Counted from the stretch's first letter, positions 1 to 41,418 are shown. The stretch is 41,418 nucleotides of DNA from Patescibacteria group bacterium (GCA_038063775.1 JBBTUK010000009.1:21379-62796), one strand, 5' to 3'. Notes: generated from the sequence alone by a model not told the origin. A program made the numbers and translations.

Positions 1-1191
1 TTCATAAGCTGCCGGCGTGGCCGAAGTAAAGATCAGTTGATTTATTTTCTTCTCAAATTCGCTAAACTTGAGCGGCCGGTTATCAAAAGCGCTCGGCAAA
101 CGGAATCCGTTTTCTACCAAAGAATTTTTCCGTGAATAATCGCCGTTAAACATCCCATTGAGCTGGGGTACCGTTACATGCGATTCGTCAAGCACCATTA
201 AAAAATCTTCGGGAAAATAATCAATGAGTGTGTAAGGCGCTTCACCGGCTTTCCGACCGGTTAAAAACCTGGAATAATTTTCAATTCCGTTGCAATAGCC
301 GATCTCTTTCATCATTTCCAGATCCTGTTTGGTCCTTCTTTCCAGCCTTTCCGCTTCCAAAAGTTTTTTATTTTCCCGGAGCCACTTCACCCGCTCCTTT
401 ATTTCTTTTTCTATTTCTTGGAGCGCGCTTTCCATCATTGGTTCCGGCACCACAAAATGTTTGGCTGGATAAATTACTGCTTTTTCAAGTTTACCCAACT
501 CTTCGCCAGTCAAAAAATCATACTCAAAAATCTTAGCGACTCGCTCGCCGGAAATCTCAATCCTAGTTACAATTTCCCGCCCCGGCGGCATTATTTCCAA
601 CGTTTCGCCAGTTACGCGAAATTTTCCACGCGTCAAAACATCGCTTCTTTTATACTGCATCTCGATCAATTCTTTTATAATGGAGGCACGGTCAATTGTT
701 TCCCCTAGTTTTATTTCTAGCGTGATATCGCGGTAATATTCCGGCGATCCCAAACCGTAAATGCAGGAAACGGAGGCGACGATGATAGTGTCCTTTCTGG
801 AAAGCAAAGCGGCCGTGGACGCATGCCGCAGCCGGTCAATCTCTTCATTGATCTGCGCTTCCTTTTCAATGTAAGTGTCGCTCGAGGCGATGTAGGCCTC
901 CGGCTGGTAATAGTCATAATAAGAAACGAAATATTCCACAGCATTTTTGGGGAAAAAGGTCCGGAACTCTTGCGCCAATTGCGCCGCCAGAGTCTTGTTG
1001 GGCGCGATGACCAAGGTTGGCTTCTGGACTTTTTCGATCACATTGGCGATGGTGAAAGTTTTGCCCGATCCCGTCACGCCTAAAAGCGTCTGGAATTTTT
1101 GCCCGGATTTTATACCTTTGACCAACTTATCTATGGCCTTCGGTTGATCTCCGTCTGGTTTAAATTTTGAATTTATTTTAAACTTTCCCAT
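1..1191 (-). CDS. uvrB: excinuclease ABC subunit B, N-terminal ~397 codons (3' end lies outside the window)
   Basis: Minus-strand translation from the ATG at 1189-1191 reads [47 protein letters not shown] (Walker A) ...[10 protein letters not shown]... and stays open to position 1. It is absent from the ORF track because it has no in-window stop. The plus-strand ORFs at 228-1147 are out-of-frame shadows. Confidence 0.93.
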
Positions 1192-1192
1192 A

Positions 1193-1268
1193 CCCGGTAG
1201 TAGAATTTTGACTTATTTATTTACTAAATTTTCTCCCGGAGAAAATTGGTCAAAATTTCACTACCGGG
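1193..1268 (-). repeat. palindromic MITE-like element, subfamily A (76 bp), flanked by CATA/CATA (TATG on the gene strand)
   Basis: Arms are cccggtagtagaattttgac ... gtcaaaatttcactaccggg, with an internal hairpin aattttct-ccgg-agaaaatt. It is nearly the reverse complement of the copy at 18832-18907. It abuts the uvrB ATG. Confidence 0.85.
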
Positions 1269-1374
1269 CATATCAGCATATACTACAACTCTAATGCAAA
1301 AATGTCCAAAATAAAAGGGCAGTTTGTCTGCCCGAAAAAGACTGTGAACTTTATGGACCTTATAAACTTTCAAC

Positions 1375-2475
1375 TTATAAGTATGCTTGCTTTCCCCTCT
1401 CAGTAAGCTTTTCAATGATCTTTTTCACATCACCGACATTTTTCCGGTCAACTACCAAAATGGCATCGTCGGTCTCAACAATAATAATGTCTTTGAGACC
1501 GATCGTGGCCACCAGCTTGTCTGAGGCATGAATAAAGCAGTTCTTGCTGTTCACATCCACATGCTTGCCTTTGGCCACCACCGATTTGCCTAGGTTCCCT
1601 TTAAAAAAATCAAAAAGAGCTCCCCAATTTCCGACATCGCTCCAGTCCAGTTCCGAAGGGACGACCAAGCGGTCATTTTTCCCTAATTTTTCCACGATGG
1701 CTGGTTCGACTGGTCTCGCTTTCAGACCATTGTAAATTCTATCAGAATTTTTTCGATCTTTTCCCATTTTTTGCAAAGCCTGAAAAATATCCGGCGTCAA
1801 ATCTTTGGTCCATTTCAAAAATTCTTCGGCGGAAAAAATGAAGTAGCCGGCATTCCAGAGATATTCCCAGCCAGTCAGATATTTTTCGGCCGTTTTTCGG
1901 TCCGGTTTTTCAATAAAAGCATCGGCATAAAAAATCCTTTTTTTACCTGAGTTGGAAAATTCTTTTCCCATTTTAATGTAGCCTAATCCGGTGTCGGCAA
2001 AAGTCGGGTTTATTCCCACGGTTATCAGTTTGTCGCTGTGATTTTGCGCTGTTTCGAGAGCTGCTGAAACGGAAATCACAAATTCTTTTTCATTTTTGAT
2101 GGCATGATCCGATGGAATCGTCGCAATAATAGCCGCAGGATTGGAATTATAAATATATTTCGAGACCAATGCGATGGCTGGAGCCGTTCCGCGCGCGGCC
2201 GTTTCAATAATCAGTTGTCCTTTTTTTATCTGGGGCAACTGTTTCAAAGCCAGCTTTTTGTATTTTTCCGTTGTCGAAACCATTATATTCTTCCTCGGGA
2301 CTACTTTGGACACCCGACCGTAAGTCTCCTGGATCATCGTTCTCGAAGAAGTCAGTTTTTGGAACTGCTTGGGCATGTCGCGCCGGCTCAATGGCCAAAG
2401 GCGCGTGCCGGTTCCTCCCGCCATAATTACCGCGTACCAATTGCTCTTTTTTTGTTTCTGATTATTTTTGGGCAT
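1375..2475 (-). CDS. manC: mannose-1-phosphate guanylyltransferase-like nucleotidyltransferase
   Basis: Contains the NTP-transferase signature YAVIMAGGTGTRLWPLSR. I placed the start at ATG 2475 (MPKNNQKQKK) rather than the ORF-track 2523. A hairpin gggcagacaaactgccc plus T-run lies downstream on the minus strand (1313-1345). Confidence 0.85.
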   Translation of the reverse strand: MPKNNQKQKKSNWYAVIMAGGTGTRLWPLSRRDMPKQFQKLTSSRTMIQETYGRVSKVVPRKNIMVSTTEKYKKLALKQLPQIKKGQLIIETAARGTAPAIALVSKYIYNSNPAAIIATIPSDHAIKNEKEFVISVSAALETAQNHSDKLITVGINPTFADTGLGYIKMGKEFSNSGKKRIFYADAFIEKPDRKTAEKYLTGWEYLWNAGYFIFSAEEFLKWTKDLTPDIFQALQKMGKDRKNSDRIYNGLKARPVEPAIVEKLGKNDRLVVPSELDWSDVGNWGALFDFFKGNLGKSVVAKGKHVDVNSKNCFIHASDKLVATIGLKDIIIVETDDAILVVDRKNVGDVKKIIEKLTERGKQAYL

Positions 2476-2553
2476 AAAATGTCGTTTACTTTTATTACCA
2501 TGCTGTATATAATTAAAACACACTAAAATAAAAAGTGAAAGACCCGCTATTGA

Positions 2554-2625
2554 CCCCGTAGTGAATTTTCGGCCGTCCCGCCGTGGCGGGACTGAAAATA
2601 TAAAAGCCGAAAATCTACTACCGGG
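2554..2625 (+). repeat. palindromic MITE-like element, subfamily B (72 bp), flanked by TTGA/TTGA
   Basis: Arms are ccccgtagtgaattttcggc ... gccgaaaatctactaccggg, with an internal GC hairpin gtcccgc-cgtg-gcgggac. The TTGA flanks are at 2550-2553 and 2626-2629. Confidence 0.85.
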
Positions 2626-2654
2626 TTGACCAAATCGGCAATAGCTGATAAGCT
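2626..2654 (+). promoter_or_regulatory. candidate sigma70-type promoter TTGACC-N17-TAAGCT
   Basis: The -35 box begins with the right-hand TTGA flank of the element. It lies 25 nt upstream of the 2679 ATG. Confidence 0.4.
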
Positions 2655-2678
2655 AATATAAGTTTTATCCATAAGTTT

Positions 2679-3026
2679 ATGAGCCTCATAATCCGAATTT
2701 TGGCCAATTCCGCGGCTATTTGGGCCGCTAACCGGCTTATTCCGGGCTTCGTTTTTACCGGCACCTATGTTGAACTTTTCATCGCTGGAGCTGTTTTGGG
2801 AATAGTTAATGGCTTGGTCGGACCGATTTTGAAGCTAATTTCCTTTCCGATAATTTTCCTGACCTTGGGACTTTTCAGCATAGTGATCAACATATTCCTA
2901 TTATACCTGGCAGCCAGTTTTCTCTCCACTCTTCATATCCAGAGCCTTGGCGCGGCTTTTTGGGGAATCATTATCATCAGCCTGATAAACAATTTAGTGA
3001 CCCATCTTAGCAAACAAAACGATTAG
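2679..3026 (+). CDS. small 4-TM membrane protein, YvlD/DUF360 (phage holin family 4)-like
   Basis: 115 aa and highly hydrophobic, with four predicted helices. The family assignment comes from the overall pattern only. Confidence 0.6.
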   Translation: MSLIIRILANSAAIWAANRLIPGFVFTGTYVELFIAGAVLGIVNGLVGPILKLISFPIIFLTLGLFSIVINIFLLYLAASFLSTLHIQSLGAAFWGIIIISLINNLVTHLSKQND

Positions 3027-3030
3027 CCAA

Positions 3031-3252
3031 ATGCTCAAAACAATAAACATAATAGAAATCGTCGTCGCCATCCTCCTCGCCATTTCGATTCTTCTGCAGA
3101 ATCGGGGTGCCGGTCTTTCTTCGACTTTTGGGGGAGACTTCGGAGGATATTACAGCAAGCGTGGCTTTGAAAAATTTTTGGTTTACTTTTCAATTTTCTT
3201 GTCGGCGGTTTTCCTTATTTTGGCGATCGCGGCTTTGTTTCTTAGCAGATAA
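3031..3252 (+). CDS. secG: preprotein translocase subunit SecG
   Basis: 73 aa with two TM helices separated by LLQNRGAGLSSTFGGDFGG, which is typical of SecG. Confidence 0.8.
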   Translation: MLKTINIIEIVVAILLAISILLQNRGAGLSSTFGGDFGGYYSKRGFEKFLVYFSIFLSAVFLILAIAALFLSR

Positions 3253-3261
3253 TTCCCTTGA

Positions 3262-3297
3262 CCTGCCCGCAATGCTACGCGTAGCGTTGCAGCCGGG
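3262..3297. repeat. GC-rich 36-bp palindrome
   Basis: The sequence cctgcccgcaatgctacgcgtagcgttgcagccggg has a near-perfect dyad centred on tacgcgta. It is preceded by TTGA and has no T-run. Confidence 0.6.
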
Positions 3298-3416
3298 TCA
3301 GTAAAATCAAAGATATCAGCGAATACACACGAACCAAGTGGCCATCCCTCAATCAGTGGCCTAACATAACAAAAGTACTCGATCTTAAAGAAAAGATTTT
3401 ATTCTATTTTCTTATC

Positions 3417-5021
3417 GTGCTATTGATTGGCTCCCTCGCGGCTTGGGGATTGTTTTTCTACTATTCAAAAACCAAAGCCCTTCCGGCTTATGGCGGAGAA
3501 TATATCGAAGGCATAGTCGGACAGCCCCAGCACATCAATCCGGTCATCGCTGCTTCCAACAATGCCGACGACAATCTGGCGCAAATAATTTATAGTGGTC
3601 TTTTGCAATATGACGGGCAGGGCAATCTTCGGAATGATTTGGCAGAAAGCTATGAAATTTCCGACGATAAGACTTTGTATACCTTTCACCTCAGGAAAGA
3701 CGCGCTCTGGCATGACGGCCAATTTTTGACCGCTCAAGATGTTTTGTTCACAATAAATTTGATAACCGATCCGGCCTACAAAAGCCCTTTGCGCGGTAAC
3801 TGGCAGGGAATTGAAACAAATTTAGTTGATGATCATACGCTCACCTTCCAGGTTAAAAATCCTTATGTCGGAATGCTCAACAACCTGACTTTCGGCATTT
3901 TACCCAAGCACATTTGGGAATCAACCACGCCAGAGAAATTCCCTCTGTCCGATCTCAACTTGGAACCAATTGGATCGGGGCCCTATAAATACAGCGCTTT
4001 CCAGAAAGATTCCAGCGGGAATATAATTTCTTATAAACTGGCTGCCAACCCGGTTTACTACCAGGAAAAGCCATTCATCACAAAGCTGGCTTTTGATTTC
4101 TATCCGGATGAAGATTCAATATTGGAGGCTTACAATAAAAAGGAGATTATGGGCATCAGCGGTTTATCGCCCCAAAAAGTTTCCAGCATTAAGCTGGAGC
4201 AAAGCACTTTTCTGCACAAATTTAACATCCCGAGATATTTCGCAGTTTTTATAAATCAAACAAAGAGCCTGCCGCTGACTAGCGATGAGGTCAGGGAAGC
4301 TCTTTCCTATGCGACAAACAAACAGGAAATTATTGATACGGTTTTAGGCGGCAATGGAAACCCGATTGATTCACCGATTTTACCGGGCATGGTCGGCTAT
4401 AAGGATGATCTGGAAAAAAGATCTTTTGATCTGGAAAAAGCCAACAAAATTTTGGATGATAATAGTTGGGTGCGCGGAGAAGACGGTATCCGGGCGAAAA
4501 ATAATGTTTTTTTGGAAATAAACATGTTCACGACAGACTGGCTGGAATTAGAACAAACGGCTGAATTGCTCAAAACTCAATGGGAGAAGATTGGAGCCAA
4601 AGTCAGTGTCAACGCCCTTTCCATATCCGACATCCAGCAAAACTATATCCGGCCCAGGGAATATGACTCTCTGCTTTTCGGCCAAGTCCTGGGAGCCGAC
4701 CCTGATCCGTATTCCTTCTGGCATTCAGGGCAAAAAAGGGATCCGGGCCTTAATTTGTCTCTTTTTGGAGATAACAAGACGGACGCCTTGATTGAAAAAG
4801 GCCGGATCGAATTTGATGTTGAAAAAAGAGCCGAACTATACCGGGAGTTCCAGCAAAATGTGAACGAGGAGATTCCGGCCATTTTTCTTTACAGCCCAGA
4901 TTACATTTACCCGGTCAACAAAAAAGTCCAGGGAATCGACGTGCAAAACATCATCTCTCCCGCCAGACGCTTTTCAGACATCAGCCATTGGTTCATCAAA
5001 ACCAAGAGGGTTTGGAAATAA
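3417..5021 (+). CDS. ABC transporter substrate-binding protein, family 5 (peptide/nickel type)
   Basis: 534 aa with an N-terminal membrane anchor. Its length and motifs fit OppA/DppA-like family-5 SBPs. It uses a GTG start, and no canonical start codon lies further upstream in frame after the stop at 3282. Confidence 0.8.
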   Translation: MLLIGSLAAWGLFFYYSKTKALPAYGGEYIEGIVGQPQHINPVIAASNNADDNLAQIIYSGLLQYDGQGNLRNDLAESYEISDDKTLYTFHLRKDALWHDGQFLTAQDVLFTINLITDPAYKSPLRGNWQGIETNLVDDHTLTFQVKNPYVGMLNNLTFGILPKHIWESTTPEKFPLSDLNLEPIGSGPYKYSAFQKDSSGNIISYKLAANPVYYQEKPFITKLAFDFYPDEDSILEAYNKKEIMGISGLSPQKVSSIKLEQSTFLHKFNIPRYFAVFINQTKSLPLTSDEVREALSYATNKQEIIDTVLGGNGNPIDSPILPGMVGYKDDLEKRSFDLEKANKILDDNSWVRGEDGIRAKNNVFLEINMFTTDWLELEQTAELLKTQWEKIGAKVSVNALSISDIQQNYIRPREYDSLLFGQVLGADPDPYSFWHSGQKRDPGLNLSLFGDNKTDALIEKGRIEFDVEKRAELYREFQQNVNEEIPAIFLYSPDYIYPVNKKVQGIDVQNIISPARRFSDISHWFIKTKRVWK

Positions 5022-5079
5022 TTGTTTTTGGATATATAATAGAAACACAAAATTCTTCTTCGTATAACCGCAACTTATG

Positions 5080-5190
5080 CCCAGTAGTGATCCGCCGAAA
5101 GTCCGATTGATTACTACTGATTAAACTAATAAAGCTACTAACTTTTCAATATATTTTCTGCCGTTAAAAAATAGGCGGACTACTACTGGG
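5080..5190 (+). repeat. palindromic MITE-like element, subfamily A variant (111 bp), flanked by TATG/TATG
   Basis: Arms are cccagtagtgatccgcc ... ggcggactactactggg. The TATG flanks are at 5076-5079 and 5191-5194, and the second contains the ATG of the next gene. Confidence 0.8.
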
Positions 5191-5191
5191 T

Positions 5192-6214
5192 ATGAAAAAT
5201 CTTTCGAGTCTGGATAAGAGTAATTTTAGACAAGTTATCATTGATTTCCCCAAGCAGTTTGAGCAGGGCTTTAAATTGGCAAAGGGCATAAAAATTAAAG
5301 GGCAATTCAATTCCTTAGTTGTTTCCGGCATGGGTGGATCTTCCTTGCCCGTTGATGTTTTGAAAATTTATTTGAAATCGCTTTATCGGAAAAATCCCAA
5401 AGAAAACAAACTGTTCACAGTATTTCAAAATCGCACTTACTCTCTTCCCCGCGAAGCCTATTACGGCGGACTTAATTTTATTTCTTCCTATTCCGGAACA
5501 ACCGAAGAAACTATTTCATCTTTAAGGGAAGCAATAAAAAACGAACTGCCGATTGTCGGATTTACATCGGGCGGAAAACTGGCCGAGCTCTGCCAGAAAA
5601 ACAAAATTCCCTGCGTAATATTTCCCAAAGGGATCGAGCCCCGCTCTGCTACCGGATATTTCTTCGCCTCAATGCTACAAGTTTTGGCTAATGCCGGAAT
5701 GATTGAAGATAAAAGCCGGGAATTAATAGCTCTGTCAAAAAATCTGCGGAAAGCTGTTTTGGAACTGGAGCTGGAAGGCAAAAAGATCGCCCAAAAACTC
5801 TTCGGAAAAACGCCCGTTATATACGCCCCCGCCAAGTTCGGAGCGCTGGCGATGATTTGGAAAATAAAAATCAACGAGAACGCCAAAACGCCGGCTTTTT
5901 ACAATGTCTATCCGGAACTCAATCACAACGAAATGGTCGGCTTTACTCTGCCACAAGGAAAATTCCATATCATAACGCTTATGGATAAAAATGACCACCC
6001 GCAAAATATCAAGCGGATGAAAATAACTGCCGCATTGCTTAGAAAAAAGGACATAGAAACAAATCTCATTGAAATGACTGATAAAAATATGTTTGACACT
6101 CTTTTTTCAACGCTTCTTCTCGGCGACTGGGTTTCCTATTACCTGGCTCTTCTCTACAAGCAAGACCCCGGCCCCGTCAAAATAGTAGAGGATCTGAAAA
6201 AACTGCTGGCTTAA
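5192..6214 (+). CDS. bifunctional phosphoglucose/phosphomannose isomerase (SIS domain)
   Basis: 340 aa with the SIS-type motif VVSGMGGSSLP. The architecture matches the archaeal/bacterial PGI/PMI family. Confidence 0.8.
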   Translation: MKNLSSLDKSNFRQVIIDFPKQFEQGFKLAKGIKIKGQFNSLVVSGMGGSSLPVDVLKIYLKSLYRKNPKENKLFTVFQNRTYSLPREAYYGGLNFISSYSGTTEETISSLREAIKNELPIVGFTSGGKLAELCQKNKIPCVIFPKGIEPRSATGYFFASMLQVLANAGMIEDKSRELIALSKNLRKAVLELELEGKKIAQKLFGKTPVIYAPAKFGALAMIWKIKINENAKTPAFYNVYPELNHNEMVGFTLPQGKFHIITLMDKNDHPQNIKRMKITAALLRKKDIETNLIEMTDKNMFDTLFSTLLLGDWVSYYLALLYKQDPGPVKIVEDLKKLLA

Positions 6215-6431
6215 ATTTTAAAGCCTAGAATCCAAATTTTCCCGCCAGGTCGGGATCCCGCCTAGGCGGTGACAAATAAAGTCCAGATCTAGGTTTTAAA
6301 ATTTTGTCATTTGAGCTTGACTTAGAATTTGAGCTTTGAAATTTAGATTTGAAATTCTTAATTTACAACTAATTAACTTCACGCGGCTCTCTGGCAGATT
6401 AAGTCTGCTAGAAAGTTGACAATAAAGAGTT

Positions 6432-8186
6432 ATGCTTAAAAAAGCAAACATAACGGTGATTCCCCTCTCTTCAAATGGGAGCGCTTTTAATCGTTTACAA
6501 TCGAACCGCAATTATTCCAAAAATAATCTGCGCATTATCCCTCTTGGGGGGCTGGAACAAGTCGGCCGCAATATGACCATCTTTGAATACGGTGCTGACA
6601 TCATCATTGTGGATATGGGACTCCAGTTCCCGGACGAAGACATGCCGGGCATTGATTACCTTATCCCGGACATCACCTATCTGCACGGCAAAGAAAAAAA
6701 TATCCGCGGCGTGCTCATCACCCACGGCCATTACGACCACATCGGAGCCATTCCCCATATTATGGAACGGATTGGCAATCCGCCGATTTATATGACTGAG
6801 CTGACGCGCGGAATCGTCATGAAAAGACAAGACGATTATAAAGACAAGTCGCCGCTCAACATCCATACGGTCAAAAAAATAGATCGTCTGCGGCTCGGCG
6901 CCTTTAACATTGAATTTTTCCATGTCAACCACACCATTCCGGACGCCGTCGGCATCGCCCTCACCACGCCGGTTGGCACCGTCATCCACACCGGTGACTT
7001 CAAGTTTGATCATTCACCGGTTTCCGACGATCCAGCCGATGTCGCCAAAATCGCCCGGCTCGGCAGCGAGAATGTTCTGGCTTTGATGTCGGATTCAACC
7101 GATTCCAAGACTCCCGGCTATTCCCTTTCCGAATCAAAAATCGCCAAGACTTTGGACGAGATATTCGAACGCACGGAAGGTCGACTCATCATCGCCACCT
7201 TCGCCGCGCTCATCAGCCGCATCCAATCGGTCGTGACAGCGGCGGAAAAACACGGACGCAAAGTCGCCGTTGACGGCTATTCTATGCGCACGAATGTCGA
7301 AATCGCCAAAAATCTCGGTTATCTCCAAGCCAGAAAAGGCACCTTGATCCCGATAAACAAGATTGGCGATTATCCGGAAAGCAAAATAGCGATTCTTTGC
7401 ACCGGAGCGCAGGGTGAAGCCAACGCGGTGCTGATGCGCATCATCAACGGTGAACACCGCTTTGTCAAAGTCAAAAAAGGCGACACTTTCATTTTGTCTT
7501 CCTCGGTCATTCCTGGAAACGAAAGAACGGTGCAGTCCATTATGGACACGCTCTACCGGAAAGATGCCAAGGTCATCCATTACAAAATGATGGATGTTCA
7601 CGCCGGCGGACACGCCCGTCAGGAAGATTTGAAAATGATGATCAATTTGATCCGCCCGAAATATCTCATTCCTATCCACGGAAATTATTATATGCTGAAA
7701 CTCCACGGGGAACTCGGCATCTCGGTTGGCTTGGATCCGAAAAACATCCTGATCGGCGAAAACGGACGAGTGATCGAATTTGATTACCGCGGCAACGGGA
7801 AAATCACCGAAGAAAAAGTGCCGACTAATCAAATTATGGTGGACGGCTTGGGGGTGGGCGACATCGGACAAGTGGTCTTGCGCGACCGGCAAGTCTTGGC
7901 CAAAGACGGTATGTTCACCATCATCGTCATCATTGACGGCAAGACCAAAAAGATTATCGGCAAACCTCAAGTCACTTCCCGCGGATTCATCTTTGTCAAG
8001 GAGAACTTTGATCTGGTGAACGCCACCAAGAAAAAAGTGGAAGAGATCATCGCCCAAAAAACTTCGAAAGGGGCAGCGGTCAATTGGGATTATGTGAAAA
8101 ACAACATCCGCGAAACGGTGGGCTCATTCCTCTACCAAAAGACCCAAAGGAGACCCATGATTCTTCCAGTCGTAATAGAAGTATAG
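6432..8186 (+). CDS. rnj: ribonuclease J
   Basis: 584 aa starting LRIIPLGGLEQVGRNMT, with the metallo-beta-lactamase motif ITHGHYDHIG, a beta-CASP region and an RNase J C-terminal domain. Confidence 0.93.
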   Translation: MLKKANITVIPLSSNGSAFNRLQSNRNYSKNNLRIIPLGGLEQVGRNMTIFEYGADIIIVDMGLQFPDEDMPGIDYLIPDITYLHGKEKNIRGVLITHGHYDHIGAIPHIMERIGNPPIYMTELTRGIVMKRQDDYKDKSPLNIHTVKKIDRLRLGAFNIEFFHVNHTIPDAVGIALTTPVGTVIHTGDFKFDHSPVSDDPADVAKIARLGSENVLALMSDSTDSKTPGYSLSESKIAKTLDEIFERTEGRLIIATFAALISRIQSVVTAAEKHGRKVAVDGYSMRTNVEIAKNLGYLQARKGTLIPINKIGDYPESKIAILCTGAQGEANAVLMRIINGEHRFVKVKKGDTFILSSSVIPGNERTVQSIMDTLYRKDAKVIHYKMMDVHAGGHARQEDLKMMINLIRPKYLIPIHGNYYMLKLHGELGISVGLDPKNILIGENGRVIEFDYRGNGKITEEKVPTNQIMVDGLGVGDIGQVVLRDRQVLAKDGMFTIIVIIDGKTKKIIGKPQVTSRGFIFVKENFDLVNATKKKVEEIIAQKTSKGAAVNWDYVKNNIRETVGSFLYQKTQRRPMILPVVIEV

Positions 8187-8258
8187 AAGACCGACTTGCC
8201 CCGTGGTCGCCCCTGGCGACTTTACGGGGTGATCCTGCCCGTTGTGATTGAAGTATAA
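8187..8258 (+). other. in-frame duplicate of the rnj C-terminal tail (KT...VILPVVIEV stop), interrupted by a palindrome
   Basis: Directly after the rnj TAG the frame continues as aag acc ... gtg atc ctg ccc gtt gtg att gaa gta taa. This repeats KT/(M/V)ILPVVIEV from 8139-8186, with wobble differences in most codons. Confidence 0.85.
8199..8229. repeat. 31-bp GC-rich palindrome inside the duplicated rnj tail
   Basis: The sequence ccccgtggtcgcc-cct-ggcgactttacgggg gives 12 paired positions. Its termini CCCCGT...ACGGGG resemble the ends of the larger elements. Confidence 0.75.
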
Positions 8259-8267
8259 AAAAGAATT

Positions 8268-8299
8268 AGAAAATCCCCCGCCAAGGCAGAGGATTTTCT
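8268..8299. terminator. hairpin between the convergent rnj and 8308-9120 genes
   Basis: A 9-bp stem agaaaatcc ... ggattttct, followed by T-rich sequence. Confidence 0.5.
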
Positions 8300-8307
8300 A
8301 TTTGGAT

Positions 8308-9120
8308 TTACTTGCCCAATATTACCACAACATCCGCACTTTGCTGTTCAGCGGTCAGCGCTTCCTTAACTTCGGCCTTTATTTTACCGGCAGCTAAAAT
8401 TTCCTTCAGTGCTTCGGCCGGCTTTTTGAATTGTTCGCCTTTATAATAAACAGTTGCACCGATTACATTTTCTCCTTGCCCGTTGCCCGCCTCAGTTTTG
8501 ACATACCCCTGTCCGGCTAACAAGGTCTTGATTCTGCCGGCGCTGCCCGCCGCCGCTCCCGCGTTCAAAACTTTCACGCCTAGAGCCGCCGGCGCGACTT
8601 CCGCTATTTGATTGTTTTCGATGGTATTTTTTTCTTCGGCAGAATTGTCCGAAGCAGCTTCCTGATTGACCGGAATAACGACCTCGTTTTCCTTTTCACC
8701 GGCCGGATTGGCCGCTGGTTTTTTTAGCCGCCAGAGATATCCGCCACCAATGAGCGCGCCTAGAACAATCAAACTCAAAACTGCGAAAAATATTTTTTTA
8801 CCGAGAGAGGTTTTTCCTTCCACATATTCCAGCTGGCTGTTCGCCGGTTTTTCTTCCTCCGTTTTTTTCCTGCCCAAGCTGGCAATAAAAGTCTCTTGCT
8901 TTTTTATTTTATCCTTGTATATTTCTTCCTTCTTCACCTTTTCAACTTTTATAGTTTTCCTTTCACCGGGAAGCACTATGTCTTCGATTATCCTCTCTCC
9001 TTGATAAAATTCCTTGCTTCCGATTTTTTCCATCGGAACCGGTTCCCAATTTTCTTCAGAGCCTTTTGTTTCTTCGCCCATATTCTCCTTTTTGATATCA
9101 ATATTATTTTTACTTGCCAT
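8308..9120 (-). CDS. membrane-anchored LytR_C (LytR/CpsA/Psr C-terminal) domain protein
   Basis: 270 aa with a K/E-rich N-terminus, one TM helix (IFFAVLSLIVLGALIGGGYLW) and a C-terminal VKVLNAGAAAGSAGRIKTLLAGQGY...ADVVVILGK. It is a paralog of the C-terminal half of the 11282-13465 product. Confidence 0.75.
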   Translation of the reverse strand: MASKNNIDIKKENMGEETKGSEENWEPVPMEKIGSKEFYQGERIIEDIVLPGERKTIKVEKVKKEEIYKDKIKKQETFIASLGRKKTEEEKPANSQLEYVEGKTSLGKKIFFAVLSLIVLGALIGGGYLWRLKKPAANPAGEKENEVVIPVNQEAASDNSAEEKNTIENNQIAEVAPAALGVKVLNAGAAAGSAGRIKTLLAGQGYVKTEAGNGQGENVIGATVYYKGEQFKKPAEALKEILAAGKIKAEVKEALTAEQQSADVVVILGK

Positions 9121-9188
9121 TTTTTTGTTTTAGCTTAATTGCATTCAGTATACAATTTACTGCGCAATTTGCCAAAGCATGTACAAAA

Positions 9189-9257
9189 ATGTTATTTTAT
9201 TTACATCAAAAAACTCAAAGAAGGCTCTTGATACTGCTCGTCGTAATAGAAGTTTAA
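9189..9257 (+). other. third relic copy of the rnj C-terminal tail (MLFYLHQKTQRRLLILLVVIEV stop)
   Basis: Compare rnj ...SFLYQKTQRRPMILPVVIEV stop. The match is 14 of the last 17 residues, with many synonymous DNA differences. It lies between two minus-strand genes. Confidence 0.7.
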
Positions 9258-9269
9258 AAAAATAAATTT

Positions 9270-9299
9270 AAAACCCGCCGCCGAAACGGGGTGGTTTTT
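9270..9299 (-). terminator. intrinsic terminator downstream of 9306-9608
   Basis: On the minus strand, aaaaaccaccccg-tttcggcgg-cgggtttt is followed by a T-rich run. Confidence 0.5.
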
Positions 9300-9305
9300 C
9301 ATCGG

Positions 9306-9608
9306 TCACTTTGACGCTTTAGTTATGACTTTGAGCATCACGTAACCTCCGGAGGCGAAGAAAAAGAGGGCGAAAACCCGGGAAGTATAGAAAATTTGAT
9401 TGGAAAAATCTAGTGAAATAATATTGAAATATTTATTTATTTGGACAAACGAGGCTACTAAGAGAACGAAGCCGCACAAGAAAAAAAATTTAAAAGCGGC
9501 ATCCAGCCCTTTTTCTGTGCGCAATACCAGCTTCACCATGACTACGTTGGCAAAAATGGCTATAGTCAAATTCAACAGATCAAAAAATAACTCAATTTTG
9601 CTCGGCAT
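9306..9608 (-). CDS. small hydrophobic membrane protein (about 3 TM), unknown function
   Basis: A 100-aa ORF co-directional with and closely spaced to the surface locus. I recognise no motif. Confidence 0.5.
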   Translation of the reverse strand: MPSKIELFFDLLNLTIAIFANVVMVKLVLRTEKGLDAAFKFFFLCGFVLLVASFVQINKYFNIISLDFSNQIFYTSRVFALFFFASGGYVMLKVITKASK

Positions 9609-9619
9609 ATATTTTTATT

Positions 9620-10849
9620 TTAATTGCTTATTAAAAATCCTTTTTCCCTCAAAACGTTTTCATCAATCGGCCGGTAAGACAAGAACCTCTTGTATTCCAA
9701 AATGACAATGAATATCATGGCGATGAAAAGCAGAAGTATGAAGGAGATATCAAAAATAACCGTCTTGGAGAATTTTTCCTCCGTTATTACGGTGCCGCCT
9801 ATTTGAATGACCGGCCGGTCAACCGTGTTGAATGTGACGGCTTGGACATATTTGTCCTGTCCGATTTGCGGGACTACTTTTAACAGATATTTTCCGGAAA
9901 TTACTCGGTTTTGCAGGTCAATCCTTTTGAGAAAAGAGCCTCCGTTGTCCAAAAGTATTTTATCTGAAAATTGGGAAATCAGTTTTTCCTCCTCTTTGCT
10001 CAAAGAACTGTTCCACTCATAGGCATACAGGCTGTAGTTTATTTTTGCTTCAGCCGGCGAGCCGCTCCCCAGGGGAGTAAAAATAAGCTGCATATCCAGC
10101 TTATCACCGGGATTGAATTCTTTTTTGTTCAGCAGAACTGCATTGAAAAGATAGGTATTTCCGGCCGTTTTTTCCATAAGTCGGTCCCCCAGATCGTTGT
10201 CGCCCGGTGATTCTTGATAGTATGATTCATTGAGGGATAGATTCGCCGGCCTGCCTATGTTTTTGTCCGCCTCCACGGTAAAATAATATTTCTGTGTGAA
10301 AACATCGCGTTTGCCTGAAATCTCAAAAGGTGAAAAATTATACGCCTCAATTGAATGCTCTCCGTTTTCCAGCGGTTGGCCGTAATTCGTCCAGGTCCAG
10401 TTTCCCCGACTGTCGCTAAAAGTTGATGAAAAAAATCCCTCGGAATGGATTTCCAAAAAAACTTCCGAATTCGGATAGAGAACGGTGCCGGAAAAAAATA
10501 TTATGGGACTTGTCAGACGATTGTTTCTTTTTTGCTTTTCAATTAACTTTTCTCTTTCCGCCTGCGCCGGATCCTGGATCGCGACAATGATTCTGTAATC
10601 TGAATTTTTTAGATCAGCCTCATCCGATTCCTCCTCTTCTTCTTCCGCCGGTTCGGTTTTTTCTATCGGATTAAAAGGCGTTATCTCCTGCCGGAATCTG
10701 ACTGTTTCCGCGGCATAAGCAAAACTAAGATGCTTGCCCAGAATGACATAAAACAAAACGAGGTGAATCAATATCATTGCCAAGAACCCGGATAAGATTA
10801 TGAGTTTTTTGACTGTTTTTTTTTGTTTGAGAAAATCTTTTTTGTCCAT
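9620..10849 (-). CDS. bitopic surface protein with N- and C-terminal TM helices and an Ig-like/beta-sandwich-like ectodomain
   Basis: 409 aa with an acidic linker EPAEEEEEESDE. Its start overlaps the upstream stop (TAATG at 10849), which suggests translational coupling. Confidence 0.6.
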   Translation of the reverse strand: MDKKDFLKQKKTVKKLIILSGFLAMILIHLVLFYVILGKHLSFAYAAETVRFRQEITPFNPIEKTEPAEEEEEESDEADLKNSDYRIIVAIQDPAQAEREKLIEKQKRNNRLTSPIIFFSGTVLYPNSEVFLEIHSEGFFSSTFSDSRGNWTWTNYGQPLENGEHSIEAYNFSPFEISGKRDVFTQKYYFTVEADKNIGRPANLSLNESYYQESPGDNDLGDRLMEKTAGNTYLFNAVLLNKKEFNPGDKLDMQLIFTPLGSGSPAEAKINYSLYAYEWNSSLSKEEEKLISQFSDKILLDNGGSFLKRIDLQNRVISGKYLLKVVPQIGQDKYVQAVTFNTVDRPVIQIGGTVITEEKFSKTVIFDISFILLLFIAMIFIVILEYKRFLSYRPIDENVLREKGFLISN

Positions 10850-11232
10850 TAGGTATAGGTTCTCACTTCTTCGAGAAGCCCGTTATTTTTTACGAAATCA
10901 ATAGTTAAACTTTTTTTGCTCGATATCTCGCCGGCGTTCAAACTGATAATTTTTTGGTAATCGCTGAAAATTTTGTCGCTGGCGCTGATTTCCGTTTTCA
11001 GCTTGGAATCAAAAAACTTTATCATATACTGGCCGTCAGTTTCCGTAATGTTGCTCCAAATATCTTTTATCTCCCTGCCCTGGTCCAGATAAACGAATCT
11101 CACAGGAAGGATGGCTTGGCTGAAATTAATATTTTGGGCTTGCGCTGCTTTAAACGTAAAGAGATTAATAATAAAAGCGGCCAGAACCGTCCCGCTTAAA
11201 ATAAGTTTTCTGCTTTTTAAGTTCACCCGCAT
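10849..11232 (-). CDS. small secreted protein, unknown function
   Basis: 127 aa with a signal-peptide-like N-terminus (LILSGTVLAAFIINLFTFKAAQAQ). Its stop overlaps the next gene's start. Confidence 0.55.
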   Translation of the reverse strand: MRVNLKSRKLILSGTVLAAFIINLFTFKAAQAQNINFSQAILPVRFVYLDQGREIKDIWSNITETDGQYMIKFFDSKLKTEISASDKIFSDYQKIISLNAGEISSKKSLTIDFVKNNGLLEEVRTYT

Positions 11233-11281
11233 TTTCAGCCTAAGGCTGATCCGCCTTGGGCGGATACCTTTTTAATTTTGA

Positions 11282-13465
11282 TTATTTTCCCAGCATTACC
11301 ACGACATCGGCGCTTTTTTGTTCCATGGTGGCCGCTTTCTTAACCAACGCGTCTATCTTTTGTCCGCTGATTACTTCTTTGATAGCTTCCGCCGTTTCTT
11401 TCAAGCTGTCATCCTTATAGTACACTGCCGCTCCCGAATGATCGCTGGCCAGAGCATTTTTGGCCTCTGCCTTAGAATATCCTCCGCTCACGAGAATATC
11501 TTTTATTTTTCCGGCCGCCCCTTCCGATGCTCCGCCATTTAGAACTATGAGGCTGATCTTCGCCTTTGTATCATTATTTCCAAGAGAGGCGTTCTGATCG
11601 GCAGTATTTTTCTCCTCTTCAGCGGCTTGATTTTTATTCGCATCCTCTGAATTATTGCCTATTGAAATGGGAGGAATTTTTTCCTGGATCACAATTTCTT
11701 CTTTTCCGTTTTTTCCCAAGAATGCCACGACTCCCCAGATCGCAATCGCCAAAAAAATTGCTCCCGGAATGATCCAGCCTAGTTTTTTCCAGAGAAAACT
11801 TTTCTCCTCAACTATTTCTTCTTTTTCCTCGGATACTTCCCTCCTGGCCAGCTTCGCGATAAATTCTTCCTTGCTCTTCTTTTTTTGGGCGGGCTCTTCG
11901 CCGGCCGGACCGGTTTTTTCGCCGTAAATTTCCTCTTTTTTCACCGGTTCGGCTTTGATTTTTTTGCCTTCATTTTCTATTTTTTCTTTTTCAATCACTT
12001 TTTGAACTGCTTCTTCAATCGGAGCCTCTTCGGCCGGTAAAATATCCTCTGGTTCTTTTTCTATTAATAAGTTCTCCACTTTTTTCTCCAGCATTGCTTC
12101 GTTAATCGGAGAAACGCCGTCCAGAGGCGGAATCAATATTGTCCGTCCCGTTTCTAAGGAATATGGGGCTTTTAACTTATTAACCTTCACTAAAACTTTC
12201 CAATTAACATTGTTCTGCAGGGCTAACCCCACAACGTCCTCGCCTTTTTGCACGGCATAAGGAACCCAGCCGATGCCGCCGTATTTCTTCTTATGATAAA
12301 GTCTCCAGGCCTCATATGCCGCAAAAGCCAACAAAAACAGAACGGATGCGATGGCCATCTCTCGCCAGGGAATGACCCATATTTTTATTTCGGGTCCGAC
12401 TACCGCCACTTCCTGACCGCCAGCATCTTCGTATTTCATTTCCGTCGCGAAAGAAAAACGGCCGAAACGGGGATTGTGCCAGGAATAGTTGGAAATGAAG
12501 CTGTCTTTTTTCAGCACCTGGAATTTCCGGCTTACATCCTCGCTTCTTTTTCCGAACAGCAAGTCTTTGACATGGATGATATTTTCCTGCTCAATGCTGA
12601 CATTGCCGTCATTTTTGACCGAAGATTGGACCAGATATTCCTGGGGCCTCTTCGGATCACCGAACCAGTCGGCAAAGCTGAACTCCTTGAAATTTTTGAT
12701 AACCTTAAAATCTCCCAGCGTCAGTTTTTTTATGATTTCTCCGGGCACCGTTTCATAGATTCGGACGCCCACCCGGGTCGTCAGTTTTATGGCTGAACCG
12801 GTTTCCGCCTTTTGCGTTTCCGGTTCCACTTTTTGGATTAGGACCCCTCCCGTGTGTTCGCCGACATCAACTTCCTTCGGAACCCTGATAACAAAAGGGA
12901 TGAACAGTTTTTCCTTGGACGCCATTTCTTTTTCCACTGATTCAACGCCGGCGCACCATTTTTCCAGCTCCTGAAATTGCGTTTCTTCGACTTTCGGCTT
13001 TATTTTTACTTTTTTATTTTGAACATCAAATTCGTCCTGAATCTCCTCCCGGCTCAAGCGGCAAACTTCCAATATTTTCTTGTCTTTCCTTTTAAAAAGT
13101 CCCTGGAAAAATTCCGGCAGCGGAGCGGGATAAAAGCTTACCCAGGAACCGACTTCCAGTTTTGGTTCGCTGAATTGCTTCAGGGCGAAACCGCCGCTGG
13201 AGCTCGGCGTCGTATCCGCCGCGTATATCAGAGCTTTCCAGGACTCCGAGAAAAGATTATTCACTTCCAGCAAGTCTTCCTTCGCTTCCCCTGGATTTAA
13301 TTTATAAATGAACCAGGAAGCGCTGTTTTCCACGTTCGGATCCGGATTGGCCGGTTTCCCGCCGAGCATTCCGTATTCAATGGCCCGGGCCTGGTCGGTT
13401 CCGGCCAGCGCGAATAAGGCTGATAGGCACAAAATCGTTAAAAAAACTTTTATTTTTATTTTCAT
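11282..13465 (-). CDS. DUF916/DUF3324-like cell-surface protein fused to LysM and LytR_C domains
   Basis: 727 aa, in order: a signal peptide; SWFIYKLNPGEAKEDLLEVNNL...YAADTTPSSSGGFALKQ (a DUF916-like pattern); TM1 at aa ~369-389 followed by HKKKY; a LysM-like segment YAVQKGEDVVGLALQNNVNWKVLVKVNKLKAPYSLETGRTILIP; an E/K-rich linker; TM2 at aa ~562-584; and LytR_C (ISLIVLNGGASEGAAGKIKDIL...ADVVVMLGK). Confidence 0.7.
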   Translation of the reverse strand: MKIKIKVFLTILCLSALFALAGTDQARAIEYGMLGGKPANPDPNVENSASWFIYKLNPGEAKEDLLEVNNLFSESWKALIYAADTTPSSSGGFALKQFSEPKLEVGSWVSFYPAPLPEFFQGLFKRKDKKILEVCRLSREEIQDEFDVQNKKVKIKPKVEETQFQELEKWCAGVESVEKEMASKEKLFIPFVIRVPKEVDVGEHTGGVLIQKVEPETQKAETGSAIKLTTRVGVRIYETVPGEIIKKLTLGDFKVIKNFKEFSFADWFGDPKRPQEYLVQSSVKNDGNVSIEQENIIHVKDLLFGKRSEDVSRKFQVLKKDSFISNYSWHNPRFGRFSFATEMKYEDAGGQEVAVVGPEIKIWVIPWREMAIASVLFLLAFAAYEAWRLYHKKKYGGIGWVPYAVQKGEDVVGLALQNNVNWKVLVKVNKLKAPYSLETGRTILIPPLDGVSPINEAMLEKKVENLLIEKEPEDILPAEEAPIEEAVQKVIEKEKIENEGKKIKAEPVKKEEIYGEKTGPAGEEPAQKKKSKEEFIAKLARREVSEEKEEIVEEKSFLWKKLGWIIPGAIFLAIAIWGVVAFLGKNGKEEIVIQEKIPPISIGNNSEDANKNQAAEEEKNTADQNASLGNNDTKAKISLIVLNGGASEGAAGKIKDILVSGGYSKAEAKNALASDHSGAAVYYKDDSLKETAEAIKEVISGQKIDALVKKAATMEQKSADVVVMLGK

Positions 13466-13492
13466 CTGTTTTATGTTTTTTTAATTTTCTAA

Positions 13493-13501
13493 ATTATACC
13501 A
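13493..13501 (-). promoter_or_regulatory. extended -10 element TGgTATAAT upstream of 11282-13465
   Basis: The minus strand reads ccggattgTGgTATAATttag, about 28 nt upstream of the ATG. Confidence 0.4.
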
Positions 13502-13520
13502 CAATCCGGCATAATAATAA

Positions 13521-13546
13521 AACTGATACGCTAATGCGTATCAGTT
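13521..13546 (-). terminator. intrinsic terminator after 13573-14223
   Basis: A perfect 11-bp stem aactgatacgc/gcgtatcagtt with loop taat, followed on the minus strand by ttttattatt. Confidence 0.65.
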
Positions 13547-13572
13547 ATTAAAATCAAAGTTTTTCAATTATT

Positions 13573-14223
13573 TTAGGTCGCTGTCAAAGTCATGTTTAAG
13601 GTGTAGCTTCCCGTGGTTTGGGCTCCCGGAATGGTTTGCGACAGGCTGGTGCCGGTCAGATCCCATTGTCCGGGCTTTGGAGCTCCGGCCGCGGCCGTCA
13701 TCAGATCAATGCTACTCACTGATCCTTCCACGAAAGCATCGCTTGTCCCCTTGGAAACATTGGTTGTAGCCGTTCCGCCGACGCCCGCGATGGTTCCCAC
13801 GCTCGGATCAATGGTCATTTGTCCGCCATAAGAATCCGTATCCACTCCATCCCCGGCGCTGGCCGTGGAATCGTTATAATCATAGTAATTTGTTCCATTG
13901 GACCAAGCGGCAGTCGCTCCGCTGGTAGCCGCGATATTGAGCGTCCAGGTATCGGTCGTCCCGCTGGGATTGGTAATGCGCATCCGTTCGCTGGAGGTGC
14001 CTAGCGTGGCCGCCGAGGCTTGATAAGTCATGGAAAAAGCCTTGGAGGGAAAAGCCACGCCAGGGCTAGTTACTGTATTTCCACTAGCGTCTACGATTTG
14101 CACATCCAGAGAGCCGGTTATGGATTGGGAAAATTCGGTCGTGTCGGAAGCTAGTGCCGCCAGAACTCCAGTCAGGACAGAAACCGCAAACACCAGCGAA
14201 ATAACAGTTATTAATTTACGCAT
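13573..14223 (-). CDS. secreted WxL-like module protein (paralog 1)
   Basis: 216 aa with a signal peptide, then GSLDVQIVDASGNTV..., TWTLNIAATSG, ...GQWDLTGTSLSQTIPGAQTTGSYTLNMTLTAT. The layout matches WxL-type surface domains: two W-x-L motifs and a C-terminal aG.Y...tlt segment. Confidence 0.65.
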   Translation of the reverse strand: MRKLITVISLVFAVSVLTGVLAALASDTTEFSQSITGSLDVQIVDASGNTVTSPGVAFPSKAFSMTYQASAATLGTSSERMRITNPSGTTDTWTLNIAATSGATAAWSNGTNYYDYNDSTASAGDGVDTDSYGGQMTIDPSVGTIAGVGGTATTNVSKGTSDAFVEGSVSSIDLMTAAAGAPKPGQWDLTGTSLSQTIPGAQTTGSYTLNMTLTAT

Positions 14224-14258
14224 GTTTGTTTTGTAATAATTAAATCGCCTGATTTTGC

Positions 14259-14930
14259 TTATGAAATAGACAGGACCATAGTTATGGAATAGCTGCCGGC
14301 CGCCTGGGAAGCAGGCAGTTTTTGGGTAATGTTGTCAGCCGCGCCGATGAAATCCCAGCGGCAGGTAGTGGCCGCGCCGGCCGCCGCCGACATGATGTCA
14401 ATGCTATTAGTCGTGCCTTCCACGAAAGAATCGCTAGTTCCCAAGGAAACATTGGTTGTAGCGCATCCGGAAACTCCGGTTATGGAACCCGTACTCGGAT
14501 TGACCGTCATCTGCCCGCCGTAAGAATCAGTGTCCGCTCCGTCCGTGTATCCCGAACCGTCATTGAAATCGTAATAAGCCGTCCCGGTTGTCCACGTGGC
14601 GGTTGTGGCGCTGGCGGCTAAATTAGCCGTCCAGATTGCTGTCGTTGTCGGATTGGAAGCCCGGACTCTTTCGGCCGAAGTGCCGAACTGCCCGGTGGCG
14701 TCCTGGGTGCTAAAACTGAAGGTTTTCGCTCCCAGGGAAATAGCCGGACTGGCTACTGTGGTGCCCGCCGCGTCCACGACATCAACGCTCAAAGAACCGG
14801 CGTTGATCGTCTGATTAAAAGTGGATGAGTTGCTGGCGAAGACTTGTATTCCGACCAAGAATACGAAGATCAGTGCCAGAACAAGCGATTTTTGGCCTAT
14901 TTTAGCCATTTTTCTGATTTTTGTTTTCAT
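14259..14930 (-). CDS. secreted WxL-like module protein (paralog 2)
   Basis: 223 aa: AGSLSVDVVDAAGTTV..., IWTANLAAS, ...CRWDFIGAADNITQKLPASQAAGSYSITMVLSIS. It aligns end to end with 13573-14223. Confidence 0.65.
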   Translation of the reverse strand: MKTKIRKMAKIGQKSLVLALIFVFLVGIQVFASNSSTFNQTINAGSLSVDVVDAAGTTVASPAISLGAKTFSFSTQDATGQFGTSAERVRASNPTTTAIWTANLAASATTATWTTGTAYYDFNDGSGYTDGADTDSYGGQMTVNPSTGSITGVSGCATTNVSLGTSDSFVEGTTNSIDIMSAAAGAATTCRWDFIGAADNITQKLPASQAAGSYSITMVLSIS

Positions 14931-15004
14931 ATTTTTGATGTAATTATTTAAAATTTGCTTTAAACAAAGCTTTTTTCGCTTTTAAGCCACTTCTTAGCTT
15001 TAGC

Positions 15005-15037
15005 AAAACAAAAAATGAATCCTCACCCCGAGAATTC
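15005..15037 (-). terminator. terminator-like hairpin inside the 5' leader of the WxL-like operon (candidate attenuator)
   Basis: The minus strand reads gaattctc-ggggt-gaggattc (8-bp stem) followed by attttttgtttt. It lies about 60 nt downstream of the predicted TSS and about 75 nt upstream of the 14930 ATG. Confidence 0.5.
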
Positions 15038-15102
15038 ACCCTAGATAGCCCCTTTATTGTCGTCTATGTCGTTTTATCCCCTTTTTAAGCTATTGTAATA
15101 CC

Positions 15103-15131
15103 ATTATACACGATATCAAGGATTGTGTCAA
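15103..15131 (-). promoter_or_regulatory. consensus sigma70 promoter TTGACA-N17-TATAAT
   Basis: The minus strand reads TTGACAcaatccttgatatcgtgTATAAT. The TTGA of the -35 box is the left flank repeat of the GIY-YIG element. Confidence 0.7.
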
Positions 15132-15417
15132 CCCCGCACTAACTTTCGTTCAAAGACTTTTTGATTCTTCTTCTTAATTGCGCCCAGGCTTGTCCAAATT
15201 GCTTTATTTGCTTTTCTCTTTCTTTTGCGTCCCACTCGGATAAATACGCTTCATAATACATGAGTTTCCAGATGTGTCCTTTTGTAGAAAAAGAATTTCC
15301 CTCATTGTGGTCAAAAAGTCTTTTCCGCAAGTTACTACTATATCCATAGTATAGCTCCTTGCGCTCATTTCTCAGGACATAAAAATAATGCATACAATAA
15401 CGAAAGTTAGTGCGGGG
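15132..15417 (-). mobile_element. 286-bp element with perfect 19-bp terminal inverted repeats carrying a GIY-YIG ORF, flanked by TCAA/TCAA
   Basis: The inverted repeat ccccgcactaactttcgtt (15132-15150) pairs with aacgaaagttagtgcgggg (15399-15417). The TCAA flanks are at 15128-15131 and 15418-15421. The ORF fills 255 of the 286 bp. Confidence 0.75.
15139..15393 (-). CDS. GIY-YIG nuclease family protein (single catalytic domain, COG2827/UPF0213-like)
   Basis: 84 aa: MHYFYVLRNERKELYYGYSSNLRKRLFDHNEG...YYEAYLSEWDAKEREKQIK, matching the GIY...YIG...R...H/N...E pattern. The stop and last four codons lie inside the inverted repeat. Confidence 0.85.
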   Translation of the reverse strand: MHYFYVLRNERKELYYGYSSNLRKRLFDHNEGNSFSTKGHIWKLMYYEAYLSEWDAKEREKQIKQFGQAWAQLRRRIKKSLNES

Positions 15418-17793
15418 TCAAGTGGCCGTTAGCGTCATACCAATGGAATAGCTGTCCGCTTGTTGCTGGGCCGGTATATCCTGGGTCAGCGCCACGCCCG
15501 TAAAGTCCCAGTAACAGCCAAAGGAGGTGGTGGACGTTAGAAGAGTTACACTGTTGCCCGCGTCAAAATAGGCAGCTGATCCTTTGGATGGTGAGACGGC
15601 GCCGCAACCCCCCTCCGGCGTTATTGTTCCCGCGCTGGGATCCACCCTTAGCCGGCCGTTAGCCGCCGTGTCATTGAAATCATAATTATAGGTTGCGCCT
15701 TGCCAAAGAGTCGAGGCGCCGCCGGTCGCTGCAATCGTAAGGTTCCAGTTTCCATTAGCTGTAGTATTGGTCAATCGAATTTTCTGGCTGGCCACGCCGA
15801 GCGTTCCAGCGGAGGTCTGTCCCACCCAGTCGAACGTTTCGGCGGAAAAAGAAACGGACGGACTGCCCACCGGTGTACCGCCCGAATCCACGATGTCCAC
15901 TGACAGCGTACCCGCAGAAAGCGTGATGGTCCCGGAAGAATAATCATTCACTTGGGAATTCACTCCGTCACTGACCAAGCCGTAGACATAATAGCTGCCC
16001 GCCGACATGCCGGCCGTATCCCAGGAACAAGTCGCTCCCGTGCCTTCGCCCGCCGAGGCGCAAGCACCCGTAATGGCCGTACCGTCCAGACCCGAACCAT
16101 TGGAATCCCAATAAAAGACCGCGTTAACGATGTTGTCAGAATCAGCCAAATCATAAGTGATGTTATACAGAGTGCCGATGGGCACGCTGTCACTCACCCC
16201 ATCCGGCTGGCTGACGGTGAGCGTCGGCCGGGCGTTGATGGTCACCACTCCCGGTGAATAGTCGCTGACTTCAGTGTTGACCGTGTCATTGACATCCCGG
16301 CCGTAAATATAATAAGTGCCGGGCGAGACGCCGGTCGTGTTCCAGGCGCAAGTGCCGCCCGAGGCTTCGCCCTGGTTCTGGCAGGCGGCAATGGAAGTGC
16401 CGTTGAGCCCCGTACCATCCGTGTCGTAATAGAAATCCACGGTAACCGTGCTGTCGGTGTCGGCCAGATTGTAAGTTATGTAATTATAAGTGCCGTCCTG
16501 GGCGATGGTATCACCGGTGCCGTCAGGCTGAGTGACAGTTAAAGTCGGCGCGTCGTTGATCCGGATCCGGCCGGTTGAAACATCAACGACATCCGGATTC
16601 ACTCCGTCATTGGCCACGCCATAAATATAGTAATACGTACTGAGACTCATGCCCTCGCCAAGAGGGCTGAAGGAACATGTTGCGTTGGTTCCCTCAATTT
16701 GGTTTTGACAGCTTGAGATGGCCGTGCCCCCGGCTCCGTTGCCGTCCGTTTCATAGTAAAAATCGGCGGTAGCGGTTCCCGCGTCGGCCAAGTCATATTG
16801 GATCTGGTAATTGCCTCCGTCCGCTACGTCCGTGTCCGAGGCTGGATTATCCACCGTGACGGTCGGCGGAGTATCTGCATAAGGTCTTAAAGCCAAGGTG
16901 ACCGCCGTCCACGAATCGCTTGTGGTGGTCGTGCCCCCACCGGCAAATGCCGCCGGATCATAGGCGCCGGAAGACCAGGTCGTATACCCGGCTCCGACCA
17001 TGCCGTCTTGGGTGTCATTCCCATTTGCCGCGCGGAAATCAGTGAGATATGACGCGGTGTAATTGCCGCCCGTTGAGCCGGATCCGGCGCCGGCTACATA
17101 AATCCACGCTCCGGAGGAAGTGGGCGTAATCGCCCCCGGATTTACAACCCGAGTATTTATCGCTCCGGCAGTGACTGCCGCGACATCAAGGGGCGTGCCT
17201 GCATCAACATTCCGGAACACATGAACAGACCAGGCGCGGCCGCCAGACGCGTCGCCGCCCGCGAGAATCACCGAGGTTTCCGGCGTCCCCGGCATAAACC
17301 GATACGCCACTCGGAGATTTGAGTCGTAAGAGTCGTTCTGATACAGCTCCGACCCGGCCAGTGTGTAGGCCGTTCCCCCACTATTATTGATCGTCAGCGC
17401 CTTGTTGGCTGTGTCCCCATTGGAAAACGCGACAATGACCAGATCGTCGGCCGCTGGCGTTGAAGCACTGCCGTTGGTGAGCGAAAAATTAACCGTCGTG
17501 TTGCCGCTAACACCGGCAGAGCTGCCCACCTGGCCTCCCACATAGGATACTGCCGCCAGAGCGGTGTGAATCCTTAACTTTTCCGGCAAATCCCGGATAG
17601 ACGCGTATTTATCCACGATGTCCGAACCGCTATCTTTTTGCGTAAGCCAAATTCTGTCCACGATTCCCCGGGTGCTGATGTAGGAATCTACCAGGGTCTT
17701 TACGAGATAAAAAGAGGCGTTGGAAAAAACCAGTCCTGTAATTACCAGAAATACTACCAGGAATCTGAATATTTTTCCGCTTCGTTTGCCCAT
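15418..17793 (-). CDS. large membrane-anchored surface protein: N-terminal TM, unknown ~280-aa domain, 3 tandem ~105-aa repeats, C-terminal WxL-like module
   Basis: 791 aa. The C-terminal 164 aa (GTLSVDIVDSGGTPV...NWNLTIAAT...CYWDFTGVALTQDIPAQQQADSYSIGMTLTAT) are paralogous to the two small proteins downstream. The TGA stop lies within the TCAA flank of the GIY-YIG element. Confidence 0.8.
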   Translation of the reverse strand: MGKRSGKIFRFLVVFLVITGLVFSNASFYLVKTLVDSYISTRGIVDRIWLTQKDSGSDIVDKYASIRDLPEKLRIHTALAAVSYVGGQVGSSAGVSGNTTVNFSLTNGSASTPAADDLVIVAFSNGDTANKALTINNSGGTAYTLAGSELYQNDSYDSNLRVAYRFMPGTPETSVILAGGDASGGRAWSVHVFRNVDAGTPLDVAAVTAGAINTRVVNPGAITPTSSGAWIYVAGAGSGSTGGNYTASYLTDFRAANGNDTQDGMVGAGYTTWSSGAYDPAAFAGGGTTTTSDSWTAVTLALRPYADTPPTVTVDNPASDTDVADGGNYQIQYDLADAGTATADFYYETDGNGAGGTAISSCQNQIEGTNATCSFSPLGEGMSLSTYYYIYGVANDGVNPDVVDVSTGRIRINDAPTLTVTQPDGTGDTIAQDGTYNYITYNLADTDSTVTVDFYYDTDGTGLNGTSIAACQNQGEASGGTCAWNTTGVSPGTYYIYGRDVNDTVNTEVSDYSPGVVTINARPTLTVSQPDGVSDSVPIGTLYNITYDLADSDNIVNAVFYWDSNGSGLDGTAITGACASAGEGTGATCSWDTAGMSAGSYYVYGLVSDGVNSQVNDYSSGTITLSAGTLSVDIVDSGGTPVGSPSVSFSAETFDWVGQTSAGTLGVASQKIRLTNTTANGNWNLTIAATGGASTLWQGATYNYDFNDTAANGRLRVDPSAGTITPEGGCGAVSPSKGSAAYFDAGNSVTLLTSTTSFGCYWDFTGVALTQDIPAQQQADSYSIGMTLTAT
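15913..16869 (-). repeat. three in-frame tandem ~315-bp coding repeats (aa ~309-627)
   Basis: The repeat units are PTLTV(T/S)QPDG...Y(N/D)LAD.D....V.FY(Y/W)D..G.G..GT.I..C......G..C.W.T.G...G.YY.YG...D.VN, each with two conserved Cys. Confidence 0.8.
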
Positions 17794-17798
17794 GATGC

Positions 17799-18767
17799 TT
17801 AATTTTCGCTGTAGCCGCTTACATAATTGAAGACTTGTTCGGATATTTTTTTCATCAGGTCTTCCGCCTCTCGTTTGTCCCTCCCGCTTACCATTACGGT
17901 CAAGATGTACGGCCGGTTCGGAGCGTAAATGATGCCCGAATCCATATACACATTTTTGTCCTCGGCGACGCCGATTTTGTGGGCATAGACCGTGCCCTCC
18001 GGCAATCCGCCTTTGAGATATTCGTCAAATCGGGTTTCCGAAAGATAAGCCAGGAGCTTTTGGGAACTCTCCTCTGACAGATATGAAGAATTATAAAGCG
18101 CCCGGAAATTAGCCGAGTATTTTTTCGCCCCGATTTCTCCTCCCGCTGAGAAAAAATCACCGGCTCCGAGATGTTCGTAAACATCGTAGATTTCCCTGGT
18201 TTCCAGATTTCTCACCAGGATAAAGTTGGCCGTGTTGTCGGAATCCACCAAAGCGCGGCGGACCAGATCTTCGATGGTAAAGATCGAGCCAGTCGGCTCC
18301 TTGAAGAGAGTTCCGAAGCTTTCTTCCTTGTCGGCCGCCATCAGAACCAGTTTATTGTCCCATTTCCATTCGCCCTTTTCAATCTTTTTGGCCACCGCCA
18401 TGGCCACCGGCAATTTGAGGAGGCTCGCCGGCCAGAATTGCGCGTCCTTGTTGATGGAGATATTGGCGCCGGTCGGCAAATATTCGAAATAGATAGATAT
18501 ATCTTTTTGGCCTTCGTATTTATTCAGCTCGTCCCGAAGCGGCTGGATGTTTATGATCAGGTCTTTCTGGTTTACTGATTTTCTAGCCGGATTCAGAAGT
18601 TGAAATTTGTCTTCCGTTTCTTCTGTTTGCTTTTTAGAGCCGTCCTTGATCTGGGTAAAATAGAATATTGTGAACAGATTCAAAACAACCAAAACCGCTA
18701 GAGCGGCAATAAAAAACTTTTGGTTATCAAGCTTTTCCGCGATTTTTTTGTTATTTTTTTCTTGCAT
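17799..18767 (-). CDS. class A beta-lactamase-like serine hydrolase, membrane-anchored
   Basis: It carries SxxK (PASLLKLP), SDN (DSDNTANF) and KxG (HKIGV) motifs. I trimmed the start to ATG 18767 (MQEKNNKK) because the ORF-track start at 18854 lies inside the repeat 18832-18907. Confidence 0.7.
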   Translation of the reverse strand: MQEKNNKKIAEKLDNQKFFIAALAVLVVLNLFTIFYFTQIKDGSKKQTEETEDKFQLLNPARKSVNQKDLIINIQPLRDELNKYEGQKDISIYFEYLPTGANISINKDAQFWPASLLKLPVAMAVAKKIEKGEWKWDNKLVLMAADKEESFGTLFKEPTGSIFTIEDLVRRALVDSDNTANFILVRNLETREIYDVYEHLGAGDFFSAGGEIGAKKYSANFRALYNSSYLSEESSQKLLAYLSETRFDEYLKGGLPEGTVYAHKIGVAEDKNVYMDSGIIYAPNRPYILTVMVSGRDKREAEDLMKKISEQVFNYVSGYSEN

Positions 18768-18831
18768 AGTGATGCTTATATTATACAATAATTTGCCAGA
18801 ATAAGCATTTTGATGATAGTTTATATATATG

Positions 18832-18907
18832 CCCGGTAGTGAAATTTTGACCAATTTCCTCCGGGAGGAAATTTTTATATTATTTAAGTCAAAATTCTAC
18901 TACTGGG
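18832..18907 (+). repeat. palindromic MITE-like element, subfamily A (76 bp), flanked by TATG/TATG
   Basis: Arms are cccggtagtgaaattttgac ... gtcaaaattctactactggg, with an internal hairpin aatttcct-ccgg-aggaaatt. The TATG flanks are at 18828-18831 and 18908-18911, and the second contains the trpS ATG. Confidence 0.85.
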
Positions 18908-18908
18908 T

Positions 18909-19919
18909 ATGAAAAGGATTTTTTCCGGCATTCAGCCGTCAGGCAACTTGCACCTGGGCAATTACCTTGGGGCCATCAAAAACTGGGTCAAGCTTCAAAA
19001 CGAGTATGACTCTATTTTTTGCGTGGTGGATCTCCACGCCATTACTGTTCCGCAAGATCCGGAGGAACTCAAGAAAAAAATCATCGAAGTGGCCAAAATA
19101 TATTTGGCCGCCGGCATAGACCCCAAAAAATCGGCGATTTTCATCCAATCGCATGTCCCCGAACACGCGGAGTTGGCGTGGATTTTGAATACTTTGGCCA
19201 AGATTTCCGAAATGGAACGAATGACCCAATTCAAGGATAAATCGGCCAAGAATAAAGAGGGCGTTGGTATGGGACTGTTCGATTACCCAGTGCTGATGGC
19301 CGCCGATATTCTTCTTTACGATACGCAAGTCGTCCCGGTCGGCGAAGACCAGCTGCAACACATTGAAATAACCAGGACATTGGCCAAAAGATTTAATACT
19401 CGTTTCGGCGAAACATTTGTGATTCCCAAAGCTTATTATATGGAAAATGAAGGAATGCTTGCCCGCCAAAGCCTTGGCGTCGGCGGGAGGATTATGGGAC
19501 TGGATGATCCAGCTAAAAAAATGAGCAAGTCGGCCGAGTCGGAATACAATTACATCGCCCTTACGGATTCCGAAGAAGCGGTGCGCAGAAAAATCAAAAA
19601 GGCCGTGACTGACTCCGGAACCGAAATAAAATATGCTGATGATAAACCGGCACTTAAGAATTTGATAAATATCTATTCTCTCTTGTCCGACAAAAAACCG
19701 CAGGAAATTGAAAAATTATATAAAGACAAAGGATACTCTGAATTTAAAACTGACTTAGCTGAAGTAATTATAAATTTCCTGAAACCTTTTCAGGAAAAAT
19801 ATAACGCTCTCTCGGACGAAGAAGTTCTAAAAATCCTCCGGGAAGGCGCGGAAAAAGTTCGTCCGCTGGCTAATAAAAAACTGGAAGAAGTAAAAAATAA
19901 AGTTGGATTTATTTTGTAA
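18909..19919 (+). CDS. trpS: tryptophan--tRNA ligase
   Basis: 336 aa: IFSGIQPSGNLHLGNYLGA (HIGH region) and KMSKS (KKMSKSAES). Confidence 0.93.
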   Translation: MKRIFSGIQPSGNLHLGNYLGAIKNWVKLQNEYDSIFCVVDLHAITVPQDPEELKKKIIEVAKIYLAAGIDPKKSAIFIQSHVPEHAELAWILNTLAKISEMERMTQFKDKSAKNKEGVGMGLFDYPVLMAADILLYDTQVVPVGEDQLQHIEITRTLAKRFNTRFGETFVIPKAYYMENEGMLARQSLGVGGRIMGLDDPAKKMSKSAESEYNYIALTDSEEAVRRKIKKAVTDSGTEIKYADDKPALKNLINIYSLLSDKKPQEIEKLYKDKGYSEFKTDLAEVIINFLKPFQEKYNALSDEEVLKILREGAEKVRPLANKKLEEVKNKVGFIL

Positions 19920-19924
19920 AATTT

Positions 19925-21283
19925 TTATCCCCGCACTAAGATCAAAAGCTCATCGCGTTTCTCTTCCATGAGCTTTTTTGTTTTGGCTTCTACATTCAAG
20001 CGGATCACCGGCTCGGTGTTGGACCCGCGAAGATTAAACCTCCACGCTGGATAGTCAATGGAAACTCCGTCAATTTCATTCAGGACTCCATCATCATATT
20101 TTTCCTTGGCTTTTGCTAAAACTGCTTGGACATCTGTTACTTCATTATTTATTTCCCCGCTTACAAAATATTTTTGCCAAAACATTTCATTCATAATTTC
20201 CGAGAGTGTCCTATTTTGCGTTGACAAAAATTCCAGCATCAAAGCCAGCGGAATCATACCATTGTCACAATAAAAATAATCACGGAAATAATAATGGCCG
20301 CTCATTTCACCGCCGAAAACAGTATCCTCGCCTCTCATTCTTTCTTTGATAAAGGCATGCCCGGCTTTATTGACTATGGTGGTTCCGCCATTTTCCTTTA
20401 CAATGTCTTCAACGGCCCAGGTTAACCTTGGATCGTGAAGAATTGCGGAGCCGGGAAATCTCTCGAGAAATATTTTAGCCAGAAGCGCCGTGATAAAATA
20501 CCCTTCAATAAACTCTCCCTTCTCCGTGAAAAAGAAGCAGCGGTCCGCGTCGGCATCCCAAGCCACTCCGAAATCCGCTCCGTTTTCAACCACTAGCTTG
20601 GAAATTTCTTCCCGGTTTTCCGGAATCAGTGGATCCGGCCGTCCTTTGGGAAAATTTCCGTCTGGCTCAAAATTCATTTTTATTATTTCCGTTTGTGTCC
20701 CCTCTAAAATTTTTTCCAAAGCTTTCCCGGCCATTCCAAAATTCGTGTTGGCGACAATTTTGAATTTTTTAAACTTTGAAAAATCGGCAAAAGTTTTTAC
20801 TTTAACAACATATTCTTCCAAAATATCCCGCTCTTCAATTAATTTCTTTTCTTGTTCATTTAATTCATAATCTTCGTTTCGTGTTTCATAGTTTTTGGCG
20901 ATATCTCTGATTTCAAACAGCCCGGTATCCGAAGAAATTGGCCTTGATCCTTCGCGAACGAATTTCATCCCGTTATATTCTTTGGGATTATGCGACGCGG
21001 TGATGGTGAATCCCCCGGAATATCCATAGCTAGCAACAGCAAAATAAAACATGTCGGTCGAAACTATTCCAATATCAATGACTTTTATTCCGGAATCGGT
21101 AACGGCTTTAATGGCCGCTTTTTTCAAAGTAGCTGATGACAACCTGACATCGCAGCCAATAACCACTTCGGTAGGCTTAACAAATTCCAAATAGGCTTTG
21201 GCAATTCTGTAAACATCCGCTTCATTTATTTCGTTAGGATAGACTCCTCTGACATCATAAGCCCTAAAAATTTGTTCGTTCAT
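19925..21283 (-). CDS. phosphomannomutase/phosphoglucomutase (alpha-D-phosphohexomutase family)
   Basis: 452 aa with the active-site TASHNP and metal site WDADADR. Confidence 0.88.
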   Translation of the reverse strand: MNEQIFRAYDVRGVYPNEINEADVYRIAKAYLEFVKPTEVVIGCDVRLSSATLKKAAIKAVTDSGIKVIDIGIVSTDMFYFAVASYGYSGGFTITASHNPKEYNGMKFVREGSRPISSDTGLFEIRDIAKNYETRNEDYELNEQEKKLIEERDILEEYVVKVKTFADFSKFKKFKIVANTNFGMAGKALEKILEGTQTEIIKMNFEPDGNFPKGRPDPLIPENREEISKLVVENGADFGVAWDADADRCFFFTEKGEFIEGYFITALLAKIFLERFPGSAILHDPRLTWAVEDIVKENGGTTIVNKAGHAFIKERMRGEDTVFGGEMSGHYYFRDYFYCDNGMIPLALMLEFLSTQNRTLSEIMNEMFWQKYFVSGEINNEVTDVQAVLAKAKEKYDDGVLNEIDGVSIDYPAWRFNLRGSNTEPVIRLNVEAKTKKLMEEKRDELLILVRG

Positions 21284-21295
21284 ATTTATTTATTT

Positions 21296-21351
21296 GTCAT
21301 TCCGGACTCGATCCGGAATCTAATTAGATGCTGAACCAAGTTCAGCATGAC
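21296..21351. repeat. compound double-hairpin repeat (REP-like)
   Basis: gtcat + attccgga-ctcga-tccggaat + spacer + atgctgaac-caa-gttcagcat + gac. Two perfect stems are nested in gtcat...atgac. Confidence 0.6.
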
Positions 21352-21363
21352 ATTATTTTATCA

Positions 21364-21392
21364 TTGACAGGACAACTATTACAAGCGAAAAT
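21364..21392 (+). promoter_or_regulatory. candidate promoter TTGACA-N17-GAAAAT upstream of ychF
   Basis: Judged from spacing and hexamers only. Confidence 0.4.
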
Positions 21393-21421
21393 TATATTAG
21401 TAATTAATTACTAGAGAATTC

Positions 21422-22510
21422 ATGAAAATAGGAATCGTGGGGCTCCCCAATGTCGGCAAATCAACGCTTTTTAAGGCGCTGACCAAGGTCCCGGTGGACA
21501 TCAACAATTATCCCTTTTGCACCATCGAACCCAATGTTGGCATTGTTAAGGTTCCTGATGCGCGCTTGGAAAAGCTTGCTAAGTTGTCGAATTCCGCCAA
21601 GATCATTCCGGCCATCGTGGAATTTGTGGACATCGCCGGACTGGTTAAGGGTGCGTCTCTTGGCGAAGGCTTGGGTAATAAATTTCTGGCCAACATCCGC
21701 GAGACGGACGCTATTGTCCAGGTAGTTCGGGTTTTCGAAAATGAAACTATCACGCATGTCCATAATAAGATTGATCCGGAACACGATATTGAAATAATCA
21801 ATATGGAGCTGATTCTGGCTGATCTGGAGACGGTCCAGAAAACACTGGTACGCTTAGAAAAAGAGGTGCGCGGTAATAAAAAAAGCGCTCAAGAACAATT
21901 GAGCGCGGTAAAAAAAATCAAAGAAACTTTGGAAGCGGGAAAACTGGCTAACGAAACTTTCTTAGACTACGCGGAAGAAAACACCAAGCAAATCGTGCGA
22001 GAAATTTCGCTTTTGACTATAAAACCGTTTTTGTATGTTTATAATGCTTGCCCCGTTAAATCCGACGAAGTCGGTGCGGAGCTATTTAACGGGGTTTATT
22101 ATAAAATTCCTGAAAAATTAAAAGCGAAAAAGAACTTTGTTATTTTAGATATTAAAATTGAAGAAGAGCTGATCGAAATGTCAAAAGAAGAAGCGGCGGA
22201 AATGGGAATCAAATCCAACATTGATTCTTTGATCGTGGAAGCTTACAAGCTGCTCGGACTGATTACCTTCCTTACGACTGGAGAAGACGAAACTCGCGCC
22301 TGGACCATCAAAAAAGGCTCTTCAGCCCCTTTGGCCGGCACGGCTATTCACAACGATTTCAAAGATAAATTCATCCGCGCCGAAGTCATCCAGTGGGATA
22401 AACTTTTGGAGGCTGGCTCTTGGGGCAAGGCCCGCGAATTGGGAACGCTCCGGACAGAAGGGAAAGATTATATTGTCCAAGATGGTGATGTTGTAGAATT
22501 CAAAATCTGA
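21422..22510 (+). CDS. ychF: redox-regulated ATPase YchF
   Basis: 362 aa: MKIGIVGLPNVGKSTLF (G1), DIAGLVKGAS, and a C-terminal TGS-like region ...RTEGKDYIVQDGDVVEFKI. Confidence 0.93.
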   Translation: MKIGIVGLPNVGKSTLFKALTKVPVDINNYPFCTIEPNVGIVKVPDARLEKLAKLSNSAKIIPAIVEFVDIAGLVKGASLGEGLGNKFLANIRETDAIVQVVRVFENETITHVHNKIDPEHDIEIINMELILADLETVQKTLVRLEKEVRGNKKSAQEQLSAVKKIKETLEAGKLANETFLDYAEENTKQIVREISLLTIKPFLYVYNACPVKSDEVGAELFNGVYYKIPEKLKAKKNFVILDIKIEEELIEMSKEEAAEMGIKSNIDSLIVEAYKLLGLITFLTTGEDETRAWTIKKGSSAPLAGTAIHNDFKDKFIRAEVIQWDKLLEAGSWGKARELGTLRTEGKDYIVQDGDVVEFKI

Positions 22511-22517
22511 TGGGGAT

Positions 22518-22553
22518 GCCTGCCTCGTAGCAAGCCCTGCTTTGCTACTGGGG
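22518..22553 (+). repeat. conserved hairpin motif, copy 1
   Basis: gcctgcctcgtaGCAAgccctgctttgCTACTgggg. A second copy lies at 40638-40673, with covarying stem positions. Confidence 0.6.
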
Positions 22554-22579
22554 TGATTGAATTTAAGATTTAAACTTGA

Positions 22580-22652
22580 CCCCGTAGTAGATTTTCGGCT
22601 TTTATTTTTTTCAGCCCCGCCGCGGCGGGGCGACCGAAAATTCACTACGGGG
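22580..22652 (-). repeat. palindromic MITE-like element, subfamily B (73 bp), flanked by TTGA/TTGA
   Basis: Arms are ccccgtagtagattttcggc ... accgaaaattcactacgggg, with an internal hairpin gccccgc-cgcg-gcggggc. It is approximately the reverse complement of 2554-2625. Confidence 0.85.
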
Positions 22653-22681
22653 TTGACTTCCGCTAAATAGTCTGCTAAACT
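22653..22681 (+). promoter_or_regulatory. candidate promoter TTGACT-N17-TAAACT
   Basis: The -35 box begins with the right-hand TTGA flank of the element. It points into the structured region 22688-22830. Confidence 0.55.
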
Positions 22682-22687
22682 ATATTC

Positions 22688-22830
22688 AACCTAGAAAGTC
22701 CCATGATTCTCTCGCTTTGGTCCGCTGAAGTTTTAACGGAAGCGACCCTCGACCCGCCTACGCTATTGCTTCGGCGCGGTAAGATAAGAGAATATAATCC
22801 GCAAGGAGAGCTTTCTTTGGGGACTTTTTT
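22688..22830 (+). ncRNA. unclassified structured RNA candidate (~140 nt) upstream of rpsF
   Basis: A long-range closing stem pairs agaaagtccc (22693-22702) with ggggacttt (22819-22827), followed by a T6 run. An inner ctctc/gagag pairing, a GC-UUCG-GC tetraloop hairpin and a ggtccgct...agcgacc hairpin are also present. I recognise no family. Confidence 0.4.
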
Positions 22831-22836
22831 AATCCT

Positions 22837-22919
22837 ATAACCCAAAACCTGGAGCCCAAAACCTACAAAAATCTGATTTTAAAATAAATTAGGTTACGGG
22901 TTATGGGTTACGGGTTACG
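22837..22919 (+). promoter_or_regulatory. leader module: C/A-rich segment + AT spacer + 4 tandem GGTTAYG heptamers, ending 8 nt before the rpsF ATG
   Basis: ataacccaaaacctggagcccaaaacctac...ggttacgggttatgggttacgggttacg. It is homologous to the module upstream of recA (26726-26829, minus strand). Confidence 0.6.
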
Positions 22920-22927
22920 TGAATTAA

Positions 22928-23398
22928 ATGCAATACGAATTATTCTATTTGGTCGCCAGATCCAGAGAAGCGGACCTGCCAAAAATAAGAGAATCGGTTA
23001 CAAAAATCGTCACCGAGGAAGGCGGAGTTTTTGAACCGAAAGAAACGGTGGAAAAAAGAAAACTGTCTTACCAGATCAAACACGAGACTCACGGCGCCTA
23101 TATCGCGCAGAGATTTGAGCTGGAGGACACTGAAAAATTGCGAACCATAACTCGCAAGCTCAACCTTTCACCGGACATCTTGCGTTTTCTTATCAGCCGG
23201 GCGTCAGAACTTCCGGAACTCAAATCACGGGAAGAAAGAATAGAGGCCGGCGAGCGTCTGGCCAAGGAAAAAGAAAGATCCGCCGAGATTAAAAAAACCA
23301 CCGAAGAAGAAAAGAAAGCTGAACCCGCTAAAGAGAAAAAACCCGCTCCGCAAGAAGAAGACATAGATAAAAAGTTAGAAGAAATTTTAAACATTTAA
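22928..23398 (+). CDS. rpsF: 30S ribosomal protein S6 with a K/E-rich C-terminal extension
   Basis: MQYELFYLV...RKLSYQIKHETHGAYI, in the conserved S6-SSB-S18 gene order. Confidence 0.9.
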   Translation: MQYELFYLVARSREADLPKIRESVTKIVTEEGGVFEPKETVEKRKLSYQIKHETHGAYIAQRFELEDTEKLRTITRKLNLSPDILRFLISRASELPELKSREERIEAGERLAKEKERSAEIKKTTEEEKKAEPAKEKKPAPQEEDIDKKLEEILNI

Positions 23399-23407
23399 TA
23401 TAAACTT

Positions 23408-23872
23408 ATGAACGTCAACAAAGTTATCCTGGTCGGACGGCTTACGCGCGATCCGGAAATCAGAAGCACCGCATCCGGACAATCCGTAGCCTCTATCAGT
23501 CTCGCCAATAACCGCTTTTGGAAAGACAAAAATGGACAGCGGCAAGAAAAAACATCTTTTCACAATGTCGTTCTTTGGGGAAGACTCGCCGAAATCGCCG
23601 GCCAATATCTGACCAAGGGTCAGGAAGCCTACATTGAAGGCCGCCTGGAAAGCCGAAAATACGTCGCCAAAGACGGAACCAATCGCTACGTCACGGAAGT
23701 TGTCGCGGAGAATATGCAACTTGGATCCAAGCCGCAGGGCGGCGGATCATTTTCTCCTGGCGCTTCTTCCCCAGCCGCGCCGTCCGCTCCGGCCGTAGCC
23801 GCTGAAGAAATTCCAACCATAAACTTGGACGAAGAACCGGACGAAGTAAAAATAGAAGATGTGCCGTTTTAA
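23408..23872 (+). CDS. ssb: single-stranded DNA-binding protein
   Basis: MNVNKVILVGRLTRDPEIR... (OB fold), a Gly/Pro/Ala-rich linker, and an acidic tip ending DVPF. Confidence 0.93.
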   Translation: MNVNKVILVGRLTRDPEIRSTASGQSVASISLANNRFWKDKNGQRQEKTSFHNVVLWGRLAEIAGQYLTKGQEAYIEGRLESRKYVAKDGTNRYVTEVVAENMQLGSKPQGGGSFSPGASSPAAPSAPAVAAEEIPTINLDEEPDEVKIEDVPF

Positions 23873-23970
23873 TGATTTAAATCGCTAATCAACGCGAATT
23901 TACTCGCTAATTATCACGAATTAGAGATTATTCGAGAATAAATTAGAGTAGATTCGAGATTCATATCATC

Positions 23971-24207
23971 ATGAATTACAAAAATAATACCATAGCAAAA
24001 CCCGAAAAAAAATCTTGTTTCTTTTGCCAAAGCAAAATAGATAAGATTGATTACAAGGACGCTTATCTTATCCGCCGATTTATGAATTCGCAGGGAAAAA
24101 TTTACCCGCCGAAAAGGCATGGAACCTGCTCTAAGCACCAGAGAATCCTGTCCAACGCCATCAAAAAAGCCCGCGTCATGGCGCTGGTTCCTTTCGTTGT
24201 TAAATAA
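23971..24207 (+). CDS. rpsR: 30S ribosomal protein S18
   Basis: 78 aa: CFFCQSKIDKIDYKDAYLIRRFMNSQGKIYPPKRHGTCSKHQR. Confidence 0.92.
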   Translation: MNYKNNTIAKPEKKSCFFCQSKIDKIDYKDAYLIRRFMNSQGKIYPPKRHGTCSKHQRILSNAIKKARVMALVPFVVK

Positions 24208-24296
24208 ACCATGTGGCGTATAGCATAAAGCATGTAACATTTTAGTTGCAAATGTTTTATGTTGTATGCTTAAGATTACAGAAAAATATGTTAAAC

Positions 24297-24845
24297 ATGG
24301 CCGACATTAAGTCAGGAAAAAATATCGTTTGGGAAGAAATTCCCTACGCTGTTCTCTACCACGAACATTCCAAAACCGGCCGGGCCGGTGCCGTTTTGCG
24401 CACCCGCCTCAAAAATCTGCTGACGGGAAATGTGTTGGAAAAAACTTTCCAGGGCTCGGAAAAAGTTTATGAGGCCGACATCACAAAGTCTAAGGCTCAG
24501 TATTTATACAAAGAAAACCAGGGCTTTGCTTTTATGGATATGGAATCTTATGAACAGTTCACTCTTTCTGCCGAAAGTCTGGGCGTGGCGGTAAATTATT
24601 TGATTGAAGGAACGGAAGTGACGGTGCTCAATTACAACGGCAACGCCATAAACATAGAGTTGCCGATCAAGATAAAACTGAAAGTCATCGAAGCTCCTCC
24701 CGGCGTCAAAGGCAACACGGTTTCCACCGGCGGCAAGATGGTCACGCTCGAAACGGGGCTCAAAATCTCCACGCCGCTTTTTGTGAATGAGGGGGATGAA
24801 ATAATCGTCAATACGGAGAAGGGCGAATACGTCAGCCGGGCGTAA
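24297..24845 (+). CDS. efp: elongation factor P
   Basis: Contains KTGRAGAVLRTRLKNLLTG and ...KGNTVSTGGKMVTLETG. I chose the start at ATG 24297 (MADIKSGK); 24288 is an alternative. The ORF-track start at 24246 adds an unsupported hydrophobic extension. Confidence 0.88.
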   Translation: MADIKSGKNIVWEEIPYAVLYHEHSKTGRAGAVLRTRLKNLLTGNVLEKTFQGSEKVYEADITKSKAQYLYKENQGFAFMDMESYEQFTLSAESLGVAVNYLIEGTEVTVLNYNGNAINIELPIKIKLKVIEAPPGVKGNTVSTGGKMVTLETGLKISTPLFVNEGDEIIVNTEKGEYVSRA

Positions 24846-24851
24846 CTTATT

Positions 24852-24887
24852 CTATCCACTTTCTTTTCTGTAAAAGAAAGTGGATAG
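24852..24887. repeat. perfect 16-bp-stem hairpin just after efp
   Basis: ctatccactttctttt-ctgt-aaaagaaagtggatag. The half-site aaagaaagtggata recurs as a direct repeat at 25133-25146. Confidence 0.7.
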
Positions 24888-24917
24888 AAAGAAACTGCCG
24901 CACCGGCTCGTGCTTGT

Positions 24918-25043
24918 GGCAAATTCTTTCCGCGGACTCGCTAAAATCACTAAAACGACGTCGCTCCGGAAAGGGGATGAGTGATTTTTGCGCTCGTCCG
25001 CTGGAATTTGCCTACGCACATTCGCTATGTGCGGGTTTTTTTA
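24918..25043 (+). ncRNA. unclassified rod-like structured RNA candidate with an intrinsic terminator
   Basis: A nested helix of about 95 nt: ggcaaattc/gaatttgcc (24918-26 with 25004-12), gcggac/gtccgc, aaaatcact/agtgatttt, and an apical ctcc-ggaaa-gggg. It is followed by the terminator cgcacat-tcgct-atgtgcg + T7 (25015-25043). Confidence 0.45.
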
Positions 25044-25161
25044 TTTAAACCAACATACCGTTTCAGCCTTGCAAAATGCGATGCTGAAAATTCAAGCGAG
25101 TGAGCGTTAAAAAAGATAAAACCTTTGTTGTCAAAGAAAGTGGATAAAATATTACAAACTT

Positions 25162-25183
25162 AAAAACCCCGTAAGGGGTTTTT
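25162..25183. terminator. bidirectional intrinsic terminator
   Basis: aaaaacccc-gtaa-ggggttttt. Confidence 0.7.
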
Positions 25184-25200
25184 AAGAAGATTTGTATTTA

Positions 25201-25304
25201 CCCCTACACCAACTTTTACAAAACAAGATAGAAGGTAGGAATTTTATAAAGAGATTTGTTCGCTTTATGATTTGCGGATTGCGTTGTAAAAGTTGGTGTG
25301 GGGG
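25201..25304. repeat. palindromic MITE-like element, subfamily C (104 bp), flanked by TTTA/TTTA
   Basis: Arms cccctacaccaacttttacaa ... ttgtaaaagttggtgtggggg match at 20 of 21 positions. The TTTA flanks are at 25197-25200 and 25305-25308. The arm resembles the GIY-YIG element inverted repeat (CCCC.CAC.AACTTT). Confidence 0.75.
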
Positions 25305-25311
25305 TTTAGTT

Positions 25312-25455
25312 TTAGAAAAGTCCCAAGTTTGAGAAAAGCGTGAGCGTCATCAGAGGCATCAGCGCCACCAGAATTTCTATCCCGGTCTGTTCGGCTTGTT
25401 TGGCCTCCTGTTCTCTCTTTTCGCACTCCGGACATTCGTGCTTTGGCTCATCCAT
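25312..25455 (-). CDS. 47-aa protein with a CPEC motif and C-terminal TM helix, unknown function
   Basis: MDEPKHECPECEKREQEAKQAEQTGIEILVALMPLMTLTLFSNLGLF. The ORF-track start at 25542 lies inside the promoter -10 box, so I trimmed it to ATG 25455. Confidence 0.45.
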   Translation of the reverse strand: MDEPKHECPECEKREQEAKQAEQTGIEILVALMPLMTLTLFSNLGLF

Positions 25456-25540
25456 ATTTTTGTGTTTCCCCGCCAAGGCGGGGTAATTAATAATTAAAAA
25501 GAAAAAACGGGCATTCACCCGCTTTTTACTTTGTATACCC

Positions 25541-25569
25541 ATTATACACTATTTTCACCCTCAAGTCAA
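25541..25569 (-). promoter_or_regulatory. near-consensus promoter TTGACT-N17-TATAAT
   Basis: The minus strand reads TTGACTtgagggtgaaaatagtgTATAAT. The TTGA of the -35 box is the flank repeat of element 25570-25704. Confidence 0.65.
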
Positions 25570-25704
25570 CCCCGTAGTAGATTTTCGGCTCTTGCAAAGA
25601 TGTTAAGCTGCAGCTGACAGATATACTGCAAGGTAAAATATTTTATAATTTTTGTGGTATTTTTTAAGTCCCACTGGCGGGACGGCCGAAAATTCACTAC
25701 GGGG
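25570..25704 (-). repeat. palindromic MITE-like element, subfamily B long form (135 bp), flanked by TCAA/TCAA
   Basis: Arms are ccccgtagtagattttcggc ... ggccgaaaattcactacgggg, with an internal hairpin gtccc...gggac next to the GTGA arm. The right flank lies 2 nt from the recA stop. Confidence 0.8.
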
Positions 25705-25710
25705 TCAAGT

Positions 25711-26715
25711 CTACGCCGCCGCTTCTTCTGCTTCGCTGACCTTTTTGAAAATTTCGGTAGAAATTTCCTTCATTAATTTCGGATCAGTTTTGAGCGCCAC
25801 TTTGGCAACTTCTCTACCAACGCCTAATTTTATTTCTTTGAATGCATACGAGTTTCCTTTTTTCTCAATCACTTCATATTTTACTCCTGTGTCCAACAAG
25901 TCTCCCGAGGCGGAAATCCCTTCGTTATACATTATGTCGACTTCGGTCGTCTTGAACGGCGGCGCGACTTTGTTTTTGACGATCTTCACTTTCACGCGAT
26001 TGCCGACGATATCTTCCCCTTTTTTTATCTGCGCGGCGCGGCGCACTTCGATCCTGACGGATGAATAAAATTTGAGCGCGTTTCCGCCGGTAGTCGTTTC
26101 CGGGTTGCCAAAGACCACTCCGATTTTCATTCTGATCTGGTTGATGAAAATTACCGTGCAGTTCGCTTTGGCCACGATCGCCGTGAGCTTGCGAAGAGCC
26201 TGCGACATAAGCCGAGCTTGCCGCCCCATATGCGAATCTCCCATTTCGCCTTCAATTTCAGCTTTCGGCACGAGCGCCGCCACCGAGTCCACAACAATGA
26301 TACTGATTGCTCCCGAGTTGACCAAAGTTTCCACAATATCCAAAGCCTGTTCGCCGTTATCCGGCTGGGAAATCAAAAGATTATTGATTGACACGCCAAT
26401 TTTTTTCGCGTATTCCGGATCCAAAGCGTGTTCCGCGTCAATGAAAGCGGCAACACCTTTGGCTTTTTGGGCGTTGGCGATGATGTGGAGAGTTAGTGTT
26501 GTTTTACCGGAAGATTCCGGACCGTATACTTCAATCACCCTGCCGCGGGGAATGCCCCCGATGCCCAGCGCGATGTCCAAAGAGATCGAGCCGGTTGGAA
26601 TTGATTCCACATTGACCCTTTTCACCTCTCCCAGCTTCATAATCACGCCTTCACCGAACTTTTCTTTTATTTGATCCATCACGGTATCGATATTTTTTAC
26701 GCTTTCTTCTTTCAT
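25711..26715 (-). CDS. recA: recombinase RecA
   Basis: 334 aa: [17 protein letters not shown] (Walker A), [19 protein letters not shown]. Confidence 0.95.
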
Positions 26716-26725
26716 AATAAATTTT

Positions 26726-26829
26726 CTGTAACCTGTAACCTGTAACCTGTAACCTGTAACCTGTAACTTAAAATATATAAAATTTAGATTTAAGAGGTTT
26801 TGGTTTTCAGGTTATAGATTGTGGGTTAT
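26726..26829 (-). promoter_or_regulatory. leader module: C/A-rich segment + AT spacer + 6 tandem heptamers (GTTACAG on the coding strand), ending 10 nt before the recA ATG
   Basis: The plus strand carries (ctgtaac)x6 at 26726-26767. The minus strand reads ataacccacaatctataacctgaaaaccaaaacctc...(gttacag)6 aaaatttatt ATG. A TGaTATAAT extended -10 lies at 26844-26852 on the minus strand. Confidence 0.6.
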
Positions 26830-26868
26830 GAGATTATGATGATATTATATCACTAATACCGATTTAGT

Positions 26869-27864
26869 CTAGTAGCTGGTGTCGGGAGTAAATATAACGC
26901 CCCGGATCGGGCTAGGATCATTCCCTAAGGTTCCGATGTCCTTGCCGTTGAATTTTACAAAGGTGGCGTTGCCTTTTCCGGAATTTATGCTAATTTTTCT
27001 CGTCGCGCTGAATTTTTGCGTCGCTCCCGACAGCATGGTTCCGTTAAAAACCAGATTTCCATCCGCTTCGACATTTACCCAAACCGGGCCAGGATCAACT
27101 TTGAGCTCAATCTCGATTTCTTTTTGCGGGCTGACATTTTCTATTTTGGCCTTCTCCGAATTGTTCTCCTCGCTCTCGTTCTGGTAATTTGACTGGACTG
27201 TCAGAGTTTGGATGGTTTCTTTTTCAAATCTGTTTACCGCCTTAACATTGATAAAATTATTTCCTGCTTGCAAGGTTAGGTCCTCCCTGAATTTTCCTTC
27301 ATCGTTTACCAGTATTGGCTGGTCATTTATGTAAAGGTTGGCGTCTTTTTCGGTCCTTCCCTCCACCAAGACAGAGTTGCCGGAAATAAACGCATTTTGC
27401 TCCGGACTTAACACCACCAGGCTGGGGGCGCTGGCGAAAGAGCCAACTTCTTTATAGAGATAAAAAAAACCCCCTAATGTTAGCAGGGTTATGATGCTTA
27501 TCGTGATTATTTTGGGCGTCAAGACAAAGGGGTTTATCCTTAACGGCTTGGCGCGTTCCTGGTTTTGTTCGCCGTTTTTGTTTTTCTCCAAATTATCTTT
27601 AATCCCTTTTTCTTTCTCGTATAATCTGACTAAAATATTGGTGTCGATGCCTAAAAAATCGGCGTAATTTTTGAGAAAGCCCCGCGTATAAACATCCACC
27701 GGTAATTTTTCATACCGGCCATCTTCTAAATATTCCAAATATTTGATCTGGATTCTGGTGTGCTTGGAAACTTCGCTTAAACTTATCCGCCTGTCACTTC
27801 TTAATTTTTTAAGTTTTTCTCCCAGCGTCAGAGTCCCGATGCTTTTTTTGATAAATCCGTTCAT
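26869..27864 (-). CDS. RodZ-like protein (XRE-type HTH + TM + DUF4115-like C-terminal domain)
   Basis: LGEKLKKLRSDRRISLSEVSKHTRIQIKYLEYLEDGRY, one TM helix, and a C-terminal VWVNVEADGNLVFNGTMLSGATQKF. I trimmed the start to ATG 27864 to avoid overlapping ftsK. Confidence 0.75.
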   Translation of the reverse strand: MNGFIKKSIGTLTLGEKLKKLRSDRRISLSEVSKHTRIQIKYLEYLEDGRYEKLPVDVYTRGFLKNYADFLGIDTNILVRLYEKEKGIKDNLEKNKNGEQNQERAKPLRINPFVLTPKIITISIITLLTLGGFFYLYKEVGSFASAPSLVVLSPEQNAFISGNSVLVEGRTEKDANLYINDQPILVNDEGKFREDLTLQAGNNFINVKAVNRFEKETIQTLTVQSNYQNESEENNSEKAKIENVSPQKEIEIELKVDPGPVWVNVEADGNLVFNGTMLSGATQKFSATRKISINSGKGNATFVKFNGKDIGTLGNDPSPIRGVIFTPDTSY

Positions 27865-27899
27865 AAAATTCAAAAACAAAAATTCAAAATTATTGCCTA

Positions 27900-30254
27900 C
27901 TACATCTGCCATTTGTCCCGCGCTGTCTGGTCCTGGATTGGATCCTCGTAATTCATCGCTTCCTCCGGTCCGCCGGCTGGCGGATTGGCCGCATAAACTT
28001 CTCTTGGCTTGGCTCCGTCCGCTGGGCCGATTACACCTTTTTCCTCCAGCATATCCAGGATCCTGGCCGCTTTGGGATAACCTATTTTCATCCGGCGCTG
28101 AAGCAGTGTCGCCGAGGCCTTGCCCGAACGGATCACTTCTTGTTTGGCCGCTTCATATGTGTCATTTTCTTTTTCATCGCCCTCGGCTCCCTTGAATTCC
28201 AAAGGAGAATCATACTGGGAGGAGGAAATTATTTTTTCGCTGATTTCTTTTTGTTCCTCCTTTTGGTCAAGCAAAAATTTAACCACCTTTTTTACCTCTG
28301 CTTCAGTAACAAAAGCACCTTGGATCCTTTTGGGCTTGGAAGAATTGGTTGAAACATAAAGCATATCGCCGTTGCCTAACAGCTTTTCCGCTCCGGCCAT
28401 ATCAAAAATTGTCCGAGAATCAATTTGGGAGCCGACTTGAAATGCGATTCGATTGGTGATATTGGCTTTGATAAGGCCGGTTATTACTCTGACTTCCGGA
28501 CGCTGGGTGGAAACAATCAGGTGGATCCCGACAGCTCTGGCTAGTTGCGCCAGCCTGACGATAGCGCCTTCCACTTCTTTGCCATGGCTTGCCATCAAAT
28601 CGGCCATCTCGTCAATGACAATTACGATATGCGGAATTTTTTCCAATTCTTCTTCCATTATCTCGCCCGATTCGAGATCGGTATATTTCCTTTTTTGTCC
28701 GGCGGCGACTTGCAGATTATACGAGGCTATGTCCCGGGAGGAAATATCCTGCATCAACCGGAATCTTCTCTCCATTTCTCCGACCGCCCACTTAAGAACA
28801 GTGACTACTTTACTGCTGTCGGTTATCACATCCGCCAAAAGATGGGGTATTTTGTTATAGAGAGAAAGCTCCACGCGTTTGGGATCCACCATTATAAATT
28901 TCAAATCTTTCGGAGAATTTTGATAAAGAAGAGAGGTAATGATGGAATTTATGCAAACCGATTTACCTTTTCCGGTGGCTCCGGCAATCATCAGGTGGGG
29001 CATTTTCCCCAGATCTTCCACTATATAATTTCCGCTGATATCCTTGCCCAAAGCCATAGAAAGTTTTGATTTCTTCTGAGCAAACTCTCGGCTGTCCAGA
29101 ATATCCCGCAAATTAACATTGGTGGTTTTCCGATTGGGAATTTCTATGCCGATCAGCGGCTTTCCAGGTATCGGCGCTTCTATCCTTATGGAACGGGCGG
29201 CCAAGGCAAGTGCGAGATCATTTTGCAAAGCCAGAATCCGGGAAATTTTAACTCCGACCGCTGGACGAAAAGTATATTGAGTAACCGATGGACCGACTGT
29301 TATTTCACCCGGCTCGACTCCGATGCCGAAATCTTTTAATTTTCTGATTATGATTGCCACCGTCCTGTCTTTGTCCCCTGGATCAGCTTCGCCAGCCGAC
29401 CTGTCCAAGAGGTCTACGGGCGGGAACTGCCATTCTCCATCGTCGCCCCTTAGATCATCCGACGTTATATTTCTGATAGTTTTTCTGGAAAATGTTTTCT
29501 TTATGGAATCCACGCTGCTAGAAAGTTTTTTGAATAGTTTTGCATCCACAAACCGGTCCGCCCCCTCGACAAATTCGATATTTTCGATATTTTCATCCGC
29601 TTCTATTTTCGCGGCCGGAAAATCTTCGTCCGGATTTTCCACTACGCTTTCTGCTAGAATATCTTCTGGCTCGTCGTCGGCAAATAAAGGTCCTTCTTTT
29701 TCTTTGAGTTCTTTTAATTTATGGAGAAAACGGACAATGGGAAAATTGAGAGAGACTACGACACCCACTAAAAATAAAGCCAGAATCACTACCAATCCTC
29801 CGGCTTTTTCCAGATACCCGACCGCGCCGTAAGCCACCGCAAAACCGACATAACCTCCGCCGGAACCCGCCAGCGCCGCCTCTTTCATGTTCTCAATATC
29901 ATAAAACCAGTGGAAAAATCCGGCCAAGCTTACAAGAGCGACCAGAAGCCCGGCCAATTTGGATATATAAAAAGCAGGCTCCTTCCGAAGCAGTAAAACA
30001 ATTCCCGCGATCGCCAAAAAGACCGGAAAAATGAATTTTGCCCAGCCGATTAGCGTACCGGTAATTTTATTCAAGAATTCGCCCGCCGGTCCGGCTTTCC
30101 CAAAAAATCCCAGCAAAATTAAAAGCGCCAAAGCGAATAAAAAAATAGCCGAAACGCTTCTTTTGATGTCACTGTTGGTGCTACTTTTCGGTTTATCGTT
30201 TTTTTCTTCGTTGGAATTGTTATTTCCGCCTCTCGTGGATTTTTTTTTGCCCAT
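27900..30254 (-). CDS. ftsK: DNA translocase FtsK/SpoIIIE
   Basis: 784 aa with N-terminal TM helices, the motor-domain Walker A GATGKGKSV, and a C-terminal winged-helix gamma domain (ASATLLQRRMKIGYPKAARILDMLEEKGVIGP). Confidence 0.93.
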   Translation of the reverse strand: MGKKKSTRGGNNNSNEEKNDKPKSSTNSDIKRSVSAIFLFALALLILLGFFGKAGPAGEFLNKITGTLIGWAKFIFPVFLAIAGIVLLLRKEPAFYISKLAGLLVALVSLAGFFHWFYDIENMKEAALAGSGGGYVGFAVAYGAVGYLEKAGGLVVILALFLVGVVVSLNFPIVRFLHKLKELKEKEGPLFADDEPEDILAESVVENPDEDFPAAKIEADENIENIEFVEGADRFVDAKLFKKLSSSVDSIKKTFSRKTIRNITSDDLRGDDGEWQFPPVDLLDRSAGEADPGDKDRTVAIIIRKLKDFGIGVEPGEITVGPSVTQYTFRPAVGVKISRILALQNDLALALAARSIRIEAPIPGKPLIGIEIPNRKTTNVNLRDILDSREFAQKKSKLSMALGKDISGNYIVEDLGKMPHLMIAGATGKGKSVCINSIITSLLYQNSPKDLKFIMVDPKRVELSLYNKIPHLLADVITDSSKVVTVLKWAVGEMERRFRLMQDISSRDIASYNLQVAAGQKRKYTDLESGEIMEEELEKIPHIVIVIDEMADLMASHGKEVEGAIVRLAQLARAVGIHLIVSTQRPEVRVITGLIKANITNRIAFQVGSQIDSRTIFDMAGAEKLLGNGDMLYVSTNSSKPKRIQGAFVTEAEVKKVVKFLLDQKEEQKEISEKIISSSQYDSPLEFKGAEGDEKENDTYEAAKQEVIRSGKASATLLQRRMKIGYPKAARILDMLEEKGVIGPADGAKPREVYAANPPAGGPEEAMNYEDPIQDQTARDKWQM

Positions 30255-30538
30255 TAAAATTGTGTTTTAACCAGAATCACCAGCAGAGTCGCCAGGAGAA
30301 AAAAAAGCAGCCGGGTTTTTCTCTGATAATTCTTAAAATTTTTGTAAGAAAACTTGACTGATTGCGGTCCTTGGCTCTGAAAAATGAGCGGGAAAGAAAC
30401 TCCGGAACTCCGGGTAAGAACGATGACATGCCCGCAGAGCATGAGAACCGTTTTATAAAAATTTATTGTCACTTCGGAAGCCCCGGCGGACTGGAGTTTT
30501 TCAATCTTTGCTTTGATATTGGTATAGGCTTTTTGCAT
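30254..30538 (-). CDS. hypothetical 94-aa protein with a C-terminal TM helix
   Basis: Its stop overlaps the ftsK start (TAATG), which suggests coupling. I recognise no motifs. Confidence 0.35.
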   Translation of the reverse strand: MQKAYTNIKAKIEKLQSAGASEVTINFYKTVLMLCGHVIVLTRSSGVSFPLIFQSQGPQSVKFSYKNFKNYQRKTRLLFFLLATLLVILVKTQF

Positions 30539-30545
30539 ATTCCTG

Positions 30546-30929
30546 TTAGGCTTTTACATATTTTTTAACAATTTCCGCCAGTTGCTTCGGCGTGACTTGC
30601 GCTTTGATCACATATTCTTTGGCACCCAGCCTCATGGCTTCCGCTTTATCTGCTTCATTATATAAGTTGGTATGCATTATCACCGGCACATCTTTGGTTT
30701 TTTGATTTTCTCTTATTTTTTTCAAGACAAAAAAACCGTCTCCATCCGGCATCACAATGTCCAAAATCACCATATCCGGTTCGTTTTCTTCAATCAGGCG
30801 CAGTCCTTCTTGGCCGCTTTTGGCTATTCCGACGCTAAAACCCATCAGGCTTAGCGCTTCGTCATACATAGCGCCAAGCACTTCGTCGTCCTCGACCAAA
30901 ACCACTCTTATTCTTTTTTTATTTTCCAT
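30546..30929 (-). CDS. single-domain response regulator (CheY-like receiver)
   Basis: RVVLVEDDEV...DMVILDIVMPDGDG...PVIMHTN...KEYVIK. The start ATG 30929 lies 6 nt after a TGcTATTAT extended -10, so the mRNA looks leaderless. Confidence 0.8.
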   Translation of the reverse strand: MENKKRIRVVLVEDDEVLGAMYDEALSLMGFSVGIAKSGQEGLRLIEENEPDMVILDIVMPDGDGFFVLKKIRENQKTKDVPVIMHTNLYNEADKAEAMRLGAKEYVIKAQVTPKQLAEIVKKYVKA

Positions 30930-30976
30930 ACTTATATAATAGCACAAATTTGTTCCCGAAAAAACACAAAAAATAA

Positions 30977-30996
30977 CCCCCCGCTGCACGGGGGCT
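30977..30996 (-). terminator. intrinsic terminator after rpoC
   Basis: The minus strand reads agcccccg-tgcag-cgggggg followed by ttatttttt. Confidence 0.65.
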
Positions 30997-31005
30997 ATTT
31001 TTGTC

Positions 31006-34000
31006 TTACTCTTTGCTCCTGAACCCGGTTCCCGCCGGGATAAGTTTGCCCAAAATCACATTCTCTTTGAGTCCTCTCAGTTTATCTTCTTTCCCTTCCA
31101 CGGCGGCATTGATGAGAATCCTGGCCGTTTCCTGAAAGGAAGCAGCGGATAAAAAGCTTTCGGTTGACAGTGCAACCTTTGTGATTCCAAGCAGCATCCT
31201 TTCGCCCTTGGCCAGAAGCTGTCCGCTGGCTTTGACTTTTTCGTTTACCTCTTCAAATTCATCTTTTTCAATTATATCTCCGATTAAAAGCGTCGTATCT
31301 CCCGGATCGCTTACATTAACCCGGCTGAACATTTGCCTGATTATAATTTCAATATGTTTGTCATTGATGCCTTCTCCCTGGGAAGCGTAAATTTCCTGAA
31401 TTTCACGGATTATATACCGGTGAACTTCTTCCTGGCCCCGAATCCGGTAGAGATTTTTGAGATCGATATTTCCTTCATTAAGCTTGGAACCTTTCCCGAC
31501 AAGCTCTCCCTTGAAAACCTTGACGGTGCTGCCAGCGGGAATTTCGTATTCAACAACTTTTTTATTCTTATCTTGGGTCTCGATCTTCACGCTGATTATT
31601 TTATCCGCGTTTTCAATGTCAATGACTTTTCCGTCAATTTCAGTGATTACCGCTTCTCCTTTCGGCAGTCTGGCTTCAAATAATTCAACCACGCGGGGCA
31701 AACCTTGGGTGATATCCGATCCGGCCACGCCCCCGACATGGAAAGTCCGCATCGTTAACTGGGTGCCCGGCTCGCCGATGGCCTGCGCGGCGACGATTCC
31801 AACCGCCTGCCCTATCTGCACCAGCCCGCCCCTGCCTAGATCAATCCCGTAGCATTTTTGACAAATTCCTCTTCGGGTTTTGCAAGTTATGGAAGATCTG
31901 ATTTTAGCTTTGTCAATTACCAATTTTTCAATTGCATTTCCCTGTTCTTTGGAAACCAAGCTACCCTTCTTTACCGCCACTTCTTTCGTTTTGGGGTTGA
32001 TAATGTCCTCGGCAAGAACACGGCCCACAATTCTGTTGTAAAAATTTTGGCCGATCCGATCAGAGTCTTCTTTATAAACATAAACGCCTTCTTTGCCTTT
32101 ACAGTCTTCTTCCTGAATTATAACGTCTTGAGAAACATCTACCAGTCTTCTGGTGAGATAGCCGGCCGTGGCGGTTCGGAGCGCAGTATCGGCCATACCC
32201 TTTCTGGCGCCGTGCGTAGAGATAAAATATTCCAAAACATTCAGGCCTTCCTTGAAACAGCTCTTGATCGGCAACTCAATGGTTTCTCCGGTCGGACCGG
32301 CCATGAGCCCTTTCATCCCGGCCATTTGCACGACCACCGCTTCAGAGCCGCGGGCTTTAGAATAAACCATGGCATAGACCGGCCCTTCCTTGTCTATGGA
32401 TTCTCTCAGAGCCTCAGTGATTTTATTTTTCGCATTGTTCCAAATCTCGATTGCTTGCCCTTTTCTCTCTTCTTCGGTCAGCAGTCCCATATTATACTGT
32501 TTTTTTATAATTTCTACCTGCTCTTTCGCTACCCGCAAAATTTCTTTTTTCTTTTCCGGAGTTTTCAGGTCCCCCATGCCCCAGCTAATTCCGGATTTTG
32601 ACACGGACTCAAAGCCAAGGTCTTTGATCTTGTCGACAAAAATAGCAGTTCCATCCAACCCGACAGTCTGAATGACCTTAGCCACCAGAGATTTTAGCTC
32701 TTTCTTCGTCATTTCTTCATTGATAAATCTAAGTTCCGCGGGGATAATTTCATTCAGCTTTATTCTCCCGACAGAAGTTTCAATGACTTTGCCATTATAA
32801 GAAATTTTTACTTTGGCCCGTATATCAACATGTCCCAATTCATAGGCCAAAATCGCCTCATCGACTGAATAAAAATATTTACCTTCTCCCTTGGCTCCGC
32901 TCACCAAATGGGTAATATAATAACAGCCTAAAACCATATCCAGAGTTGGAGTGGTAATTGGTTCGCCGCTGGCCGGTTTCAAAAGATTTTTGGTGCTGAG
33001 CATGAGGTTCTCACATTCCCAACGCGCTTTATCCGTCAGCGGAACGTGCGCAGCCATTTGGTCTCCATCGAAGTCAGCATTAAAAGCCGAACAAACCATT
33101 GGATGAACCTGGATAGCCTTTCCCTCGATAAGCACCGGATGGAAAGCTTGGATGCTCAAACGGTGAAGGGTTGGCGCACGATTTAACATTACATAATGAT
33201 GGGAAATTATTTCGTCCAGGATTTCGTAGGATTTTTCATGTTCCGCCTCTACCATTTTTCCGGCATTCCTCACATTGTAAGCCAGCTCTCTTTCAATCAG
33301 CTTGTTGATGATAAAAGGCTTGAAAAGTTCCAATGCCATTTTTTTGGGAATACCGCATTGGTGCAATTTCAATTTGGGTCCGACCACGATAACGCTACGG
33401 CCTGAATAATCAACCCTCTTTCCGAGAAGATTTTGCCGGAAACGCCCTTGCTTGCCTTTGAGAGTATCAGCCAGAGATCTAAGCGCTCTCCGCTGACCGG
33501 TTGAGGCCGTCACACTGACTTGCCCGCGACGGGCGCTGTTGTCAAAAAGCGCGTCCACGGCTTCCTGCAGCATCCTTTTTTCGTTTCGAGTAATCACTTC
33601 TGGCGCGCCGATTTCAATCAGCCGCTTTAGCCGGTTATTGCGATTAATAATTCGGCGATATAAATCATTCAGATCGGAAGTGGCGAAACGTCCTCCATCC
33701 AAAGCCACCATAGGTCGCAGATCCGGAGGAATAACCGGAATAACCGCCGGCATCATCCACTTCAATTGCAATTCGGCATTGATAAATCCTTGGAAAAATT
33801 TGATTCTTTTTAGGATTTTTTTTCTGTCTATCGACTCTTCGCTGGTCAATTCTTTTTTTAATTTCTTTATTTCCTCTTGTAGATTGATGCTTTCTAAAAT
33901 TTTTCGGATAGCTTCCGCTCCGATTCCAGCTTTGAAGACTTGTCCATAGCGGGAAGATAAATTAAAATATTCCAGTTCGGAAATTATCCGCTGTTTAGAA

Positions 34001-34581
34001 AGATTTTTAAGTTCTTCTTTGGCAGTTTTGTAAATGGCCTTCAGCTCTTCCATCTTCTTCTCCTTGCTTTGCTCGTCGAGTTTGCCAATTTCTTTTTGCT
34101 TGGCTTTAAATTCCTGATCCAGTTGCGTGATGGCTCTTTCTCTCTCTTTTTCATCCACCTCAAGAATAATATAGCTGGCAAAATAAATAATCTTCTCCAA
34201 TTCTTGCGGGCTCATATTCAAAGCCAGGCCGATTTTGGACGGAACCCCTCTCAAAAACCAAATATGGGAAACCGGCACCGCTAGCTTAATGTGCCCCATT
34301 CTCTCCCGACGGACGCTCGATCTGGTCACTTCCACTCCGCATTTGTCGCAAACGATTCCTTTATACCTGATGCGCTTGTATTTTCCGCAATAACACTCCC
34401 AGTCCTTGGAAGGACCGAATATTTTCTCGTCAAAAAGTCCGTCTTTTTCGTAACGCTGAGTCCGATAATTTATTGTTTCGGGCTTGGTGACTTCTCCATG
34501 CGACCACTCCAAAATCTCTTCCGGACTGGCCAGTTTTATTTTAACTCCGTTAAAGTCACTAACTCTGGTAATTGATTCCAT
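31006..34581 (-). CDS. rpoC: DNA-directed RNA polymerase subunit beta'
   Basis: 1191 aa with the NADFDGD catalytic motif and zinc-binding CYCGKYKRIRYKGIVCDKCGVEV. Confidence 0.97.
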   Translation of the reverse strand: MESITRVSDFNGVKIKLASPEEILEWSHGEVTKPETINYRTQRYEKDGLFDEKIFGPSKDWECYCGKYKRIRYKGIVCDKCGVEVTRSSVRRERMGHIKLAVPVSHIWFLRGVPSKIGLALNMSPQELEKIIYFASYIILEVDEKERERAITQLDQEFKAKQKEIGKLDEQSKEKKMEELKAIYKTAKEELKNLSKQRIISELEYFNLSSRYGQVFKAGIGAEAIRKILESINLQEEIKKLKKELTSEESIDRKKILKRIKFFQGFINAELQLKWMMPAVIPVIPPDLRPMVALDGGRFATSDLNDLYRRIINRNNRLKRLIEIGAPEVITRNEKRMLQEAVDALFDNSARRGQVSVTASTGQRRALRSLADTLKGKQGRFRQNLLGKRVDYSGRSVIVVGPKLKLHQCGIPKKMALELFKPFIINKLIERELAYNVRNAGKMVEAEHEKSYEILDEIISHHYVMLNRAPTLHRLSIQAFHPVLIEGKAIQVHPMVCSAFNADFDGDQMAAHVPLTDKARWECENLMLSTKNLLKPASGEPITTPTLDMVLGCYYITHLVSGAKGEGKYFYSVDEAILAYELGHVDIRAKVKISYNGKVIETSVGRIKLNEIIPAELRFINEEMTKKELKSLVAKVIQTVGLDGTAIFVDKIKDLGFESVSKSGISWGMGDLKTPEKKKEILRVAKEQVEIIKKQYNMGLLTEEERKGQAIEIWNNAKNKITEALRESIDKEGPVYAMVYSKARGSEAVVVQMAGMKGLMAGPTGETIELPIKSCFKEGLNVLEYFISTHGARKGMADTALRTATAGYLTRRLVDVSQDVIIQEEDCKGKEGVYVYKEDSDRIGQNFYNRIVGRVLAEDIINPKTKEVAVKKGSLVSKEQGNAIEKLVIDKAKIRSSITCKTRRGICQKCYGIDLGRGGLVQIGQAVGIVAAQAIGEPGTQLTMRTFHVGGVAGSDITQGLPRVVELFEARLPKGEAVITEIDGKVIDIENADKIISVKIETQDKNKKVVEYEIPAGSTVKVFKGELVGKGSKLNEGNIDLKNLYRIRGQEEVHRYIIREIQEIYASQGEGINDKHIEIIIRQMFSRVNVSDPGDTTLLIGDIIEKDEFEEVNEKVKASGQLLAKGERMLLGITKVALSTESFLSAASFQETARILINAAVEGKEDKLRGLKENVILGKLIPAGTGFRSKE

Positions 34582-34617
34582 AACTTATATTGATTACTGA
34601 ACTAATTTAATCAAAAA

Positions 34618-37600
34618 TTATTCCTGATTGGGATCTTTTTCCTCTCCTTCAATTTCTTTTTTCGCGCCAGTCAGTTCCACGCCCAAACCCAGACCCTTTA
34701 ATTCATTTACCAAAACATTAAAAGAGGTCGGGATATTCGGGCTTTTTATCGCTTCACCCTTAATAATTGATTCATAAGCTTTTGATCTACCCATCACATC
34801 ATCTGATTTTATCGTGAGCATTTCCTGGAGGGCATAAGCCGCTCCATAGCCTTCCAGCGCCCAGACTTCCATTTCTCCAAAGCGCTGTCCTCCAAATTGC
34901 GCTTTTCCCCCCAAAGGTTGCTGAGTGATCAAAGAATAGGGTCCGATGGAGCGCATATGGATCTTGTCGTCCACCAGATGATGCAGTTTCATGACATACA
35001 TAACTCCCACCGTCGATTTAGTATCAAAATATTCTCCGGTTCTGCCATTTACCAATCTTATTTTCCCATCTTCCGGCAAGGCGGCTCTCTTGAGCTCTTC
35101 CCGTATCTGCGCCTCCGTAACTCCTTCCAGGGCCGGAGAAGCGGCTTTATAGCCAAGCTTTAAGGCTGCCCAGCCCAAATGAGTTTCCAATATCTGCCCG
35201 ATATTCATACGGCTGGCCACGCCCAAAGGATTTAAAATCATATCCACCGGGGTGCCGTCCGGCAGATAAGGCATATCTTCCGCGGTGGCAATTTTCGAAA
35301 TAACTCCTTTGTTTCCGTGCCGACCGGCCAGTTTATCTCCAACAGAAATCTTTTTGAGTTGCGCGACTGAAACCTGGATCTGCTGGATGACGCCAGTCGA
35401 AAGCTTATCGCCTTGTTCCCGCGAAAATATTTTTATATCCACTACTTTTCCATATTCGCCGTGCGGCAGATAAAGCGAACTGTCCTTAACGTCTCTGGAT
35501 TTTTCTCCAAAAATAGCTCGCAGTAATCGTTCCTCGCTCGTCAGGTCCCCTTCGCCTTTGGGAGAAATTTTTCCAGTCAGGATATCTCCCGATTTGACTT
35601 CCGCTCCGATGCGAATAATTCCGGTTTCATCCAGATTTTTCAATCTTTCTTCTCCGATGTTGGGAATATCCCGCGTTATCATTTCCGGTCCGAGTTTTGT
35701 GTCGCGCACATCTATGGAAAAGTCTTCGATGTGAATCGAACTGTAGCGGTCATCCTGGACCAGGCGCTCGGAAATAACGATGGCATCTTCATAGTTGAAC
35801 CCTTCCCATGGTATGAAAGCCACCAGCACATTTTGTCCGAGCGATAGTTCACCGTGATCGGTGGAAGCGCCATCGGCTAAAAGCTGGCCCTTTTTTACCT
35901 TATCCCCCTTATTCACTCGTGGTATCTGGTTCATGGAAGTAAAGGCATTTGATTTGGCAAAACTTTGTAGCCGATATTCTCTTTTGTAAAAAGGTTTTTT
36001 GGCTCCGGCGGGAGTTTCTTCTTTCACAATAATATGATTGCTGTCCACTTCCGTAACAACTCCTTCGAAGCAAGCGATTACGACTTGTCCTGAATCAGCC
36101 GCGGCCTTATCTTCAATTCCGGTGCCGACCAGTGGCGCTTGCGGTTTGACGCACGAAACCGCTTGGCGTTGCATATTTGAACCCATGAGCGCCCGGTTGG
36201 CGTCATCGTGTTCTAGAAAAGGGATAAGAGAAGTGGCTACGGAAATCATTTGCTTGGCTGAAACATCCATATAATCTAGTTTCTCGGCTTCAATCTCAGC
36301 CGCGTTGCCTTTGACCCTGGCTTCTACGATCTGCTCTAAAATATTTCCATGTTTATCCACACTGACTCCGACATGAGCGATACTTTTTCTGTCTTCTTTG
36401 GCTGCGTTAACATATGCGATTTCTTTACTCACCCACGGGTTGATCTTTATCGTCTTGTATTTTTTATTTTTGGAAATTTTCTTAGCCGCCGCTTCATCGA
36501 TTTTTGTTCCGGTTTTTATTCCATCTACGTCTTCCCGCAAAATCTTGTGCAAAATATTTTCTTCGCTGTTTTCTATCTCCTTATAGACTTTCAGATAAGG
36601 AGTTTCCAAAAATCCGTATTCATTGACTTTTGCATATGTGGCCAAGTGGCCGACCAGCCCGATGTTCGGGCCTTCTGGAGTTTCCACTGGGCAAATCCTC
36701 CCGTAATGAGAATGATGGACATCTCTGACTTCAAAACCCGCCCGTTCACGTGTAAGGCCGCCCGGCCCCATGGCGGAAAGCCTTCGTTTATGTTCGAGTT
36801 CTGCTAGCGGATTGACTTGGTCCATAAATTGGGATAATTGCGAGCTGGCAAAAAATTCCTTGATCGCCGCCGCGATTGGCCGCGAATTGACCAGCTGTCC
36901 GGGCACAACCAAAGTAATGTCGCAAGTGCTCATCCGGTCTTTAATGTTGCGCACCATTCTGGATAGCCCGACGCGCAATTTATTCTGCACGAGCTCGCCG
37001 ACGGAACGCACTCTTCGGTTGCCCAAATGATCGATATCATCGGCCTGGGCCGCTTTATCATTGTTAAGCTTTATGATTTCCTTTATTATTGCAATTAAAT
37101 CTTCCCGGCGCAGCACCCGATATTCTTCGGTATGGGGAAAATCAACTTCCAGCCTTTGGTTCAGCCGGTATCTTCCGACATCCCCGAAATCATAACGTTC
37201 AAAATTAAAAAACATCGCGTTGATCATTTGCTTGGCGTTATCTTCCGTCGCAAAGTCACCGGGACGAATTCTTTTATAAACTTCTTTATACCCTTCGCCT
37301 TGATTTTTCGCCGCATCCTTGGTTATGGTTTCTGCTATATGCTTCGTTTCACCGATATCGACCTCCTGGAAAAGTTTCAGTAATTCTTTGTCCGTGGAAA
37401 ATCCAAAAGCCCTGAGCAGAGATGTGACAGGTACCTTTCTTTTGCGATCTATTTTTACCGACAAAACACCCTCGAAATCCGTGTCGATTTCGAGCCAAGC
37501 CCCGCGGTTAGGAATAATCTTCGCGCCGAAAAGTTTCTTGCCTTTCTGGTAATTCATGGTGAAGAAAACACCCGGACTTCTGATCAGTTGGCTCACTACG

Positions 37601-38025
37601 ACGCGCTCGACGCCGTTGATGATGAAAGTTCCCCGCTCTGTCATGATGGGGAAGTCACCGAGATAAATTTCCTGCTCCTTTATTTCTCCGGTCTTCTTGA
37701 TGATCAGCTTGACTTTGCACCTGAGCGGCGCTTCAAAAGATATGTTCTTGTTTTTTGCCGTTACCTCGTCATATTTCGGCTCATCCAGGTAATAGTCTTC
37801 AAAAAATAATTCCAAATCTTTCCCCGTGAAATCAGTAATGGGGTTTATTTCCTTCAAAAGTTCCCTCAGGCCTTTTTCCAAAAAATGAGCATACGAATTT
37901 ATCTGGGTTTCAATCAGATTGGGCAGGGAGACCATTGACATCGATTTAAAGAACTTTCTTTTGGACAATGAAGACTCTGAATTAAAGGTATCTTTAACCT
38001 TTAATTCCTTTTGGACTTTAAGCAT
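34618..38025 (-). CDS. rpoB: DNA-directed RNA polymerase subunit beta
   Basis: 1135 aa: GDKLAGRHGNKGV, and the rif-cluster region SQLSQFMDQVNPL. A GGAGAG Shine-Dalgarno lies 9 nt upstream. Confidence 0.97.
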   Translation of the reverse strand: MLKVQKELKVKDTFNSESSLSKRKFFKSMSMVSLPNLIETQINSYAHFLEKGLRELLKEINPITDFTGKDLELFFEDYYLDEPKYDEVTAKNKNISFEAPLRCKVKLIIKKTGEIKEQEIYLGDFPIMTERGTFIINGVERVVVSQLIRSPGVFFTMNYQKGKKLFGAKIIPNRGAWLEIDTDFEGVLSVKIDRKRKVPVTSLLRAFGFSTDKELLKLFQEVDIGETKHIAETITKDAAKNQGEGYKEVYKRIRPGDFATEDNAKQMINAMFFNFERYDFGDVGRYRLNQRLEVDFPHTEEYRVLRREDLIAIIKEIIKLNNDKAAQADDIDHLGNRRVRSVGELVQNKLRVGLSRMVRNIKDRMSTCDITLVVPGQLVNSRPIAAAIKEFFASSQLSQFMDQVNPLAELEHKRRLSAMGPGGLTRERAGFEVRDVHHSHYGRICPVETPEGPNIGLVGHLATYAKVNEYGFLETPYLKVYKEIENSEENILHKILREDVDGIKTGTKIDEAAAKKISKNKKYKTIKINPWVSKEIAYVNAAKEDRKSIAHVGVSVDKHGNILEQIVEARVKGNAAEIEAEKLDYMDVSAKQMISVATSLIPFLEHDDANRALMGSNMQRQAVSCVKPQAPLVGTGIEDKAAADSGQVVIACFEGVVTEVDSNHIIVKEETPAGAKKPFYKREYRLQSFAKSNAFTSMNQIPRVNKGDKVKKGQLLADGASTDHGELSLGQNVLVAFIPWEGFNYEDAIVISERLVQDDRYSSIHIEDFSIDVRDTKLGPEMITRDIPNIGEERLKNLDETGIIRIGAEVKSGDILTGKISPKGEGDLTSEERLLRAIFGEKSRDVKDSSLYLPHGEYGKVVDIKIFSREQGDKLSTGVIQQIQVSVAQLKKISVGDKLAGRHGNKGVISKIATAEDMPYLPDGTPVDMILNPLGVASRMNIGQILETHLGWAALKLGYKAASPALEGVTEAQIREELKRAALPEDGKIRLVNGRTGEYFDTKSTVGVMYVMKLHHLVDDKIHMRSIGPYSLITQQPLGGKAQFGGQRFGEMEVWALEGYGAAYALQEMLTIKSDDVMGRSKAYESIIKGEAIKSPNIPTSFNVLVNELKGLGLGVELTGAKKEIEGEEKDPNQE

Positions 38026-38147
38026 ACGAACAACTCTCCTTCCTTACTTATTTCGTTAAATTTCTTAGAAATAAGCAATGATGAATGAGATTATGATAAG
38101 ATTATTTAATTCAAGTCTATTTTAACCCCCTTGACAAACATAGAACC

Positions 38148-38175
38148 ATTATACATGAGCCAAAAATATTTGCAA
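38148..38175 (-). promoter_or_regulatory. candidate rpoB promoter TTGCAA-N16-TATAAT
   Basis: The minus strand reads cTTGCAAatatttttggctcatgTATAAT, about 120 nt upstream of the rpoB ATG. Confidence 0.5.
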
Positions 38176-38395
38176 GTATTAATTTTACTTTTCTACGAGA
38201 AATAAGGGTGATTTTGCCTACTTTTGGATATTTTGCTTTATTTGAGCCTTCGTTTTTTTACTTCCAAATCTCTCGAGATTTTCCTAAATTAGACTTATCC
38301 TTGAGTTATCCACAACGTAAAATGAAATTTACGCTCAGAGCGAATTTCATCACGGGTAACACCTCGGCGATAAAGTTTAATTTACGGAGCACGCT

Positions 38396-38668
38396 TCAAA
38401 TCCTTTTCCTGGCCCAATTAAAAGAATCGGCTATGGACTTGGCAATCCGATAAGTTGTATAAGAATCATCCATATCCGCTTCCAGTTGCATTCTGTCAAT
38501 ATCCTTTGTTCCCAGTTTGCTTTTTTTCAGAAGCTTATCGATGCTTGGCAGAAGTTTCTCCGCTAAATTCCGCTCCTCTGGAAAAACCACCTTATCCAAA
38601 ATATCATTGTTACTTTTGAGAAAAATACTGATTATATTTTTCTCGATTTTAATCTTGATGTTCATCAA
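38396..38668 (-). CDS. hypothetical 90-aa protein
   Basis: An ORF only, with no recognisable motif. A hairpin at 38322-38350 plus a short T-run lies downstream on the minus strand. Confidence 0.4.
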   Translation of the reverse strand: MMNIKIKIEKNIISIFLKSNNDILDKVVFPEERNLAEKLLPSIDKLLKKSKLGTKDIDRMQLEADMDDSYTTYRIAKSIADSFNWARKRI

Positions 38669-38721
38669 TCTGGCTTGTATAATTATTTTCGCCTGTAGCT
38701 CTGCGAAATTTAGTAATTACT

Positions 38722-38772
38722 AAAAAAACTAGGCTGGACAGATAAGTCAGAACCAGAAGACCTGTTAGAGCC
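38722..38772 (-). terminator. extended imperfect hairpin + T7 after the amidase gene
   Basis: The minus strand reads ggctctaacaggtcttctggttctgacttatctgtccagcc tag ttttttt. Confidence 0.55.
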
Positions 38773-38803
38773 ACGGGTGGTGCTTATTTACTTTATACAG
38801 ACC

Positions 38804-39547
38804 CTAATCCATTTTATTCCAGTCAAAGTTCCAGGGGTCGTCCTTTCTTCCAGGAGCTATTTGGCTATGGCCTAGAACATATTTTATTTTATATCGCCCT
38901 TTTATATATTTTAGCAGATTATTGAGAGAATCATATTGTTTATCGGTAAAATTGCCATCCTTGGTGTTCATGAGCTCAATACCGATAGAAGTCTCATTAA
39001 CATTGGTCCGGCCGTCCGGCAAACTACTCACTCCAGCATGATATGCAATGTTTTTTTCCTCGACCAGACGATAGATCGTTCCGCCCCGGTCAACAAGATA
39101 GTGGGCAGAAACTCCATAGCTTTCATATTCCTTGATAAGCCCCTTGACGCTGAAAGGGTCGGCTCCCAAAGCGTCATAGGATGAATGGATAATTATAGTG
39201 TCAATGGTCCGACCGGCAGATTTTTCAAATCCGCTGGATAGAAGCTTGTCAACAATCGCGAATTTTGGGGACGAATTATTAGTGTTTTTCGGCGGTTCGG
39301 TCAGTACTGGTTCTTTTTTAATTTCGCCCTCCGTTTTTTCCGGAATTTTTTCCGGTTCGGGAATAATTTCTGCATTCTCGCTTTCCGGCTGGCTGTTTGA
39401 TAAAATATCGTCTGTTTGATAATTATTTTCCAGTATTATTTCTTTCTTGCTCGTGGCGGAAAATAACGGCAGCCAAAAAACGCCGGTTATGATAACCAGT
39501 AGCGCCATTGCTATTGCTATTGTTTTATAGTTCAGATATTTTTTCAT
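38804..39547 (-). CDS. N-acetylmuramoyl-L-alanine amidase (Amidase_2/PGRP family), membrane-anchored
   Basis: IDTIIIHSSYD...AHYLVDRGGTIYRLV...AYHAG...IGIELMN...GHSQIAPGRKDDPWNFDW. I set the start at ATG 39547 (MKKYLNYKT) because the ORF-track start at 39592 lies inside the repeat 39549-39691. Confidence 0.85.
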   Translation of the reverse strand: MKKYLNYKTIAIAMALLVIITGVFWLPLFSATSKKEIILENNYQTDDILSNSQPESENAEIIPEPEKIPEKTEGEIKKEPVLTEPPKNTNNSSPKFAIVDKLLSSGFEKSAGRTIDTIIIHSSYDALGADPFSVKGLIKEYESYGVSAHYLVDRGGTIYRLVEEKNIAYHAGVSSLPDGRTNVNETSIGIELMNTKDGNFTDKQYDSLNNLLKYIKGRYKIKYVLGHSQIAPGRKDDPWNFDWNKMD

Positions 39548-39548
39548 T

Positions 39549-39691
39549 CCCGGTAGTAGAATTTTGGCGTTTACACATGCTAGATTGACCAAAATTCCAT
39601 GAAATTAAAAATTTAAATTAGTTTACCGATTATACATGTCATATTTTTAAAGTTTTTTTCCAAAAAACTTAGCCGAAATTTCACTACTGGG
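39549..39691 (-). repeat. palindromic MITE-like element, subfamily A long form (143 bp), flanked by CATT/CATT (AATG on the gene strand)
   Basis: Arms are cccggtagtagaattttggc ... gccgaaatttcactactggg, with an internal hairpin aagtttttt-gg-aaaaaaactt next to the GTGA arm. It lies between the traX-like stop (TAG, then 1 nt) and the amidase ATG. Confidence 0.8.
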
Positions 39692-39695
39692 CATT

Positions 39696-40358
39696 CTATT
39701 TCGCGAAATATGGCAGCCGACTGATGCCGTAAATTATGACCAGATGGACAGGATAAAAAAAGTAAAAAAAATATTTATTCAGCTGCAGTTTAGGCAAGTT
39801 TTTCGGATAATATAAAACTACAGCCGAACCAAGAAGCCCGAAGGCCTGCCAAGGACTGAGCAAAAAAAAGCCCAGGATATTCACCGCCGCCTGCGCACGC
39901 AAAATAAGTTCCTTTTTTTGGAAGATATGGAAGGCCAGAACAGTTAAAATTCCATACACGGAATAATCTATTGGAATAATAATTGAAAGTAACATAATTA
40001 ATCCAAGCAGTGGATATTTTCTTTTTTCATAAGCGTGGATGGCCAGCAGGCCAAAAAGCAGGGTAAAAAAAATGTTGAGTATTTTTATATGTGTTGCGAT
40101 AAAAAAGGGCACTTGGGTAATAACCGCAAAAATGAATAGTCGTAAGGCATATTTTTTGAAATTGGAAGTGTAAATATATCCTTGCGTCAGATAATAAGCA
40201 AAGATGGGAAATGCCAGCCGGCCGATAACCCTCAAAAAAATCATTTGGGGATAAAGAATAACTCCAATATGGTCAATGACCATCGCGATAACCCCGATTA
40301 TTTTGAGCGTATCGTGCCTGGTATTCTTGATATCGATTTTTTTATTTTTATTTATCAT
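39696..40358 (-). CDS. TraX family membrane protein
   Basis: 220 aa: LKIIGVIAMVIDHIG...IGRLAFPIFAYYLTQGYIYTSNFKKYALRL, the TraX pattern. Confidence 0.75.
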   Translation of the reverse strand: MINKNKKIDIKNTRHDTLKIIGVIAMVIDHIGVILYPQMIFLRVIGRLAFPIFAYYLTQGYIYTSNFKKYALRLFIFAVITQVPFFIATHIKILNIFFTLLFGLLAIHAYEKRKYPLLGLIMLLSIIIPIDYSVYGILTVLAFHIFQKKELILRAQAAVNILGFFLLSPWQAFGLLGSAVVLYYPKNLPKLQLNKYFFYFFYPVHLVIIYGISRLPYFAK

Positions 40359-40379
40359 TCTGATTAAAGAATAACATAC

Positions 40380-40488
40380 AAAAAGACAAAATAAAAAAAC
40401 ATCGTTCGATTTTTTTTGAGCGGGTAACGGGAATCCCTGCCCGCAACGCTTTGCGTAATGATACAGGCGGGGAATCCGTATCTCAACC
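40380..40488 (-). promoter_or_regulatory. structured 5' leader candidate upstream of the traX-like gene
   Basis: On the minus strand: the hairpin gatacgg-attccccgc-ctgtatc, then ACGCAAAGC, the hairpin gcggg-cagggattcccgtta-cccgc, then an A8/T7 weak hairpin with a T-run before the ATG. Confidence 0.3.
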
Positions 40489-40525
40489 TTGCCCCAGACA
40501 CTAAAATTTGAATTATATAAAAACG

Positions 40526-40596
40526 AGCGAGAAACGGGAATCGAACCCGCATTTCTTGCTTGGGAAGCAAGTGTACTGCCACTGTACTATTCTCGC
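40526..40596 (-). tRNA. tRNA-Gly (anticodon CCC)
   Basis: The reverse complement reads GCGAGAA-TA-GTACAGTGGCAGTAC-A-CTTGC-TTCCCAA-GCAAG-AAAT-GCGGGTTCGATTCCCGT-TTCTCGC-T, a full cloverleaf with discriminator U and no encoded CCA. Confidence 0.9.
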
Positions 40597-40637
40597 ATAA
40601 ATCGATGCAAATTTAGTGCGGAGCTTTGGAAGGTCGC

Positions 40638-40673
40638 GCCTGCCTCGTACCGAGCCCTGCTTTGGTTCGGGGG
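40638..40673 (+). repeat. conserved hairpin motif, copy 2
   Basis: gcctgcctcgtaCCGAgccctgctttgGTTCGgggg. It matches 22518-22553 except for the covarying stem segments. Confidence 0.6.
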
Positions 40674-40741
40674 TTCTGCAACCATACCCGCTTGCGGTAT
40701 AATTAAAGCATAACAATTTAGGATGAAAAATCAAGAAACTA

Positions 40742-40770
40742 TTGACTTTGGCTTTATATAAAGATATTAT
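40742..40770 (+). promoter_or_regulatory. candidate promoter TTGACT-N17-TATTAT for tRNA-Pro
   Basis: The hexamers and spacing fit. The tRNA 5' end lies 19 nt downstream of the -10 box. Confidence 0.6.
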
Positions 40771-41418
40771 TCATTAGCATTCAAAAAACGGGGCGTTGTG
40801 TAATGGTAGCGCGCTTGGTTTGGGACCAAGTAGTCCGAGTTCGAGTCTCGGCGCCCCGACCAACTTAAACTTTTTTCAAATTCAGAGGCGATTGATTGCT
40901 CGCTCGCCCCGCCTTCGGCGGGACTACGCTCGCATTTTTCCGCATATTTCGGAATTAAATCGTAAGGTCGGACAAATTCAAATTCAGCTTTTCGGGAAAG
41001 CAAGCGGCGGTTCGTTCCAATTTTTTCCGTCAATGATTTTATTTCATAAAAATCATTGGACAAAGCAAGTTTTTCGGCGTGGTGAGCGGTATTTATCCAA
41101 TTTCGCAAAGGTTCAATCCAATTGTTTCCCTTTCGCCCAAAATCAGACTTTCTTTTGTTAAGGTCTGTTTTTGTTTTAATGAGTTCGTCCTTTTTCACAA
41201 GGTAAGTTTCCTTTTCAATTGAGCCGTCCAAAAAAGCGTTGACCAATTTATCAAGTTTCGTTTCCGCCTCTTTTATCTTTTCATTAAGATTTTGGGCGAA
41301 AGATTGCGACGACAAAACAGTTTCTTTTTCCCAAACATCAACTTGAGCTTTCATCTTTTCCGTCCAGTCGTCGCCAAGAGCGACATTTTGAAGCCGTGAT
41401 TTTAATTGATCGGCGAGC
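40767..41418 (-). CDS. large serine recombinase family protein, C-terminal part (5' end outside the window; 3' ~95 nt read antisense through tRNA-Pro and are doubtful)
   Basis: The ORF is open to the window edge. KLDKLVNAFLDGSIEKETYLVKKDELIKTKTDL...GNNWIEPLRNWINTAHHAEKLA...KIGTNRRLLSRKAEFEF matches the coiled-coil/C-terminal region of recombinase-family (resolvase/invertase-type) integrases. Confidence 0.6.
   Translation of the reverse strand, partial: LADQLKSRLQNVALGDDWTEKMKAQVDVWEKETVLSSQSFAQNLNEKIKEAETKLDKLVNAFLDGSIEKETYLVKKDELIKTKTDLNKRKSDFGRKGNNWIEPLRNWINTAHHAEKLALSNDFYEIKSLTEKIGTNRRLLSRKAEFEFVRPYDLIPKYAEKCERSPAEGGASEQSIASEFEKSLSWSGRRDSNSDYLVPNQARYHYTTPRFLNANE
40789..40862 (+). tRNA. 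tRNA-Pro (anticodon UGG), CCA encoded
   Basis: CGGGGCG-TT-GTGTAATGGTAGCGC-G-CTTGG-TTTGGGA-CCAAG-TAGT-CCGAGTTCGAGTCTCGG-CGCCCCG-A-CCA. Confidence 0.9.

Follow-up and report, generated by a model that had tools for sequence, protein, structure and literature searches.

DDE transposition has as its hallmark the combination of inverted repeats with a short target duplication of fixed length, and the smallest autonomous insertion sequences measure about 600-700 bp. IS200/IS605 elements, by comparison, are moved by an HUH tyrosine transposase, have neither terminal inverted repeats nor a duplication, and insert in one orientation on the 3' side of a fixed tetranucleotide; the RAYTs are likewise HUH enzymes, and the REPINs show no target duplication or promoter-box specificity. 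Homing enzymes have a long DNA-binding domain and one cognate site in a homologous gene, into which the gene is copied by repair, with no inverted repeats or duplication. We know of no catalogued insertion-sequence family that uses a GIY-YIG nuclease and, to our knowledge, GIY-YIG nucleases are not known to join DNA, the enzyme class only hydrolyzing it.

The archetypal bacterial MITEs, the Correia elements of Neisseria (CREE/NEMIS), have a TA duplication, a 26-bp repeat and -35 and -10 boxes and an IHF site of their own, through which they create promoters, and inversion of the element has been reported (reviewed in PMC10969869). In bacteria of the CPR, GIY-YIG ORFs have been noted in non-intron insertions of rRNA genes (Brown, 2015, as cited in Tsurumaki et al., 2024, PMC11270868), and earlier work, as represented in passages of the latter paper, holds that these insertions do not look like homing.

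The stretch analyzed here, 41,418 nucleotides of a Moranbacteria (CPR) genome from the Hainich groundwater metagenomes (hereafter the window), contains three short inverted-repeat elements, E1-E3, and one GIY-YIG gene bounded by inverted repeats. We consider it probable that E1-E3 are non-autonomous MITEs of a family of ~290-bp GIY-YIG elements, which would insert at TTGA with a duplication that rebuilds the -35 box, through targeting and retention together.

Miniature elements beside predicted promoters

E1-E3, to which no strand is assigned, share two arms, A (CCCCGTAGTGAATTTTCGGC) and B (CCCCGTAGTAGATTTTCGGC), that form imperfect terminal inverted repeats of ~20 bp. The tetranucleotides flanking each element lie outside the inverted repeat and are direct repeats, not inverted ones, and therefore resemble a target-site duplication. 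In E1 (2554-2625; 72 bp), arm A lies to the left and arm B to the right of an internal hairpin, GTCCCGCC-GTG-GCGGGAC; the distal TTGA copy occupies 2550-2553 (+), and the proximal copy (2626-2629) provides the first four bases of a predicted promoter, TTGACC-N17-TAAGCT (2626-2654, +), placed 24 nt upstream of an ORF at 2679-3026 (PF04020). E2 (22580-22652; 73 bp) has arm B left and arm A right around the GC hairpin GCCCCGCC-GCGG-CGGGGC, with its distal TTGA at 22576-22579 (+) and its proximal copy (22653-22656) opening the predicted promoter TTGACT-N17-TAAACT (22653-22681, +), which has a TGn extended -10 and precedes a conserved leader and then rpsF; the region after this promoter is conserved and carries a terminator-like hairpin, and it gave no Rfam match at either the gathering or the E-value threshold. 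E3 (25570-25704; 135 bp) lies 2 nt downstream of the recA stop codon; its distal copy is at 25705-25708 (minus strand, TCAA on the plus strand) and its proximal copy, TTGA at 25569-25566 on the minus strand, begins the predicted promoter TTGACT-N17-TATAAT (25541-25569, -). In a promoter scan the 22653 and 25569 sites scored 9/12 and 11/12 matches, respectively. Arm-pattern matches in the window number 15, against 1.5 expected.

An earlier reading of the window, made from its sequence alone, had given these coordinates and arms, the TTGA, TTGA and TCAA flanks, the three promoters and a fourth beside the GIY-YIG element (15103-15131), and all of them are present as it described. It had also remarked that the orientation of the element relative to the promoter is not fixed, and this holds: E2 is inverted relative to E1, E3 faces its own promoter as E1 does, and both orientations are found among the miniature elements as a whole, 5 A-to-B and ~9 B-to-A. 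Its further suggestion, that the distal flank recreates TTGACC reading into the element, stands for the sequence itself and does not extend to function; since neither arm has a TAnnnT at a spacing of 16-18 nt, a second complete promoter in the miniature elements was ruled out. On the distal side of the window's GIY-YIG element there is a TATTGT at 16 nt, which abuts the ATG and is not conserved in the related loci L038 and L040.

Relatives with empty sites carrying a single TTGAC, which the sequence-only reading had proposed to look for, were found at two of the three element sites. At ychF-rpsF (E2), the element is absent from three relatives (L115, L116 and L118; YchF 79-83% identical), which read ..TAAGC TTGA CTCCC.. 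where the window reads ..TAAAC TTGA[73 bp]TTGA CTTCC..; TTGACT, CTG and TAnAnT are invariant in the four genomes, and the downstream leader ending in the terminator-like hairpin is conserved as well. Downstream of recA (E3), one relative (L122; RecA 89%) has an empty site with a single TTGACT-N17-TATAAT, in a second (L124; RecA 89%) a full-length GIY-YIG element, with TTGA on either side, takes the very position of E3, the predicted promoter being conserved in both, and two others (L120 and L121; RecA 96%) have a GTAGT-type miniature element with the same left junction. The repeat of the GIY-YIG element in L124, CCCCGCACTAAC / CCCCGCACTAACTTTTGTT, is unlike that of E3. Elements of different kinds thus occupy the same position, and one orthologous -35 box has therefore been struck independently by different subfamilies. 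These comparisons indicate that E1-E3 are insertions and that the predicted promoters are older than the insertions.

Target preference and proposed retention at the -35 box

An arm-pattern scan (query CCCSGTAGTRRATTTTCGG; one genome searched per species) returned 30 loci, most of them from Moranbacteria, Parcubacteria, Saccharibacteria, Doudnabacteria and Spechtbacterales, with six from one Moranbacteria genome. Paired arms delimit elements of 57-316 bp, the miniature elements being non-coding and 57-148 bp long; single-arm matches in GC-rich non-CPR genomes (e.g., L006, L019, L023 and L025) were treated as chance. When 478 kb were scanned without bias for inverted repeats between identical 4-mers of any kind, TCAA/TTGA ranked first.

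We then curated all elements whose TTGA duplication is perfect, 12 miniature and 7 GIY-YIG elements taken from the window, from CPR genomes and from metagenomes. TAnnnT follows at 16-18 nt from the TTGAC of one copy in 19/19, so that the promoter adjacency anticipated by the sequence-only reading for further copies with TTGA flanks holds throughout this set; position 5 is C in all 19, and position 6 is A or T in 18. Background rates under the same criterion, which is a lenient one, were obtained from the same loci with the elements masked: 13/38 (34%) for intergenic TTGACW, 37/288 (13%) for intergenic TTGA and 9/143 (6%) for genic TTGACW. For 18 independent events the binomial p is 4e-9 against the intergenic TTGACW rate and 9e-17 against the intergenic TTGA rate. 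Coincidence, or a set of promoter-associated operator palindromes rather than insertions, might be entertained given the lenient criterion and only three copies in the window, but it is already refuted by the empty sites in relatives, it would have to face 19/19 against a chance rate of 6% in genic TTGACW, and it leaves aside the same family's presence in rRNA genes, tRNA genes and coding 5' ends; we regard it as wholly improbable.

Occupied sites also differ from free ones upstream of TTGA: GG stands at -3/-2 in 7/18 of the former, compared with 1/43 of the promoter-like sites that are free (p = 5e-4). This enrichment and the independent hits at the same nucleotide support a real target preference, as judged from the sequence comparisons. 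The sequence-only reading had posed an alternative, that either the insertion machinery targets TTGA or only insertions regenerating a functional motif survive, and each half of it finds backing: the first in the orthologous promoter hit by two subfamilies and in the GG enrichment, the second in a -10 association beyond what a TTGACW preference by itself would give and in the other subfamilies, at start codons and tRNA 5' ends, that also rebuild a signal.

The sequences thus show mobile elements with a short target characteristic of the subfamily, and a mechanism combining targeting and survival can be proposed. Insertion at TTGA would duplicate those four bases, with (GG)nTTGAC as the preferred site, and this sequence may be read as a partial copy of the junction formed by the element's own abutted ends, GGGG-TTGA-CCCC. 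The main place outside genes where such a sequence occurs in these genomes would be the sigma-70-type -35 hexamer, TTGAC(A/T). The four duplicated bases open that hexamer, with the remainder of the predicted promoter following the downstream copy; the promoter sequence is therefore restored exactly, and the element lies just upstream of it, which should place it outside the transcript. Tandem re-insertion into a rebuilt site, found at four loci (L014, L029, L045 and L112), is further evidence of a target preference. Where a genome has hardly any spare DNA, few positions would be harmless, the upstream edge of a -35 box among them, and insertions there should be nearly harmless. Imprecise deletion would destroy the promoter, and precise excision would be the only way to remove a copy placed in an essential signal. 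Acting together, targeting and retention would account for an association with promoters that is all-or-none. TTGACW in intergenic DNA predicts a -10 association of about one third, and the observed association is complete; we attribute the excess mainly to retention, and infer both the neutrality of the insertions and the relative weight of targeting and retention. The same figures count against targeting as a sufficient account, since a TTGACW preference with intergenic survival leads one to expect 34% and not 100%, and either a retention bias or guidance by a host factor would be needed in addition.

Guidance of this kind, by which TTGAC would not be read alone, could come from RNA polymerase holoenzyme or sigma region 4 on the -35 box, or from the resulting DNA distortion, directing the cut to the upstream edge of the bound hexamer. 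It would account for the correctly spaced -10 at 19/19 insertions against 13/38 element-free intergenic TTGACW sites, since it is improbable that a nuclease of this small size could sense a -10 whose spacing varies over 16-18 nt, and a related class of elements lies on TGTG-GATAAC, which matches a DnaA-box consensus, another site bound by a helix-turn-helix protein. Both orientations at an asymmetric target suggest, moreover, that the asymmetric part is not read by the element's machinery. A bound-protein model does not, however, cover the other subfamilies, which use start codons, the 5' ends of tRNAs and the tips of rRNA helices; the GG preceding occupied sites suggests that sequence is read directly, and the 84-residue protein gives no evidence of an interaction domain; we therefore rate promoter guidance as unlikely.

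The elements might, alternatively, be exapted regulatory modules, with a specificity for TTGA or something looser, the promoter copies being kept by positive selection (as insulators against read-through from upstream, as RNase III or terminator hairpins serving the preceding gene, or for binding of a regulator) and the others deleted. Single-strand folds of the elements are strong (-17 to -25 kcal/mol, z -5 to -7), a conserved 2x2 mismatch separating a stem of 9 bp from one of 8-9 bp; E2, in which stems of 9 and 8 bp flank a 2x2 internal loop, reaches -24.3 kcal/mol (z = -6.2), and the mismatch, one of 2 nt in the arms, is kept across phyla. Elements directly follow upstream stop codons (recA, ychF and the 791-aa gene described below), one orthologous insertion has been kept in two genomes (L008 and L024), and a copy nested within another element (L030) has the non-canonical duplication TTA, which hints at relaxed specificity where selection is absent. 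Against this, no T-run follows the hairpins of E1, E2 or E3 in either orientation, by which an intrinsic terminator was ruled out; close relatives function with empty sites, the internal sequence of the miniature elements is not conserved between copies, and the independent hits at an identical nucleotide and the GG enrichment argue for a preference at insertion. Exaptation seems to us quite unlikely as the explanation, and targeting with retention remains the reading that we prefer.

Repeat-bounded GIY-YIG genes and their targets

The window's GIY-YIG element (15132-15417, -; 286 bp) is bounded by a perfect 19-bp inverted repeat, CCCCGCACTAACTTTCGTT, which differs in sequence from the repeats of E1-E3. 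Its sole gene encodes an 84-aa GIY-YIG nuclease (ORF 15139-15393), with the stop codon within the repeat. The proximal duplication copy (15128-15131, -; TCAA on the plus strand) forms bases 1-4 of the -35 box in the predicted promoter TTGACA-N17-TATAAT (15131-15103, -), and the distal copy (15418-15421, -) contains the TGA stop of the upstream 791-aa gene (15418-17793). The protein matches PF01541 (E = 1e-11); Y15, G17, R25, H29, E48 and E60 are invariant among the GIY-YIG proteins, the catalytic residues thus being conserved, and the nearest solved structures are the UPF0213 proteins 1ZG2 and 1YWL, followed by SLX1. The sequence-only reading, which had listed this element, did not propose it as the likely autonomous form of the whole family.

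The arms of E1-E3 themselves occur around a GIY-YIG gene in a Saccharibacteria genome (L017, 3569-3884), where the same A and B arms enclose an 88-aa GIY-YIG ORF with a 4-bp GGAA duplication; the protein weakly matches TIGR01453 and a PHROG homing endonuclease family, and this genome is the only one in which a cognate GIY-YIG partner of these arms was seen. A scan of metagenomes with the window's GIY-YIG protein gave at least 586 relatives. Among the 80 metagenomic loci kept from these, inverted repeats tightly bound a GIY-YIG ORF of ~84 aa in 72, the repeats often being perfect over 16/16 positions. These units measure ~270-390 bp, most of them 280-320 bp; the ORF, which in most begins 14-40 nt inside one tip, stops within or close to the opposite one, and the repeats and the protein diverge together, with no room for a second gene. 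Seven of the 72 bounded elements, plus the one downstream of recA in L124, have a TTGA duplication and a predicted promoter. Clustered at 50% identity, the protein family as a whole (E up to 0.001) comes to 2,156 clusters, mostly of 80-110 aa.

The GIY-YIG element is likely, on these comparisons, to be the autonomous form of the whole family. E1-E3 would be miniature copies of a full-length form in which ~20-bp inverted repeats surround one gene for a stand-alone UPF0213/SLX1-type GIY-YIG nuclease of ~84 residues. Because six-frame translations of the miniature elements, including the longer ones, contained no GIY-YIG remnant, the link between the two rests on shared repeats, duplication length and target. 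The GIY-YIG nuclease would make the cuts, a role that we infer, and joining would need host repair or ligation. That a hydrolytic nuclease of 84 residues has no known way to join DNA counts against this model.

A conventional transposase could instead do the work, with a DDE-type insertion sequence making 4-bp duplications (as in the IS5, IS1380 or IS701 groups) moving the miniature elements in trans and the GIY-YIG gene a passenger or secondary invader. The inverted repeats with their fixed short duplication have the DDE character, insertion in both orientations at a non-palindromic target would be as expected, and GIY-YIG nucleases, for their part, are not known to join DNA. No transposase gene was found between such repeats in the 30 arm-matching genome loci, however, and 72/80 diverse GIY-YIG genes are tightly bounded by repeats of their own that diverge with them and leave no room for another gene, which speaks for gene and repeats being one unit; we hold a conventional transposase to be very unlikely.

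The gene runs in the same direction as the promoter in 8/8 cases and directly follows an upstream gene, whose TGA, in the window, lies inside the distal duplication; this suggests that the GIY-YIG gene is expressed by read-through from the upstream gene. A restriction-and-ligation model, in which sticky ends carry the target, also predicts a fixed orientation, seen in these 8/8 GIY-YIG elements as against 5 versus ~9 in the miniature elements. The fixed orientation of the GIY-YIG elements is explained equally well by read-through expression and by restriction and ligation.

Target class does not track either the protein or the repeats, as far as the sequences allow this to be followed, and this too counts against the preferred model: near-identical repeats with GIY-YIG proteins 77-79% identical occur with TGTG duplications (L035-L037). 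An internal guide-like tetranucleotide predicting the target, as in IS608, was rejected, the TTGA and TGTG classes sharing identical 19-bp repeats; the one candidate guide position proved to be a synonymous Leu codon showing no correspondence with the target.

Several other targets are used by the family. Within 16S or 23S rRNA genes, including their helices, lie 26/72 of the bounded GIY-YIG elements; E1-E3 themselves are not in rRNA genes. RNase III-excised intervening sequences of rRNA are stem-loops that sit at a helix tip and are cut out of the transcript. About nine bounded elements sit at the 5' ends of tRNA-Ala or tRNA-Val with a 5-bp duplication, and ARAGORN places the tRNA start within the last 4-5 nt of the element, so that its GGGGC tip replaces the acceptor-stem GGGC. 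A DnaA-box-like class, TGTG-..-TGTGGATAAC, matches a DnaA-box consensus at four loci, of which two are one and the same place, leaving three that are independent. The Saccharibacteria element with the arms of E1-E3 is placed inside the 5' end of the tmk gene, to which it contributes a new ATG in frame. Another subfamily within the window has WATG as its duplication, positioned exactly on start codons (1193-1268, at uvrB; 5080-5190; 18832-18907; 39549-39691), and one further element duplicates TTTA (25201-25304). In each class the signal is intact on one side, rebuilt by the duplication and sometimes by the element tip.

Two features of these classes sit less easily with the preferred model. 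Most elements have a 4-bp duplication, L027 and the tRNA class one of 5 bp, and those in rRNA helices none, a variation that would be unusual for one transposase and counts against the model. The WATG-class elements are tolerated inside transcripts, and their survival there weakens the argument that only a position outside the transcript is tolerated.

Comparison with known systems

In the open literature searched we found no published description of repeat-bounded GIY-YIG elements, of their miniature derivatives or of MITEs targeting the -35 box. The MITE family is new in its unusual -35-box target, and the GIY-YIG family is apparently undescribed. A broader reading, that these elements form a new class of prokaryotic transposable element, is one we put forward tentatively, at somewhat under even odds: its autonomous form would, at ~290 bp, be the smallest known, with an 84-residue GIY-YIG nuclease in place of a DDE, HUH or recombinase enzyme as sole protein, and its subfamilies would insert into short signals that cannot be mutated, rebuilt by the duplication and the tip. 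The signals targeted would, with the same reserve, be the -35 box, the start codon, the tRNA 5' end, a DnaA-box-like site and rRNA helix tips. If true, this would add a new enzyme class to mobile DNA, in a unit of less than 300 bp that is well below the smallest autonomous insertion sequences, and would show mobile DNA persisting in the streamlined genomes of the CPR by landing on unchangeable signals and rebuilding them. In organisms that resist culture, the elements would also point to where real promoters, start codons and the 5' ends of tRNAs lie, and a tiny nuclease with a short, defined and possibly switchable target may be of interest as a tool.

As MITEs, the elements described here have all the features of the class: they are shorter than ~500 bp, do not code, have ~20-bp inverted repeats and a duplication with empty sites, occur in multiple copies, and have in the Saccharibacteria element a relative that is autonomous in appearance and might mobilize them. 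With the Correia elements they share a short palindromic form with inverted repeats, a multi-copy and mostly intergenic distribution, a position just upstream of genes, RNA hairpins and a fixed short duplication. They differ in having no promoter of their own and no internal TAnnnT at promoter spacing, landing instead on an existing -35 box and rebuilding it; the repeats are unrelated, and there is a candidate GIY-YIG partner.

IS200/IS605 elements (for example ISDra2, target TTGAT) and their miniature derivatives, the PATEs, resemble them in a strict tetra- or pentanucleotide target, very small size and hairpin ends, and a tetranucleotide carried at one end could mimic a duplication, a terminal TTGA of the element's own giving the same sequence as a true one; both orientations, as found here, argue against that. 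The repeats here reach the tips, there is no TnpA, and the only gene of the full-length form is GIY-YIG. The REP/REPIN and RAYT systems offer a parallel in organization, a small enzyme gene flanked by a repeat together with many short, palindromic, non-coding intergenic derivatives.

The GIY-YIG homing endonucleases, such as I-TevI and the phage Seg proteins, share with these elements the GIY-YIG catalytic domain and a selfish spread into conserved sequences that are hard to mutate. Here, however, the 84 residues hold the catalytic domain only, with no separate domain for binding a long site, inverted repeats bound the gene, and in place of one cognate site without duplication the TTGA class occupies many unrelated promoters with a 4-bp duplication.

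A close described case is that of the GIY-YIG insertions in CPR rRNA genes, which involve the same protein type and the same bacteria, and to which the 26/72 bounded elements in rRNA genes correspond. A term search of PMC11270868 found no mention of inverted repeats or palindromes, its only match to "target site" concerning target recognition by LAGLIDADG enzymes, and neither miniature derivatives nor insertions at sites other than rRNA come up in the passages that the search returned, which do not cover the window's miniature elements or the promoter-box class. For the rRNA insertions themselves, a family of repeat-bounded GIY-YIG elements provides a concrete and testable alternative to homing.

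Miniature elements at start codons and other short motifs

Four related miniature elements in the window duplicate the motif WATG, and each places a hairpin immediately ahead of a gene's ATG. The element at 1193-1268 is flanked by a duplication that reads CATA on the plus strand, its downstream copy supplying the ATG start of uvrB; those at 5080-5190 and 18832-18907 are both bracketed by TATG on the plus strand, the downstream copies providing the start codons of the ORFs 5192-6214 and 18909-19919, respectively; and that at 39549-39691 duplicates CATT (plus strand), the downstream copy forming the ATG of a minus-strand ORF starting at 39547. Arms of the CCCGGTAGTAGAATTTTGAC type are found in three of the four (1193-1268, 18832-18907 and 39549-39691), and the arms of the element at 5080-5190 are CCCAGTAGTGATCCGCC.

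A 104-bp miniature element at 25201-25304 duplicates TTTA (25197-25200 and 25305-25308) and starts 7 nt past the stop codon of a small ORF at 25312-25542. Its inverted repeats, CCCCTACACCAACTTTTACAA, are of the type found in the GIY-YIG elements, the ~290-bp units that carry a single nuclease gene. TAAA/TTTA duplications were seen again at four other loci (L049, L080, L102, L107). A further subfamily, with arms CCCYGTAGTAGATTTTCAA, duplicates TATA and occurs in tandem arrays (L014, 7340-7594; L029, 4026-4162); because the final copy in the L014 array reads TATACT and lies 7 nt upstream of an ATG, this subfamily may be located on -10 boxes.

The ychF-rpsF interval and the promoter downstream of recA

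The 3' end of ychF is present in two copies within 22490-22575: a live end at 22490-22510 (GTTGTAGAATTCAAAATCTGA, encoding VVEFKI*) and a relic at 22553-22573 (GTGATTGAATTTAAGATTTAA, encoding VIEFKI*), the latter matching the location of the stop codon in relatives, 2 nt upstream of the -35 box. The two are separated by a 30-bp palindrome, CCTCGTAGCAAG..CTTTGCTACTGGG, which resembles a decayed element of the GTAGT-type miniature subfamily, and the arrangement may date from an old insertion in the 3' end of the coding sequence, by which ychF acquired a new C-terminus.

Between the promoter adjoining the miniature element E2 (22653-22681) and rpsF lies a non-coding region, 22682-22927, that is conserved between the window and three other loci (L115, L116, L118). 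The conserved blocks are, in order, AGAAAGTCC..CTCGC..GATAAGAG..AATCCGC..GCGGATTTTTTT, and a terminator-like hairpin closes the region. A search of Rfam gave no match for it; possible identities are a leader of the rpsF operon and a small RNA.

Within ~15 nt after the conserved promoter downstream of recA, a hairpin with a T-run (AAAGCGGGTGAATGCCCGTTTTTT; 25502-25527, minus strand) is conserved in the window, L122 and L124, and precedes a small conserved ORF that starts near 25455. This hairpin could be an attenuator or a short RNA; alternatively, it could be the terminator of recA, positioned after the promoter.

GIY-YIG elements in coding, DnaA-box-like and structured RNA sites

In L017 (3569-3884), a GIY-YIG element with a GGAA duplication is located within the thymidylate kinase gene, at its 5' end. 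The right end of the element provides a new ATG, in frame, together with an N-terminal extension of 14 residues, and this extension and the GIY-YIG ORF overlap at the 3' end of the latter. In L035-L037 and L039, which represent three independent loci, the elements duplicate TGTG inside TGTGGATAAC, which fits the DnaA-box consensus TTATCCACA; these elements share a 19-bp repeat identical to that of the window GIY-YIG element, and their proteins are 65-79% identical to the protein of that element.

Genes for tRNA-Ala and tRNA-Val carry GIY-YIG elements at positions 5-9, with a 5-bp duplication (L061, L080, L081, L094, L095, L101, L105, L112). The terminal GGGGC of the element replaces the acceptor-stem GGGC, and a complete tRNA gene is therefore restored downstream; in L112 the rebuilt site holds a second element, in tandem. 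Three elements (L069, L108, L114) seem by eye to be inserted in RNase P RNA, but an Rfam check of L069 did not confirm this. Many further GIY-YIG elements occupy recurrent positions in 16S and 23S rRNA genes, mostly without duplication (L048, L054-L056, L058-L060, L064, L066, L068, L070, L072, L074, L104, L106, L111 and others). By eye, they appear to be inserted at the tips of helices, among them the helix-25 region of 23S rRNA, a classical site of intervening sequences.
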